Positions 1 to 64,000 of a stretch of DNA of 64,000 bases are shown here, piece after piece. The translations under genes and the position numbers were made by a program. Position 1 is the first letter of the stretch. Each line of letters opens with the position of its first letter. The stretch is taken from positions 64,001 to 128,000 of the forward strand of contig JBMFMB010000001.1 of NCBI GenBank assembly GCA_049970895.1. The letters are read 5' to 3'. The notes under the pieces are model-generated. The model was not told the DNA's origin and did not search any database. It worked only from the letters and a program-made list of their open reading frames with translations. The stretch is from Candidatus Bathyarchaeia archaeon (lineage in GTDB: Archaea > Thermoproteota > Bathyarchaeia > Bathyarchaeales > Bathycorpusculaceae).

Positions 1-2
1 TT

Positions 3-356
3 ATTGAGAAGTTTAGGCAGATTCTCCGAGAACGTCCCTACGAATTCCGCTATACACTGCGCATAATCCCAATTGAGAAGGTTATCCGCACAGACCTCGG
101 AGAAATCCAGCGGGCAGCCACGGAACTAAGCTCAAAAATAGGAAAAGACGAAACTTTCCGGATAACCGTGGAGAAACGCTTCACAGAAACATCCACAAGA
201 GACATTATTGAGGCGGCGGCAGCCAACATTGAACGAAAAGTGGACTTAAACAAGCCTGACAAAATCCTCCTAATAGAGGTTATTGGCGGCTTGACTGGAA
301 TTTCGGTAATTAAGCCAGAAGACATTCTGTCAGTTATAAAGGAAAAAGTGCTTTAG
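3..356 (+). CDS. THUMP-domain RNA-binding protein (5'-truncated by window edge)
   Basis: Frame is open from position 3 (IEKFRQILRERPYEFRYTLRIIPIEK...ETFRITVEKR...KVDLNKPDKILLIEVIG); the FRIxxEKR and VDLxxPD motifs are typical of THUMP domains. Confidence 0.8.
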   Translation: MEKFRQILRERPYEFRYTLRIIPIEKVIRTDLGEIQRAATELSSKIGKDETFRITVEKRFTETSTRDIIEAAAANIERKVDLNKPDKILLIEVIGGLTGISVIKPEDILSVIKEKVL

Positions 357-359
357 CGT

Positions 360-926
360 TCAGCGCTCTGTTGCCAAAAGTGCCACACGCTCAATAACAA
401 GATTAACCAAGGCTTGCTCCAGATCGTTTCCCCTCATAACAGCCTCAAGTTCCACATCTGAAATGTCGAAGGCTTTTCGAATAGCGTTAATTTTCTCCCG
501 TGAAAGCTCCAAGACAGAGTCGTCACGGTGTCCACCAACAATTTTGGACATTGCCTCTAACGCCGCTTCCACATCGCTTGCTTTCTCTCCCACTGCGAGA
601 ATGGCTATTGCTTCTGAATTTGGCTTTATCCCCATAAGCCCCATTGCTTTTCGAATTTGACGCTGAGCAGAGGCGTAAAGCAGTGTTTCCACAGCTAGGC
701 TTTTTGAAATGTTCAAGCCGTTTTTGAAGGCGTTTAGGGCGTTTAAAGCCGCAAAATACAAGTGCTGCCAAGTAGCCACAAGCCCAGCGTCGAAAAATTG
801 GGCTTCCACATTTTTTGCTAAACGTTTCCTAACAGTTTCAAGAAACTCTTCAACATCGGCTATCTTCACGTTTCTAAAGCCGGCAACAGCCACATACTTG
901 CCAAACTCTTCAAGAGGTTTCAGCAA
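360..926 (-). CDS. cgi121: KEOPS complex subunit Cgi121
   Basis: HLYFAALNAL...SLAVETLLYASAQRQIRKAMGLMG Cgi121 signature. Confidence 0.9.
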   Translation of the reverse strand: MLKPLEEFGKYVAVAGFRNVKIADVEEFLETVRKRLAKNVEAQFFDAGLVATWQHLYFAALNALNAFKNGLNISKSLAVETLLYASAQRQIRKAMGLMGIKPNSEAIAILAVGEKASDVEAALEAMSKIVGGHRDDSVLELSREKINAIRKAFDISDVELEAVMRGNDLEQALVNLVIERVALLATER

Positions 927-1528
927 GCCCCTTCTTCCTCACGGATTTCCTTTAGGAAGCGATTAACAAGCCTTCGGGATAAGCCAGCCCTCACCAGCTT
1001 TTCCATATTCCTTTCGATGGGCTTGCCTTGCTCCCTGCATTTTTTGGCTATTTTCCTTATGGTCTCCTTTATCTCCCATGGGAAAACTATCCACCGGCTT
1101 GTTTCTTTAGCGTAATAGTCAGGCTTTATTATGCTCCATGGTTTAAGATAAATAGTGGCAATCTTAACCTCGGCGGCGCCTTCTTTCTGCAGATGTTGCT
1201 TTATGAGTTGGAGGCTTTTTCCAGTGTCCGCCACCTCATCCACAACCAGCACCCTTTTCCCAGCCACATTAACGGAGACTGGCTGTGTTAGGGTTGGCTC
1301 ACCCTTCGTTTCAGCCACACCAACATAGAATTCAACCTTAACATTGGCGAGGTTTGGGTTCTCCAGAAGGTCTGAAAGAACTCTTGCTGGGGGCCATCCG
1401 CCGCGGGAAACACCAACAATCACGTCTGGCTTAAAATTGTCCTTCCTTATTTTTCCGGCGATTTGCATGAGCATTTTGTAGATTTGGTTCCATGTTGGCA
1501 CTTCGAATTCGAGCTCATGCCTTGTCAA
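920..1528 (-). CDS. Type I purine phosphoribosyltransferase
   Basis: VGVSRGG, PRPP-binding VLVVDEVADTGKSL, WIVFPWE. Confidence 0.88.
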   Translation of the reverse strand: MTRHELEFEVPTWNQIYKMLMQIAGKIRKDNFKPDVIVGVSRGGWPPARVLSDLLENPNLANVKVEFYVGVAETKGEPTLTQPVSVNVAGKRVLVVDEVADTGKSLQLIKQHLQKEGAAEVKIATIYLKPWSIIKPDYYAKETSRWIVFPWEIKETIRKIAKKCREQGKPIERNMEKLVRAGLSRRLVNRFLKEIREEEGAC

Positions 1529-1671
1529 GCTTTGTTCACCAGCTTTTGTGCCGAGCGGTTAAGAGTTTGGATTTAAAGCCGATTTTAGCTTTTCTAAAAA
1601 GGGTCTGGTTTGCTGATAACTTTAATTAGGCTGTGGCGGTGATAGAAGGGCGAGAAGGCGGTGAAAACTCT

Positions 1672-2589
1672 TTGAGGGAAATCATTGAATGCGTTCCGAA
1701 TTTTAGCACTTCAGACCCGAAAGTCGTTGAGCAAATCCTCAACGAGCTTAAAACAACTGAAAAGGCGTTTTTGCTCGACTACACCTACGACAGTTATTAT
1801 AATAGGCTTGTAGTCTCTTTTGTGGGAGACAAGCGTTCCGTTCTTGAAGCCATGTTGAAGATGGCTTTTAAGGCTGTGGAGCTTATTGACATGAGAACCC
1901 ACAAGGGACAACATCCCAGAATAGGCGCTGTGGATGTCGTCCCTTTCATACCAATTAAAAATGTCACCATGGAGGACTGCATTAGGCTGGCGAGAAAGTT
2001 TGGCAGGACATTAGCCCAAGAACGTGGTGTGCCAGTCTACCTTTACGGCGAGGCTGCCACAAAACCAGAGAGAAGGGACTTGGACTGGATACGGGAAGGC
2101 GAATATGAAAGGCTGGCAGAAATGATGGCAAAGCCAGAACGCAAACCAGACTTCGGTCCAGCAAAGCCTCATCCAACAGCTGGAGCAACAATAACTGGCG
2201 CCCGCAAGGTTATGGCTGGATTCAACGTAAACCTTGGAACCCCAGACCTAAAAATTGCCAAGAAGATTGCGAAGGCTTTGCATTCGAAGAAGGGCGGACT
2301 TGCAAATGTTAAGGCTATGGCTGCATACATTCCTGAAAAGAACATAACACAGATCGGCATGAGCATAAGCGATTTTGAGGCTACGCCATTATACCGTGTT
2401 TTTGAACTGTTGAAAGTTGAGGCTGAACGCTATAACGTTCCAGTCATAGGTTCGGAATTCTGTGGAATGGCGCCTTTAAAGGCTATTGTTGATGTGGCTT
2501 CATACTATTTGAAAATTGACAACTTAACCGTTGACAGAGTGTTGGAAGTGGCTGTTCAAAACGCCATTGAGAAGGGGAGGAAGCCTTGA
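1672..2589 (+). CDS. ftcd: Glutamate formimidoyltransferase (FT domain only)
   Basis: IIECVPNFS, HKGQHPRIGAVDVVPF, KPDFGP, HPTAGAT; probable TTG start at 1672 after GGCGGTGA. Confidence 0.92.
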   Translation: MREIIECVPNFSTSDPKVVEQILNELKTTEKAFLLDYTYDSYYNRLVVSFVGDKRSVLEAMLKMAFKAVELIDMRTHKGQHPRIGAVDVVPFIPIKNVTMEDCIRLARKFGRTLAQERGVPVYLYGEAATKPERRDLDWIREGEYERLAEMMAKPERKPDFGPAKPHPTAGATITGARKVMAGFNVNLGTPDLKIAKKIAKALHSKKGGLANVKAMAAYIPEKNITQIGMSISDFEATPLYRVFELLKVEAERYNVPVIGSEFCGMAPLKAIVDVASYYLKIDNLTVDRVLEVAVQNAIEKGRKP

Positions 2590-3920
2590 GTAAAGCCAAG
2601 ACGGGGAAAACTGCTGCAAAGGAAAGGGTGGATACGCTTATTGTTAATGCCAGCGAGCTTGTGACCTTGGCTGGTGGCAACGAGAAGCCAAGAACTGGCA
2701 GGCGCATGCGGGAACTTGGAATAATTAAGAATGGGTGTATAGCCATAAAGGACGGCAAAATTTTGGCTGTTGGAAAAACCCCGGAGGTAAAGAAGAATTT
2801 TAGGGCTGAAGATGTTGTGAACGCCGGTGGGAAAACTGTTCTGCCGGGATTTGTGGACCCCCACACGCATTTGGTTTTTGCCGGTTCAAGGGAAGACGAG
2901 TTCCAGATGAGGGTTGAGGGTGCCTCCTACATGGAGATTTTGAAGGCTGGTGGGGGCATACTGAAAACTGTTAGGGAGACCAGAAAAGCCAGCATAGACG
3001 AGCTTTTGGGCTTTGGCTTAAGCACTTTAGATGTTATGTTGAGGTATGGCACAACAACGGTTGAGGCGAAAAGCGGGTACGGCTTAACAACAAGGGATGA
3101 ATTGAAAATTTTGGAGGTTATTAGGCGTTTAAACCAGCTTCACGCGGTTGATGTTGTCCCCACGTTTATGGGTGCCCACGCAGTTCCAGCCGAATACATG
3201 GGCAATCCGGAAGAGTATGTCAGCTTAGTTGTTGATGAAATGATTCCAGCCGTTGCCAGTAGAAGGCTGGCGGAGTTCTGCGACGTCTTCTGCGAGAAAG
3301 GCGTTTTCACTTTGGAGCAGACAAGAAAAATCCTCATTGCAGCCAGAAACCATGGTTTAGGGCTTAAGGTGCATGCGGACGAAATGAGCCAGTTGGGTGG
3401 GGCAGAGCTTGCAGCCAGCCTAGGGGCAGTCTCAGCCGAACACCTGCTTTTCGCTTCTGACGCTGGGCTTAGGGCTATGGCTGAAAAGGGCGTAATTGCT
3501 GTTCTGCTTCCAGCGGCAGCCTTCAGCCTGATGGCTGGGCGTTTTGCCGAAGCAAGAAAAATGATTGAGTTTGGCGTTCCGGTGGCTTTGGGCACGGATT
3601 TTAATCCGAGCTGTTGGATTGAAAATCAGCAGCTTATCATAGCTTTCGCCTGCCACTTTATGAGGATGACGCCAGCCGAAGCCATAACCGCAGCCACAAT
3701 TAATGCGGCTCACGCCATTGGAAGAGCCAAAGAGGTTGGCAGCTTAGAGGTTGGCAAGAAGGCTGACATAGTGATTTTGAACGTGCCAAACCACGTTTTT
3801 CTAGGCTACCGCTTCGGCGTAAACCTCGTTGACAAAGTGATAAAGAATGGCAGAACAGTTGTTGATGAGGAAGCCTCCGTAGCTGAGGCGGCGAAGCTTT
3901 TCAGCAAAGAATTAGAGTAA
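2586..3920 (+). CDS. hutI: Imidazolonepropionase
   Basis: [43 protein letters not shown]; start overlaps ftcd stop. Confidence 0.95.
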
Positions 3921-3939
3921 CCTCCAACCAAATTATTCC

Positions 3940-5619
3940 TTGTCTGAGGGTGAAAACCCCTTGTTAAAGCTTGAAAAACCCATAAAATGTTTGACTGGGC
4001 ATGAACTGCACTGTAAGAATTGGCAGATTGAAGGAATTTTGCGCATGCTCTTTAACGTTGTTGACCCGGAAGTAGCTAAAGACCCTGAAAGGCTTATTGT
4101 TTATGGCGGCACTGGGAAGGCGGCTCGTAACTGGGAGTGCTTCGAAAAAATTGTTGAAACCCTTACAGAGCTTGAGCCGGACGAAACAATGCTTGTCCAA
4201 AGCGGCAAGCCTGTAGCCGTCTTCAAAACCCACAAGTGGGCGCCAAGAGCCCTAATAGTAAACGCCATGCTAGTGCCCAAATGGGCGACATGGGACTACT
4301 TCTACGAGCTTGAACAGAAAGGCTTAATCATGTTTGGGCAGATGACAGCTGGCTCGTGGTCTTACATTGGCACACAAGGCATCCTACAAGGCACATATGA
4401 GACTTTGGCTGCTGTGGCACGAGAGCACTTCAGCGGAACCCTCCGTGGAAGGCTGGTCTTGACGGCAGGTTTAGGCGAGATGGGGGGAGCCCAACCCCTA
4501 GCGGTAACCATGAACGATGGCGTCGCCCTAGTAGTGGAAATAGACAAACGCGCCATTGACAGACGCATAAGGCATGGTTATTTGGAGACTTGGACAGACG
4601 ATTTGGACGAAGCTGTGAAAATGGCTTTAGAAGCCAAACGCGAGGGCATCCCAAGAAGTATAGGGTTGCTTGGAAACGCGGCTGAAGTGCACCCAGAACT
4701 TTTAAAGCGGGGCATAATACCAGACGTGCTGACAGACCAGACAAGCGCCCACGACCCGTTGAACGGCTATTACCCAGCAGGACTTTCAAAGGAGGAAGCC
4801 GACGAACTCCGAAAAAACGACCCAGAAGAATATCTGCGAAGGGCCAGCCAGAGCATGCGCACCCAAGTGGAAGCCATGGTCAAAATGATGGAAAAGGGCG
4901 CAGTAACCTTCGAGTATGGCAACAACCTCCGCCAGCAAGCCTACAACGCCGGGTTTAAAGACGCTTTTGCCTATCCGGGTTTTGTGCAACGTTATATTAG
5001 GCCGATGTTCTGTGAAGGTCGAGGACCATTCCGCTGGACTTCGCTGGTGGGAAGCACCGAAGACATTTACACTTTGGATGATGTGATTTTGAAGGAGTTT
5101 TCCTACAATAGGGAGCTTTGCAGATGGATACAGAAGGCGAAAGAACATGTCAAGTTTCAAGGTTTGCCAGCTCGCGTCTGCTGGCTGGGTTTCGGCGAGA
5201 GAGCCCGCTTCGGAAAAATAATGAACGACATGGTGGCAAGCGGGAGACTTTCAGGACCCATATGGATTGGGAGAGACCACTTGGACGGGGGAAGCGTTGC
5301 CTCACCAAACCGTGAAACAGAAGGCATGATGGACGAAAGCGATGCGATAGCTGACTGGCCAATACTTAACGCGTTGCTGAACGCTGTTGCAGGCGCCACA
5401 TGGGTGAGCGTCCACCACGGCGGAGGCGTGGGGATAGGTTACAGCATACATGCTGGCATGTGTTTGGTGGCTGACGGAACAAAAGAGGCTGAAAAACGCA
5501 TAGTCACAGTGCTAACAACAGACCCCGGAACCGCCATAGTCAGGCATGCGGATGCCGGATATGAAAAAGCTAAGAAAATAGCACGTGAGAAGGGCATAAA
5601 AATGCCCATGCTGAAATAA
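3940..5619 (+). CDS. hutU: Urocanate hydratase
   Basis: [55 protein letters not shown]. Confidence 0.97.
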
Positions 5620-5639
5620 GTGTCTGAGAGGAGTGTTTT

Positions 5640-5987
5640 ATGGCGGTTTTCCTTTTGGACATGTGGACTGTTGTAAAGGGCAAGGAAGCTGAAAACGAGG
5701 AGGTTGTAAGGCAAATTCTCCAGTATGGAGGCACACATCCAGAAGCCTTCAATCTTGTTAAGTCGCTGCGATGCTTTAGGCAGAGCATAGGTGGAAAACC
5801 ACCGGGAAAATTTGTCCTAATGACAGAGTTTGCAAGCCTCCACGACATGGAGGAATTTTTCAAAAAGATAAGGGAAGACAATGAGTGGAGAAAAATAGAG
5901 CGTAGATGGAAAAGTGTTATGGAACAGGCGTTTTCAGAAAGCCTAATGTGGACTGATGTTTTCAGGGAGCCTTGGACAGAAAAATAG
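5640..5987 (+). CDS. Hypothetical protein, possible dimeric alpha-beta barrel (NIPSNAP/ABM-like)
   Basis: SD GAGGAG upstream; pattern WTVVKGKEAE...FVLMTEFASLHDMEEF; 20 nt after hutU. Confidence 0.55.
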   Translation: MAVFLLDMWTVVKGKEAENEEVVRQILQYGGTHPEAFNLVKSLRCFRQSIGGKPPGKFVLMTEFASLHDMEEFFKKIREDNEWRKIERRWKSVMEQAFSESLMWTDVFREPWTEK

Positions 5988-6006
5988 TTGTGGGAAAGTT
6001 TTGGGC

Positions 6007-7653
6007 TTACTCGAACTCTGATGTTTCTTTAGGCTTCTCTTTCTCCTTTTCCTTCTCCTTCTCAATGCCCTTCGCTGCGATGACATCGTCAATCTTTAGT
6101 ATCATGTTCGCTGCTTCTGTGGCAGACTTGATGACTTGAAGCTTTACTCGCAATGGTTCCACAACGTTCAGCTCCAGCATGTCTCTGATCTTGCCGGTGA
6201 AAACGTCAACGCCAAAGGATGATGATGAGGCATTTTCATGAGCAGCCCTTAGGGCAACCATTATGTCAACAGGGTCTAAGCCAGCGTTTTCAGCCAATGT
6301 CAGCGGTATGGACTCAACAGCGTCTGCGAAAGCCTCTATGGCTAGTTGCTCGCGTCCACCAACTTTTACAGCGTAGTCCCTGAGTTGTTTAGCGACTTCA
6401 GCTTCTGGTGCGCCACCTCCAGGCACAATTTTTCCATCTTCAATGGCGTTTCTAACAACACACAGTGCATCATGCAGTGAGCGTTCAGCCTCGTCAACAA
6501 CGTGTTCTGTTCCACCTCTAACCACTATTGTTACAGCCTTCGGATTCTTGCACTCGCGTATGTAGACCAGTTTGTCATCGCCTATCTTGACCTCCTCAAC
6601 GAGTTTCGCCTCGCCGAGCACATCTGACGTTAAGTCTTTAACGCTGGCGACTATTTTGCCGCCAGTAGCCCTCGCCAGCTTCTCCATGTCGCTGCTGCTC
6701 ACGTTTTTAACTGCCAAAATTCCCTTCTTAGCCAAGAAGTGCAGTGCCACATCGTCTATGCCTTTCTCGCAGAAAACCACGTTGGCGCCCACCTCTGCAA
6801 TCTTGTCCACCATCTCGCGGAGCATGCGCTCCTCCTCATCCAGGAATAGCTTCATCTGCTCTGGGCTTTCAATGTTGATTTTGGCATCGAACTCCGTCTT
6901 CTCAATCTCCAGCTTGGCGTTTAACAGTGCAATCTTCGCGTTGTGGACTATTTTTGGCATCTGCGGGTGGGCCACTTCCTTGTCGATAACCATACCCCTA
7001 ACAAGCTCTGTTTCTTCAAGGCTCTTGCCATGCTTCTTCAAAATCTTGATTAGGTCAATATCAGCCTTAATCTTTCCGTCCTTTTCCTCGGCGACTTGCT
7101 TCACGGCTTCAACAGCCAGCTTTGCAAAGTGCTCTTTTGCTGCAGCTATGCCCTTGCTTCCCATCGAAGTTGTCGCAACATCCATAAGCTTCTTCTCATC
7201 GTTAATGCTTACTGGCAAAGCCATCTTCTCCAAAACTTCTCTGGCTTTTTCGCTGGCCTTCTTGAAACCCTCAATTATTATTGTCGGGTGGATGTTCTGG
7301 TCTAGGAGCTCCTCAGCTTTAACCAGCAACTCACCAGCTAGAACAGCAGCAGTTGTTGTCCCATCGCCAACCTCGTTGTCTTGTGCCTTTGCGACCTCCA
7401 CAAGCATTTTGGCTGCTGGATGCTGAACGTCAATCTCCTTCAATATTGTTGCGCCATCATTGGTTATTGTGACGTCGCCGAAGCTGCTGACAAGCATCTT
7501 GTCCATGCCTTTGGGTCCCAAAGTTGTTTTGACAAGCTCGGCTATTATCTTGGCTGCCGTAATATTGTTTCTCTGAGCTTCCCTTCCAGTGGTTCTTCCA
7601 GTTCCTTCCTTCAACACCAAAACCGGAACTGTTCCAGAGGGTATGGCCGCCAT
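6007..7653 (-). CDS. ths: Thermosome (group II chaperonin) subunit
   Basis: [34 protein letters not shown]. Confidence 0.97.
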
Positions 7654-7735
7654 ACACCATCACCCCCTTCATCCCATTTTCGTGTTAGTAGGAAATGGCA
7701 AAATCACACGAAAAATTGCTTCTATATAAATTTTT

Positions 7736-8800
7736 CTAAACGCTTGCCTTAACAATTCTATAACCAGAAGCCTTCCTAAGACGGTTCATAACAGCCAAAC
7801 CCAACCCCTCAGTTGGCACACCCTCAGCAATTATGATTTCGACACCCTCAGCGTCAAACTCCCTTAAAAGCCTAAAAAGGTTCTTCGCAACCACGTCAAG
7901 GCGACTTCTGCTTCCAAGGGACTTCACAACATCAGCCCCATAGAGATTAGCAGTTTCATCAGTAGCTAAAACGCCAACCTTCATACCCCTCTCCCTGTAA
8001 AGGTTTACCAGCTCCATAACTTTTTTGACAGTGGCTGAAAGCTCGCCCTCAACAACAATTAGCTTCGCCTTTGGAGCATAATGCCTATGCTTCATTCCCG
8101 GTGAACGCGCCTTTTCAACAGGCAACCTTTTCTCTGCAACGGCAACTGGATGGAGCTCAACCCTACCAAGAACGGCCTCCAAAGCCTCACGCGGTGTCCC
8201 TCCAGGGCGGAGTATCTGGGGCGGGTCAACAGTCATGTCCAAAACAGTGGATTCCACACCAATCCTGGTTGGGCCGGCATCCAAAACAGCGTCTATTCGT
8301 CCATCAAGATCTTCAAGAACATGCTCAGCCGTCGTGGGACTTGGTCTTCCAGCAAGATTCGCGCTTGGAGCCGCAATGGGGCAGCCGCTTTCCCTGATTA
8401 GGGTTAAGGCTACATTATGTTTTGGCATCCTCACTGCTATTGTGTCCAAACCAGCCACAGTCACGTCAGGCACAACGGCGGAACGTTTGAAAACCAGCGT
8501 TAATGGGCCAGGCCAAAAGGTTTTCATTAGGATTTCTGCTTCGGCTGGAACAGCCCTTGCAAGCTTGTAAACATCTTCAAATTTTCCAACGTGAACTATT
8601 GGCGGGTTGTCCAGCGGACGTCTCTTAGCCCTAAAAAGCGTCAGAACAGCCTTGGCATTTAAGGCGTCGGCTCCCAAGCCATAAACCGTTTCCGTTGGAA
8701 AGGCTACTAAGCCGCCATTTCGTATTATGTTGGCTGCCTCTCGTATAATTTTGACTTCTGGATTTTCAGGGTTAACCTTAAACACCAAAGTCTTCTTCAT
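7736..8800 (-). CDS. sua5: L-threonylcarbamoyladenylate synthase (Sua5, with C-terminal SUA5 domain)
   Basis: VAFPTETVYGLGA, KRRPLDNP, APSANLAGRPSPT, SPGMKHRHYAP. Confidence 0.95.
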   Translation of the reverse strand: MKKTLVFKVNPENPEVKIIREAANIIRNGGLVAFPTETVYGLGADALNAKAVLTLFRAKRRPLDNPPIVHVGKFEDVYKLARAVPAEAEILMKTFWPGPLTLVFKRSAVVPDVTVAGLDTIAVRMPKHNVALTLIRESGCPIAAPSANLAGRPSPTTAEHVLEDLDGRIDAVLDAGPTRIGVESTVLDMTVDPPQILRPGGTPREALEAVLGRVELHPVAVAEKRLPVEKARSPGMKHRHYAPKAKLIVVEGELSATVKKVMELVNLYRERGMKVGVLATDETANLYGADVVKSLGSRSRLDVVAKNLFRLLREFDAEGVEIIIAEGVPTEGLGLAVMNRLRKASGYRIVKASV

Positions 8801-8880
8801 AGGTTTCAGCCGTATTTATCGCTTTTAAAATGGCTTAAAACTTTGCTTAAACACGTTTAAATGGACGAGTGAAGCCTAAA

Positions 8881-9378
8881 CTATACCACATAGTAGTCTA
8901 TGACTTTCTTCATGCTTTTTGGCGCAGCTTGTCTCATGGCAAGTTGTTTGAGGATTTTTATCATTTGGGGTTGGAAGCGGGCTATATCAGTCAAGGTTAC
9001 AAGTCCTACGAGGCGTTTTCCGTCAACCACTGGCAACTTCTTAATTTTCATCTGAAACATCAGTTTTACTGCCTCTTCCAGTTCCATGTTTGGCTCCACA
9101 ACCACCAGCGGACTTGACATTACATCTTTAACCTTTGTTTTGTTAACGTCTCTGGCTTCGGCGACAACCCTTTTCAGAAGGTCCCTTTCAGTTATTATGC
9201 CGACGGCTTTTCCCTTCCTGACGGCTATTAGGCAGCCAATCTCAAACTTGTTCATGGCTTCGGCTGCCTCTTTGACGGTTGATTCCTCATCTATAGTTAT
9301 GACTTCTCTAACCATGACGTCTTCAACTTTGAGGGATAGTGGGCTTTCCTTTCTTGTTGATTCTTCCTCGTTTTCCAC
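8881..9378 (-). CDS. CBS-pair protein
   Basis: Two CBS repeats (VEDVMVREV...GIITERDL; VKDVMSSP...GLVTLTDI); start uncertain (9378 or 9408). Confidence 0.88.
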   Translation of the reverse strand: MENEEESTRKESPLSLKVEDVMVREVITIDEESTVKEAAEAMNKFEIGCLIAVRKGKAVGIITERDLLKRVVAEARDVNKTKVKDVMSSPLVVVEPNMELEEAVKLMFQMKIKKLPVVDGKRLVGLVTLTDIARFQPQMIKILKQLAMRQAAPKSMKKVIDYYVV

Positions 9379-9443
9379 AAGGTCACCAAATTTTCTATAT
9401 GGAAACAAGCATATATAATTTGACGCGTTTGCAAACAGACGCT

Positions 9444-10784
9444 TCAGTTTCCTAGCAGTTTCCGCGTCAACTCCTCAACACGTTTGCTGGCTGGTATCTG
9501 TGCCCTCTCAAACTTCTCTCTGGGCTTTGTTAAGGGTCTGGTGGCATCTAAACCCATTTTTGAGGTTAAACCCGTTTCCTGGTCTGCCGAAGAATCCAGT
9601 GTTGAGCCTCTGGCGTTCTCTATTATGATAAGGTCTTCTGAAGCTTGGAAACGTGTAGCAATAGCCCATTCAACATCCGCCATGTTGAAAACGTCGATAT
9701 CTGAGTCCACAACAACGGCGTGTTTAAGGCTTGGGTGAGCTGCAAAAGCCGCAAGTAAAGCATTTTTCCCATCGCCGTCAAGTTGTTTTTCGATGGATAT
9801 TACTGCGTGGAGCCATCCGCCACCGCCAACTGAAAGGTTTACAGCCTTAACTTTTGGCACAACTTTTGAAACAGCCTCATAAATCGAAGCTTCATGGGGG
9901 AGACCCATCAAAAGCCTATGCTCCATCCCGGAAGGCAAAAGCGCCTGATAAATATAGTCTCTACGGTGCATTACATTCACAATTTCAACGACGGGCTGTT
10001 TGCGCACAATGTCATACGTCCCAGTGATGTCCACCAGCGGACCTTCCGACACTTCCTTTGAAGCTGAAATTCTCCCTTCCAAGACAAGTTCCGCATCCGC
10101 TGGGGCATAGGCATCCACGTACTTGCACTTCACAAGCTCAAGTTTTCCACCCAAAAGCGTGTTTGCCACATCAAACTCATTAACCCCAAAAGGCACCGGA
10201 GATGAAGCCGCTAACATGACCGCTGGATGAACACCAACAGATATTGCCACGTCCAAGTCAACTTCCGCCTCCTTAGCAATCTGCCACAACTTATAGAGAT
10301 GCCTTGGAACCAAGCGTATTGCCAGATGCTTCTCGTCTAAAAGCTGTAAACGATGGATGGACACGTTTTCTATGGTTCTATCGAGGCTTTTTGCATGAAC
10401 AACAGCAGAAGTTATGTATGGACCAGCATCCCTCTCAAAATGGGTCAAAATTGGGATCTGCAGCAAGTCTGGTTCTTCAACAACCTCCTTGACAGCGCCA
10501 GCCTCAACAATTTTTGGCTTCCGCGGGTTACGCCAAGCCTCCAAAAGTTTTTGGTAAAGCCCTTCTGGTTCAACGCATAAGGCTTCGCAGATGCGCCTCC
10601 TTGTTCCGCAAACGTTTGCCACAATCTTGGTTTTTGAACCTTCAACATTTTCAAACATAAGTATTGGGCCGTTATCGAAGGCTTTCATTATGTAGGAGAT
10701 TTCAAAGTTTGTGGAAACCTCATCTTTAATGTGCAGTACTTCGCCCTTCTCCTCCATGTGCGCCAGAAAAGCCCTTAAGCTCAT
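9444..10784 (-). CDS. UbiD-family prFMN-dependent decarboxylase (possibly anhydromevalonate phosphate decarboxylase)
   Basis: DAGPYIT, NVSIHR, EGPLVDITGTY, VVVDSDID, VEWAIATR, GSTLDSS. Confidence 0.85.
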   Translation of the reverse strand: MSLRAFLAHMEEKGEVLHIKDEVSTNFEISYIMKAFDNGPILMFENVEGSKTKIVANVCGTRRRICEALCVEPEGLYQKLLEAWRNPRKPKIVEAGAVKEVVEEPDLLQIPILTHFERDAGPYITSAVVHAKSLDRTIENVSIHRLQLLDEKHLAIRLVPRHLYKLWQIAKEAEVDLDVAISVGVHPAVMLAASSPVPFGVNEFDVANTLLGGKLELVKCKYVDAYAPADAELVLEGRISASKEVSEGPLVDITGTYDIVRKQPVVEIVNVMHRRDYIYQALLPSGMEHRLLMGLPHEASIYEAVSKVVPKVKAVNLSVGGGGWLHAVISIEKQLDGDGKNALLAAFAAHPSLKHAVVVDSDIDVFNMADVEWAIATRFQASEDLIIIENARGSTLDSSADQETGLTSKMGLDATRPLTKPREKFERAQIPASKRVEELTRKLLGN

Positions 10785-11170
10785 GTTAGACTCCCTTCTC
10801 GGCTTTCCAAACCCTCCATTTTCGGCTCTGTTAGGGTAACTCTTTCAATAAGCCTTTTGAAGATGGCTTGTGCTTGCATCTCGTCCATTTTCTCCAAGTA
10901 GACGGAGACTATGGCTATCTTGCCCTTTTTCGAAGCCAAATACTCGGCGAACATGCGGGCTGAAATAACATTCCTGTTACCAAGAATCACAGACGACGAT
11001 GGTAGTCCCGGAGTGTCTGGAGGTTTCGGGATGGCTATGGCAAGGGTTCCAAGCCTATCCTCATTCTCACTTAAAAGGATAAGGCAAGAGTTCTTTGTTT
11101 CAAGGTAAACAGCGAGAAAGTGAATGTTCTGCTCAACCAACTCGTCCTTAACGACTTTGGCCCGCTCCAT
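10781..11170 (-). CDS. Proteasome assembly chaperone 4 (PAC4/PSMG4)-like protein
   Basis: EQNIHF...LGTLAIAIP...PSSSVILG...FAEYLASKKGKIAIVSVYL parallels recalled PSMG4 motifs; stop overlaps ubiD-like start (ATGA). Confidence 0.6.
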   Translation of the reverse strand: MERAKVVKDELVEQNIHFLAVYLETKNSCLILLSENEDRLGTLAIAIPKPPDTPGLPSSSVILGNRNVISARMFAEYLASKKGKIAIVSVYLEKMDEMQAQAIFKRLIERVTLTEPKMEGLESREGSLT

Positions 11171-11244
11171 CGCCAATTCTCCGATGTATATTTATAGCTT
11201 CTACACATTTGACTATTTATTACTTTCAAAAAGGAAAGACGAAA

Positions 11245-11901
11245 ATGGATAGGGAAAAGGCAGAAAAGATCCTTCAAATCCTACGGGAAAACTTCACGTT
11301 GCCAAAATGGGTTTCAGAGAATCACAACCCATTTGAAACCTTAATCATAACGATAATTTCCCAGAACACCTCCGACAGAAACACAGAAAAAGCTTTCGCA
11401 AAACTTTCAATGACCCTTCCAATAACCCCAAAGGCATTAGCAGGAGCCGAAACAAGCAAAATTGAGGAATGCTTAAAAGTCGCGGGGCTTTATCGGAACA
11501 AAGCCAGAATAATAAAGCAAGTTTCAAAGATAATCCTTGAAGAATTTGGCGGAAAACTCGAAACAATTTTGGCTTTACCCTTCGAAAAGGCAAGAGAGAG
11601 ACTTATGCTGCTTCCAGGTGTTGGTCCGAAAACTGCTGATGTTCTGCTTCTTTTCTCGGCGAACAAGCCGACAATACCTGTGGACACCCATGTGAAACGT
11701 GTTTCTAAAAGGCTTGGGCTCGCACCTGCTAACGGCAGCTATGATAGTGTTCGCGAATCTCTCCAGCGATTATACAAGCCAGAAGACTATTTTGAGGTTC
11801 ACATACTCCTAATCTTGCTGGGGAGAAAGTACTGTAAAGCCAGAAAACCCCTATGCAAGCCATGCCCAGTTAAGATGCTATGCCCATCAAGAGCTGAATA
11901 G
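11245..11901 (+). CDS. nth: Endonuclease III
   Basis: ISQNTSD, HhH LPGVGPKTA, VDTHV, [4Fe-4S] CKARKPLCKPCPVKMLC. Confidence 0.95.
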   Translation: MDREKAEKILQILRENFTLPKWVSENHNPFETLIITIISQNTSDRNTEKAFAKLSMTLPITPKALAGAETSKIEECLKVAGLYRNKARIIKQVSKIILEEFGGKLETILALPFEKARERLMLLPGVGPKTADVLLLFSANKPTIPVDTHVKRVSKRLGLAPANGSYDSVRESLQRLYKPEDYFEVHILLILLGRKYCKARKPLCKPCPVKMLCPSRAE

Positions 11902-11902
11902 C

Positions 11903-13201
11903 CTATAATTGTTTGACACTTTCATCTATTATTGGAGGGGCAACTTCCTTTAGATTTTCATCTAGCCTCACTCTTCCGAAGATAACTGTTGCTATGCCGT
12001 TGGAAACTGGCGTAAAGATTTTCACAACCTTTCTTCTGTAGTCGATTTCCCTTAAAACGCCTATTCCGAGAAACTTTCCTTCACCGTTGTATAGGGCTAG
12101 GAGCAAGCCCTTCTCATCTCCCTTAAATGTGACCACAACTCTTTTGCCAAGGACTTCTTCAGCCCGTCTAACGTTTTCAGGGTTTATCCAACGGTTTCTG
12201 CCAATGACCACGTAAACTTTGTCTTTCAACTCAACCATGTATAGGGGTTTCATTCCCAGCAAGTCGTAAATTTCCCTCTCCCTTCTTCTGTCCAGAAAGT
12301 TTTTGCCAGGAACTAAGATTTCCTCGCTTTCAATTTTAAGCCAGCTTAATGGTATGGATTGAACCCTTGAATTTTTCAGGTATTTTATGTAGCCCAGCTC
12401 TCGGAGATTTCTGCGTTTGTCTCTGCTTCTCTGTTTTATGGTCTGCGGAGAATCAATAACGAATGTTTTGAAGGCCTTAACAGCCTTTAAAAGGGGTTTC
12501 AGCTTCTCATCCTGCTGTATGCAGTAGATTATGCTTGGGCCAATTTTCTCTATAAGCTGAACCTTATAGTTTACTGCGTCTTCCCCCTCCACCCAACCAT
12601 CCGTATTCACAACAACAAAGTCCGGATTACTGCCCAAAATTTCACTCTTCAGCAATGTCAACCCATGAATTACCTTTTCTATGGCTCTGCTTGGCGAGGT
12701 TACGCCCACGAAGAAGGCATTTTTTGCCTCTAGGTTGAAAAGGTCTGTGACATGCCGCGGCACAATTGCATAAGCCAATGTGCATGGGGGACCAATGTCA
12801 GACTGCCCCAAATCTCCGTCTAAAATGGCTACTTTATGTTTTTTATTCAAGAGCCTATTCACCAAGTATGTGCAGAAACTTGTTTTCCCAGAATCAACTG
12901 TTCCTAAAACTAGGGCAATAGCTGGTCTTGTTTGGATGGCAGATAGTTCTTCGTAGGCTTTTTCCCATGAAGGCGGAATTGTGTTTCCCTCAACCTCTTC
13001 CACGTTTGCGTTCTCACCAAGTGCCACATTGAAGGCTGCTGATTCTCTCACGAAGAAGGGCATCCTTTTACCGTCTCTTATCACGACTTTTTCCATGTTC
13101 CGCAACATATAGCCGAAAACCTCAGCCTTTCCAGAAAACAGCGTAACCGATGCTGGTCCATCAACTAACAGTGTTTTTCCACTTGCAACGTTTATGTCCA
13201 T
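11903..13201 (-). CDS. Clp1/Grc3 (Nol9)-family polynucleotide 5'-kinase
   Basis: Walker A GTVDSGKTS, DGDLGQSDIGPP, VNTDGWVEG, clasp RxxxR (RDKRRNLRE); N-terminal beta domain present. Confidence 0.9.
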   Translation of the reverse strand: MDINVASGKTLLVDGPASVTLFSGKAEVFGYMLRNMEKVVIRDGKRMPFFVRESAAFNVALGENANVEEVEGNTIPPSWEKAYEELSAIQTRPAIALVLGTVDSGKTSFCTYLVNRLLNKKHKVAILDGDLGQSDIGPPCTLAYAIVPRHVTDLFNLEAKNAFFVGVTSPSRAIEKVIHGLTLLKSEILGSNPDFVVVNTDGWVEGEDAVNYKVQLIEKIGPSIIYCIQQDEKLKPLLKAVKAFKTFVIDSPQTIKQRSRDKRRNLRELGYIKYLKNSRVQSIPLSWLKIESEEILVPGKNFLDRRREREIYDLLGMKPLYMVELKDKVYVVIGRNRWINPENVRRAEEVLGKRVVVTFKGDEKGLLLALYNGEGKFLGIGVLREIDYRRKVVKIFTPVSNGIATVIFGRVRLDENLKEVAPPIIDESVKQL

Positions 13202-13839
13202 TATTCTCCTCTCCTAGCGTAGACTTGCCCGTTTCTCCTAGCAATTTTTATGGCTGAAACTATGTCCCTCAAACCTCTCCTATGCTTTGAATCGCTAATG
13301 TAGCGGTCTGTTCCGGCCTCGCTGACACTTTCCAATATTATGTTTTTGGGAAGTTTCCTATCAAGGGCTTTTAAAAGCCTTTCCTTATATTCTGGAATGC
13401 CATCACCAACTTTAACGGCAATCATGGACGCCCTAATATCCTTAAGGCTTTTTATTATGTTCTCTATTTCGCTCAGTGTTTCGTTTATGCCAAAACAGTT
13501 TCCAGTTCTAATAACTTTTCCATCAGCCAGAACAGCCAAGCCTAAAACTTCGCCTGGGTCAACACCTATAACTATCTGCTCGTAGGAGTCTTTTCCCTCT
13601 ATAAGCTGCAGTGTCTGGTTCACCAAAGCTTGCAGGTCCATTCCATCCTCATAAACGAGAACATTTTCGTGGTTTATGTGGGGGCGCTCCTTCTCGGTTG
13701 TTATTACAACTTTTATCTCTAGGGGTATGGGCTCGTAGGGTGTTAAGCTTATGAAGGGCACGTTAGCCTTCTTCAACTCGTTAACTATTAAGTAGTAGGC
13801 TTTCCCTGAAACTGTTGCCACCGCCACTTTAGCCCTCAT
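13201..13839 (-). CDS. Hypothetical protein with C-terminal RNase H-fold (YqgF/RuvX-like) domain
   Basis: IVIGVDPG, VKVGDG, VSEAGT, RDIVSAIKIA; stop overlaps kinase start (TAATG). Confidence 0.65.
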   Translation of the reverse strand: MRAKVAVATVSGKAYYLIVNELKKANVPFISLTPYEPIPLEIKVVITTEKERPHINHENVLVYEDGMDLQALVNQTLQLIEGKDSYEQIVIGVDPGEVLGLAVLADGKVIRTGNCFGINETLSEIENIIKSLKDIRASMIAVKVGDGIPEYKERLLKALDRKLPKNIILESVSEAGTDRYISDSKHRRGLRDIVSAIKIARRNGQVYARRGE

Positions 13840-13907
13840 ACAATCTTCCTAGACTGTTCCTTTTCAACAACAAATTATTATTTCGCACCTTATATCTATT
13901 GATGTGC

Positions 13908-14621
13908 ATGCCATTGCTACAGAAGATACCGACAAACTTTAAAATGCTCGACGAAGCCCTCGAAGGAGGCTTCCCAGCAGGCGAGGTCAGCCTAATATAC
14001 GGAGAAGCAGAAACAGCAAAAACAACCTTGGCAATACAATGTGCAGTGAGCTGCGCCAAACAAGGATACAAAACATTTTTTGTGGATTGTGACGGCACAT
14101 TCTCCGCTAGAAGACTCTCACAAATCGCATCTGAAAACGCTGAAAAGGTGGCGGAACTTATAATTCTCGCAAGGCCAAAAAGCTTCAAGGAGCAGGCACT
14201 TGTCATAGACCAACTAGCCAACTATGTAGCCAAGGGCTTTGGACTTGTCGTTGTGGATACGGCAACATTCCTATACCGCATGGAAGTGGCAGAAAATCCA
14301 GACAAAACATTCGAGCTTAACCGCGAACTAAATAGGCAGATGGCTTTGCTGGCACAGACTGCCAAAACGCAGAAAGTGGCCATCATGGTCCTAAGCCAAG
14401 TTAGAAGCGTATTTGATGAGGCTTATGTGGATGTTGAACCAGTCGCCACAAGAGTGCTGAAGTTTTGGGCAAACACGATAATTGCAATGAAACCAACAGA
14501 AGATCCAAAAATCGTTAGGATAATCGTAGAGAAAAAGGCAAAAATGGCTGAACAATTCACATGTTACGCAAAAATAACCGAGAAAGGGCTGTGTGAACTT
14601 CCACAAAAGCGTGAAGGATAA
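13908..14621 (+). CDS. radB: RadB-like RecA-family ATPase
   Basis: LDEALEGG, GEAETAKTT (degenerate Walker A), VVVDT, LSQVR; no N-terminal HhH domain. Confidence 0.8.
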   Translation: MPLLQKIPTNFKMLDEALEGGFPAGEVSLIYGEAETAKTTLAIQCAVSCAKQGYKTFFVDCDGTFSARRLSQIASENAEKVAELIILARPKSFKEQALVIDQLANYVAKGFGLVVVDTATFLYRMEVAENPDKTFELNRELNRQMALLAQTAKTQKVAIMVLSQVRSVFDEAYVDVEPVATRVLKFWANTIIAMKPTEDPKIVRIIVEKKAKMAEQFTCYAKITEKGLCELPQKREG

Positions 14622-14624
14622 AGG

Positions 14625-15131
14625 ATGAACGCAATTGCAAAACTGGTTGCCGAAGCCATAAAATTCATATTTCCAGCCTACTGCGCCAACGCCATACCGG
14701 TGCTTGCCGGTGGAGGCTTGCCCATAGACCTTGGAAGAAAATTTTTGGATGGAAAACCAATATTTGGGAAAAACAAAACTTTTAGAGGCTTTTTCTCCGG
14801 GTTGATTATTGGAACAGCGGTTGGCTTCGCAGAAGCCGCCATTTTCCAAGAATATGGCAGTATAGGTTATTTCGGCTTTGTGCTTTCAATGGGCGCCCTC
14901 CTCGGCGATTTGGCAGGAGCATTCATAAAAAGGAGGTTGGGGATACCGCCGGGAGGGCTTTTGCCCATAGTGGACCAAGTGGACTTTGTGGTTGGGGCTT
15001 TAATATTCGCTTTTCCATTACGGGTGTTATATCTTGAGCTTGTTTTGGCTGTGCTTATTATAACGCCGCCACTGCACATGACAACAAACTTTGCAGCCTA
15101 CAAGCTTGGATTAAAAAGCAGCCCATGGTGA
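14625..15131 (+). CDS. carS: CDP-archaeol synthase
   Basis: PAYCANAIP, PIDLGR, FGKNKTFRG, GDLAGAFIKRRLG, PIVDQVDF. Confidence 0.93.
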   Translation: MNAIAKLVAEAIKFIFPAYCANAIPVLAGGGLPIDLGRKFLDGKPIFGKNKTFRGFFSGLIIGTAVGFAEAAIFQEYGSIGYFGFVLSMGALLGDLAGAFIKRRLGIPPGGLLPIVDQVDFVVGALIFAFPLRVLYLELVLAVLIITPPLHMTTNFAAYKLGLKSSPW

Positions 15132-15140
15132 AAAGGGGGT

Positions 15141-15560
15141 TTATACACCTTTCCAGTAGTGCAGCACAGCCTCTAAAGAGATGTATGCCACAAATAAGAG
15201 AACAGCGCCTATCATAAACGTCAAATAGGCTTGTCTAGGCTTGTAGGCATATTTTGTGCTCTGGTAAATGAGCAATGCTCCGGAGACACCCATGGCGAAT
15301 AGAATCATTGATATGAGGCTGTCTGAAACCCATTGCTCGGACAACTGCGGATAAACAAAGAGGAAACGTCCACCATAATAGACGGCAGGTAGAGGCTTCA
15401 CAATAATTAGGTGCAATCCGCCTCCGTACAGGAAGACAGCCACAGCCATGGCAATTACTGCAATAGCGAAGGGTGAAGGCCTAATTGATGATATCTTTGT
15501 GTAAAGCCTCTGCAATGAATAGGACAGCGAAACTGCTGTTTTTTTGGCTTTACGCGCCAC
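15141..15560 (-). CDS. OST3/OST6-family (OSTC/DC2-like) three-TM oligosaccharyltransferase accessory subunit
   Basis: PS..A...FLYGGGLHLIIVKP...EQWVSDSLISMILFAMGVSG; size and three-TM layout resemble OSTC/DC2 (recalled); aglB about 4 kb away. Confidence 0.62.
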   Translation of the reverse strand: MARKAKKTAVSLSYSLQRLYTKISSIRPSPFAIAVIAMAVAVFLYGGGLHLIIVKPLPAVYYGGRFLFVYPQLSEQWVSDSLISMILFAMGVSGALLIYQSTKYAYKPRQAYLTFMIGAVLLFVAYISLEAVLHYWKGV

Positions 15561-15777
15561 CTTTTTCCTCTCCAGTTTTTATTAGGTGCTCTGCCACCTC
15601 TCTGGCCCATTCACCAGTAAATGGATTCTTAACAATCTCACTTAAATACTCTTTCCAAGAAATCTCTAAGGCTTTCCTCCAAATCTCATACTTCTTCATA
15701 ATACTCTGATAGGCTCTAGCATGCAGTTCGCAATAACCGTTTTCAACAGCCTCTCTATTGCACACTGCGCATTTCAA
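15550..15777 (-). CDS. Small CCCH zinc-finger protein
   Basis: CAVC-x9-CELH; overlaps both flanking genes. Confidence 0.7.
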   Translation of the reverse strand: MKCAVCNREAVENGYCELHARAYQSIMKKYEIWRKALEISWKEYLSEIVKNPFTGEWAREVAEHLIKTGEEKGGA

Positions 15778-17851
15778 TGTTTCTCTTCTCCTCCTTTAAT
15801 GGGCATTTGGGATTAAAACACAAGTTCCATGGGCGCCTACCCTTAATACGAATTTGAACAGTGGGCCACCCGCATCCGCGACAGTTCTTTCCTAATGGTC
15901 GTGCTGTTCCCATTTGCGGAAGCGGAAAGGCGGCATTACACTTCTTTTTGAAGAAGTTTGTGCATCCGATGAAGCGTTTTCCAGTTTTCCTCGAATAAAG
16001 TATCATTAGCATGCCAGTTCCACAGATAGGACATGGCCCAACAATCCTTTCTTCAAGCCTCGCCCTTTTTATCGCGATGCTTAATTGCTCACCTATGGTT
16101 TTCTCTTTGGCCTTAAGCCCATCAACAACAGGCTTTAAAATTTCAATAGCGTCTAATAGGACGTTTTCGCGTTTCTCTTGGCTAGCTTGAATCTTATCCA
16201 TCCTCTCTTCAAGCTTTCTCGTTAGCCCAATCGAAACGATTGGTGGACAGTGCTTCTTGAGGACTTCGAGGACTTCGAAGCCTAAATCCGTCACAATCAT
16301 CCTTTCGTCTCGGACATATTTTCTGTCATACAATGTTTGGATTATATCTGCGCGGGTTGCCTTAGTCCCAATGCCAGCCTCCTCCATCCTTTTGAGCAAA
16401 CTGCCCGGATTGTAGCGTGGAGGCGGCTTCGTGAACTTGTCTTCCAGAATAATCCTTCTAACCTTAAGCTTTTGTCCCTCCTCCAATGGCGGCAGAAGAA
16501 CCTCTTCAGACCTTACATATGGCTCATAGAAGCGTAGCCAACCCTCCTTTAATGTTTGCCTACCCTTCAAGAAGAACCTTTGCCCATCAACGTTTATGCA
16601 AACTTTTAGGCTTTGCCTTACGGCTGGCTCTCCAAAAACAGCCATAAACCTTCTAACAACAAGATCCCATATTCGCCTTTCAGGCTCTTCTAAAACTCTT
16701 TCTGGGAGATTCCCGGTTGGATATATTGCCGGGTGGGCCGGGTCCTCCTTTTTCCCCTCGTTGGGTTTAAGCTCTTTTTTGGATAGGAGTTCCGCCGCAA
16801 GCCTTCTGTATTCGGAGACCCCGCTTAAGCTTTTGAGTATCGCCTCATAATTTATTGCTGGTGGAAGTTTTTGGCTGCTTGTCCTTGGATACGATATTAA
16901 GGCGTCCAAGTATAGGCGTTGGGCAATGTCTAGAGTTCTCCTAGGCGTGTAACCGAAAAGGCTGTAGGCTTCACTTTGCAATGCGCCAATGTCGAAGGGT
17001 GTTGGCGGCATCTGCTGGAACTGTTTAACCTCAATGTTTTCGACAACGCCATCTTTCCCCTTACAAGCGTCAACTAAAGCATTAGCCTCCTTCTTGGTTT
17101 CAATTACGACTTTCTCGTATTCAGCCTCGAAAACTTGTCCGTTAATTTCAATTTCAGCTCTAATTTGCCAGTAAGGGGTTGGCACAAAACTTCTGATGGC
17201 TTTTTCTCTAGCAACCAGAAAGCGTAGTGTTGGACCTTGGACTCTGCCTGTGCTTAAGGTTGCGTATTTTCCACTCCAGTCCTTTGCGGCTATTGTTAAT
17301 GCTCTTGAAAGGTTTACGCCGTAAAGCCAGTCGATTTCGTGTCTTGTCCTTCCAGCCTCTATTAGGGCGAAGTCCAGTTTTGGCAGCAGTTCCTCGTAGG
17401 ATTTTTCCAGCTCCTCCTTTGTTAGCGTAGAATACTTCATCCTTTTTGCAACAGCTTCCTTGTTGCCACACGCATACTTCAGTATGCAGTATCCAATTAT
17501 GCTTCCCTCAATGTCGTAGTCGCACGCGTCAATGTATGTGTCAGCGTCCTTGGCAAGCTTTGAAATTGTTTCAAGCCAGACGCGGATTTGTTTTGCACCC
17601 CTCTCCGCCATGTAACGGGGAACCCATCTGAAACTGAAAACAGGATAATAGTTTCTCCCACCTTTTTCTTCTGCAACGGTGTATAAGTGTCCAATAGCTG
17701 GAACAACAATTATCTGCTTGTCTCTTTCGGCTATGTAGTAGGGAACTCCATTCTCCTCCATTTTCTTGGGTTTGCCCTTCAAGTCAAGGGCTGAAGCTAT
17801 CCTTTGTGCGGCGTCCGGCTTCTCCGTGATGATGAATGTGTACTTCCCCAT
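15755..17851 (-). CDS. topA: Type IA DNA topoisomerase with C-terminal zinc ribbons
   Basis: TOPRIM ITEKP, DYDIEG, STGRVQGPTL, catalytic ISYPRT, GIGTKATR, C4 fingers. Confidence 0.96.
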   Translation of the reverse strand: MGKYTFIITEKPDAAQRIASALDLKGKPKKMEENGVPYYIAERDKQIIVVPAIGHLYTVAEEKGGRNYYPVFSFRWVPRYMAERGAKQIRVWLETISKLAKDADTYIDACDYDIEGSIIGYCILKYACGNKEAVAKRMKYSTLTKEELEKSYEELLPKLDFALIEAGRTRHEIDWLYGVNLSRALTIAAKDWSGKYATLSTGRVQGPTLRFLVAREKAIRSFVPTPYWQIRAEIEINGQVFEAEYEKVVIETKKEANALVDACKGKDGVVENIEVKQFQQMPPTPFDIGALQSEAYSLFGYTPRRTLDIAQRLYLDALISYPRTSSQKLPPAINYEAILKSLSGVSEYRRLAAELLSKKELKPNEGKKEDPAHPAIYPTGNLPERVLEEPERRIWDLVVRRFMAVFGEPAVRQSLKVCINVDGQRFFLKGRQTLKEGWLRFYEPYVRSEEVLLPPLEEGQKLKVRRIILEDKFTKPPPRYNPGSLLKRMEEAGIGTKATRADIIQTLYDRKYVRDERMIVTDLGFEVLEVLKKHCPPIVSIGLTRKLEERMDKIQASQEKRENVLLDAIEILKPVVDGLKAKEKTIGEQLSIAIKRARLEERIVGPCPICGTGMLMILYSRKTGKRFIGCTNFFKKKCNAAFPLPQMGTARPLGKNCRGCGWPTVQIRIKGRRPWNLCFNPKCPLKEEKRNIEMRSVQ

Positions 17852-17997
17852 ACCAGCACAGACCATTACTTGGAATGTTGATGATTCTCAAGATAAACCT
17901 TCGCCAAAATTAAAAGTTTCTATCTCGCACCTGTTAGGATTCAGCAACCGATAAATATGGCGTAGGCATTACACCCATTTATCGAGGAGATGAGGAC

Positions 17998-18162
17998 TTG
18001 CCTCAAAAAGTTGTTTGCCACCAATGTGGTTATGTTTTGTATGAGGGAAGCGAACTTAAACCCCCAGACGAGATTTTGCACAAGTATAGTGGTAAATGCC
18101 CGCAGTGCGGCAGAAAACTTGCCCTAATACCATTAAACGTTGAAGTGAAACCCATAAAATAG
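17998..18162 (+). CDS. 54-aa zinc-ribbon protein (not in ORF track)
   Basis: TTG start after GAGGAG; MPQKVVCHQCGYVLYEGSELKPPDEILHKYSGKCPQCGRKLALIPLNVEVKPIK with two CxxC motifs. Confidence 0.8.
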   Translation: MPQKVVCHQCGYVLYEGSELKPPDEILHKYSGKCPQCGRKLALIPLNVEVKPIK

Positions 18163-18194
18163 CCAGCCCTTCTATTTGTGAGGAGGCTTAACAG

Positions 18195-19328
18195 ATGAGG
18201 AAAACCCAACTTTACGAGGTACACAAGAAAACGGCGAAGATGACAGAGTTCGCTGGATTCGAAATGCCCCTATGGTATAAGGGGATAACAGAGGAACACA
18301 TGGCGGTGCGAAACAGTGTTGGCATATTTGACGTTTCCCACATGGGAAGGGTAATCATAACAGGGAGGGACGCCGCTAGTTTCCTAAACTATGTCATAAC
18401 CAATGACGTGACTGCCTTAACGCCCAACAGTGCCCTATACTCTGTCATGTGCAACGAAAACGGCGGCATAATCGACGACTTCGTGGTAAGCTGCCTTGAA
18501 GAGGAAAAGTTTCTGCTGGTTCCAAACGCCACAAACAGAGAAAAAGACTTCAACTGGCTGGTTAAGAAGGCTGAAGGCTTCAACGTTAAAATTGAGGACG
18601 TTTCAGACAAAGTGGCAATGTTCGCCGTACAAGGACCAAACGCTGAAAAAACCCTACAAAAAATCTCCACGGCAGACCTAAGCAAAATTGAAAGGTTTAA
18701 GGGCACACCAGCCAAATTGGCTGGCATAGAAGTTTTCCTATCTAGGACTGGCTATACAGGTGAAGACGGTTTTGAGGTTTATGTGTGGAATGCGCCACCG
18801 GACAAGCCAGACAATGCCATAAACTTGTGGAAAGCCATTCTCGAAGCTGGAAAACCCTACGGAATAGAACCATGCGGCTTGGGAGCAAGAGACACATTAA
18901 GGCTTGAGGCGGGACTATGCCTATACGGAAATGACATAGACGAAAATATAACACCGTTAGAGGCTAAGCTGGGCTTTGTGGTGAAATTTCAGAAGGACAA
19001 CTTCATAGGAAAAAACGCTCTCCTAAGACAAAAAGAGGAGGGAGTCAAACGGAGACGGGTTGGACTGCAGATGATTGAGCATGGAATACCAAGACAAGGC
19101 TACAAAATATACAACGAGAAAGGTGAAATCATCGGGCAGGTGACAAGCGGAACCTTCTCACCACTCCTTAAATGTGGCATAGCAATGGCTTACATACAAA
19201 CACAACAAGCCCAGGAAGGAAACATAGTAAACATCGAAATCCGCGAAAAAATGGTTAAGGCAAAGATTGTGCCATTCCCATTCTACGACACAGAAAAATA
19301 CGGTTACAAAAGGAAGACATCCACATAA
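18195..19328 (+). CDS. gcvT: Glycine cleavage system aminomethyltransferase T
   Basis: FAGFEMP, FDVSHMG, SRTGYTGEDGFE, GLGARDTLRLEAG, VTSGTFSP. Confidence 0.95.
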   Translation: MRKTQLYEVHKKTAKMTEFAGFEMPLWYKGITEEHMAVRNSVGIFDVSHMGRVIITGRDAASFLNYVITNDVTALTPNSALYSVMCNENGGIIDDFVVSCLEEEKFLLVPNATNREKDFNWLVKKAEGFNVKIEDVSDKVAMFAVQGPNAEKTLQKISTADLSKIERFKGTPAKLAGIEVFLSRTGYTGEDGFEVYVWNAPPDKPDNAINLWKAILEAGKPYGIEPCGLGARDTLRLEAGLCLYGNDIDENITPLEAKLGFVVKFQKDNFIGKNALLRQKEEGVKRRRVGLQMIEHGIPRQGYKIYNEKGEIIGQVTSGTFSPLLKCGIAMAYIQTQQAQEGNIVNIEIREKMVKAKIVPFPFYDTEKYGYKRKTST

Positions 19329-19395
19329 AACTATTTAACCAACCGTAAGGAAAATAAACACCTTAAAAACCTTTAATCAAAAGCTGGAACCACGA

Positions 19396-21690
19396 ATGGA
19401 AACAAAAAGTGCCTCCAAAAAAGAGCGAATAATCAACGGCATAAAAAGTCTGGGAAAAATCCGCCCAAAAATAAACCACACAACAATAATGACCATTACA
19501 GCCTTAACGATCATCCTCTTTATAGCCTTCACCATAAGACTGTTTCCAATGCGATGGGAAATAGACCCAACCACTGGAAAAACAAATCTCCTCCTGTCAG
19601 AGTTCGACCCGTACTTCCAATACCGCTTCACAGAAAAAATCGTCAAAGACGGAGTCATATCATGGGCCATAGAAAACAACGGAAAAGGATGGATCGACTA
19701 TCAAAGATGGTATCCGAGTGGAATAAACGTTGCTAAAGCCGCTTTTCCAGGACTTCCAATGACAGCAGCCTTTTTATATGAAATAGTTTCAATGCTTGGA
19801 GTAGGCATAAACCTAATGAGTTTCTGCTCCCTATTCCCAGCCATCATGGGAGCACTTGCATGTCTTGCCCTCTATTTCCTCGGAAAAGATATCGGTGGCA
19901 AACCTGTGGGCTTTTTGTCCGCGCTTTTCTTGGCTCTTGAACCATCCTATATCCAACGGACATCAGTAGGATTCTTTGATGACGAAACTATTGGTATACT
20001 CTCCCTCTTACTTTTCGCCTTCCTTTTTCTAAGGGCTATTGACGAGGATAGGCGGGTAAACTCAACTGTAAAATATGCCCTTGCCTCTGGTGCGGTGTTA
20101 GGCTACTTCTGTGCAGGGTGGGGTGCAGCATACTATCCAATAGGCGTTATAACCCTATTTACGCTGGTTTTGCTTATTATGAAAAGGTACACACGGAAGC
20201 TTCTTCTGGCATATGGCATAACTTTCGGCTTCGGTTTGCTCATCGCCATAAACGTCCCAAAGCTTTCACCAAACTACCTTCTAACAGGTGCGATTCTGCC
20301 GGTTGCCGCCGTTTTCGGGTTACTTTTTCTAGCTGAAATCGTCACTAACTTAAAAACGGCTAAGTGGAAGGTCATATCCGTAATACTTTTTCTAGCCCTT
20401 ATTGTTGGCGGTATAATAGCACTTTCGTATGCTGGCTACATGAGGGGTATAGCTGGGAAATTCATTTCTGTGATAAATCCCTTCACAAGGGAGGCTTCCC
20501 CCCTTATTGAGTCTGTGGCTGAGCATAGAATATCTGCGTGGGGCTCCATATACTACGAGTTCGGCATTACGATAATCTTCTTCATCATAGGGTTATTCTT
20601 CATCATAGGAAACTTAAACAACAGAAACATATTCCTACTGGTTTTTGGTTTAACATCCTTATACTTTGCATGTTCAATGGTGCGGCTATTCGTGCTTATG
20701 GCTCCAGCCTTCAGCATCCTAGCTGCCATTGGCATTAGCGGGCTTCTGAAACCCTTTGTGGCGTTGTTGAAAGAGCCGCCAAAAATAAGTGTTAAGAAAA
20801 AGTATGGTTTGGAGCATGTTGGAAAAGAGTTCAGCGGCATAGCAATGTTCTTAATATTCTTGATGTTAATGGTGAATTTGGCTTTTCCAATGCCGAGAGT
20901 TTATACACAAGCCTATACGCCAACCACAATTTCTGGTGGAAGCCTTTCAATATCACCCCAATACCTAAGCGTCCCTGTATCAGAATGGATTGACATGTTG
21001 AATTGGATGAGAACACGTCTGAGTCCAACAACTGTTGTTTGTAGCTGGTGGGACTATGGATACTGGATAACCGTGTTAGGGAACGTCACTTCCCTTGCGG
21101 ACAACGCGACAGTGAACTCAACCCAAATAGAAAATATTGGCTTCATCTTTATGTCCAACGAAACACAGGCGGTGAGAATGTTGAAACTTTACAATGCATC
21201 CTACATCCTTGTTTACACAACCATCCGCTCTGACACAGGTGAGTGGGTGAATGCCGGGGGTGATGAAGGAAAATGGGTTTGGATGGCAGCCATATCCGGG
21301 AAAGCGCGTCAACGCTTTATAGACAATGGTTTTATTCCGGCAAGTGATATGTGGAACGAAAATCTTGACGACATTAGGCGATTGTTTGGAAACTATACTA
21401 TTGGAACAAACTGGATAGATAGTAATAAAAATGGTCAAGTAGATAGTGGTGAACTTGAACCAAACGCTAAAGGGCAGAATGCAACAATTTATAAGTTGAT
21501 GCGGTATGCGGTTGAAAGTTGGAAGCAAAAGCACGGCAAAAGCAGCTCAACAATTAAACTGCTCTACTTTACACCAGAATATATCGCAGGGTTGGATGAT
21601 GATGGAAGCAAGTATGGTGGTGTTGTTCCGCTCGTCTGCCTCTACAAAATTAACTGGGAAAAGTATTACAGTGAACACCCAAGCGGGTAA
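19396..21690 (+). CDS. aglB: Oligosaccharyltransferase AglB/STT3
   Basis: EFDPYF, GFFDDE, SVAEH, WWDYG, DNAT, DEGK; multiple TM helices. Confidence 0.96.
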   Translation: METKSASKKERIINGIKSLGKIRPKINHTTIMTITALTIILFIAFTIRLFPMRWEIDPTTGKTNLLLSEFDPYFQYRFTEKIVKDGVISWAIENNGKGWIDYQRWYPSGINVAKAAFPGLPMTAAFLYEIVSMLGVGINLMSFCSLFPAIMGALACLALYFLGKDIGGKPVGFLSALFLALEPSYIQRTSVGFFDDETIGILSLLLFAFLFLRAIDEDRRVNSTVKYALASGAVLGYFCAGWGAAYYPIGVITLFTLVLLIMKRYTRKLLLAYGITFGFGLLIAINVPKLSPNYLLTGAILPVAAVFGLLFLAEIVTNLKTAKWKVISVILFLALIVGGIIALSYAGYMRGIAGKFISVINPFTREASPLIESVAEHRISAWGSIYYEFGITIIFFIIGLFFIIGNLNNRNIFLLVFGLTSLYFACSMVRLFVLMAPAFSILAAIGISGLLKPFVALLKEPPKISVKKKYGLEHVGKEFSGIAMFLIFLMLMVNLAFPMPRVYTQAYTPTTISGGSLSISPQYLSVPVSEWIDMLNWMRTRLSPTTVVCSWWDYGYWITVLGNVTSLADNATVNSTQIENIGFIFMSNETQAVRMLKLYNASYILVYTTIRSDTGEWVNAGGDEGKWVWMAAISGKARQRFIDNGFIPASDMWNENLDDIRRLFGNYTIGTNWIDSNKNGQVDSGELEPNAKGQNATIYKLMRYAVESWKQKHGKSSSTIKLLYFTPEYIAGLDDDGSKYGGVVPLVCLYKINWEKYYSEHPSG

Positions 21691-21701
21691 GGGAGAAACT
21701 T

Positions 21702-22580
21702 TTGTTTCCAAAAGTTCCAGATCAGCATAAGCCCGGCAAGCCTCTGGTCCCAACTGGTTTAGGCGTAATATATGTTGTGGTGAGTGCTGCTTACCTTTTC
21801 TTTCTACACGCCTTTGGATTTGATGTTGAATCCGCTAGCATCAGCAATGTTTCTCCAGCTTTAACTTTGGCTGTCTGCATATTGTTCGGAGGGTTTATGG
21901 GCCTGCTCGACGACTGGATGAATCTGCGTTGGCGTTATAAGGCTTTATTCCCATTAGTGGCAGCAGTTCCTCTAACGGCTCTGGCTTATAGGATGGGAGC
22001 CCGTACAGCCATAACTCTTCCATTTTTGGGAACAATCAATTTTGAAAGGTACTATTTCTTTGTTTTAATTCCGCTGATGGTGACTGTGGTCACCAACACT
22101 GTTAATCAGTTGGGCGGGTTAAACGGTTTAGAAACTGTTTGTCCAGCTATAATTATGGTGGGGCTTATGGTTGCTTCGGGAAAAAGCGCGCTTTTATTAA
22201 CACTGCCTTTGGCTGTTTGGCTTGTGCTTGCCTTCTTTAATTTTCAAGGAAAAATTTTTGTTGGTAACACTGGCTCCTTTGCCATTGGAATCACCTTGGC
22301 AGCATTTGCCATAATCTCTGATGTGAAATGGTGTCTGCTTATTTCGCTTACACCTTACATAATCAATTCCTCCATGATCTTGCTGAACTACTTCTTTTTC
22401 CGAACAAAGGCGAATGTCTCTTTCGATGGGAAGAGGCTTTTTTCAGACCATAGGAGGAGCCTAATAACGCTTATTACTTATAGGCGGCCCATGACTGAGC
22501 GGCAAGTAGTCGCTATAATAGCTCTTTTGGTGGCCGCTTCGACGGTCGTTGCTGTTGCGGTTCAAATGTTTCTTTTGTAG
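21702..22580 (+). CDS. UDP-GlcNAc:dolichol-phosphate GlcNAc-1-P transferase (AglH/Alg7/MraY family)
   Basis: DQHKP, GLLDD, NTVNQLGGLNGLE, IFVGNTG; directly after aglB. Confidence 0.8.
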   Translation: MFPKVPDQHKPGKPLVPTGLGVIYVVVSAAYLFFLHAFGFDVESASISNVSPALTLAVCILFGGFMGLLDDWMNLRWRYKALFPLVAAVPLTALAYRMGARTAITLPFLGTINFERYYFFVLIPLMVTVVTNTVNQLGGLNGLETVCPAIIMVGLMVASGKSALLLTLPLAVWLVLAFFNFQGKIFVGNTGSFAIGITLAAFAIISDVKWCLLISLTPYIINSSMILLNYFFFRTKANVSFDGKRLFSDHRRSLITLITYRRPMTERQVVAIIALLVAASTVVAVAVQMFLL

Positions 22581-22697
22581 CTGTGCGTATTGGGATGCTA
22601 CACACAAAAGGCAAAAATTGGTTTGAAGTGAGGCTTAATCACGGAGGCTGTTAGGAGCATCGGGTTTAGTATAGGCTTGATGTGAGGAATCAGCTAT

Positions 22698-23183
22698 TTG
22701 CCCCACACTTCATGTTCCAAATGTTTCGGTTAAAGTGGACGTTACAAATATCGTAGGGGTTAAGCTAGACGTTAAGGATGGGGCTGGAACTGTCAATTTT
22801 GATGTCAAGGCTAGGCTTGAAGAGAAGGAAAGGAGAAGCCAAATGGTTGTTGTTGGCTTTAACCTCCAATTAGCAACAAAGCCCGGCATTGTTAAGTTTG
22901 AGGTTGAGGGCACCGCAACACTCACTGGGAAGGATGCGGAGATAAACAAGATGCTGGAGGTTGATCCAGAAACAAAGGTGCCCCACGTTTTCCAGAAAGT
23001 TTATCAACACACTTTTACAGCCATGTACCTACTCTCAACAATTTTGAACACCCCTCCGCCACCGATAGACCTCCTCCTCTTCAGAAGGGAAGAGGTGCCA
23101 ACTGAAGGCGTCGCTATAGAGCCAGAAACAGCAGCCGAAACGGTTAAGGAGGAAACCGCTGGGAAGTGGAGAAAGAGGGCTAG
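22698..23183 (+). CDS. Hypothetical SecB-like-fold protein with apparent frameshifts near both ends
   Basis: Core ORF 22735-23160 has beta strands, helices and a PPPP motif; TTG 22698 and TAG 23181 lie in another frame, reachable by single indels in C4 (22701-04) and G3 (23161-63). Confidence 0.5.
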
Positions 23184-23220
23184 GCGAAGGAATATTTTTA
23201 TTCTTGCCTTGTAGTTATGC

Positions 23221-23292
23221 TGTTTGGTTGGCGGGTGAGTGGGGCCTCCCACCCGTTCCGCCAAATAAACCCCGGTGTCGGGAGGTGAAAAA
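23221..23292 (+). promoter_or_regulatory. Structured 5' leader / candidate riboswitch upstream of queT
   Basis: CGGGTG(23232-37)/CACCCG(23250-55) stem; loop CCTCC(C) complementary to GGGAGG at 23280-85; hairpin CCCG-GTGT-CGGG 23271-82; TATA-like TTTTTATT at about 23196. Confidence 0.55.
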
Positions 23293-23859
23293 TTGAAATT
23301 TGATAGTAAAGATTTAGCCTTAACAGCGGTTTTTGCAAGTTTGTATGCGGTGGTTAACATTGTCCAGACAATGATGGGAGGTCCGATAACTTATGGACCT
23401 GTACAACTGCGTCTTGCTGATTGCTTAATCGCTTTGTCGGCGTTGTTTGGTTTACCGGTGAGTTTTGGTGTTGCAATAGGGTGTTTTAGCAACATCTATT
23501 ACATGCTCGACCCTGCAGACATTGTTATAGGACCAGTTGTGAATTTAGCAGCGGCTTTGTTGGTCTTTATGTTAAGGAAACGTAAACTTTTCGCGTGCGT
23601 TTCTGGCTCGCTGGTTGTTGGCATTCCAATAGGCTTGTATCTATACTACCTTTATGTGCAAGGTAATCCGGTTATTCAGCAACAAATGCCTGATTTTGGT
23701 GTGCCCTTGCCTTTATGGGTTGCATTTATTTTGAGCTTAACAATCAGCAGTTTAGTGGCCATTGCGGTTATTGGATATGCCTTGCTGAAAGCGCTATCGA
23801 AACGAGGCGTTGTTGACTCTTTAAGGGCGCGTGGGCTAAAAATCCTTGAGGAGAAGTAA
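23293..23859 (+). CDS. queT: QueT-family transporter (ECF S component)
   Basis: AVFASLY...ITYGPVQLRLADCL...GVAIGC...DIVIG QueT pattern; TTG start after GGAGGTGA. Confidence 0.85.
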   Translation: MKFDSKDLALTAVFASLYAVVNIVQTMMGGPITYGPVQLRLADCLIALSALFGLPVSFGVAIGCFSNIYYMLDPADIVIGPVVNLAAALLVFMLRKRKLFACVSGSLVVGIPIGLYLYYLYVQGNPVIQQQMPDFGVPLPLWVAFILSLTISSLVAIAVIGYALLKALSKRGVVDSLRARGLKILEEK

Positions 23860-23868
23860 GGCTGCTGA

Positions 23869-26547
23869 TTACATGAAACGTTCAAGTTTTGTTAACCCTA
23901 TTATCTCGTCAAAGTCTAAGCCTAAAGCGTCTAAAACCTGATCGAAGGTGGAGTGAAGATAAGCCACATACTTGTCTACGTCTATCTCGTTTTTTGTTGC
24001 CAACTCGACAGGTTTCACGTGGGGTTCGTTTACAACCTTTACAAAACTTATTAGGTCGCCAGCTTTTAGTTCCATCCCGCTTTCTTTTAGGATTCTCGCG
24101 GCTTTCACGTGTTGCGGTGTTGTTTTTGTGTAGCGTTCTGGCTCTTCGCCTAATACTACATTGAAAGCTAGTTCGTTTAGGCTTTCCCATTCGCGTCTTT
24201 TTAGCCTTACATAACAGTCGCGTATTGTTTGGATGATGTCCTTTTTAGCTGCTTCAAAGTCTGCTGGCGACTTAACCATGGCTAGTCGTTCCTTCATCTT
24301 ATCGAAAGCCTTCTTAATGAAAAGGGGGATGTGGCGTTTCTTGCCAGTCAAGCCCTTAACGTCGACGCTTCCATCTTCTAAGACGCCTAGATAGTTCTTT
24401 TTGCGGGAGCTGAAGACCGCATAGCGGTAAACCTTGTCCACGTCTAAGCCCATTTTAAGTTCGCGTTCAGTCCACTCCTCAAGCTCGCATATCTGCTCCT
24501 TTGACGGGTTTTTTAGGAAGACGCTGTCCGTGTCGCCGTAAAGCACTTGGATGCCCAGTTCCTCAGCCCTCTTAATTATCTGGGTTATGGCGTGCCTTCC
24601 TATGGCTGCTGTTGCCTCGGCAACTGGTGGGCAGTAGAGGTCGAAGGTTTCTGCTCCAAAGACGCCGTAGCTGGCGTTTAAAATGACCTTTAACGCGCCT
24701 TGGATGATATTGTACCAGCTTCTAACTTCTGGCGGCAAAGTCTTGTCCTTCGATTTTGGCTTGTACCACTGAACTCGCAAGTCCCTCAACGAGCCTATTA
24801 GGAGGCTTTCTAGGGCGCGTTTTTTGCGGCAAACCCAGTGGGGGGTGTCTGGCACAAAGTTTGTTTTGCATTCTGGATGTCCACATAAGATGGATTGGTA
24901 GCCCAAATTCCAAACTTTTATTATGGATGGGTATAGGCTTGGAAAGTCCATGACGGCGACGTTAAAGTGGACGCCCGGCACTGGTTCTACGACTATGGCG
25001 CCCTTGTACTTTTTGCCCTTAATTATGGCTTTTGTGGCCGTTTTGCCTTTTAGGGCTAGTATGTCCTCAGCGTTTGGAATAAGCATATTTTTTCTGCGGT
25101 GTTCCCGGTGCATAAAGTTTCTTATCCAGCGGGATACACCTTGTCGGCTCACATCCTCCATCGGCATGCTGCTTATCCTAGCCAAAACAAGAATTAACTT
25201 TAGGACCAGCTCGTCTTCGAAGCTTGTTAGTTTGTAGGTTATTTCAGCGTCTCTAAAACAGTATTTTGCAAGTTCCGTGTACGTTAATTCGCCTATGCTC
25301 TTCTCCAGTGTTATTTTGTCCAAGCCTACAAGTGCCATGCCAACATCGCCTAAAGTAACGTCTCTGTAGCGGTTGTTGAAGGCATATATTTGTATGGAGC
25401 GGTTGAAGAAGAACTTGTAGAGGTCGATGTGCACCCCATATTTTAGGAGGCAGACGCGCTTCCCAATTTCTATCGGGATTTCATCCCGCTTAAAACCGTG
25501 GTTTTCCGCCCTATGCGCCAAATACCGCAAGTCAAAATCGTCGCCGTTGAAGGTTACCACGAAGGGGTAGTTCCACAAAACCTCGAAGACAGCTCTTATC
25601 AGCTTCTCTTCAGAATCAAAATATTCTATTTGCACATCTGCTGGTAAACGTTCCGAGCCTTCGCGAACCCCTTCCCTTTTTAGGAGGAGAACCCTTTTCT
25701 GCCCATCCGAACTGTATAGTGAGACGCAGACTATTGGGTAGGCTGCTTCTCTTGGGTCTGGCATTCGAGTCGGTATGGGCGAATAAACCTCAATGTCCAT
25801 GGCGACGTAACGGAACTTTGGGGCTGGATATTCTAGAAGCCTAGCCCACTGCTCAATATACTGAAGCTCTTCAGCGTCAGCCTCCTTAAAGGTTGCAACA
25901 ATTTGTTGAACCGTTCTTTCCGCTTCTTCTAGGCTTTTTGGTACAAGATTACCATCTTTGACTTCGTAAACCATGCCTGGCAAAAGTCCACGGTCATAAA
26001 TGTAGGACTGGTAATACTTTATCTTAGACTCCCAAACCTTTATGGATTCGGCGGAAACCGGGACATCCGCAACTTTTGGAAAGTCTTCTGGGATAATGTC
26101 CCTTATGCAGCCTCTCGGTCGCCCTCCAATGGCTAACGGGTCTTTGGCAACGATTTTTGTCACTTTTACCGGCTTGTCCAAGAGGGGGTCAAACTTTTCC
26201 ACAATTTCGAAGTGGTCAAAGCCCGGATGCTTCATTAAACGGTCAATTTTCTCAAGCTCGAAAGGCGAAAGATTCGTGTAGCAATATGGCCTATGCCCAG
26301 TGTTATCATACCAGAAGTAAATGCACCCAGAAACAGGCTCGTAAAGCTTGATTAGGGCTTTTCCAGCCTTTCCATCATAAGTGGCTGAAACAAAATATGA
26401 TGGTGGAAGATTTTCTGGAGCCGCTGGTGGGAAGCCCCGCTCTTTTCGTTCTTTTTCTAGGGATTTTGTGAAGGGTAGGGCTTCCGCTTCGGCTTCTTGG
26501 GGTTTTGCCACAGGCATTGAGAACTCGTCTAGGCGCCTTTGAGCCAT
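23869..26547 (-). CDS. polB: Family B DNA polymerase (PolB1 type)
   Basis: Exo DIEVY and FNGDDFD; DFPSLYPSII, KVILNASYG, YGDTDS, KKNYLG; N-terminal YDNTGHRPY typical of crenarchaeal B1. Confidence 0.96.
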   Translation of the reverse strand: MAQRRLDEFSMPVAKPQEAEAEALPFTKSLEKERKERGFPPAAPENLPPSYFVSATYDGKAGKALIKLYEPVSGCIYFWYDNTGHRPYCYTNLSPFELEKIDRLMKHPGFDHFEIVEKFDPLLDKPVKVTKIVAKDPLAIGGRPRGCIRDIIPEDFPKVADVPVSAESIKVWESKIKYYQSYIYDRGLLPGMVYEVKDGNLVPKSLEEAERTVQQIVATFKEADAEELQYIEQWARLLEYPAPKFRYVAMDIEVYSPIPTRMPDPREAAYPIVCVSLYSSDGQKRVLLLKREGVREGSERLPADVQIEYFDSEEKLIRAVFEVLWNYPFVVTFNGDDFDLRYLAHRAENHGFKRDEIPIEIGKRVCLLKYGVHIDLYKFFFNRSIQIYAFNNRYRDVTLGDVGMALVGLDKITLEKSIGELTYTELAKYCFRDAEITYKLTSFEDELVLKLILVLARISSMPMEDVSRQGVSRWIRNFMHREHRRKNMLIPNAEDILALKGKTATKAIIKGKKYKGAIVVEPVPGVHFNVAVMDFPSLYPSIIKVWNLGYQSILCGHPECKTNFVPDTPHWVCRKKRALESLLIGSLRDLRVQWYKPKSKDKTLPPEVRSWYNIIQGALKVILNASYGVFGAETFDLYCPPVAEATAAIGRHAITQIIKRAEELGIQVLYGDTDSVFLKNPSKEQICELEEWTERELKMGLDVDKVYRYAVFSSRKKNYLGVLEDGSVDVKGLTGKKRHIPLFIKKAFDKMKERLAMVKSPADFEAAKKDIIQTIRDCYVRLKRREWESLNELAFNVVLGEEPERYTKTTPQHVKAARILKESGMELKAGDLISFVKVVNEPHVKPVELATKNEIDVDKYVAYLHSTFDQVLDALGLDFDEIIGLTKLERFM

Positions 26548-26674
26548 ATCTGCTCTTAACCTAAACTAAATATCGCAAGCCACAGACTAAAAACCTTACT
26601 AGTGTATAGCTTTTCGTGGAAACTTTTAATCTTTAAGATGGCTTTTCTATTGCTGTTTAGCCGTGTGAAAAGGA

Positions 26675-28027
26675 ATGCTTAGAGAAGCTTGGTCTTTGGC
26701 TATTGAAGCCTTAAGCTGGATGGAGAAGGAGCAGATAAGCGAGCGGCTAGCTATAGCCAGAACAGCCAAACAACTGGAAATAGACGATGTTGATGCTTTA
26801 CGCTTCGCCCACGGTCTTGTGTGTGAAACCGTTCGACGCCGCAACATCATAGACCGTTTTATAAACGAGGCTTTGAAGCCAAAATCCCTAAGCGAGTTCA
26901 CGTTGGGTGTCCAATCCTTTTTGAGGCTTTACGTTTACCAAACAAGAGTCGCCAAAAACTGGTCGAAAATCGACATTGAAGAGGCAAAAAACATTGTGAG
27001 GCTTGCCCGCTCAATTTTGGGTTGGAGAACCCTCCAAAACGTTGAACCCTTTCTAGGCTTGCTTTTAACAGAAAGCCCCACCACAGTTCTGAAAGGGATT
27101 AGCGACGAGGAAAGGGTTGGGCTTTTAACCTTCCATCCAACATGGTTTGTGCGTTACTGCTTCAAGCTCTTTGGCAGAAAAGAAGCCATAAACATGCTTG
27201 AGGCAAATTTGAAAGCTCCTCCAACCTACATTAGACTTAACACTTTGAAAGCGGATGAAAACGAAATTTTGGCGAGATTAGCCGAAGAAGAGATAAGGGT
27301 TGAAAAGGTTGAGGGACTGCGCCACACCTTCAAGGTTTTGGGCACAAAAACCCCGCTAACAAGAACCAAAAGCTTTGGTGAAGGCTTGTTTTACATTCAG
27401 GATAAGGCTAGCTGTTACGCGGCTGAAGTGGCAAACCCAGAACCCGGCATAGTGCTTTTGGACATTTGCGCCGCCCCCGGAGCCAAAACCACCTATTTGG
27501 CTCAGCTTATGCAGAACCAAGGCATAATATACTCGGTAGACTTTTCAAGGCGTAGGATGAGCGTTTGGAAAAACGAAATTGCCAGAATGGGCGTGGAAAT
27601 TGCCGAGCCTATAATTGCTGATGCATGTAACCCACTGCCAGTCTCCGTAGAGGCGGATGTGGTGGTTTTAGACCCGCCTTGCACAAGTACTGGAGCCTTT
27701 GCAAAGTTCCCATCAGCCAAGTGGAGGCTCACACAACGTTCTGTTGAAAAAATGGCTGAAATCCAGTGGCAGATGCTGGAAAACTGCGCAGAAAAAGTCA
27801 AGCCGGGCGGCACATTAATCTACTCCACGTGCAGCATAACAGTCGAAGAAAACGAAATGCTCATCGAACGTTTCTTAAAATGGCATCCAGAGTTCTCGCT
27901 GGCTGAAATAACCCCAAAAATTGGGGTGCTTGGACTAAGGGGCATGGAAAGGTGTCAGAGGCTTTACCCGCACATTCACGAGTGCAACGGCTTTTTCATT
28001 GCAAAACTATTAAGGACTGGCATGTAG
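26675..28027 (+). CDS. RsmB/NOP2-family RNA m5C methyltransferase with NusB-like N-terminus
   Basis: IQDKAS, DICAAPGAKT, LDPPCTSTG, YSTCSITVEENE, NGFFIAK. Confidence 0.92.
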   Translation: MLREAWSLAIEALSWMEKEQISERLAIARTAKQLEIDDVDALRFAHGLVCETVRRRNIIDRFINEALKPKSLSEFTLGVQSFLRLYVYQTRVAKNWSKIDIEEAKNIVRLARSILGWRTLQNVEPFLGLLLTESPTTVLKGISDEERVGLLTFHPTWFVRYCFKLFGRKEAINMLEANLKAPPTYIRLNTLKADENEILARLAEEEIRVEKVEGLRHTFKVLGTKTPLTRTKSFGEGLFYIQDKASCYAAEVANPEPGIVLLDICAAPGAKTTYLAQLMQNQGIIYSVDFSRRRMSVWKNEIARMGVEIAEPIIADACNPLPVSVEADVVVLDPPCTSTGAFAKFPSAKWRLTQRSVEKMAEIQWQMLENCAEKVKPGGTLIYSTCSITVEENEMLIERFLKWHPEFSLAEITPKIGVLGLRGMERCQRLYPHIHECNGFFIAKLLRTGM

Positions 28028-28072
28028 CAAATTGAGAAGAATTCGTGGATACTAGTGCTTTATTGAAAGTTC

Positions 28073-28116
28073 GTAATACTTATAAGCATTACTTTGGTAT
28101 ATACCTTCGGTATATA
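28073..28116. promoter_or_regulatory. Palindromic operator-like sites over the vapBC promoter
   Basis: GTAATaCTTATAAGcATTAC (28073-92) centred on a TATA-like core; GGTATATACC (28096-105); TATATACC-ttc-GGTATATA (28098-116). Confidence 0.55.
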
Positions 28117-28120
28117 AAAA

Positions 28121-28348
28121 ATGACCGAGAAAAGTGTAATTACCGTGAAAATTCCATCAGACCTTAAAAAGAAAATGAAACGGGTCAAAATAAACTGGAG
28201 CGAATACATTAGAAACGCCGTCCAGAAGAAATTGGAAGAAGAGAATAAGAACATAGCTTCAACAAAACTCGACGAAATAAGAGCCAGAAGCAAACCAGTG
28301 GCAACAGAGGAGCTGGTAACTTGGATAAGAGAATACAGGGAGAAATAG
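28121..28348 (+). CDS. Ribbon-helix-helix antitoxin (VapB-like)
   Basis: SVITVKIPSDLKKKM...INWSEYIRNAV; 1 nt before a PIN gene. Confidence 0.85.
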   Translation: MTEKSVITVKIPSDLKKKMKRVKINWSEYIRNAVQKKLEEENKNIASTKLDEIRARSKPVATEELVTWIREYREK

Positions 28349-28349
28349 C

Positions 28350-28781
28350 ATGCCACGATATGTTGTTGACGCCAGCATCATCGCCAAATGGATTCTCCCC
28401 GGCGAACCATACCAAGAGAACACAGCAAAACTGAAAGAAGATTTTACAACTGGACAAGTGGAACTATGTGCACCAACCCTAATCGTCCACGAAGTCACAA
28501 ATGCCATTTGGAGAGCAACAAAACTCGGAATAATCTCTGTAAATGACGCAAAAGAGGCGCTTGAAGCACTGGAGGATATGAAAATTGAACTCTTCGAGCC
28601 TAGCTGGACAAAAGCATGCCAAGAATTAAGCATTGCCTGCAAGCTGGACTTAACAGTTTATGATGCAGCTTACCTCTTTCTCGCCGAAAAAACAAGGGCC
28701 AGTCTCATAACGGCAGATGAAAAGCTATACGAGAAAGCAAAAGCCAATTTCAAAATAATCCACATCAAAGATTACGTATAG
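28350..28781 (+). CDS. vapC: PIN-domain toxin VapC
   Basis: VVDASIIAKW, EVTNA, YDAAYL, LITADEKL: acidic PIN residues intact. Confidence 0.92.
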   Translation: MPRYVVDASIIAKWILPGEPYQENTAKLKEDFTTGQVELCAPTLIVHEVTNAIWRATKLGIISVNDAKEALEALEDMKIELFEPSWTKACQELSIACKLDLTVYDAAYLFLAEKTRASLITADEKLYEKAKANFKIIHIKDYV

Positions 28782-28782
28782 C

Positions 28783-29682
28783 TTAATGCGTCCGCGATTT
28801 TTCAATGCTCGCCAGAGACTCAAAAATTATCTTTGCTGCTTGGATTGCTGTGACCCCAAAATCATAATTTGGAGCAACTTCCACAACATCCAATCCCACA
28901 ACATGCTTGTCGCATATGCCACATAAAATGTCCAGCAAAGTGTGGCTTTCAAGACCGTCTGGTTCGGGATTCTGCACTGCCGGTGCATAGGCTGGGTCTA
29001 AAACGTCCATGTCTGCAGAGACATAAACACTTTCTATATTGGCGAGTTTCCGCTTTAAGGCTTTCAGCATCTGCTCTACGCCTTCCCTCCTAATTTGTTG
29101 GGCTGTTATAAATTCTATTCCAGCTTTTTTCGCGTAGTCAAGCTCTTCTCTGCAGACGGCCCTAGTGCCAACCTCCAAGATTTTTGCTGGCTTTAGCTGC
29201 TCATTTAGTCTTCGCATAAAAGTTGTGTGGGAAACCTTCAACCCCATAAACTCGTCTCTCAAATCAAGGTGTGCATCAAAACTTAAAATGGCTGTCTTGG
29301 AGGCTCTATTGCCAAAACCCTTCAAAACGCCCAGCGTGACCGTGTGCTCCCCACCAACTACAATGGGCGTTTTTCCGGCCTCTATGATTTCGCCAACAAC
29401 TTTCGCGAGTCTTTCAAGGGTTTGCTCTGTGTCTGTTGAAACGTGCAAGTCGCCCAAATCATGAAGGTGCAGCTTTTCCATGTCTATGCCGCTGCGGAAA
29501 CTGTAGGTTTCGATGTTTAGAGAAGCCTCCCTTATGGCGGCTGGTCCAAACCTGGCGCCAGTGCGATAAGTGCTTGTAACATCAAATGGCACGCCTAGAA
29601 CCACGTAGTCGGCTTCCTCAAAAGTTTTTTGAAAACCGCTGAAAACGGCTGAATGTGAAACATATAAGTCGCGATAACTCAT
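28783..29682 (-). CDS. speB: Agmatinase
   Basis: GARFGPAAIR, GGEHT, DAHLD, DMDVLDP, DVVEVAP. Confidence 0.9.
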   Translation of the reverse strand: MSYRDLYVSHSAVFSGFQKTFEEADYVVLGVPFDVTSTYRTGARFGPAAIREASLNIETYSFRSGIDMEKLHLHDLGDLHVSTDTEQTLERLAKVVGEIIEAGKTPIVVGGEHTVTLGVLKGFGNRASKTAILSFDAHLDLRDEFMGLKVSHTTFMRRLNEQLKPAKILEVGTRAVCREELDYAKKAGIEFITAQQIRREGVEQMLKALKRKLANIESVYVSADMDVLDPAYAPAVQNPEPDGLESHTLLDILCGICDKHVVGLDVVEVAPNYDFGVTAIQAAKIIFESLASIEKSRTH

Positions 29683-29752
29683 CCTCTAATCCATCCACTA
29701 GTAAACGCTAAAACAGTTTAACCTAGGAAGCTCTAAACTCTTTCGCTTATCT

Positions 29753-30087
29753 CTAGTAAACTTCCAATTTCTTCTCTACCGCCGTCTTTATGGCATCTAA
29801 ACCCCACAGTTTCTGCCCCTTAAAAACTAATGTTGGGGTCTTATTAACGCCGGCAATTTTTGCCTTAAGGCGGGTTGGTGCATCTGCCAAAACTGAGATC
29901 AACAACCTTGAACGGGATGCGAGATTTTTCCAGAAATTTAATGACCTTTCTATCCCCTTCTGTTAAGGTGAATTCCGTTTTGGTTACGCGATAACCAGCG
30001 CCGCACCAGTGACCCCAGTTGGGCATGGTGTATTCTACATGCTCAACTTTTCTCAGATTTAACATATAAAATTGCTACTTCCGACAT
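29753..30087 (-). pseudogene. Glutaredoxin/thioredoxin-fold-like gene interrupted by two +1 homopolymer frameshifts
   Basis: Removing one base from each run (30048-51 and 29889-92) gives a 110-aa ORF MSEVAILYVKSEKVEH...WGHWCGAG...IPFKVVDLS...GVNKTPTLVFKG... Confidence 0.6.
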
Positions 30088-30162
30088 CTTCAGTTCCAGA
30101 ATAATAATTGGTGAAACGGAAAATTTAAGTTTGGTACACGGCAAGCCGCTGAAAAGAACTTG

Positions 30163-30791
30163 TTATAGGCTTGTTATGGCATATGGGAATGCTGGTATCT
30201 CCGCGATATATAATGAGCCGTTGAAATTCATTTTAACGACATTCCATTCCGTGCCATTATTGTATGAGAGCAATAACTCTTTCACGCCGCTTGCAAGGGA
30301 TGGTTCCGTCGCATTCGCAATAATTAAGACGGTTCCGTTGTAGTTGGGTTGGGCTGGAACCCGCTTAACATATGTTATGACCGGTGGGTGGAAATCGCTA
30401 ACAATGTACGCGTACTCCTTCGAGCATGCCTTGTTCCCAGCCCTATCATAGGCACAAACCAAATAGGCAACTGTGGAGTTGTAGCGCTGCGGCGGAATTT
30501 CAGCAAAAAACAAGTTGCCATTCCTACCCATGTTCACCGTCACGTTTTCTTGACTGTTAACCTTGTGGCATAGGGTTGCGTTAGCTACTCCGCTTTTAGA
30601 ATCCGTTATGTAAGCTAAAACAAGAACACTGTCCTCTATTCTGGCTTCATAGGATACTGATAAACATAGTGGATCTTTGGAGGCTTTCGGTCCTTGCGGT
30701 GGCACGCATTAACCGCAAAAACTTGCACAAGGCTTATTGCTAAAACTAGGAGGGCTATGGATAGGAGTATAAATGCCTTTCTTTTTCGCAT
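30163..30791 (-). pseudogene. Frameshifted, 3'-truncated secreted repeat (surface) protein
   Basis: Signal peptide MRKRKAFILLSIALLVLA; two roughly 95-aa repeats (D..PP.I..V...P..P.Y...V...A..T...SGV...AEIP); one-base deletion at about 30636; second repeat cut short. Confidence 0.7.
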
Positions 30792-30957
30792 TCTCCTTTC
30801 TCCCAGAAAAGCACTATCCTCTCCCATATAAAAAGGGTGTTTCGAAACGGAAATATTCGTGGATTTAAGGAGTTTAGAGCCAAAAACTGACCGTTCAAAG
30901 CATATGATTTATTAACCATGTTTTCAATTTAATGCATTAATTTCAGAGGCATCTGCC

Positions 30958-31317
30958 ATGGGATTCAGATCAAGGCTTACAATTGAAAACATAGGTTTAC
31001 TTTTAGCCTCAATTTTCTACGCTGTTGTTGGTGTTGTCTGCTTTGTCATTTTAGCCACGATGGACTATGAGCTTGTTCATATTGGTTTGATTGGGATAAT
31101 AAGCCTAGCCACAGCCTACGGCTTGTTTAGGCGAAGAAAATGGGCCCTCTGGAGCGCCTTCGTACTGTTCTTTATGAACACGACGTTCTCTCTTTCTATG
31201 CTATACTACACCATGGGGGGCAATGTTCTTATAGATGCGGCCATGGTTCTGTACCTAGTCTTTACATGGGTTGCCACAATTTATTTAGCTGCCCGAAGAA
31301 AGAAGCTCGAATTTTAA
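30958..31317 (+). CDS. Small four-TM membrane protein
   Basis: Four hydrophobic helices; GLFRRRKWA loop. Confidence 0.7.
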   Translation: MGFRSRLTIENIGLLLASIFYAVVGVVCFVILATMDYELVHIGLIGIISLATAYGLFRRRKWALWSAFVLFFMNTTFSLSMLYYTMGGNVLIDAAMVLYLVFTWVATIYLAARRKKLEF

Positions 31318-32567
31318 CTCGTCACATCCTCTAATCTTTTGAATAAGTGAACCGTGACCCCCTCATCCATGTCGACAAACTGCTGGTTTTCTGGAATTTC
31401 CACAAAGCCGTCAGCCCTTAGAAGGGTTGTTATAGCTCCAGAAAGTCCAGTTGAGACGGGTTCTGCTATTAGCCGCTTCGACTTGTCTCTTTTGAGTTTG
31501 ACCATGATGAAGGTGCGTCTCCCCCGTGCTGGAAACATCCGTGTTGATGCAAAAGCCTTAATGGTGGTCGCTTCCGTTACTTTTCTTCCAGCCATACGCT
31601 CTATTATTGGACGCACCAGTAAGTGGAAGATTAGCAGTGCTGAGGTTGGATGCCCGGGGAGGGCGAAAATGGGTTTGCCGTCTATTACGGCGACTGTTGT
31701 TGGTTTTCCAGGTTTTGTGGCCATTCCACAAACAATCAAGCCCGGTTTTCCAAGAAGGCTGAGGGTTTTTGGAATAACATCTTTTGGGCCGACTGAAACT
31801 CCGCCAGAGGTCACAACTATGTCTGCTAATGTCAAAGCCCTTTTTAATGCCTTTTCAAGCTCGTTTTGGTCGTCTGGAAAAACTCCCATGTAAACTGGTT
31901 TTCCGCCACTCTCCAACACGGCTGTGCTTAGACTATAAGCATTAATATCATAAATTTTCCCGGGGACTAGTGGCTTGCCCGGTTCTGTTACTTCCGCACC
32001 CGTTGATAAGACAGCTACACGTGGAATCTTGTAAACCCTTACTTTTGAGATTCCAACAGCGGCTAGGGCGCCTATTTCTCGCGCGCCTAAAAGTTGCCCC
32101 TGTTTGACAACTGTTTCGCCCCTTTTTATGTCTGCTCCGGCTTTCATGACATTTTCGTCCTCCGCCACTGCAGAGTAAACGTAAAGGTCGCTGTCTTTCC
32201 GCTCGGTGTTTTCAGCCATTACAACGGCGTCGGCGCCTTCTGGAATTGGGGCGCCAGTCATTATTTCTGCGGCTGTTCCCTTTTCCACCTTAATTTTTGG
32301 CATTTCCCCAACATTTACTGCTCCGCAAAGCCTCAACTTTACTGGTCTATTTTCATCCGCGCCAAAAGTGTCTTCTGCTTTTACGGCGTAGCCGTCCACT
32401 GTGGCACGGTTGAAAGGTGGAATGTCCAATAGAGCGGTTACATCTTCTGCTAGGACGCGGTTACACGCCTCTAAAAGTCGAACTTCCTCTACGCCTAACG
32501 GTTTGGCCTCAAAATTTCTTTGAATGGCTTGCTTTGCCTCTTCAAAAGTTAAAAGTTTCCTAAACAT
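31314..32567 (-). CDS. moeA: Molybdopterin molybdotransferase MoeA (copy 2)
   Basis: PPFNRATVDGYAV, MTGAPIPEGADAVVM, TSGGVSVG, KPGKP, LPGHP. Confidence 0.95.
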   Translation of the reverse strand: MFRKLLTFEEAKQAIQRNFEAKPLGVEEVRLLEACNRVLAEDVTALLDIPPFNRATVDGYAVKAEDTFGADENRPVKLRLCGAVNVGEMPKIKVEKGTAAEIMTGAPIPEGADAVVMAENTERKDSDLYVYSAVAEDENVMKAGADIKRGETVVKQGQLLGAREIGALAAVGISKVRVYKIPRVAVLSTGAEVTEPGKPLVPGKIYDINAYSLSTAVLESGGKPVYMGVFPDDQNELEKALKRALTLADIVVTSGGVSVGPKDVIPKTLSLLGKPGLIVCGMATKPGKPTTVAVIDGKPIFALPGHPTSALLIFHLLVRPIIERMAGRKVTEATTIKAFASTRMFPARGRRTFIMVKLKRDKSKRLIAEPVSTGLSGAITTLLRADGFVEIPENQQFVDMDEGVTVHLFKRLEDVTS

Positions 32568-33810
32568 CCGCGCCGAAAGCCTCCAATGTGTCAAATAGGT
32601 GAACTTGGACTGTTTCGCCTTCTTCTAGTCCTTCGCGGTTTTCTGGGACAATAACATATCCATTAGCCCTTGTCAATGTTGAAATTATGCTGGAGCCCCT
32701 AGCGCTTATTGGTTCAGCGTAAAACTCCCCGTTCTGCTGGAAGACACGAACACGGACAAAGGTTTTTCTTCCAAGGGCTGTGGAAGTTCGCCTCGTAAGC
32801 CTCGCCGTCACAACTGGTCTGGGCTCATTTTCAATGCCCTGCATTTTTAGGATTAATGGTCTTGCGAAAACCTCAAAGCCGAAGAAGGCTGCCACCGGAT
32901 TGCCAGAAAGCACTACTATTGGCTTATCATTTACGATGGCTAGGGCTGTGGGCATTGCTGGGCGCATGGCAACCCCGTGAACGAGAACACCTGGCTCACC
33001 AAGCCTGTTTATGACTGTTGGAACCATGTCTGATGCCCCGACGCTCGTTCCGCCAGTTGTTATTACAGCGTCTGCCCCTTCCAGTCCATGCTTTAGCTTT
33101 TCTGAAATCTCGTGAACATCATCTTTGGCTATTCCGAGGTCTATGGGCTCTGCGCCAAGTTCACAGCATAAGGAAGCAAGCAAAACCCTATTCGTCTCGT
33201 AGATTTGGTCTTCCCGTGGCTTTCTTCCAGCTTCAACAAGCTCGTTTCCAGTGGCCAAAATCGCCACTTTAGGCTTTTCAAAAACTTTTACTTTGCTTCT
33301 GCCAAGTGCTGATATTAAGGCTAAATGGTGGGGTTTTAGGCGGGTTCCAGCCTTTAATGCGATTTCGCCTTTTGCTACGTCTTCTCCTCGTTTAGAAACA
33401 TTCTCGCCAGGTGTGACAGCAGTCCAAACCTCTATCTCGCTGTCGCCGACTGGCTTAACGTTTTCCAGCATTAAAACGGCGTCTGAACCTTTTGGTAGAG
33501 GGTTTCCAGTCCAAACTGGCTTGGCTTCGCCACTTTTCACCTCGCTTGCGTTTGTCAGTTTTAGGGTTTTAGGCTTAAACTGGGAGGCGCCAAAGGTGTC
33601 TTCGGCTTTCACGGCATAACCGTCGACCGCTGAGCGGTCAAACCTTGGCAAGTCTTCTTCTGCAATGAGGTCTTCTGCCAAAACACGGTTGAGCGCACTC
33701 CATAACAGGACCATTTCGGTTTTCCGCTGCCCAAATTTTAGGCTGTTGAAAAAGAGTTTTCTTGCTTCCTCAATTGTTGCGAGCTTTTGGAAGCCCCTTA
33801 GCCTAACCAA
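32560..33810 (-). CDS. moeA: Molybdopterin molybdotransferase MoeA (copy 1)
   Basis: PRFDRSAVDGYAV, ATGNEL, TGGTSVG, LSGNP. Confidence 0.93.
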   Translation of the reverse strand: MVRLRGFQKLATIEEARKLFFNSLKFGQRKTEMVLLWSALNRVLAEDLIAEEDLPRFDRSAVDGYAVKAEDTFGASQFKPKTLKLTNASEVKSGEAKPVWTGNPLPKGSDAVLMLENVKPVGDSEIEVWTAVTPGENVSKRGEDVAKGEIALKAGTRLKPHHLALISALGRSKVKVFEKPKVAILATGNELVEAGRKPREDQIYETNRVLLASLCCELGAEPIDLGIAKDDVHEISEKLKHGLEGADAVITTGGTSVGASDMVPTVINRLGEPGVLVHGVAMRPAMPTALAIVNDKPIVVLSGNPVAAFFGFEVFARPLILKMQGIENEPRPVVTARLTRRTSTALGRKTFVRVRVFQQNGEFYAEPISARGSSIISTLTRANGYVIVPENREGLEEGETVQVHLFDTLEAFGADV

Positions 33811-33876
33811 AATTGGAAGTCACCCACAAACAGAACACAAACTTTATAGAAAAAGATATCGCAGAAGGCTGGGCTG

Positions 33877-34740
33877 TTAAGTCTTCATTACTTTCCTGAG
33901 GATGTCTCGCATTTTTATGGCGTCAACATCCAATATTGGGCTTTCGCTTATTATGACTGGGGTTAGTCTAAAATCGGCTATGACCTTTGCCAGCATCTCA
34001 AAATCTGGTCCATAACCAGCCTCATCCATTGTGTGGTGGCACTTCTCCCCCTTATCGGTGAACTCAACCTTTGTGAAGTGGCAATGCATGTTTTTTACGG
34101 CTTCCGTTCCCAAACGTTTCTCAACTTCCTCCACAACCACACGAAAGTCGTCAACAGTTTTGAAGCGCCCACGGTTCCTCGCGTGCAGGTGCGCCCAATC
34201 TATGACTGGTTGGGTTTGCTCAACATGTTCACATAAAGCCAAAACCTCTTCTAAACTGCCAAACTGAGTTGGCTTCCCCATGGTTTCCGGGCCAAGCTTA
34301 ACTTCGCTTATACCAAGAGTCCTAAGCCTTTCAACAACATCCTTCATGGCTTCGAGGCATTCCCAGAAAACCTCTTTTGGAGGTTTTCTGCCATAAAACC
34401 CTGGGTGAAAGACGACAATTTGGGAGCCCATCCACTGAGATGCAGTGGCACACGCGATTAGGCGGTCTTTGCTGGCTTCAACAGTTTCTTTCCCACCACA
34501 CAAGTTTATGAAGTAGGAGCCATGAAGGCTTAAAACGACATCGTTCTCCCTAGCCTTCAACCCCAATTTTTCGGCGTCTTCCCTTCTAATTTGGGGCTTT
34601 GCACCCCAACGCACAGCTTGATATTCAAAGGCGTCTAAACCCTCTTCCCGTAGCAGTCTCGGAACATCTGTTAGGGCGGCTTTCATAGCCTTAAAACTTG
34701 GGGGTACCCCTGCCGGACCAAACCTTGGACGGTCAGCCAT
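33877..34740 (-). CDS. nfo: Endonuclease IV-like AP endonuclease (TIM barrel)
   Basis: SLHGSYFINL, VFHPGFY, PETMGK, IDWAHLHAR, HCHF, IISESP. Confidence 0.88.
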   Translation of the reverse strand: MADRPRFGPAGVPPSFKAMKAALTDVPRLLREEGLDAFEYQAVRWGAKPQIRREDAEKLGLKARENDVVLSLHGSYFINLCGGKETVEASKDRLIACATASQWMGSQIVVFHPGFYGRKPPKEVFWECLEAMKDVVERLRTLGISEVKLGPETMGKPTQFGSLEEVLALCEHVEQTQPVIDWAHLHARNRGRFKTVDDFRVVVEEVEKRLGTEAVKNMHCHFTKVEFTDKGEKCHHTMDEAGYGPDFEMLAKVIADFRLTPVIISESPILDVDAIKMRDILRKVMKT

Positions 34741-34751
34741 CCCCTAAGCCC

Positions 34752-35663
34752 CTATCTGCTCTTTACCCTTCTAGGGCGATAACTTTTTCGCGTCAAAAAC
34801 CCATAGGAGAATGCCGCCAAAGCCGAAAACCAAGCTGCAACATTTTGGAAAATAAGATACTTGCCAACTGGAGGCAAATCCACGAGGGGCTTAGTTAAGC
34901 CTCCTAAAGCCGAAAGGAAACCCCGCAAGGCTGGCGCTGCAGAAATTATGGCATTATTTATGGATGAGCAAAGCCACTCGATGGGACCTAAAGCTGAAAC
35001 AAAGCCCTTCAAAGAGTTGTTCACAGATCTTACAAATTGTAGAAGGGATGGGTTCCCCTGGTAAATGCTTGAAAAAGCCGTGTAAATTAGCCCAGGGTAG
35101 ACGATAGCCGAAACCAATAGGATGAGGGCTGAAAAAATGAGAATGGTTATCAAAGCGCTTTTTATTGTCGCCCTTGCAAAGATAACCTTTCTCCAGATAT
35201 AGGAGACCCCCTTAATCCGCAAAAGTCCAGACTTTATCCTACCAAAAATTTTCTTTATGGCGCCACCTATTCTGGACGTGAGTTTCTCAGTTTTCTGAGT
35301 TTGCCCCTTCTTTTGCTGTTTGGTTTTTGGCTTTCCTTCTAGTGGTTTTTGAGGCTGCATAGCCGCGTATTTTATCATGCAAATCCAACTGAAGACAAGA
35401 GCAACAATAACCGATAAGGGGACAAGATGGAAAAGTGGGCTTACGACAATTTTTATGGCCCAGTTTGTTCCTGGAAACTGAAAGCTTCCCTTCAACGGGT
35501 TTTCTTCCTTAACTCCAAGGGAAATGGCGTAGAGAACAACGGCGTACTCGATGAGAGCGGCTGTCATGAGGAACAGGATTATTGCCGTTAAACCCTTAAC
35601 GGTTGCCCATCGAAGTATTAAACGCCTAGACAATCGATCACCACTATGCCTAGCCTCTCGCAA
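34752..35663 (-). CDS. Hypothetical membrane protein
   Basis: Long ORF with about four TM segments and a basic loop. Confidence 0.65.
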   Translation of the reverse strand: MREARHSGDRLSRRLILRWATVKGLTAIILFLMTAALIEYAVVLYAISLGVKEENPLKGSFQFPGTNWAIKIVVSPLFHLVPLSVIVALVFSWICMIKYAAMQPQKPLEGKPKTKQQKKGQTQKTEKLTSRIGGAIKKIFGRIKSGLLRIKGVSYIWRKVIFARATIKSALITILIFSALILLVSAIVYPGLIYTAFSSIYQGNPSLLQFVRSVNNSLKGFVSALGPIEWLCSSINNAIISAAPALRGFLSALGGLTKPLVDLPPVGKYLIFQNVAAWFSALAAFSYGFLTRKSYRPRRVKSR

Positions 35664-35739
35664 ATTTTGCTCTAGGAATATGAGAAAATCAAGTTAAAAA
35701 ACATGACTGTTAAAACTTCGCTTCGCTACGAATTTCAGC

Positions 35740-35898
35740 TCATTGCAACGGAAATTCATATCCACATTTCGGGCACTTTGCATAGCCACAATGGACTGTT
35801 GAGGGACACCCTGAACATGCAAAGGCTCTACCATAGGATATGTCGAATGTGAAGCCACATTTTGGACAGCGCACAAGCCTTTTTGCTTGCGTCTTCAT
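35740..35898 (-). CDS. 52-aa Cys-rich metal-binding protein
   Basis: MKTQAKRLVRCPKCG...ACSGCPSTVHCGYAKCPKCGYEF (7 Cys); SD-like AGGTG upstream of the ATG at 35898. Confidence 0.75.
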   Translation of the reverse strand: MKTQAKRLVRCPKCGFTFDISYGRAFACSGCPSTVHCGYAKCPKCGYEFPLQ

Positions 35899-36045
35899 TT
35901 TGGGGCACCTTTGAAAACGACAAGCACTGCAACCCTTTAAAACCTTTCGAAGAAAACGCGTCTCATGGAAAGTTTTAACAATAACAAATTTTATATAGTA
36001 AGGTTTGACCTTAGAGGCTAGTTTGATTGTTGCCAGCATGGGAAA

Positions 36046-37032
36046 TTGATGCTGCAAACGGGAAAAATTGAGAGGGTTAAGCTGTACAAGGACCCGAATG
36101 TTCAGCTTTTCCTAAGTAAATTTTTAAGCGGTGGAATGAGCGAGCTTAAACCAGTTTTTGACCCAAAGTTTGGCTATAGATATGCTGAAGTTGAGGCAAT
36201 TTTGGGGGACGCCTCAAAAGTTGAGGATTTCTTGAACAGGCTTTATGAAGCGAAGGTTATTGAAAGGAAACTTTACGACAAAATGTTATATTGCCCAAGT
36301 TGTGGCTCACAGAACATTTCAACCCATTATTGTTGCCCCTACTGTAAATCCTTCAACATAGAGAAAGGCTCACTAATTGAGCATGTCAAATGTGGCTACA
36401 TGGATGTTGAAGAAAACTTCAGAAAGGGCGGAAAACTCGTCTGCCCAAAATGCCACAAAGAGCTAAAAAAGCCCGAAGTTGACTATAGGAAGGCTGGAAT
36501 TTGGTGTACGTGCAAGGACTGCGGCAAAAGCTTTGACATACCCGTCACGAGACATTTCTGCCGCGAATGCCAAGCAGACTTTACTTTTGAGGAAGTTGAA
36601 ATTCGAGACGTTTACGCCTATACACTGAATGAAGAAGTGAAGGGCGAAATAACAGCCGGATGGATCTTCGTCACGCCGATAAAGGAGTTTCTTGTTGAAA
36701 GCGGGTTTGAGGTTGAGGCTCCAGCCTTTCTGAAGGGCAAGTCTGGCGCGAACCACATGTTTGACATAGCCGCCTACCGAAAGGAAATAACCAAAAAGGT
36801 GACGGTTATGGATGTGGCAACAGCAACAGAGGACATAGTTTCAGAACAGCCAGTAATAGCCCTCTTCGCAAAAATCTATGATGTAGTGCCGGACAGCGCC
36901 TTCCTCATAGCCATTCCAAAGCTGAGTGAAAACGCGAAAAAGATGGCTGAACTCTACAACATTAAGGTTATTGAGGCTAAGGATTCGAAAGAAGTTATGA
37001 AAGCTCTTAAGGATAAACTTGTCAGGAAATAG
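36046..37032 (+). CDS. TackOD1-like multi-zinc domain fused to a restriction-endonuclease-like domain
   Basis: Winged-helix-like N-terminus; CPSC, CPYC, HVKC, CPKC, CKDC, CREC; C-terminal GKSGANHMFDI. Confidence 0.7.
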   Translation: MMLQTGKIERVKLYKDPNVQLFLSKFLSGGMSELKPVFDPKFGYRYAEVEAILGDASKVEDFLNRLYEAKVIERKLYDKMLYCPSCGSQNISTHYCCPYCKSFNIEKGSLIEHVKCGYMDVEENFRKGGKLVCPKCHKELKKPEVDYRKAGIWCTCKDCGKSFDIPVTRHFCRECQADFTFEEVEIRDVYAYTLNEEVKGEITAGWIFVTPIKEFLVESGFEVEAPAFLKGKSGANHMFDIAAYRKEITKKVTVMDVATATEDIVSEQPVIALFAKIYDVVPDSAFLIAIPKLSENAKKMAELYNIKVIEAKDSKEVMKALKDKLVRK

Positions 37033-37033
37033 C

Positions 37034-38863
37034 CTAAAAAGTGTCTATATTACCCCTTTCCGTGACAATTTTAACCGTGAAGTTGCCGGCTGGCGAGTTT
37101 ATATTCACTCTTATGTAGGTTTCGCTTTCTCCAGAGTTTATGAAGAAGTCCACGTCATAATGCATGTGATGGGTTGCGTTAATAATCCATAGAGAGACTA
37201 TGTGGGCTGTTGCGGCTCCGCTGTTCTTTATGTCTAGGCGTATGCCATCAACGATAACGCGCACACCAATAAAGTCTAATTGCACAAGCGTTTGGTTTTC
37301 GCTTGTGCCTTTATCACAGAACATTATCTGGATGGCGCCGTCACCGCGTATGTATCGCGTCCAATTTTCGGTTATGCTTATGGCGTAATTATTCCATTCA
37401 TTAGGTACTGGCTGGTTCCCCACAGTGATGTTAAAGCCCACGTCGCTGAAACCCTCAGAAGCCCAATCATACGCCTTTATAAACCAGCGTTCAAATGCCT
37501 CTGAAACGTTGTATCTAACAAATATTTCGACGCCATACACGTAGTCCAGCGGATATTTTGACAGGTCTATTGCGAAAAAGTTGGATATTTCAAGCCTATA
37601 AATGTTTGATAAGGTTGCCTTGAGCTCTATCCAGTCAACTTTGAGGATGAATGGTGCTGCTGTTGCCTTTGTTCCAGTTATTTTCATCTTCCAATTGCCC
37701 TCTGCATTCTTGAAAGCCATAGGATTGGCGGATATTAATTGTGTTATGTTGGTTTCTTCTGTTCCAATTGTGCGGCTTTCGTATCCATCTCCGCTTATTG
37801 GATATCCGCCAGTTTGCCAATTATAAAGTTGGAAAGTCACCGTTACATTGTCTACATTACAACAAGTGTTAACAGTCCATGTTAGGTTCATCCAAATATA
37901 CGTGTCTGATACTCCTCCAAACTCGGCTTCAACGGTTTCTTCGGAGGCTGGTTTAAAGGTGCAGTAAATACAGTACGCCCTCGACTCATGAATGGGATTT
38001 GTTAACGTGTTTGGAAAGTTTCCCGAATATGGTTGACTTATGTAGTGCCCTTGATTCGGTTGTCCAGAAGTATAGCGCAAGTTCGCAAAGCCGCTGCCGG
38101 ATCGCGCCCAAGCAACAAGCAAGTATTCAGTGTTGGCTCTAAGCACTGGTTTTGGCGTATTAAAATTGAATGTCACCCAACCAGTGCTGACGGGGACTGT
38201 TATTTCTTCTGTTTGAGATATTAGGCTTAGATTGCTATGTAAGTAGATGGCGCATTTCATATTTTTGGAGCTAGAGGTTACGCTAACATATATTGTGATG
38301 CTTTGTGCTTCCCCATCTTTTGTTGGTGTGAAAACTGAACCAACAATAGTGTTTTCGGTGTTGCGATAAAGTGTTCCAGTGGCATTATTCCCAAAGATTT
38401 CAGTGGTGCTTGAAAATGCTGTTGGGTAGCTTTGGAACTGCATGTAAACACCGTCATCTGTTTTAAGGTCGGCTACTTCGCCAGAAACGAGCATTGTGGA
38501 ATCGCCTAAAGCATAGTTTGAAGGGTTATAATAGACTGATGGGAGTTCTTCCCTAAAAGTCTCGGGAAGGTCATCCGAGCTTCTTGTGTCCATATAGGAA
38601 CCGCTTATTCTTGTTCCTGTTGTTATTGTGAATTCTTTTTGGGCTGTAAACCATTGGGAGCGGGTTATGCGTTCAGCATTTTTTATGCTTATTGACTCGT
38701 GCATTCTTTCGATGTCTAGCTGGTTCATTTGGTAGCTCCATAGCACAACGTTGGCGACAATGACTGTTATTAGGATTAGGCTCAGCATCACGACTAGGAC
38801 GTTGCTTAAGCCCCGCTTGTTACTGCTTAGCCTTTTAAGGCGCCTTATAGTAGCCTCCAACAT
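37034..38863 (-). CDS. Large type IV pilin-like protein (putative adhesin/minor pilin)
   Basis: Class III signal peptide NKRG|LSNVLVVMLSLILI; C-terminal IKNSG...IVSLWI...KIVTERGN pilin-type sheet. Confidence 0.8.
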   Translation of the reverse strand: MLEATIRRLKRLSSNKRGLSNVLVVMLSLILITVIVANVVLWSYQMNQLDIERMHESISIKNAERITRSQWFTAQKEFTITTGTRISGSYMDTRSSDDLPETFREELPSVYYNPSNYALGDSTMLVSGEVADLKTDDGVYMQFQSYPTAFSSTTEIFGNNATGTLYRNTENTIVGSVFTPTKDGEAQSITIYVSVTSSSKNMKCAIYLHSNLSLISQTEEITVPVSTGWVTFNFNTPKPVLRANTEYLLVAWARSGSGFANLRYTSGQPNQGHYISQPYSGNFPNTLTNPIHESRAYCIYCTFKPASEETVEAEFGGVSDTYIWMNLTWTVNTCCNVDNVTVTFQLYNWQTGGYPISGDGYESRTIGTEETNITQLISANPMAFKNAEGNWKMKITGTKATAAPFILKVDWIELKATLSNIYRLEISNFFAIDLSKYPLDYVYGVEIFVRYNVSEAFERWFIKAYDWASEGFSDVGFNITVGNQPVPNEWNNYAISITENWTRYIRGDGAIQIMFCDKGTSENQTLVQLDFIGVRVIVDGIRLDIKNSGAATAHIVSLWIINATHHMHYDVDFFINSGESETYIRVNINSPAGNFTVKIVTERGNIDTF

Positions 38864-39266
38864 GGTTCCCCCTCGCTGTCACAACATCTAGATAGTATAG
38901 GCTGTTTGAAGCCCAACTGTAGGTTATGTTAAGCCAGCCGTGTTCGCCCAAATCCAACTCTATGGTCGGTGATGGATAGCGGGTACGGTTTATGTAAACA
39001 GCTGATATGCGTATTGGCACTTTTCCAACGTTGCGCATGTAGATGCTTATTTGGTGTGCCCCAGATGCAGTTGCATTGTTGAACCAGACGTCTTCTATGA
39101 TTAGGCGTTCCCCCATGGTTTCACGAAGGTTCGTTGTTATGACATATGTGGTGGCGGCGGCTATTGACATGGCGGCAACAGCGACAGCCATAAGAAGCAA
39201 GTTGCTCAGCACTGGGGTTATAGCCCGCTTGTCCACGAAAAATCTCAAAAGCCGCCGCTTGTTCAA
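38835..39266 (-). CDS. Archaeal type IV pilin
   Basis: Class III signal peptide DKRA|ITPVLSNLLL; ERLIIEDVWF, MRNVG, VVTARGN. Confidence 0.88.
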   Translation of the reverse strand: MNKRRLLRFFVDKRAITPVLSNLLLMAVAVAAMSIAAATTYVITTNLRETMGERLIIEDVWFNNATASGAHQISIYMRNVGKVPIRISAVYINRTRYPSPTIELDLGEHGWLNITYSWASNSLYYLDVVTARGNHVGGYYKAP

Positions 39267-39278
39267 CGCCCAATCACC

Positions 39279-40100
39279 TCATAGAAAGAGTTTTAGGGCT
39301 ATGTAGCCGCAAACCATCATCACTAGGCTATGCTTTAATCCAGCGCTTACTGTGCCTTCGCCCATCTTTCCAGCCACCAAACCGCCGAAAAATCCTTGAA
39401 TAGCCGTCATGTGCGAGAATAGGCGTTTTATCTCTGCTGGCGCCATAACGGCTGTTCCAAGCATAGGCAAGCCCTGTATTTCCACAAAGAAGGACTTGAA
39501 AAGCAGCACTATTGTGAATAGGAAAACGAAGAAAGCCACATAAATTATGGCAATATACGGCCTTGTTCTATTTTGGCGCTCCTTTCGAAGTATCAGCGTG
39601 GACTGCACAAACTTACCCATAGGGTCAAAGACCTTCTCCACATGCCCGCCTGAACGATTAGCCTCAATAATAAGCAGTATGGTTCTCTGAACAAGAACGG
39701 TGTTAACACGCTTGGCGAAGGCGATTAAAGCCTCTTCTAAGGTCATGCCCCAAGAGATTTGGGCGTTCATCCTCCGCAGCTCCGCCGTTAACGGTCCGAA
39801 ATCCCTTTTCGCCGCCTCCTCCAAGGCTCTTGGCAACGTCATACCAGTTTCTTGCGCCTGCACAATGCTTCTGAAGAGGTCTGGCAGATGCTCATCTATG
39901 GCTCTCTTCCACCTATAATCAATGTAGTTTATGATTGTGGGCGGAGTGAAAGCAGCAATAACAGCGAAAAACACAAACTCGTCGAATACTGCGGTGCCCC
40001 AAGCGACGAGAAAACCGAAAACCGTTATGGATATGGCTAGAATAGCCGAAGACACCCAAACGATTTGCTTAACTGATTTTCCCACTTTAGGCATATGCAT
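39279..40100 (-). CDS. Type IV pilus membrane platform protein (TadC/ArlJ-like, T2SS F domain)
   Basis: IDEHLPDLFR...ETGMTL...SWG, EANRSGG, GLVAGKMGEG. Confidence 0.9.
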   Translation of the reverse strand: MHMPKVGKSVKQIVWVSSAILAISITVFGFLVAWGTAVFDEFVFFAVIAAFTPPTIINYIDYRWKRAIDEHLPDLFRSIVQAQETGMTLPRALEEAAKRDFGPLTAELRRMNAQISWGMTLEEALIAFAKRVNTVLVQRTILLIIEANRSGGHVEKVFDPMGKFVQSTLILRKERQNRTRPYIAIIYVAFFVFLFTIVLLFKSFFVEIQGLPMLGTAVMAPAEIKRLFSHMTAIQGFFGGLVAGKMGEGTVSAGLKHSLVMMVCGYIALKLFL

Positions 40101-40101
40101 T

Positions 40102-41109
40102 CTACCATTTTGGCGAAACAGCATCCAATATTAGTAGGAACATTATTGAGCCCACAGGAATCCCGATGTAGGTTAAAATATTGAGTAAAAGGTCTGGACT
40201 CAAAAGTCCGAGACCGCCACCACCCAGCATAGCCATAACAGCAAGCATGATTATGAGAAGCAAAGGTCCAGTGACAAGTATTGCTACATAAAATTCTGAA
40301 AGCATGGATAATGTGTCTGAAAATTTGCGGAGGCTTATACGCTTCAATTTCATGTGCTGTTTTGACTTCTCTCTCAAATAGGCGGCGAGGTTGCTTCCAG
40401 AATGAATTGTTGAAATGAAGCCTTCAATTATCTCCCGAAACCTTTCAGAGGGCGTCCGCTTGGAGGCTTGTTCCAAAGCTGAAATTATGTCCAAACCGAA
40501 GAGGTTCACATCCCTAATAACGTTCTTCGCCTCCGCAGAAACCGCTAACGAAACTGGAAGATTTGAAAGCGAATAGAAAATCTTCTCTGGTGGGACACCA
40601 GCACTAGCTAAAATTGACATGTAACCAGTTGCGAAAGCCAACTCGTCTTCAAGTTCCCTCCGAAACTTGTCAGCCCGATAAACCGGGTAAATGTAAAATC
40701 CGATAATTGAAAAAGCGACAGCGAAAAGGCTTCCACCCAAACCGAAAAGAAGGGCTGGAAAAATGGACACGCCAAAAAGGAAGACTAGCAAGCATGGAAC
40801 TGCAATGAAAGTGGCAAGTGCAATTAGCATGGTTGAGAAGACTGTTAGGCTTATGTAAACCCTAAAACCAGTCTTAAGACTAGCCTTCTGCAAATGTAGG
40901 CTCAAATCTTCAAAAAGGGGCAAAACACGACCGATTTTTCTGCCAACCATCCTATAAGCAAACGATTGAAGTCTTCCAACCTTAAATTTCTCGCCTTCAC
41001 ATTCACTTGCGACTTTTTTGGAGTGAACTTTTGGACTAAGCCGATTTAGCTTTAAGAGAAAACCTTCATAAGCTCTTTTGAGGGCTTTAGTAATTTTTTG
41101 GCTTTTCAT
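40102..41109 (-). CDS. Type IV pilus membrane platform protein (TadC/ArlJ-like)
   Basis: ELAFATGYMSILASAG, FGLDIISAL, RTPSERF, SGSNL. Confidence 0.9.
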   Translation of the reverse strand: MKSQKITKALKRAYEGFLLKLNRLSPKVHSKKVASECEGEKFKVGRLQSFAYRMVGRKIGRVLPLFEDLSLHLQKASLKTGFRVYISLTVFSTMLIALATFIAVPCLLVFLFGVSIFPALLFGLGGSLFAVAFSIIGFYIYPVYRADKFRRELEDELAFATGYMSILASAGVPPEKIFYSLSNLPVSLAVSAEAKNVIRDVNLFGLDIISALEQASKRTPSERFREIIEGFISTIHSGSNLAAYLREKSKQHMKLKRISLRKFSDTLSMLSEFYVAILVTGPLLLIIMLAVMAMLGGGGLGLLSPDLLLNILTYIGIPVGSIMFLLILDAVSPKW

Positions 41110-42656
41110 CGCAGTTCCATCCTCGCCCTCTGATAAACACGTGATGGGTTAGCATAATACTCACGGATTACGTTGGCAACTTCAGTGTGCTTGCGAATGC
41201 CCTTCTTAACCATCCATTCCAAGACTGTTTTTCTGTATTGTAGCTCTCGCCTAACATCTTCCTCGCTTATGTCCAGCTTCCTCATGTGATCTTCGAGGAG
41301 GAAGCTATGTCCCAAAAACTCGAACTTGTCCTCGCTGGCCTTCCACTTGAAAACCTCCTCGGTTATAAGCTCTTTTGTTTTCGCGTCTAAACCAACAACT
41401 TCCGTCGCTGTAAGCGTTCTCCTCGCTGGTTTTCCCTCAATCTCGGTTCTAGCCATAACCATTATAACGTCAATCATGGCTATGAGCGGCCTTGGAATGT
41501 TCATGGGCTCTGATTCCAGACGGTTTATTACGGCTTCTACGGATTCGGCGTGGATTGTGCACATACTCAAGTGGCCCGTCGCCATGGCCTGAAAAAGCGT
41601 GTAGGCCTCTTCCCCGCGGATTTCACCCACAATAATGTAATCTGGCCTTTGGCGTACGGCAGCCTTTAAAAGGTCGAATAGTGTTATGCTTCCGCTTCCC
41701 CTTTCTTCATGTCCAAAACCAAGCCGGACAACCGACGGAACCCAGTTTTCATGGGGTAGGTTAAGCTCTTGTGTGTCTTCGACGCTAACTATTTTCATTT
41801 CTGGCTTTATGAACATGGATAGGCAATTCAGCATTGTTGTTTTGCCAGCGGCTATGCCACCAGCAACAAGCACTGAAGCCCTATTCTCTATAATGTACCA
41901 TAGGTACGCAGCCATGTCGGATGAAAGTGTGTTGAAAGCAATCAGGTCAGAGATGGTCAATGGATCGACGCGGAAGCGGCGAATAGTGAATGTTGAGCCT
42001 CTGCGGGTTATCTCATTTCCATAGGTTAATTGTATGCGGCTGCCATCTGGAAGGGAGGCGTCCAAAATTGGGGAGGCTATGGAAATGTTTTTCCCAGCTA
42101 AATATGCGAGGCGAATTATGAAGGAGTTTAGCTCCGCCTCATCATTGAAAATTATGTTTGTTGGGATAGACTCATACACGCGGTGCCAAACATAAATTGG
42201 TATGTTTACCCCGTCAGCCGAAATATCCTCAATAAAATGGTCCTTCATCAAGGGGTCTATCTTTCCATAACCGATGAAATCCCGTATTATGTAGTAGAGG
42301 AGTTTGTCAACAGATTCTGGCGGAACTTTGATGTAGTATTTCTTAATTATTTGGGCTGTTTTTTCCCTTAGGTATTTTTCTGCTTTTTCTTTGGTTTCTA
42401 TCTCCTTTAGGTTTACGTCTATCTCTTCCATTAGGAGGCTTTTTATCTCTTTTAGAAGGTTTTCGTCTTCTTTTTGTAGTGTTGGCTCTATCACTTCATA
42501 TCGGGTTTTCTGGGTTTCGGGGTCTTTCACTATGGCTGCATAAACGTATGGCTCTTGTATTGGGTAGACTTCTCTGAAGACAGCTGGTTTTTTGGCTTTT
42601 CCTTCGATTATTATGCCTACTTGCGGCTCTTCTTTGACTTTTTGGGTTTCGAGCAT
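41106..42656 (-). CDS. Type IV pilus assembly ATPase (VirB11/ArlI-like)
   Basis: IEDISADG, Walker A GGIAAGKTT, EDTQEL, RQRPDYIIVGEIRG, TGH...TIHA. Confidence 0.95.
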   Translation of the reverse strand: MLETQKVKEEPQVGIIIEGKAKKPAVFREVYPIQEPYVYAAIVKDPETQKTRYEVIEPTLQKEDENLLKEIKSLLMEEIDVNLKEIETKEKAEKYLREKTAQIIKKYYIKVPPESVDKLLYYIIRDFIGYGKIDPLMKDHFIEDISADGVNIPIYVWHRVYESIPTNIIFNDEAELNSFIIRLAYLAGKNISIASPILDASLPDGSRIQLTYGNEITRRGSTFTIRRFRVDPLTISDLIAFNTLSSDMAAYLWYIIENRASVLVAGGIAAGKTTMLNCLSMFIKPEMKIVSVEDTQELNLPHENWVPSVVRLGFGHEERGSGSITLFDLLKAAVRQRPDYIIVGEIRGEEAYTLFQAMATGHLSMCTIHAESVEAVINRLESEPMNIPRPLIAMIDVIMVMARTEIEGKPARRTLTATEVVGLDAKTKELITEEVFKWKASEDKFEFLGHSFLLEDHMRKLDISEEDVRRELQYRKTVLEWMVKKGIRKHTEVANVIREYYANPSRVYQRARMELR

Positions 42657-42796
42657 CTGGTTTTCCCTTTTGTAGCGTTTAGGGTGATGGGCTGTTTTCC
42701 AATTAGTATAATATCGCAAGTCTTAATAAGCTATATGCATGCTTAATCCTTAACAAACTTAACAAAAAAATCAGCAGAAAACGGCTACTACTGTCG

Positions 42797-42874
42797 CTAC
42801 TTGTATCGGGCTCTCCGCTTCTGCCTCTTCTTCTTCTGACGCTTCATCCTCTTCTTTTTCCATTTAGCCCGAAT
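42797..42874 (-). CDS. rpl41e: Ribosomal protein eL41 (eS32), apparent ATT start (not in ORF track)
   Basis: ATT-RAKWKKKRMKRQKKKRQKRRARYK-TAG is 25 codons, colinear with eukaryotic [25 protein letters not shown]; in-frame GTG at 42883 is an alternative start. Confidence 0.88.
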   Translation of the reverse strand: MRAKWKKKRMKRQKKKRQKRRARYK

Positions 42875-42899
42875 TTCCAGCACTCTCCCAATAAAGCAA

Positions 42900-43499
42900 C
42901 TATTCTATTGTGGCATGCCTACGCCTTAAATCTTCCTCAGTTGTCCCCATACGGTGCATAAGCTCCACAATAAGGCCGTCCAAGAAAACCATGCAGTTGT
43001 TCTCAAATATGCTCCCAAGCGGTGTTAGGGGCTCCCTCTCACCCATAAGCTGCCTAGCCAAATAATCCTCCTCCTTTGGCCAGCCAGCCTTAGTCCTGCC
43101 CTTAATTGTCACAACCAAGTCGGCTATCTGCCCCAGGGGAGACTCTGGGAAAGATGTTATTGCGACAACTGTTGCGCCAATCTCTTTTGCCGCCGCGCTG
43201 GCTGTTAAAACCATTTTTGTTGCGCCGGTCCCGGAAATGGCGATCAGCACGTCTCCTTTTTCCGCTGCCGGTGTTATTGTTTCGCCTAGGAAGTAGACGT
43301 TAAAGCCTAAATTCATTAGGCGCAGTGCGAAGGCTCTTCCTACGAAGCCGCTTCTTCCCATGCCTACAACAAATATTTTCTTGTTCTTTGCTCCCAGTAG
43401 TAGCTGGATGAAGCGTTCAACCTCTTTTGGGTTGAGCTCTTCAATGGAGCTCTTAATCCCTGAAATGATTTCTTCTGCCGCAGCCTTTAACCATTTCAA
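42900..43499 (-). CDS. hxlB: 6-phospho-3-hexuloisomerase (SIS domain)
   Basis: GMGRSG...FALRLMNLG...GETITP...ISGTG...PLGSIFE, HATIE terminus; probable TTG start at 43499. Confidence 0.9.
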   Translation of the reverse strand: MKWLKAAAEEIISGIKSSIEELNPKEVERFIQLLLGAKNKKIFVVGMGRSGFVGRAFALRLMNLGFNVYFLGETITPAAEKGDVLIAISGTGATKMVLTASAAAKEIGATVVAITSFPESPLGQIADLVVTIKGRTKAGWPKEEDYLARQLMGEREPLTPLGSIFENNCMVFLDGLIVELMHRMGTTEEDLRRRHATIE

Positions 43500-43554
43500 G
43501 TTTTCAAGCTCCGAGAAACCCTTTACACGAATGTCTGTGTTAAAAGTCTTGCGG

Positions 43555-44349
43555 TTAAATAGCACCCATCAAGATTTCTTCTAAACGTGGAATCCTAAAG
43601 TATATGCGAACAAGGACTGCGGCGGCTAAAATGCCAATAGTTATAAGCGTGAAAACATAGTCGCCTCTGCGGAGCTTTAAGACGTATAGGTTTGTGCGTT
43701 TTTTGGTTGCTCCCCATGCGCGGGATTCCATGGCTTCAGCGAGTTCGAGGCTTCTGCGGATGGCACTCACAATAAGCGGAATCAGTATGGGGATGTAGTT
43801 TCTAACTCTTTTTAGGAAGTTGCCCTTCTCAAGTTCCAAGCCCCTTGCCTTTTGGGCGTCCATGATGGTTTGGGCTTCCTCGGCTAGGACTGGAACGAAG
43901 CGCACAGCTGTTGTGAAGGCGAAGCAGAACTCGTAAGGCACGTGGGACTGTTCCAGTGCTAAGCCTAGATGGTCTGGCGAAGTTGTTAGGAAGAATATGG
44001 AGAAGGATTCAACGAGCACTATAAAGCGCAGTGTCATGGCTAAAGCGTGTTCCAAGGCTGATGGTGTAACCACATAGCCAGCACTTATGAAGGAAAAAAT
44101 GAAGTTGACAAAGAATATTACAGATGCTAGGAAGGCTGCACCCCTCATGGAGCGAGCCCACTCGCGTTTAACTCCGGCAACAATAACGAAGGGTATCTGC
44201 ATCAGAAAAAGCACGATGAGGGGTAGCAACTCCCAGAAAAGTATGGCTACAACAAAAATCACACACGCATAAACGAATTTTATCCTCGGGTCGAGTTTGT
44301 GGACGGGGGAGCTAACCTTTCTGAAGCGTAGTCCATCAAAGAAGCTCAT
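43555..44349 (-). CDS. ecfT: ECF transporter T component
   Basis: HKLDPRIK, RFVP, AQKARG, AMESRA. Confidence 0.93.
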   Translation of the reverse strand: MSFFDGLRFRKVSSPVHKLDPRIKFVYACVIFVVAILFWELLPLIVLFLMQIPFVIVAGVKREWARSMRGAAFLASVIFFVNFIFSFISAGYVVTPSALEHALAMTLRFIVLVESFSIFFLTTSPDHLGLALEQSHVPYEFCFAFTTAVRFVPVLAEEAQTIMDAQKARGLELEKGNFLKRVRNYIPILIPLIVSAIRRSLELAEAMESRAWGATKKRTNLYVLKLRRGDYVFTLITIGILAAAVLVRIYFRIPRLEEILMGAI

Positions 44350-45173
44350 GCCCTTTGCCTCCCTTTGAATGCTTTAAGCAGAATTTCTCCGGCTTCGTAA
44401 ACGTCTATGACATTTTTTGGGAAGCCCAAGTCTGATAGGTTTATGAAGATTTGAGCTATTTGTGGTGGCACTATGGAGGCTTGCTCAAGTATTTCTGGGT
44501 CTGTGAGGATTTTTCTGGCTTCTCCATCAGCCACTATTTTTCCGCCACGCATGAGCACAACCCTAGGGTTGCATTCAGCCACAAACTCCACGTCATGAGT
44601 CACTATGACAACTGTTTTTCCTTGAGCCTTCATCTGCAAAATGAACTGGCGAAGCTTCTCCTTCTGCTGATAATCCTGCCCAATGGTGGGCTCGTCTAAA
44701 ATCAGTATTTTTGGGTCCCATGCCAGCACAGAAGCCAGTGCCACCCGTTTTCTCTCGCCTCCACTGAGCATGAAGGGTGAAGTTTTCCGATACTGTGTCA
44801 AGCCAAGAAGGTTTAGTGCCCACTCCACCCGCTTTTCTATAACTTCTTGGCTGAAGCCGAAGTTTTTTAGGGCGAAGGCTATCTCCTCCTCAACGGTTTC
44901 GCTGAAAAGCTGGTGGTCCGGGTTTTGAAAGACAAAGCCAACGGTTCTTGCCAGCGTTGCCACACTCACTTTTGTTGTTTCCACACCGTTAACAAGCACC
45001 TTCCCCTTGGTCGGCTTCAGTAGTCCATTAAAATGCTTCACAAGGGTTGTTTTTCCAGCCCCGTTTTCACCCATTATGGCTACAAATTCCCCATCCTGAA
45101 TGGTTAGGGAAACCCCCTTCAGCGCCTCCACACCAGTTGGATATCTGAAGTAAACGTCTTGAACCTCAATCAT
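44346..45173 (-). CDS. ecfA2: ECF transporter ATPase A2
   Basis: GENGAGKTT, FQNPDHQ, LSGGE, LDEPT. Confidence 0.92.
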   Translation of the reverse strand: MIEVQDVYFRYPTGVEALKGVSLTIQDGEFVAIMGENGAGKTTLVKHFNGLLKPTKGKVLVNGVETTKVSVATLARTVGFVFQNPDHQLFSETVEEEIAFALKNFGFSQEVIEKRVEWALNLLGLTQYRKTSPFMLSGGERKRVALASVLAWDPKILILDEPTIGQDYQQKEKLRQFILQMKAQGKTVVIVTHDVEFVAECNPRVVLMRGGKIVADGEARKILTDPEILEQASIVPPQIAQIFINLSDLGFPKNVIDVYEAGEILLKAFKGRQRA

Positions 45174-46021
45174 AGGCGTTTAAGCGCCTCCCTCAATTTT
45201 TCAGCCATCTCCTCAGAGGACAATGGGACCCTTCCGCCCAGCTTTATTCCGCCGCTTTTCAAGATTTTGTAGAGGCGTGTCGCCTTTGGAACCCCAACAC
45301 CGATTAGGCGGGCTTCCTCTGAGCCCAGAATTTCATGGGGCTCCCCGTCCAAAACCACTTTGCCCTCGTCCATTATTATGATGTGGTCTGCATATTTGGC
45401 TGTCAAATCCAGCCTATGCTCAACAAGCACTATGGTTATTCCAAGCTTGCGGTTCAGCTCATAAATAACCTCAAAAATTTTCTTGGCGCCTAAAGGGTCG
45501 AGGAAGGATGTGGGCTCGTCTAGGACTATAACTTCTGGTTGCATGGCTAAAACCGATGCAATGGCAACCCGTTGCTGCTGTCCGCCAGAAAGCTCTAAAG
45601 GTGTTCGCTCCCTCAACTCGTAAATCCCAGTAAGCTTAAGCGCCCAGTCCACCCTTTTGCGGATTTCCTCCCTTGGCACACCAAGGTTTTCGAGTCCAAA
45701 GGCTACGTCCTTCTCCACGGATAGGGCGAATAGCTGGTTTTCTGGATTTTGAAAGACCAAGCCCACGTGGGTTGCAAGCTCATAGGTTTGATGTTCTTGA
45801 ACTCTTAAACCTGCAACGATTACTTCGCCTTTCAACTCGCCTTGGTAAAAGTGAGGAATCAACCCATTAAAGCATCTGCATAAGGTTGTTTTTCCACAAC
45901 CGCTTGGACCAGTTATTAGTACGAATTCACCCCTCTCAATTTTTATGGAAACATCGCTAATTGAAGGCTTTGTGGCGCCCGGGTAAGTATACGTGAGATT
46001 TTTTGTTTCAATTATCGCCAT
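45170..46021 (-). CDS. ecfA1: ECF transporter ATPase A1
   Basis: GPSGCGKTT, FQNPENQ, LSGGQQQR, LDEPT. Confidence 0.92.
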   Translation of the reverse strand: MAIIETKNLTYTYPGATKPSISDVSIKIERGEFVLITGPSGCGKTTLCRCFNGLIPHFYQGELKGEVIVAGLRVQEHQTYELATHVGLVFQNPENQLFALSVEKDVAFGLENLGVPREEIRKRVDWALKLTGIYELRERTPLELSGGQQQRVAIASVLAMQPEVIVLDEPTSFLDPLGAKKIFEVIYELNRKLGITIVLVEHRLDLTAKYADHIIIMDEGKVVLDGEPHEILGSEEARLIGVGVPKATRLYKILKSGGIKLGGRVPLSSEEMAEKLREALKRL

Positions 46022-46076
46022 GCTTGGTTTTTCCACCAAATCTTAAGCCAAAAACTTACCATTTAAGAGTAACTAC

Positions 46077-47084
46077 CTAAATTTGAGTCTTCATCTGTTG
46101 TGTTATCTTTTCCCTTAAAAGCTTCAAACAACGTTTAAGCCCAACCTCCAGCTCCCCAAAACCATTCACGCCAGCAGCTGTCGAGTGCCCCCCACCCATA
46201 CCGTTAAGGTATTCGCCTAAGGGTTTGGCTATATCCCTCCCAAGGTGAATGCCGGTCTTCTCATGAAAATCTTTTGTGCAGCGGAGGCTTATCTCCAAAC
46301 TATCATTTTTCTGCCCACCCACAACAGCCACATGAGCCCCAAGGTCTATTATGGCTCTGGCAGCCGAAGCCTGAAAAGCACTAACATGGGACAAGGCGAT
46401 TATCCAGTCGCCAATCTTGAAGAGCTTAGCCCTTTTACAAGCTTTAAGCCTTGCAACCCTTTCCGAAAAATCCATGGGCAAAGACAAAATCGCCAGCGCT
46501 TCTTGGGCATTCACCCCAGTATCTATCAGTTCAGCTATGGCTTTTAATGTTGAAGAGTTAGCTAAAACAAAGTGGCGGGTGTCAAAGGCTATGCCGAGAA
46601 AAAGCGCCTTCGCCTCATCCTCCTCAATTTTCACGCCCAACTGCTTGTAAAAGTTGTAAACTATTTCGCATGTTGAGGAAACACTCTCATCAGTGATGCA
46701 AAGCCTCGCCATCTTCTCTGTTTCTGGGTGAGCCGCGTGATGGTCAATAACAATTATGGGTGCCTTTGAAGCTTTCACCTTGTCTGCAAGGTTGTTCAAC
46801 TGCTGAATGGTGTTCGTGTCCAAAAGCATTATCAAATCAGCCCCCTCCACATTGGGCTGGTCTTTCACATCAATTGGCAAATGCTTTAGAATGTGCTTTG
46901 AAAGGCGGCTTATTCCTTGGGCTGCCCCAATCTCAACGCTTACTTGTGGCTTACACCTTTTAATTAGGCTTGCCATGGCATAAGCGGAGCATATGGCGTC
47001 TGGGTCAGCATTATGATGGCATAGTAAGACTATGTGCTGGACATTCACCTCATCCATTATTTTGGTTATTTCTGCAAACGACAC
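46077..47084 (-). CDS. DHH/DHHA1 phosphoesterase
   Basis: HHNADPD, IDHH, DTRHF, GGGHSTAAG. Confidence 0.92.
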   Translation of the reverse strand: MSFAEITKIMDEVNVQHIVLLCHHNADPDAICSAYAMASLIKRCKPQVSVEIGAAQGISRLSKHILKHLPIDVKDQPNVEGADLIMLLDTNTIQQLNNLADKVKASKAPIIVIDHHAAHPETEKMARLCITDESVSSTCEIVYNFYKQLGVKIEEDEAKALFLGIAFDTRHFVLANSSTLKAIAELIDTGVNAQEALAILSLPMDFSERVARLKACKRAKLFKIGDWIIALSHVSAFQASAARAIIDLGAHVAVVGGQKNDSLEISLRCTKDFHEKTGIHLGRDIAKPLGEYLNGMGGGHSTAAGVNGFGELEVGLKRCLKLLREKITQQMKTQI

Positions 47085-47368
47085 TTAAGCTCCCTCAAAT
47101 AATTCTCAGCCGACCTAAACGCTTCTTTCACGGACTCGTCTGCAAGCTTTTTAACGTCATATTCCTGCATTAGCGGCGACAAGACTACTTCAACATCAAC
47201 GGTTAATGTTAAGGGTTTCTCGCCGTCCGTTTCAACACTTATGTTCAATGTTTCAACATGTTTTGGCGGAACCTTTGACAGCACATATTTTCTTGCAGCC
47301 TCCTCGGCTGTTGAGCAGAGCTCTTCAACCTGTTCTGGGGTTAGCTCTGGAAAGCCTATTTCCTCCAA
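47066..47368 (-). CDS. DUF3194-like protein
   Basis: Acidic 100-aa protein between prefoldin beta and DHH genes, a recurrent archaeal gene order. Confidence 0.65.
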   Translation of the reverse strand: MEEIGFPELTPEQVEELCSTAEEAARKYVLSKVPPKHVETLNISVETDGEKPLTLTVDVEVVLSPLMQEYDVKKLADESVKEAFRSAENYLRELKCRLQK

Positions 47369-47401
47369 GCTTCACCAAGCCTCGCCATCGTCTAATGCCA
47401 T

Positions 47402-47776
47402 CTACTGTGGCTGTGTTCCCGAAACAGGAGCTAAATCCTGTTGAAGTTTTGCCTGCAATTCCTTCATCTGGCTTCTAAGGCGCTCCTCCTGTTTGCCCAA
47501 GACTGAGGCTCGCATGTTTAGCAGTTCTTTCCGCTCGTTTAGGTCGGCTGTCACCTTCGCCTTGTCGGTCTTAACTAGAAGAGAGCCTATTGCCTTATAA
47601 ATAACAGCGTCGTCAGCCACTTTCTGCAGCTCACTTAAAGCCTGCTCAATCTCTGTTAACTCCAGCTCCACCTGCTGTTTCTGGGCTAAAACAGACTGTA
47701 GTGTCTGCTGCAATTGCTGAAACCTCAAGAGGCGTTCCTGAACCTGCGGGGGAAGTTTAGCCAACTCTTCACTCAA
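47402..47776 (-). CDS. pfdB: Prefoldin beta subunit
   Basis: LPPQVQ, coiled coil-hairpin (IYKAIGSLLVK)-coiled coil. Confidence 0.93.
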   Translation of the reverse strand: MSEELAKLPPQVQERLLRFQQLQQTLQSVLAQKQQVELELTEIEQALSELQKVADDAVIYKAIGSLLVKTDKAKVTADLNERKELLNMRASVLGKQEERLRSQMKELQAKLQQDLAPVSGTQPQ

Positions 47777-47921
47777 TTTTATCCTTCCATCTGCACAGCT
47801 TTACACCAAACCAGTTAATTAAACATTTTCTAAAAAGGCTACAAATAAGCTAGGCAAACAATAGTGGCAGCAAAATCTAGAGGAAGCAGTCAATTTAAGC
47901 TTTCCACACAACCAAAAATTG

Positions 47922-49241
47922 TTAAGGTGTGAGCCTAAACTTGTCCCTAGGATAAAGCGTAACTTCACGAATATTCTTTTTCCCAGTCAACATCATGGTG
48001 AGCCTCTCCAAACCGATAGCCCAGCCGGCATGGGGCGGCATGCCATAATCAAAGGCTTGCAGATGATACTTAAAGGATTCCGTGTTTAACCCTTTCTCCT
48101 TTAACCGCTTTATTAGAAGCTCTTTTGAGGCTATTCTTGTCCCGCCAGAAGAAAGCTCGATCCAACGCCACATCAAGTCGAAACCCTCGCAGATTTCCGG
48201 ATTGTCATCTCTGGGCTTTATGTAAAAAGCCTTGGACTGTGTCGGCCAGTCCGTTATAAAGTAGAAGTATGGGTGAATTTTGCCAAGCGTTCTGAAGGCT
48301 GGTGTTGGTATGTCCTCACCCCATGGAATCTCTATACCTTCCTTTTTCAAGTCTTCAAGAACCTGGTCGTAAGTCAAGCGTTTGAAGGGGATTTCAGGCA
48401 CATCCACTTGATGATTCAAGATTGCCAATTCTTTCTTGCACTTTTCGCGGACAACTTTGCACGTGTGCTGCATCAACTGTTCAAGCAACTGCATAACGTC
48501 TTCGGCTGATGCAAAGGCCTGTTCAATGTCTATTGAAACAAACTCACTTAAGTGCCGCCGAGTGTGGGATTCTTCAGCCCTGAAAAAGGGGCCTATTTCA
48601 AACACTTTCTCAAGGCTCATGACAAGTTGTTCCTTGTAGAGTTGGGGACTCTGCGCAAGGAAAGCCTTCCTCTCAAAATAGTCCACCGGGAAAAGTGCTG
48701 CACCACCTTCTGTGGCTGAAGCAATAATTCGCGGAGTGTGAACCTCTATGAAGCTCCTTTCAAAGAGGAAATTGCGTATTGCCTCAACAGCCGTGTGCTG
48801 AATCTTGAAGATGGCTATGCTTTCCTCACGGCAAAGGTCCAATGCGCGGGCGTCAAGCCGAACCTCTAACTTTGCTGGCACTTTCCCAGTTATGTCTATT
48901 GGCAACTGATGCGCAGCTGTGCTGAAAATCTTAATCTCCTTCGGTATAACTTCGACCCCTCTTGGAGTGATCTCCGTCTTCTTCACAATCCCTTTCACGC
49001 CTATGCTATATCTCCTTTGCAAGGCTTCAGACTTCGACAAAACTTCGCTGCCCACTTTCTTTCTTGGAACGGTTATTTGCACAGTCCCCTCGCGGTCCTG
49101 CAATATTATGAAGCGAATTCCGCCCAAATCTCGGATTTCTTGAACCCAGCCGAAAAGGATGACCTCTCGCCCATCAAGCTCCGGTCGAATTTCAGCAGAG
49201 TAATGGGTTCTCCTCCAGTCCCCAATAGGGTCCAATTTCAT
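47922..49241 (-). CDS. aspS: Aspartate--tRNA ligase, probably non-discriminating
   Basis: GWVQEIRDLGG, LAQSPQLYK, FRAEES, GMPPHAG, GLER; Pro in the anticodon-domain loop (ITPRG) as in ND enzymes (inference). Confidence 0.93.
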   Translation of the reverse strand: MKLDPIGDWRRTHYSAEIRPELDGREVILFGWVQEIRDLGGIRFIILQDREGTVQITVPRKKVGSEVLSKSEALQRRYSIGVKGIVKKTEITPRGVEVIPKEIKIFSTAAHQLPIDITGKVPAKLEVRLDARALDLCREESIAIFKIQHTAVEAIRNFLFERSFIEVHTPRIIASATEGGAALFPVDYFERKAFLAQSPQLYKEQLVMSLEKVFEIGPFFRAEESHTRRHLSEFVSIDIEQAFASAEDVMQLLEQLMQHTCKVVREKCKKELAILNHQVDVPEIPFKRLTYDQVLEDLKKEGIEIPWGEDIPTPAFRTLGKIHPYFYFITDWPTQSKAFYIKPRDDNPEICEGFDLMWRWIELSSGGTRIASKELLIKRLKEKGLNTESFKYHLQAFDYGMPPHAGWAIGLERLTMMLTGKKNIREVTLYPRDKFRLTP

Positions 49242-49258
49242 TAGTTCACACGCCCTAA

Positions 49259-49768
49259 CTAGTCTGCAAACTCCACCCGCAACGTCATGTTGCGAACTTT
49301 ACGGGCAATCTCCTTTAAAGCCTTTACATCAAAAGGTGGCTGCCTCCCACCCCGCTTCCTCAAAATAACCCGAGTTTCAGTTGACCCATCTGGAAGCCAA
49401 ATAGTGTTTATTGTGACTATGCTTAAGGGAGCAAACAAATCCTCCAAAAACTTTCTATCATCAACCCCATACTCCAAAACCCGTATAGACTTGCCAGTCT
49501 TTTCACCCAAAGCCTTAATTATCTTCCCACCATATCCAAGAAGACGAGGGACGTCTCCCTTCCCAACAAGGATAGCCAAGGTTTTTCCAGCATCTACAGC
49601 CTTATAAAAATAGACATTCTGAAGGGAAGGATAAGTTTCCTCTAATGAAAGGAGTAAACGGGCAATTTTCAAATCAAGCTCTGAAACTTCGCCTGATTTA
49701 ACCTTCTCTGAACATTTTTGGCATAAGATTCCACTTTTCAAGCAGAAACTACACAACATTGTCTTCAC
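49259..49768 (-). CDS. NusA-like KH-domain protein with N-terminal Cys cluster
   Basis: CSFCLKSGILCQKC; KH LLGYGGKIIKAL. Confidence 0.8.
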   Translation of the reverse strand: MKTMLCSFCLKSGILCQKCSEKVKSGEVSELDLKIARLLLSLEETYPSLQNVYFYKAVDAGKTLAILVGKGDVPRLLGYGGKIIKALGEKTGKSIRVLEYGVDDRKFLEDLFAPLSIVTINTIWLPDGSTETRVILRKRGGRQPPFDVKALKEIARKVRNMTLRVEFAD

Positions 49769-49833
49769 TAAGGGAATGCCCTCCACAAATAAAGGAGGGG
49801 CGGCGGAGCTTTGGAAAGTTCAGCCGTAGTGTT

Positions 49834-50112
49834 TCAACGTTCCAGTGTTATCTCGATGGTGCTGACGTTTGTAGGCGTGCCACCCTCTTCTCTGGGTGCC
49901 ACCTGCTCAGTTCCGATACCTACTTTCTTAACTTTAACGTCTGGTAGGAATCGGCGCCTAACGACCTCAACAACGTCAACAGCACGGCTTATGGCTCTTC
50001 CCCTTGCCTTAATATTTACTTCTTTTGCTCCGCCGTGGAAGAGGGTTATGCAAGCCAGTACATAGTTCATTACTGGCTTCTTCCCGATCAACACTGAGTT
50101 GCTTTCAGACAT
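49834..50112 (-). CDS. albA: DNA/RNA-binding protein Alba
   Basis: [30 protein letters not shown]. Confidence 0.97.
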
Positions 50113-50322
50113 TTTGGACCGCCTCACTCCTTGTTTCCACTTTTTCTATGGCTTCATAACCATTTTTATCCATAAATAAATACATTACGGTTTTAACTTT
50201 TACCGCAACCTTAAAACGCTTAGAGCGAAGGTTTAAACAAATTAAAACTTGCTAAATGCTTAAATAACCCATACCATTGTAAACTTTCTCTAACATCCAA
50301 ATGCTTAGAGAAGCGTTAAAAC

Positions 50323-50781
50323 TTGGAAACATTAACAAGACGCTCAATCCGGTTGCTCCGAATGCTATATGAAAAGGGAAAATCAATAAGCACATACACT
50401 TTACACGTGAGGCAAAGCGACCTAGCAAAAGAGTTAGGCATAAGCAGACAAGCCCTAAACCTCCACCTGAAAAAGCTCAGAGACCTAAACTACATAAGGA
50501 CTGGTAGAGGATTCATAGACGTCACGGAAAAAGGATTAAACGCCCTTGGCATATCATCAACACCAGCCTTTATATTCATTAAAGTTGATCCGCCAAAAAG
50601 AAGCGAAGTCTACCAGAAAATCAAAGAAACCATAGTGCAAAAAGCTTTCAGAGTTGCCGGCGACGTTGACGCCGTACTAATCGTTGAAAGAGATAAACTC
50701 AACGAGGTTTTAAGGAAACTATCGGCAATTGAAGGCATAAAAGATACAAAATCCTACGTCACAATAGAACCCATAAAATAG
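50323..50781 (+). CDS. Lrp/AsnC-like transcriptional regulator (wHTH plus RAM domain)
   Basis: RQSDLAKELGISRQALNLHL; C-terminal FRVAGDVD...IEGIKDTKSY. Confidence 0.8.
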   Translation: METLTRRSIRLLRMLYEKGKSISTYTLHVRQSDLAKELGISRQALNLHLKKLRDLNYIRTGRGFIDVTEKGLNALGISSTPAFIFIKVDPPKRSEVYQKIKETIVQKAFRVAGDVDAVLIVERDKLNEVLRKLSAIEGIKDTKSYVTIEPIK

Positions 50782-50800
50782 TGCATAAAGGTGTTTTAGA

Positions 50801-51940
50801 ATGAAGCTTCTTGAATATGAGGCAAAACAAATACTTGCAAAATACGGTGTCCCAACACCAAAAGGAGAATTAGCCACAAACATAGCCCAAGCCCGAGAAA
50901 TAGCCTCAAAGCTTACCCCACCATTGGTTGTAAAGGCGCAGGTTCCGGTGGCTGGAAGGGGGAAAGCTGGAGGAATTCTTTTCGCAGAATCAGCAGCAGA
51001 AGTTGAAAAAGCCGTAGAGAAACTGTTAGGCATGCAAATTAAGGGAATCCCTGTTCGAAGCGTGTGGATTGAAGAGAAAATACAAGCCAAAAAAGAACTC
51101 TATTTCGGCATGACAGTTGACAGATTCATCAAAAGCTATGTTGCAATCGCATCGTCCGAAGGCGGCATGGAAATAGAGGAGGTTGCCGTGAAAACCCCGG
51201 AAAAAGTGATTAGGTTTCCCATAAACCCACAACACGGTTTTAGACTCTATCATGCCAGACAAATAGCGAAGCGCATGGGGTACAGCGGGAACCAGTTTTC
51301 AATTCTTGGAAACATCTTTCACAGCCTCTATAGGGCTGGAATGGACTATGACGCCGAACTTATAGAAATGAACCCCCTCGTTGAAACTCCAGATGGAAAT
51401 TTTGTCGCCGTCGACACTCGTCTAATAATTGATGATAACGCCCTATTCCGCCATACTGAATTTAAAGAAAGAATTTTGGAAGGAGAGCTTTCTCCACAAG
51501 AAATTGAGGCTGCAAAAAACGACTTAGCCTATGTAAAGCTTGACGGGGATATAGGCGTTATAGGTAACGGTGCCGGCTTGGTAATGGCAACATTAGACGC
51601 CATACAACTTTACGGCGGAAAACCAGCAAACTTCCTAGACGTAGGCGGTGGTGCCCCATCAGAAAAAATTGCTGTAGCCCTAAAAATTGTGCTTTCAGAC
51701 CCAAACGTCAAAGCACTATTCATAAACATTTTAGGCGGTATAACCCGCTGCGACGAAGTTGCAAGGGGAGTTTTAGCAGCAAAAGAAAGGCTGGGCATAG
51801 AAAAGCCACTGGTTATCCGTCTAGTGGGAACAAATGAGGAGGAGGGGAAACGAATACTAACTGAGGCTGGAATCCACGTGTTGGAAAGCATGGAGGAGGC
51901 GGCCCAACGCGTGGTGGAAATAGTCAAGAGCGGGGCATGA
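50801..51940 (+). CDS. sucC: Succinyl-CoA ligase beta subunit
   Basis: [43 protein letters not shown]. Confidence 0.95.
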
Positions 51941-51944
51941 AAAT

Positions 51945-52820
51945 ATGGGGATAATAGTTGGCAAAAACACTAAGGCAATAGTTCAAGGCATAACCGGGGC
52001 GCAGGGAAGCTTTCACACAAAATTAATGCTGGAATATGGAACACAAATAGTTGCTGGTGTAACCCCCGGCAAGGGCGGAACAAAAGTCCACAACGTCCCA
52101 GTATACGACACTGTTGAAGAAGCCCTAAAAAACCACCAAGCCGACGCCTCAATAATATTTGTCCCAGCACCCTTCGCAGCAGACGCCGCACTAGAAGCCC
52201 TAGAAAACGGAATAAAAACGGTTGTCATAATTACTGAGCACATTCCAGTGAAAGACGCAATAAATGTTATGACTTATGCCAAACAAGTTAACGCCACAAT
52301 AATAGGGCCAAACACTCCTGGAATAATAACGCCTGGAGAATGCAAGCTCGGGATAATGCCAGCCCACATCTTCAAGCCCGGAAGCATAGGCATGGTTTCA
52401 AGAAGCGGAACACTAACATATGAAATAGCCGCCGGTTTAACTAGAAAACAGCTGGGTCAATCCACATGCATTGGCTTGGGCGGAGACCCAATAGTCGGCT
52501 TAAACTTCATAGAAGCCCTAAAACTTTTTGAAAAGGACCCACAAACAGAAGGCATAGCCCTAATAGGCGAAATAGGCGGAAACCTAGAAGAACTCACAGC
52601 GGAATACATAGCCAAAGAAAAGTATCCAAAACCAGTCGTAGCCTTCATAGCTGGACGCTCAGCCCCACCTGGAAAACGCATGGGACACGCAGGCGCAATA
52701 ATAATGGGAAAGGCCGGAACAGCTGAAAGCAAAATAGAAGCCTTCAGAAAGGCTGGCGTTGAAGTGGCTGAAAAACCAAGCGAAGTAGCCATGCTGTTGG
52801 AAAAACTGATAAAACGTTAG
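51945..52820 (+). CDS. sucD: Succinyl-CoA ligase alpha subunit
   Basis: [20 protein letters not shown], phospho-His RMGHAGA. Confidence 0.96.
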
Positions 52821-52910
52821 TTTACCAATACAAAATCGACATGAAGGCAAAAAGTATATTTGGACGCAAATTCTGTTTGTTTAGCTACAAAGAGGACCAA
52901 GTGAAGCAAA

Positions 52911-53072
52911 ATGCCAATAATGGATCCTTTCAAAAAAACTTTGGCTCAGCAGCGTAGGCTTTACGTGAAAATCTGCAGAGAGTGCGGCGCACGAAACGCC
53001 ACAACAGCAACTAAATGTCGTAAATGCCACAGCAAAAACCTCAGATGGAAAAAGCGAGAAATAATCAAGTAA
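52911..53072 (+). CDS. rpl40e: Ribosomal protein eL40 (not in ORF track)
   Basis: MPIMDP...KICRECGARNATTATKCRKCHSKNLRWKK. Confidence 0.95.
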   Translation: MPIMDPFKKTLAQQRRLYVKICRECGARNATTATKCRKCHSKNLRWKKREIIK

Positions 53073-53180
53073 CATTACCTTTACAATTTTCCAACAAATT
53101 TCACTTGCAATTTACAAAAATAATGGGTAAAAATTATATAACACTAAATTGCTCATCTAATTGTTAATTTGAGGTGTAAA

Positions 53181-53237
53181 TTGTTGGCTTGCAAGAAGAA
53201 GACAACTAAGAAGAAGGCTAAAGAGGAAAAGAAGTAG
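53181..53237 (+). CDS. Putative 17-18 aa Lys-rich micropeptide
   Basis: TATA-like TTATATA at about 53134, SD GAGGTG at 53171, TTG start, (M)LACKKKTTKKKAKEEKK, T-rich tract at about 53270. Confidence 0.5.
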   Translation: MLACKKKTTKKKAKEEKK

Positions 53238-53278
53238 AACCTTTGTCGCCTCGCCCAAAATAACACCAATTTTTCTTT

Positions 53279-53893
53279 TTAGAGAACTTGCATCAAAGTT
53301 TCAATGTTAAAGTAAGTGTTTGCACAGCCATTTCTGAGCAAAGGAACCGCCTGCCCAACAACATTCATTCTGGACAATGCCTCTCCAGCAAGCTTTATCT
53401 CCTCACCACAAGCAACACCAACGACACCATCATAGCGCTTAAGCCTCAAAATCTTATAAACACATGAACCGCCAGGTATTACGTAAACGTCGTACCCCTT
53501 TTCCTCAGCCATAGAAACAGCCCTATTAATTAGGCAGTCAGAAGAGCAGCGGGCACAAATGTAAGAGGGGATGCTAGGCTCAAATCTAGCCTTGCACCGA
53601 CTATCCATATACTTCCTCGAACAGTGGGGCAAAAACAACGCCCTTCTCTTTGCCTTTCTGAACCTCTCCCTCTCCAGGCGGTTCCTAATTTCCATGTCAA
53701 CAAAGTCTTTTAAAAGCTGAACAGCATCAGACAAATTTAACCCTGTTGCCTCCTGAATCCTGAACTTCTTAATGATGTCTTGTAATGCATCACTAATTTT
53801 TTTATGCATCCCTTTTTCATGGACAATTCTAGCTACTTCGGTGAAGAAGAAAAGGGGGACTTTTGAAAGGTCGAATGTGAATTTATATGGCAC
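53279..53893 (-). CDS. DUF116-family protein
   Basis: FLPHC...C...CARCSSDC...PGGS...VGVAC...PLLRNGC; probable GTG start at 53893. Confidence 0.8.
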   Translation of the reverse strand: MPYKFTFDLSKVPLFFFTEVARIVHEKGMHKKISDALQDIIKKFRIQEATGLNLSDAVQLLKDFVDMEIRNRLERERFRKAKRRALFLPHCSRKYMDSRCKARFEPSIPSYICARCSSDCLINRAVSMAEEKGYDVYVIPGGSCVYKILRLKRYDGVVGVACGEEIKLAGEALSRMNVVGQAVPLLRNGCANTYFNIETLMQVL

Positions 53894-53990
53894 AAAGTAA
53901 AAATAGACAGACAAACCTTTAAAGTTAATCATCGCATAAATGGATAAGCAGCCGTAGAGCTTAACAGATGAGCAGTTAAGGAGGAAAATC

Positions 53991-54398
53991 ATGGGTTTAT
54001 TGGATATATTTAAAAGGAAAAAGAAGGAGGAGGCAAAAACCACTAACGTTGAGGTTAAACAGATGACTGAACTTGAAAAACTCTGTGGAGACGACAAAGA
54101 GACATATGAAGCCTTACTTAATACTATGTTCCTTGACCCGAGAAAAATCGGCGTTTCTATGGAGGAGGCAGCAGAAAATGCCAAGAAATTTGAAAAGGAA
54201 AAAGATTTCACAAGGGCAAAAGTGTGGTACCAAATTGCCGGAGGACTAGCAATTTACGGAGGAAACGTCAAAAAAGTTGTTGAATACTTCAGTAAATGTG
54301 AAAAACTCGCCCCCGGCGCGAGTTATCCAATTTTAAAGAATCCAGAAAAGGCTGTGGCTAAGGCTCAGGAATATTACAAAAAGTTTTTGCAGTCCTAA
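53991..54398 (+). CDS. Hypothetical helical (TPR-like) protein
   Basis: SD GGAGG, ATG start, TPR-like AKKFEKEKDFTRAKVWYQIA. Confidence 0.7.
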   Translation: MGLLDIFKRKKKEEAKTTNVEVKQMTELEKLCGDDKETYEALLNTMFLDPRKIGVSMEEAAENAKKFEKEKDFTRAKVWYQIAGGLAIYGGNVKKVVEYFSKCEKLAPGASYPILKNPEKAVAKAQEYYKKFLQS

Positions 54399-54441
54399 AC
54401 TGTAATAGCAGACATTAGTTTCTAATCCGCTCAACTGTTTT

Positions 54442-54858
54442 TTACTTTTCTTCCGTGTAGCCAAGCAACTCTCTTAAAGATTTCACTTCCTCTCGCAACA
54501 TATTCACTTCGCTTTCAAGTGCACTAACCCTTGACTCTGCTGCCTTCTTCAATTTTTCAATTTCAATCATAAGATTTGCACGTTCAGTCTCCAAAGTTTT
54601 TATTTTCTCCCGCAGGTTCTTCAAGGTCTGCATAAGTTCACCCTTTATGACTTTAATTCTTTCAACCATGTTTTTAATACTTACCGTTTCTTCGACTATC
54701 GCTTCAGATTCTATAGTTGCCCTAAACCTTGCTTTGCAGCTGGGACATTCGAAAATTCCCATAACTTTTGGTGCACCTTCTCCAGGTTTCCGCGGAGAAA
54801 TTGTCCAAGTCTTAACTGGGGAAGCGGTTTCTCCCCCACATTTAGGACACTTAACCAA
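54442..54858 (-). CDS. Cren7-like zinc-ribbon domain fused to a long coiled coil
   Basis: CPKCG...PVKTWTISPR...MGIFECPSCKARFR, followed by about 75 residues of heptad repeats. Confidence 0.7.
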   Translation of the reverse strand: MVKCPKCGGETASPVKTWTISPRKPGEGAPKVMGIFECPSCKARFRATIESEAIVEETVSIKNMVERIKVIKGELMQTLKNLREKIKTLETERANLMIEIEKLKKAAESRVSALESEVNMLREEVKSLRELLGYTEEK

Positions 54859-54957
54859 ACTACAACCCTATTATAGGTATTGCCTTAGAGACTAAAATGT
54901 GTTTTGCAGCAAATTGGCAATTCGCAGAATCCCAAACCATTTAATTGGTGGTTTAAA

Positions 54958-55269
54958 ATGCGGTTTACCGAAATGAAAGCAAAATTGGAGGAGAAAATTA
55001 AGGCACTAGAAGAGGAAAGGCGCACACTTTTAGAGGAGAGTGACAAACTAAAGGAAGTTTTGGAGTTAAGTGAAAAGGCTAAGACCTTAGAGGCGGAAGT
55101 TAACAAGCTTAAAGAAGAAATCAAGAGTCTACGGGATAAAATTCCCGAGGATATCCTAGAAGAGTTAAGTAAGACTGTTCCAAAAATTCTGGAAAGCAAA
55201 CCAGAAAAAGAAGAGGGCGAGGAATGTTGCCAAGAGGAGAGGAACTTTTCTAAACCCTTCAATGCCTAA
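54958..55269 (+). CDS. Coiled-coil protein paralogous to the tail of the divergent gene
   Basis: LEEKIKALEEER...KLK...LEAEVNKLKEEIKSLR; ATG at 54958 after GGTGG. Confidence 0.75.
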   Translation: MRFTEMKAKLEEKIKALEEERRTLLEESDKLKEVLELSEKAKTLEAEVNKLKEEIKSLRDKIPEDILEELSKTVPKILESKPEKEEGEECCQEERNFSKPFNA

Positions 55270-55273
55270 AGTC

Positions 55274-56233
55274 CTATAAGCTCATTTGGAATATTAACCG
55301 CTCTACAAGTTCTTTATAACGGTTCCTAATAGTGACCTCTGTCACTTGTGCTATTTCGGCAATTTCCCTCTGGGTTTTCCTCTCCCCCGTGAGCACTGAA
55401 GCTATGTAGCTAGCGGCAGCTGCAATACCGGTTGGACCTCGTCCAGATGTTAGTTTTAGTTCTTTTGCGGCTGCCAAAATTTTGTGGGCTATTTCCTCCA
55501 CTTTGCCTTGCATTGTCAGCTGATTTGAGAATTTAGTTATATACTGGCTTGGTTTAAGGGGCGGAATAAAATAGTTTAATTCCTTTATTAAGAAGCGGTA
55601 GCTACGTCCCACTTCTTTTTTGTTCACGTTGGATGCTTGAGCTATTTCCTCCAAAGTTCTAGGCAAACCACATTGCCTACAAGCCAGATAAATCGCCGCC
55701 GACGTAACCCCTTGAATAGACCTGCCTCTTATGAGCCTCTCCTTAACGGCTTTTCTATAAATTAGGGACGCCGTTTCCAAAATGTTCTTTGGAAGGTTCA
55801 AATTGTTAGCAATTTTTGTTATCTCAGAAAGCGCAAAAGCGAGATTACGTTCAGTGGCGTCTGAAACTCTTATCCGCCTTTGCCACTTTCTAAGGCGGTA
55901 GACCTGGGCTTTTTGACCTGGAGACAAGCCCTTCCCATAAATGTCTCTGTCATGCCAGTCAATCATCGTTGACAAGCCTTTATCATGAATAGTATACGTT
56001 AGGGGGGCGCCAACCCTTGTCCTTTTTGCCCTTTGTTCGTCATCAAAAGCCCGCCATTCGGGTCCCCTATCTGCTATTTTTGCGGCTATGACGTAGCCGC
56101 AGTCCATGCAAACCAGTTCTGCACATTCATAATCGCGCATCAATCTTGTGCTGCCGCATTCGGGGCACACTTGAACTTTAGCCTGCTGAGTGGTTGATGT
56201 TGGGCTTGCATCCCCAACATCTGCATCATCCAT
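55274..56233 (-). CDS. tfb: Transcription initiation factor B
   Basis: CPECG zinc ribbon, GPEWRAF, B-linker RLRKWQ, two cyclin repeats, [10 protein letters not shown]. Confidence 0.97.
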
Positions 56234-56234
56234 T

Positions 56235-56483
56235 CTATTTTCTCTCCTTTCCCTTCTTCGAGGGGAGAACATACAACACCTTGTTAACCAAAACTTCTGG
56301 CTTGGCAATTTTTGGTTTAACAGCCACATATGGCGAGGAGACCGGACCGAAAATGTCGAAGACTTCGCCAATGGGCTTTAAATTTTCGTCGACCACCGTT
56401 TCACCTATCTTTGGAGTGTTTTCAACCTTAACTATAACATTCTTGCTTGGACTTATATGGAGCACTCGACCCAGCCTAATCAA
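56235..56483 (-). CDS. gar1: H/ACA RNP protein Gar1
   Basis: RLGRVLH...[19 protein letters not shown]; gar1-tfb gene order. Confidence 0.92.
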
Positions 56484-56642
56484 CCTTTAATATTCCCCTC
56501 GAAAAACAAAAAGGTTCAAACGTGACATGTTATTTAAACCTTTCTACGTTACATCGCGTGTAGAAGAGTTTTCGCCGTGTTCTGTCGAAACATTCATAAA
56601 TAGGTGTTGTTGATTAAACTGTGCATTTGAAGGGTGAGGCTT

Positions 56643-57023
56643 ATGTCCAAACCATTCTACGTAAAATTCGAGGTCCCGAAGGAGGTTGCAGATGCGGCCT
56701 ATGAAGCCCTACAAATAGCCGCAAAAACCGGAACTGTAAGAAAGGGGACAAACGAGACGACTAAAGCTGTTGAAAGGGGACAAGCAAAACTCGTGGTTAT
56801 AGCTGAAGATGTCGACCCACCAGAGGTTGTAGCCCATCTGCCACTCCTCTGCGAAGAAAGAAAAATACCCTACGTTTATGTTCCAAGCAAGGAGAAGCTG
56901 GGAGACGCTGTTGGTATAGATGTTTCAGCAGCCTCAGCATGCATAATCAACGAGGGAGACGCTGGAGGACTCGTCAAAGAGATAATTAAAAGAGTTGAGC
57001 AGATTAGGAAAGGAGCCAAGTAA
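56643..57023 (+). CDS. rpl7ae: Ribosomal protein L7Ae (eL8)
   Basis: [28 protein letters not shown]. Confidence 0.97.
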
Positions 57024-57250
57024 TGAGCAAGGAAAAGGAAGCAGCAGAAGAGGAACTCACACCGGCAGAAGTCATCCAAATAATAGGGAGAACAGGTGTG
57101 ACGGGCGAAATTACCCAAGTGAGAGTCCGAATTTTAGAAGGAAAGGACAAAGGACGAATAATAACACGAAATGTGAAAGGCCCTGTGCGGGTGCAAGACA
57201 TCCTTATGCTTAGGGAGACGGAGAGGGAAGCAAAGAAGATAACAAGATAG
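57023..57250 (+). CDS. rps28e: Ribosomal protein eS28
   Basis: [27 protein letters not shown]. Confidence 0.97.
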
Positions 57251-57278
57251 ACAAGTTGAAGGTTTGGAGGTGCTCCCT

Positions 57279-57476
57279 TTGCCAAAACTTAGGAAATGCT
57301 CATTTTGCGGCAACGAATTTCCACCGGGCACTGGGATGATGTACGTGAAAAATGATGGGACAATTTTCTGGTTCTGTTCAAGCAAATGTAGGAAAAGCTC
57401 CCTAAAACTTAAGAGGGATGCTCGCAAGCTTAAGTGGACGACATATTTTGGTAAGGAAGAAAAGGGTAAAGCCTAG
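57279..57476 (+). CDS. rpl24e: Ribosomal protein eL24
   Basis: CSFCG...[12 protein letters not shown]...FCSSKC...KWT. Confidence 0.97.
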
Positions 57477-57477
57477 T

Positions 57478-59004
57478 TTAGCGTCTTAAACCAGTTATTT
57501 TTTCCCATAAAACCTTATTATGGATGCAGCCGATGTCTGGGGCCTTCACATTTCCGTTAAAATAGCTGTATGCTCTTGCACGGCATCCACCACAGATATA
57601 TTTGTCTGGGCAGACTCCGCAGCCAACCTCTTTCCCGTCCACAAGGTAGGTTTCAAGGTTTTCTCTAACCCTCAGCTGCCATAGAAGTGGGTCGTTGTCC
57701 CATATCTCTTCAAAGTTGTCTCTTAATATGTTGCCCAGAACGGTGTTTTTGTTTGTTGGGAAAAAGACGCATGGTTTTATGTCGCCATTTGGTTCAATAG
57801 CACAGTATAGGCGTCCCGCCCCACATCCGCCGAGGAAGTTTGCGACGTTTTCCACACCCTTTTTTGCTGCGTAGTGGGCTTCAACTATGAACTTGTGTCC
57901 CATTTGCTGTGACAGTTCTTTAGTGACGCTAGCGTATTGTGGGCAGGTGCTGAAAAATCTGTCAACTTTAATGTTTGATTTTCCGGTTTTCATTTCCTCT
58001 TCTTTCGCTTGCAAATATAAAGTGATTATTTCCTTGCCTATAGCGTGTAAAACGTGGAGGCGCTGGTCAGGTGTTAAGTCTAGTTCCACATGCTCCTTAG
58101 CCCTTCCTGTTGGGATGTAATTGAAGTGCATGAAGCGTACGCCCAGTTCCTTGGCCAGCTGTAGGATTTTTTCTGTCTCCGCCAAATTGTCTCTGTGAAG
58201 GACTGTTGCGATGCATGTATCTATGCCCTCTTCAACACAGTTTTTCACGCCTTGAATTGCCCTTTCGAAGGCTCCAGGTATGCCCCTAAACTCGTCATGC
58301 ACTGCTGATGATGCGCCATCTATGCTTATTTCCACATAGTCTACTCCAGCGTCCTTAATCTTCTTTGCATTATCCTTGGTCAACAGTGTTCCATTCGAGG
58401 CTATGCTAATATATGGAATGCGTTTTTTAGCGTATGCTGCCAACTCGAAGAAGTCTTTTCTTGTTAGTGGTTCACCTCCGCTGAAGGATAAGGCTGGCAA
58501 GCCGATTCCAGCTATTTTTGAAAGTATGTCTATGGCTTGTTTCGCTTCGTCTGTTGATAGTTCTGGAAGTTTTCCGACACCGGCATCTTCGTAGCAGTGT
58601 TTGCAGCGTAGATTGCATTTGTATGTGAAGTTCCAGACTATTTCGAAGGGGCCTGCTGGTACGAAGGGTATGCGTATACCATATTTTCTGACGCCTCTCA
58701 TCATTAGGCCGAAGCCCTTGAACCAAGCGCCTCCATACTTGTCTTTTACAAACTGTTTTCTCATGAAATCTTTGTCGGCTTTTAGAAGGCGGCTTCCAAT
58801 TTCATAGAATGGTTTGGCTATGTGACGGTTTACGTGCTGGCATGTGGGGCATAGAGAAACGGGTTCTCCGAGGAAATCTTTAAGGGAGTTTAGGAGTAGG
58901 CTCCCATCTACCGGGCATTCTATGTCAAAGCGGCTGATAAGCTCTTTAAGCATCGGGTTTACGGTAACTGAGAATAGGGCATTTTCAACAGCGTCAATTT
59001 GCAT
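57478..59004 (-). CDS. Radical SAM/SPASM-domain protein (PqqE/NirJ/Ahb-like clade)
   Basis: CNLRCKHC, SGGEP; SPASM CGAG...IKPC...CGVC...CGGCRARA; probable start at 59004. Confidence 0.88.
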   Translation of the reverse strand: MQIDAVENALFSVTVNPMLKELISRFDIECPVDGSLLLNSLKDFLGEPVSLCPTCQHVNRHIAKPFYEIGSRLLKADKDFMRKQFVKDKYGGAWFKGFGLMMRGVRKYGIRIPFVPAGPFEIVWNFTYKCNLRCKHCYEDAGVGKLPELSTDEAKQAIDILSKIAGIGLPALSFSGGEPLTRKDFFELAAYAKKRIPYISIASNGTLLTKDNAKKIKDAGVDYVEISIDGASSAVHDEFRGIPGAFERAIQGVKNCVEEGIDTCIATVLHRDNLAETEKILQLAKELGVRFMHFNYIPTGRAKEHVELDLTPDQRLHVLHAIGKEIITLYLQAKEEEMKTGKSNIKVDRFFSTCPQYASVTKELSQQMGHKFIVEAHYAAKKGVENVANFLGGCGAGRLYCAIEPNGDIKPCVFFPTNKNTVLGNILRDNFEEIWDNDPLLWQLRVRENLETYLVDGKEVGCGVCPDKYICGGCRARAYSYFNGNVKAPDIGCIHNKVLWEKITGLRR

Positions 59005-59341
59005 GGTCTCCCACTTATAAGCTATGTATCCAAGCTTATGCCGCTTATAATTTTTCCCCAGCACACATTTTTGCGTGTATATCAGTCCATGATACATTTC
59101 AGGATCGAAAGAACCAATTTAAAGAAATTTATTAAGAGAAGCTCCGACAGACTTTATAGCATGATATCGTTGAAACAAAATGTGGAACTCGTCCTTCAAT
59201 GCGAAACATTAGCAATAAAATGGCTAAGTAGTATTTTCTGATGAAGAGCCCTTTGATGGACTTTTAAATACAACCTGAAAAAGACATTAACCTTAACATA
59301 TCTTTTAAACCATGTTTTGATGATTAACACACTTATAATTT

Positions 59342-59420
59342 TGGTAGCGGGGGGTCGATTTGAACGACCGATCTCTGGGTTATGAGCCCAGCGGGTTAAT
59401 CCTGGCTACCCCACCCCGCT
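59342..59420 (-). tRNA. Initiator tRNA-Met (CAT), intronless, CCA encoded
   Basis: AGCGGGG/CCCCGCT acceptor stem with A1-U72, anticodon stem CTGGG/CCCAG with three G-C pairs, loop CTCATAA, T-loop TTCAAAT. Confidence 0.97.
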
Positions 59421-59513
59421 ACTTTTATGCTAAAACAAACTCTCTTAAAACCTTTTAGGAAACCGGAAACCTTTATTATGGCAGTATCCCTAATCCGAGA
59501 GTGGACGTCTATC

Positions 59514-60158
59514 ATGGACAAGCCATATTTCCGCCAAATCTTCACTCCAATGCTTGAGAATCCCATTTTTGTTCAGGGACTGCCGGGATTTGGCAATGTT
59601 GGGAAGATTGCAGCTCATCTTCTGATAAAGTTTTGTGGGGCTAAACCCTTTGCAGAATTGTATGCGCCATACTTCCCAGACTATGTTTCCGTCGACTCTG
59701 GCGGTGTTTGCCGCCTACCAAAATACGAGTTTTACGCGGCGCCGATGGAGAAAAATGACTTTATAATATTGACTGGTGATACGCAGCCTTCTTTCGAGGA
59801 TGTGGTTGCCCACTACGAGTTGTGTGGCGAAATACTGGACTTCGCCATCAAACACAGTTGCAGCCTAATCATTACAATTGGTGGAATCCCAACAGCTGAA
59901 AGCACTTCGCAGGTTTATGTGGCTGCCACCTCACCAAGACTCGCCATGGAATTTATGGAGAAGGGCGCCATACTATACAGCAAGGGAAGAATTGCAGGAG
60001 CCACAGGACTTATGCTTGGAATGGCAAAGGAACAAGGCCTAGACGGTGTATGCCTTCTAGGCGCAACAACGGGTTTTAAGGCTGACCGAGGGGCTGGATT
60101 CTCAGTTTTCAAGTTCTTAATGAAAGCCTTAGGAAACGAAGTTAAGGAAGGGTTATAA
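59514..60158 (+). CDS. PAC2-family proteasome assembly chaperone (PbaA/PbaB-like)
   Basis: QGLPGFGNVGKIA, LTGDTQP, ITIGG, IAGATGLMLG, CLLGAT, D..A. Confidence 0.88.
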   Translation: MDKPYFRQIFTPMLENPIFVQGLPGFGNVGKIAAHLLIKFCGAKPFAELYAPYFPDYVSVDSGGVCRLPKYEFYAAPMEKNDFIILTGDTQPSFEDVVAHYELCGEILDFAIKHSCSLIITIGGIPTAESTSQVYVAATSPRLAMEFMEKGAILYSKGRIAGATGLMLGMAKEQGLDGVCLLGATTGFKADRGAGFSVFKFLMKALGNEVKEGL

Positions 60159-60211
60159 GGGAATGCTCCTTTAAATGCTTTATACTTAAGACGGCTGAGG
60201 ACTGATAATGC

Positions 60212-60457
60212 ATGAGCCAAGATAAAAACAAAAGTGAAAAGGAAAAAGCCTTCAGGTTTGATCTAAATACAAGGTTCTGGCGTGTTTCCCTCACATTGCT
60301 TTCCACACTCTTAACCTTCTGCGGACCATACGTGGTTCTTGTGCTCTTTAAAGCCTTAGATTTAAGCTATGCAATCTCAATAGTTTCAGGTTTCATTGTC
60401 TTTTTGGCTGGTTTGGCTCTTATGCTTTTCTTGATTAGGAGGAAGGTGATTTCTTAA
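60212..60457 (+). CDS. Small two-TM membrane protein
   Basis: Two hydrophobic helices; TATA TTTATA at about 60179. Confidence 0.65.
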   Translation: MSQDKNKSEKEKAFRFDLNTRFWRVSLTLLSTLLTFCGPYVVLVLFKALDLSYAISIVSGFIVFLAGLALMLFLIRRKVIS

Positions 60458-60465
60458 AGCGTATT

Positions 60466-60524
60466 GCGCCTCAGATACCCCAGGGAGCATCATCCTTTCA
60501 GCTTTTTAGGCTCTTCATCGGCAG
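60466..60524 (-). ncRNA. Box C/D methylation-guide sRNA
   Basis: Minus strand CCGATGA-agagcctaaaaag-CTGA-aagg-ATGATGC-tccctggggtat-CTGA: boxes C, D', C', D with 13- and 12-nt guides. Confidence 0.8.
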
Positions 60525-60619
60525 TAAAGTATGCTGCGAGAGTTGTTAAAAAAATGTTCGGTTGTAGTTTTCCCGTTACGGAGCAAAGCATATAAAGTAT
60601 GCTTAAAGATATACTAAGT

Positions 60620-61207
60620 ATGCAAGAAGAAAAGGAAGAACGCATAGAGGAAATCCTAAACAAAGAAAAAGGTTCAGCAAAAAGGACGACAATAATCCTT
60701 GAAAAAGAGGAACGAGAATTCATAGACAAACTGATCCGAGAAGGGAAGGAACCTGGAATAAAACCCCTCATTTCAAAAATGCTTGACGTTTATAGAAGCA
60801 TGATGATTTACGATTGGCGCTTTCCAGGCGAATATTATTGTGGAATAAGCCGCATAGCCTTCCTAAACATAGAACTTGTAAACATTCTAATTCAAAACAT
60901 TCCGAAGGAAAAGTGGAGGGAGATCGGGCGAAAGATGGGTGAGGCAGCGAAAGTTTCCATGGAAGCCACATTGGGCATACAAACATCAAATAAGGAAAAA
61001 TGGCCAGAGGTCTTTAAACGCTTGAGGGTTCAAGGCTTCGGAGACTTCTACCAGAAAGATAAATACCTCATGATAAAAGCTCCGTTTATAAGTGAATCTG
61101 AAATTTGGGCTGGCTTTCTAGAAGGCTTACTAAATGCGGAACTAGATGTGAAAACTTTTACTCCTCCTTTTGTTTTTGAGATTAAACAATCCCAATCAAG
61201 CCAATAG
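60620..61207 (+). CDS. Hypothetical regulator: RHH-like N-terminus plus V4R-like C-terminus
   Basis: KRTTIILEKEEREFIDKLI; REIGRKMG...QGFG...GFLEGLL. Confidence 0.5.
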   Translation: MQEEKEERIEEILNKEKGSAKRTTIILEKEEREFIDKLIREGKEPGIKPLISKMLDVYRSMMIYDWRFPGEYYCGISRIAFLNIELVNILIQNIPKEKWREIGRKMGEAAKVSMEATLGIQTSNKEKWPEVFKRLRVQGFGDFYQKDKYLMIKAPFISESEIWAGFLEGLLNAELDVKTFTPPFVFEIKQSQSSQ

Positions 61208-61264
61208 AATATTTGCAGTCCTTGTTAGGAAGGCTTAAATTTTACATTTTTATATTAAAATAGT

Positions 61265-61561
61265 GTGAATACTTTGAAGAAACAGTTTAACGGCCACAGA
61301 ATATGTGATGCTCTAAGCGACCCAACAAGGACGAGAATACTTAGATACCTTTTGCAAGCATACCCCGAAGCCAAAACAATTAATGAAATAGAGAAGGCCC
61401 TTCCAAAACAAGTTTCAGCCACCACAATATCTTTCCACTTGAAAAAGCTCCGCGAGGCTGGATTAATAGTGACTGACGGACATAAAAGGGGGTTTAGAGC
61501 CGCCTATAAAGCGTTAAACATAGGATTTAACAACAATGGCTTCCATGTGGAGGGGAAATAA
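61265..61561 (+). CDS. ArsR/SmtB-family HTH regulator
   Basis: ALSDPTRTRIL...SATTISFHLKKLREAGLI. Confidence 0.88.
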   Translation: MNTLKKQFNGHRICDALSDPTRTRILRYLLQAYPEAKTINEIEKALPKQVSATTISFHLKKLREAGLIVTDGHKRGFRAAYKALNIGFNNNGFHVEGK

Positions 61562-62611
61562 ATGCGAGAGGCTATGCTTTATGAGAAGCTAGAGAATAAG
61601 AAGGTTAAGTGTAATCTATGTGGCAGAAGATGCACAATAAATAACGGTGGAACAGGCTTCTGCCTTGTTAGAAAAAATGACGGGGGCACCCTTTACTCGC
61701 TCGTTTATGGTAAGGCAATATCCGCATGTATAGATCCAATTGGTAAAAAACCCCTTTCGCATTTTCATCCCGGAGCATCCGTCATGTCCATTGCCACTGT
61801 TGGCTGCAACTTCCGCTGCCAATTTTGCGACAATTGGATGATAAGCCAGGAAAAAAAGATTGCTGGAAGAGACTTTCCACCAGAAGAAGTTGTTAAGGCT
61901 ACCAGGGATAACGGGTGCCAAGGAATAAGCTACACATACACCGAACCAACAATATTTTTTGAATACGCATACGATACAGCTAAGCTTGCACATCAACTGG
62001 GATTCTTCAACACCTTCGTTACAAATGGGTATATGACCCCCGAAGCCGTTAAGACGATAGCACCATACCTTGATGCTGCCACAGTGGATTTTAAGGGGGG
62101 AGGTGACCCAGACTTTTATAGGGTCTTTTCTGCCGTTCCATCAGTTGAGCCTATTTACGAGTCTTTAAAGGAGATGAAAAGAAATGGCATTCACATTGAA
62201 ATCACAAATTTGGTTGTGCCGAAAATAGGGGATTCAATAGATAGGATAAGGGAGTTAGCAACTTGGATAAGGGAAAATCTTGGAGAGGACACGCCCCTTC
62301 ACTTGCTGCGTTTCCATCCAGACTATCAGCTTACGAATATTCCTTCAACACCTATTGAAGCTTTGGAGAAGGCTTATGCTGCTGCCAAGAGCGTCGGCTT
62401 AAACTATGTTTATATTGGAAATGTGCCTGGGCATCCAGCTGAAAACACTTATTGCCCAAGCTGTAATGAACTCTTGATTAAACGCTTCAGCTTTGAAATT
62501 ACAAAATGGAATTTAACTAAGGATATGCGCTGTCCCGTTTGTGGGCGGGAAATCCCAATTAAGGGGAAACTCCATGCTAGTGGCTACGCTTACCCCTATG
62601 CGCTCTTCTAA
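61562..62611 (+). CDS. AmmeMemoRadiSam-system radical SAM enzyme
   Basis: CNLCGRRC...GFCLVR, DPIGKKPL, GCNFRCQFCDNW, YTYTEP, RFHP, YIGNV, TYCPSC. Confidence 0.88.
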   Translation: MREAMLYEKLENKKVKCNLCGRRCTINNGGTGFCLVRKNDGGTLYSLVYGKAISACIDPIGKKPLSHFHPGASVMSIATVGCNFRCQFCDNWMISQEKKIAGRDFPPEEVVKATRDNGCQGISYTYTEPTIFFEYAYDTAKLAHQLGFFNTFVTNGYMTPEAVKTIAPYLDAATVDFKGGGDPDFYRVFSAVPSVEPIYESLKEMKRNGIHIEITNLVVPKIGDSIDRIRELATWIRENLGEDTPLHLLRFHPDYQLTNIPSTPIEALEKAYAAAKSVGLNYVYIGNVPGHPAENTYCPSCNELLIKRFSFEITKWNLTKDMRCPVCGREIPIKGKLHASGYAYPYALF

Positions 62612-62653
62612 CACTTTTCTAACACTTTCGCAGTCTAAATTTGGTCGAGTGCG

Positions 62654-63745
62654 ATGTGGAGGATCCTTCGTCCAGACGCTGTAGCCGTGCTGAACGACAA
62701 AATGGCAAGAAAGAGCTTAGCTAGATATTTTGCTGTAATGCAAAACGAGAAGCCGGCAAAGTTTCTGATAGCCAAAAAACTCCCAGCAAACTTTCAGGAG
62801 GACGCCGCATTAGAGGAGCTCTGGCGAATTCACATAGAACTTACGAGACAGTTCTGCGAACTTGAACGAGAAATAGATTTGAAAAGGAAAGATTTAGCGG
62901 AGATGCCGAAGCCAGAAAAATCCTACTTAGACCTCAAAATTGCCATTGCAAAACGCATACTTGAAAATTGCCACTTCTGCGTTCGAAGGTGCAGAGTGAA
63001 TAGGCTTGAGGGTAAATTAGGCTTTTGTAAGTGTGGAGCAGCGATAACTGTTTCAAGCATTTTTGAACACATGGGCGAAGAGCCAGAGCTTGTGCCTTCC
63101 GGAACAATATTCACTATGGGGTGCACAATGCGATGTAAACACTGCCAAAACTGGACAATATCCCAATGGATCGAAAGCGGAGAGCCCTACAAGCCAGAAA
63201 AGTTGGCAGGTGAAGTTGAAGAGCTACGTAGGGGCGGATGTAGAAATGCAAACCTTGTTGGCGGAGAGCCAACACCATGGTTGGAGCAGTGGCTTGAAAC
63301 ATTTAAGCATGTGAATGTGAATATACCTGTTGTTTGGAACTCAAACACCTATTACAGTCAAGAAACAGCCCAGCTTCTAGCGGGTTTTGCGGACGTTTAC
63401 CTCCTCGACTTCAAGTATGGACCGGGAGACTGTGCTGAGAGAATTTCGGAAGCCCCAAACTATTGGAAAGTTTGTACCCAGAACCATTTGACCGCTAAGA
63501 AGTATGGCGAGCTCATAATACGTGTTCTAGTATTGCCTAACCATCTTGAATGTTGTACAAAGCCCATACTGAACTGGATAGCTGAAAATCTCGGTAAAGA
63601 AACAAGGGTGAACGTCATGTTTCAATATAGACCAGAGTGGCGGGCATATGAAATCCCAGAACTGAGGAGAAGGCTAACAAGAGATGAAATGGAAAAGTCG
63701 GTTAAACTCGCGAAGGAAGCGGGATTAGTTAACTTTATAACATGA
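62654..63745 (+). CDS. PflX-like radical SAM protein
   Basis: CHFCVRRCRVNR...GFC, HMGEEP, GCTMRCKHCQNW, VVWNSN, YLLDFKY, MFQYRP. Confidence 0.88.
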   Translation: MWRILRPDAVAVLNDKMARKSLARYFAVMQNEKPAKFLIAKKLPANFQEDAALEELWRIHIELTRQFCELEREIDLKRKDLAEMPKPEKSYLDLKIAIAKRILENCHFCVRRCRVNRLEGKLGFCKCGAAITVSSIFEHMGEEPELVPSGTIFTMGCTMRCKHCQNWTISQWIESGEPYKPEKLAGEVEELRRGGCRNANLVGGEPTPWLEQWLETFKHVNVNIPVVWNSNTYYSQETAQLLAGFADVYLLDFKYGPGDCAERISEAPNYWKVCTQNHLTAKKYGELIIRVLVLPNHLECCTKPILNWIAENLGKETRVNVMFQYRPEWRAYEIPELRRRLTRDEMEKSVKLAKEAGLVNFIT

Positions 63746-63810
63746 GTTTAAGCCTTAATCGAAAGCTATTTCTTAAAGCCCACCCCTTCTTAATGCAGAA
63801 AGTGGTTAGA

Positions 63811-64000
63811 ATGCCATACTGCCCAGAATGCGGTGGAGAAATGCGATATATAATAGCCACCAAACACTATGTCTGCCAAAGCTGCGGACTTTCAGTAACA
63901 CAACAAGAACTCATAGAGTTAAGAGAAAAATTGAAGCCCCCGGTTGAGAGCGAAGAGGACGAGAAGGAAAGGCGAAGAAAGGAATACCTGAAATGGTGGC
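63811..64000 (+). CDS. Zinc-ribbon protein (3'-truncated by window edge)
   Basis: MPYCPECGGEM...YVCQSCGL...EYLKWW, open to the window end. Confidence 0.75.
   Translation, partial: MPYCPECGGEMRYIIATKHYVCQSCGLSVTQQELIELREKLKPPVESEEDEKERRRKEYLKWW

Follow-up and report, generated by a model that had tools for sequence, protein, structure and literature searches.

The window analyzed here is a 64,000-nt stretch of the genome of a Candidatus Bathyarchaeia archaeon (GCA_049970895.1, contig JBMFMB010000001.1, positions 64,001-128,000 of the forward strand). Within it, two genes that we call A and B lie head to head beside tfb, the gene for transcription factor B. An earlier reading of this DNA, made from its letters only, had described A and B as divergent coiled-coil paralogs of which A carries a Cren7-like head, and had proposed that they encode a DNA-bridging chromatin protein and its heterodimer partner or antagonist. 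The features of the locus are listed below in window coordinates.

Gene A, 54442..54858, minus strand: 138-aa open reading frame with a TTG start; zinc-ribbon Cren7-like head and zipper stalk
A head (residues 1-49), 54712..54858, minus strand: CPKC...CPSC zinc ribbon; main beta strands at 14-20, 31-37 and 44-49
A linker (residues 50-60), 54679..54711, minus strand: predicted to be disordered
A helix (residues 61-132), 54463..54678, minus strand: single predicted helix with a leucine-zipper pattern
Conserved 15-mer CAAAACACATTTTAG upstream of A, 54892..54906, minus strand: candidate promoter- or operator-like element
Site of the B-linked AT-rich motif, 54911..54921, minus strand: ATTAATAATTT in relatives, reads ATTGCCAATTT here (three changes)
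Gene B, 54973..55269 (alternative ATG at 54958), plus strand: headless zipper paralog, 98 aa from 54973
tfb (transcription factor B), 55274..56233, minus strand: convergent with B, on the same strand as A; confirmed by Pfam

Gene layout and upstream motifs

The open reading frame of A begins with the cysteine-containing head and runs on into the long coil just as the sequence-only reading had quoted it, and the position beside tfb was confirmed by Pfam matches to the TFIIB repeat (E 4.7e-48) and the TFIIB zinc ribbon (E 9.2e-16). The open frame of B spans 54904-55269 on the plus strand and offers two start codons, both present in most orthologs. The ATG at 54958 lies 99 nt from A, which is the spacing given earlier; the ATG at 54973 would place B 114 nt away, and its 98-aa product corresponds to database cluster P0121. 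Both A (138 aa) and B (98 aa) are small and soluble-looking.

We compared this locus with others using 80 loci fetched with a close A-family profile, so that A is present in all of them and the set consists of close relatives only (64-94% identical to A; 78 records are labeled Bathyarchaeia or Bathyarchaeota). The gene order is kept across the set and reads L7Ae, gar1, tfb, [B], A, a conserved 135-aa open reading frame, DUF116, L40e and sucD. In 79 of the 80 loci A follows gar1-tfb, tfb lying shortly before it on the same strand. One distant locus encoding a head and stalk (L145) has no tfb nearby, so the adjacency to tfb may reflect only conserved gene order among close relatives. The codon at the start of the A match is TTG in 75 loci, GTG in four and ATG in one.

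The 15-mer CAAAACACATTTTAG was found 45-58 nt before the start of A in 68/80 loci (up to two mismatches allowed), including all 35 loci with an intact B and 33 of the 45 without one. Its exact copy is unique both in the window and in the 1.34-Mb genome, and we infer that it is a putative promoter- or operator-like element of A. A second, AT-rich motif follows B instead: with up to one mismatch, ATTAATAATTT occurs in 31/35 loci with an intact B and in 6/45 without, and the copy in the window is altered at three places (ATTGCCAATTT). A and B carry these separate upstream motifs and no single common one. We also considered that A might be co-transcribed with tfb, and dropped the idea since the motif of A is kept both in loci where B intervenes and in loci where it does not.

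The Cren7-like head of A

The Cren7 likeness proposed for the head fell short in a direct Pfam check and was borne out when profiles were compared. The Cren7 model (PF11520) scored 15.0 bits against the whole of A and 17.2 bits against the head alone, below the gathering cut-off of 25, and many zinc-ribbon families scored the head similarly. Over the whole 1.34-Mb genome the model found nothing above its cut-off (best match 15.7 bits), and its two best places were the head of A and a second small gene on another contig. The head is nevertheless tied to Cren7 through short four-cysteine proteins of sister lineages. With hhalign, the head family matched these short Cren7-like proteins with a probability of 99.7% (E 1.4e-25), the short proteins matched canonical Cren7 with 98.9% (E 1.1e-17), and the head family matched canonical Cren7 directly with 84% (E 7e-6). 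The Pfam model itself found Cren7 above cut-off in 114/301 genomes of the phylum, and proteins of 46-50 aa in many sister lineages reached 40-48 bits; one four-cysteine protein of 47 aa scored 45.6 bits against the cut-off of 25. Short proteins taken from 17 such places were mostly four-cysteine ribbons, five having three cysteines. Within the same class, 14 genomes in this 301-genome scan gave any Cren7 match, with a best E of only 9.5e-4 to 0.086.

We modeled the head with AlphaFold from a 49-row alignment that held no canonical Cren7 (pLDDT 76) and compared it with 350,542 solved chains using Foldseek. Ranks 1-10 were all Cren7 (TM 0.57-0.62), with an rmsd of 1.8 Å over 48-49 columns for most and E values of 0.04-0.23; no match reached E 0.001, which is to be expected because the head has only 50 residues. 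In VIA-align, which is independent of Foldseek, Cren7 (Z 4.3, rmsd 2.2, 45 aligned) and the NrdR zinc ribbon (Z 4.5, rmsd 3.5, 51 aligned) came out about equal, and no Z for the head model reached 5. Both results are consistent with a zinc-ribbon form of Cren7. A profile search of solved structures with the family of a free 56-aa paralog of the head returned Cren7 chains as 5 of 20 matches, with weak E values of 0.06-0.78.

Cysteines C4, C7, C38 and C41 of the head are invariant in 61/61 rows of the alignment of A relatives. K16, W18, I20, P22, R23 and R46 of A align with K24, W26, L28, P30, K31 and R51 of Cren7; W18 is kept in 47/61 rows (26/26 among close heads), position 20 is hydrophobic in 56/61 and R46 is kept in 43/61. 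The positions of the Cren7 DNA face, including the counterpart of the intercalating Leu28, are thus conserved in the head as judged by alignment alone. The matched Cren7 residues other than Leu28 presumably also contact DNA. The inter-strand loop of the head is longer than that of Cren7 and contains acidic residues. In PMC5042384, Leu28 is described as intercalating from the minor groove and Cren7 as binding as a monomer. The evidence supports the view that the head of A is a Cren7-type domain in zinc-ribbon form.

Set beside Cren7 (PF11520; PDB 3LWH, 3KXT, 6A2I), the head shares its beta fold, is homologous to it by profile and conserves the counterparts of Trp26, Leu28 and Arg51. It differs in having four cysteines (putatively zinc-binding), a longer, partly acidic loop and a Pfam score under the cut-off. 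In addition, Cren7 is a free monomer of about 60 aa, whereas the head of A is fused to an 80-residue zipper within a protein of 138 aa, and the organism that encodes A also carries histones: two histone-fold genes were found in its genome. The same genome has two head-only paralogs of 56 and 69 aa, whose genes lie in tandem on another contig. The 56-aa paralog belongs to a family with 304 homologs, and a Cren7 label is attached to about 60 of the 120 members listed.

Zinc-ribbon Cren7 and several Cren7 fusions are already published, and the form with head and zipper is little described. In the study by Kaur, Iyer, Subramanian and Aravind (2018, PMC5906684), Cren7 and Sul7 are derived from zinc ribbons, four-cysteine Cren7 is reported from Crenarchaeota and Bathyarchaeota together with a paralogous Cren7ZnR family, and division-linked roles are proposed for Cren7 fusions, those described being an N-terminal CdvA-like coil with a C-terminal Cren7, FtsZ-Cren7, and fusions with GIY-YIG and with a restriction-type nuclease. 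The 69-aa free paralog fits the Cren7ZnR consensus given there. The head of A resembles Cren7ZnR in being a four-cysteine Cren7-type ribbon, but the C-terminal extension of Cren7ZnR bears a conserved acidic motif in that consensus, and the extension of A is a zipper unlike it. The Cren7ZnR list in the same source includes KPV64287.1, a Bathyarchaeota protein of 135 aa that bears a coiled-coil Pfam label and is probably of the same kind as A. Neither a head at the N-terminus combined with a zipper at the C-terminus nor a headless partner is described in section 7 of the paper or in matching passages of its other sections, though Figure 2B or the rest of the supplement may show them. A full-text literature search, with matches judged partly by title and the start of the abstract, retrieved no other description of the head and zipper form.

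The zipper stalk and the headless paralog B

A full-length model of A (AF2, 61-row alignment, pLDDT 86.8) placed the beta strands within residues 1-49, followed by a linker of low confidence and an uninterrupted 72-residue helix at 61-132 (pLDDT 91-99), in agreement with the long coiled coil noted earlier behind the head. Linker residues 52-57 had a pLDDT below 50, and the linker differs in length and sequence among relatives. With heptads assigned by eye, leucine occupies every d position (82, 89, 96 and 103, then, beyond a break, 114, 121 and 128) and the a positions are taken by Ile, Val, Ala or Arg. A stutter of four residues falls between 107 and 111. Leucine at d with beta-branched residues or Arg at a is typical of parallel two-stranded zippers, and the pattern favors a parallel dimer for A. 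Leucines every seven residues in a dimerizing helix that would place two DNA-binding elements also recall bZIP proteins. However, the Pfam bZIP_1 model gave 18.3 bits for A and 19.8 bits for B against a cut-off of 27.6, and A differs in having no basic region continuous with the zipper, so that any contact with DNA would be made by a separate minor-groove beta domain.

Searches with A recovered 712 homologs at E<=1e-3. The 120 of these that were listed are all at least 73% identical; every one named to an organism is archaeal, mostly Bathyarchaeia, and 12 of the 120 bear a precomputed Cren7 label. Among 1.84 billion cluster representatives we obtained 382 matches at E<=1e-3, with full-length head and stalk down to about 30% identity. 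Relatives of 189-517 aa have the head and stalk followed by long, acidic, low-complexity tails, in which Pfam found nothing beyond coiled-coil noise. In 301 genomes of the phylum, full-length matches to A came from 18 genomes of the window's own order and one genome in another class, and outside those genomes only the head matched. A protein atlas search with A returned only its own Bathyarchaeota clusters, and a profile search of solved structures with full-length A gave only generic coiled coils (best E 5e-5). There was no sign of a viral origin, as viral contigs gave two weak matches to the coil only (37% identity over 49 residues).

B was described in the sequence-only reading as lacking the head and sharing about half of its coil residues with A. 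BLASTP aligned the coil of A with B at 27/51 identical residues (E 2e-6), and the similarity did not come down to composition: the Smith-Waterman score was 120, as against 50 +/- 7 (maximum 85) in shuffles that preserved the composition of each heptad position, and 0/2000 shuffles reached 120. A profile of 35 B orthologs matched 61 A relatives with a probability of 98.3% (E 2.7e-14, 56 columns). In the 1.34-Mb genome, the best match to the stalk of A was B (E 6.6e-7), and the next coiled coil had an E of 0.07. By sequence, B is a true headless paralog of the distal zipper of A, its likeness lying far beyond that of shuffled coiled coils. The alignment of the two stalks needs a two-residue gap exactly at the heptad break. 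By eye, the spacing of the two leucines that flank the break is 11 residues in A and 13 in B, and a parallel A-B pair would therefore have to bulge to keep both halves in register. At a position equivalent to R93 of A, B keeps Arg or Lys.

In intact B, a coil of 57 residues is followed by a conserved Lys-Ile-Pro break and then by a short helix; the acidic tail behind them mostly contains two cysteines and ends in acidic residues and two hydrophobic ones. Because distant proteins with head and coil also have acidic tails, the tail of B belongs to a theme of the family. In a parallel pair this tail would lie far from the head of A, an arrangement that speaks against the account of A and B that we prefer below.

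Database searches gave nine homologs of B. Of the 80 loci, 42 have a B-like stretch on the opposite strand in the interval from tfb to A: 35 hold an intact open reading frame (83-100 aa) and seven a truncated remnant (13-66 aa). Nothing was left in the other 38. The head-to-head pair is therefore conserved as such in 35 of the 80 loci and missing or broken in 45. Where B is intact, in 35 genomes, conservation covers its start and the motifs of its coil and tail, and its dN/dS was 0.05-0.22 in 11/13 pairs (two were saturated), compared with 0.03-0.16 in 12/13 pairs for A. The conserved reading frame and purifying selection indicate that intact B is a real, constrained gene that mostly changes faster than A. 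On a tree of tfb, A, DUF116 and sucD (71 rows, without 10 loci that had two or fewer of these genes), the state of B, intact or not, changed at least 13 times, seven of the changes being forced by well-supported branches. Both sides of the tree include loci with B, and the clade to which the window belongs shows losses (none in L056, a remnant in L057). With the root of the tree unplaced, this distribution fits an old gene that was lost many times. The copy of B in the window itself carries a -1 frameshift in a GA-rich 3' tract relative to four close orthologs, which replaces the conserved acidic ...EELF end; this copy may be decaying, or the frameshift may be an assembly error in the GA-rich tract.

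It may be that B is no working partner of A here, and is instead a decaying duplicate or a gene with a role of its own, the head-to-head order being a relic of local duplication. The losses, which reach into the window's tight clade, suggest as much, as do the frameshift and the three changes in the B-linked motif of the window copy and a heptad break unlike that of A. The loss in 45/80 loci, the at least 13 changes on the tree, the differing heptad break and the separate motifs argue against a necessary partnership of A and B. We nevertheless think it somewhat unlikely that B is no working partner of A in this genome, given the purifying selection on intact B, the motifs conserved over 35 genomes and the chance that the frameshift is an assembly error.

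Possible roles of A and B

In our preferred account, A is a zipper-held pair of Cren7-type DNA-bending heads and B an optional, headless, acid-tailed modulator of it; taken as a whole, we regard this account as evenly balanced. We infer zinc binding, DNA binding, the oligomeric state and orientation of A, and the pairing of A with B from homology, predicted fold, conservation, synteny and the pattern of loss. Each head of A would be a zinc ribbon with four cysteines in which the fold of Cren7 and the residues of its DNA face are retained, including a hydrophobic residue at the place of the intercalating Leu. A flexible linker of about 10 residues would join the head to the 72-residue helix, which would pair as a parallel two-stranded zipper, and the dimer, or a higher oligomer, would bend or clamp DNA at two nearby minor-groove sites. 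In a parallel zipper the two heads would come to lie at the same end, and such paired binding would be favored over H-NS-style bridging of distant duplexes. Alongside the histones and the free zinc-ribbon Cren7 paralogs (56 and 69 aa), A may serve as an accessory architectural protein. B would be an old, faster-evolving and dispensable paralog of the distal zipper with an acidic tail, and its most likely role would be to pair with the zipper of A and form one-headed, acid-tailed complexes that weaken or tune A.

Several known proteins are built along comparable lines. H-NS has an oligomerizing helix, a flexible linker and a small DNA-binding domain, and its paralog H-NST, which lacks the DNA-binding domain, can poison or tune the oligomer. 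The resemblance of this enterobacterial system to A and B (helix, linker, small domain and a headless paralog) is an analogy only, as H-NS has no relation to A in sequence or fold, its domains come in the reverse order, and it bridges DNA through head-head and tail-tail contacts. HMGB-type proteins combine a minor-groove DNA bender with an acidic tail, as the A-B system would with the tail on B or, in distant relatives, on the same chain, but their fold is unrelated to that of the head of A.

The main rival to the zipper-held Cren7 account, in our view rather unlikely, is that A acts mainly as an adaptor. The stalk would bind a partner other than DNA, for example the segregation or division machinery, the head would anchor that partner to the chromosome, and B and the other headless copies would compete for the same partner or serve it. 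Stalk residues 58-134 are nearly invariant in the order-level family, the head varies and has a three-residue indel, and the stalk is the more conserved of the two even at positions outside a and d, which suggests a partner other than the stalk itself. Higher-order self-assembly could also explain this conservation. Headless forms also occur apart from B. In genus g4 (L143), the syntenic A site holds a 97-aa stalk whose head has been lost; further headless copies of the stalk lie elsewhere in many related genomes (E 1e-15 to 1e-19); and in two genomes of different genera (L140 and L144) a headless paralog directly follows a gene encoding ParB_N and HTH_ParB domains. That ParB gene was present in only 8/81 genomes of the class, and a search of the source genome did not find it. 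The division-linked roles suggested for Cren7 fusions in PMC5906684 also point toward an adaptor. No partner was found, however. A CdvA-like stalk was unsupported: at E<=10 over the source genome, the CdvA coiled-coil model (PF18822) hit four places, two of them above cut-off, and picked out the two real CdvA-domain genes of the genome, but missed A.

Another reading, very unlikely in our view, takes the head for a generic zinc ribbon whose ligand is protein or RNA and not DNA, and whose likeness to Cren7 stems only from common zinc-ribbon ancestry: the sub-cut-off Pfam score shared with many ribbon families, the weak Foldseek E values and the level VIA-align scores of NrdR and Cren7 would fit such a domain, but the hhalign chain is specific to Cren7, Cren7 also recurs in the profile search of solved structures (weakly), the Cren7 DNA-face positions are conserved, and the NrdR ribbon itself sits in a DNA-binding repressor.

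A more ambitious extension of the zipper-held Cren7 account would make A and B a two-part chromatin switch in Bathyarchaeia. A Cren7 domain dimerized by its zipper would clamp or bridge DNA, and the headless, acid-tailed paralog, or a tail on the same chain in other lineages, would titrate it, either in complexes with a single head or as a DNA mimic that covers the heads. We consider this unlikely. If true, archaea would have in this switch a counterpart to H-NS/H-NST or to the tail control of HMGB, assembled from unrelated parts.

The Cren7 known from Crenarchaeota kinks DNA as a free monomer, and a form tied into oligomers by a zipper would add a new archaeal mode of building chromatin or of anchoring the chromosome. 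The head and zipper form is widespread in Bathyarchaeia, abundant and uncultured archaea that have histones as well. Because B has been lost repeatedly yet is constrained where it is present, these genomes offer a natural test of dominant-negative control.

Putative control region of A and the frames around the pair

Gene A, which encodes the Cren7-like head joined to a leucine-zipper stalk, starts at a TTG codon, which 75/80 related loci retain. In 68/80 the start is preceded, at a distance of 45-58 nt, by a unique 15-mer. The TTG start and the 15-mer may together make up a promoter with an operator, through which A could regulate its own expression. The elements of this region of the window are:

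53991-54398, (+): 135-aa ORF, convergent with A
54856-54858: TTG start codon of A
54885-55262, (-): 125-aa Ser/Leu-rich ORF, antisense to B
54892-54906: unique 15-mer upstream of A
54911-54921: B-linked AT-rich upstream motif, with three changes in the window copy
55240-55269: -1 frameshift in the GA-rich 3' tract of B, relative to four close orthologues

The frameshift in B, the headless zipper paralogue, and the changes in its upstream motif reflect either early decay of the gene or an assembly error. The 125-aa antisense ORF is probably not a gene and most likely just mirrors, on the other strand, the frame of B's Glu/Lys-rich coil. No family match was found for the 135-aa ORF, which is conserved at the corresponding position across most of the 80 loci.

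Stalks without a head in other genomes

Headless relatives of the A stalk include:

L143:2018-2311, (-): stalk of 97 aa that lacks the zinc-ribbon head; genome from genus g4, same family
L140:1983-3200: ParB_N plus HTH_ParB gene, then a headless A-stalk paralogue
L144:1998-3490: ParB_N plus HTH_ParB gene, then a headless A-stalk paralogue

The L143 stalk occupies the syntenic place of A after gar1-tfb; G077 and G300, from the phylum scan, are the genomes to compare with it. The paralogues at L140 and L144 (68-80 aa) directly follow the ParB gene in two genomes of different genera. This ParB_N plus HTH_ParB gene is sporadic, found in 8/81 genomes of the class, and may be part of a mobile element.

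Long relatives and free heads

In the distant relatives P0357, P0371, P0377, P0387 and P0366 (189-517 aa), a long acidic tail rich in Glu, Val, Pro and Thr extends beyond the head and stalk, and no Pfam domain was found in it. Four-cysteine Cren7-like ribbons are also encoded as free head-only genes in the same genome as A:

L002:1268-1477, (-): head-only gene, 69 aa
L002:1516-1686, (-): head-only gene, 56 aa

These genes lie in tandem on contig C4 at ~48.9-49.4 kb, and the tandem pair recurs in three related genomes (G013, G148 and G252). The 69-aa protein agrees with the published Cren7ZnR consensus (PMC5906684). Some homologues of the 56-aa protein are named "chorismate-binding protein" by a source, which looks like a misnomer.
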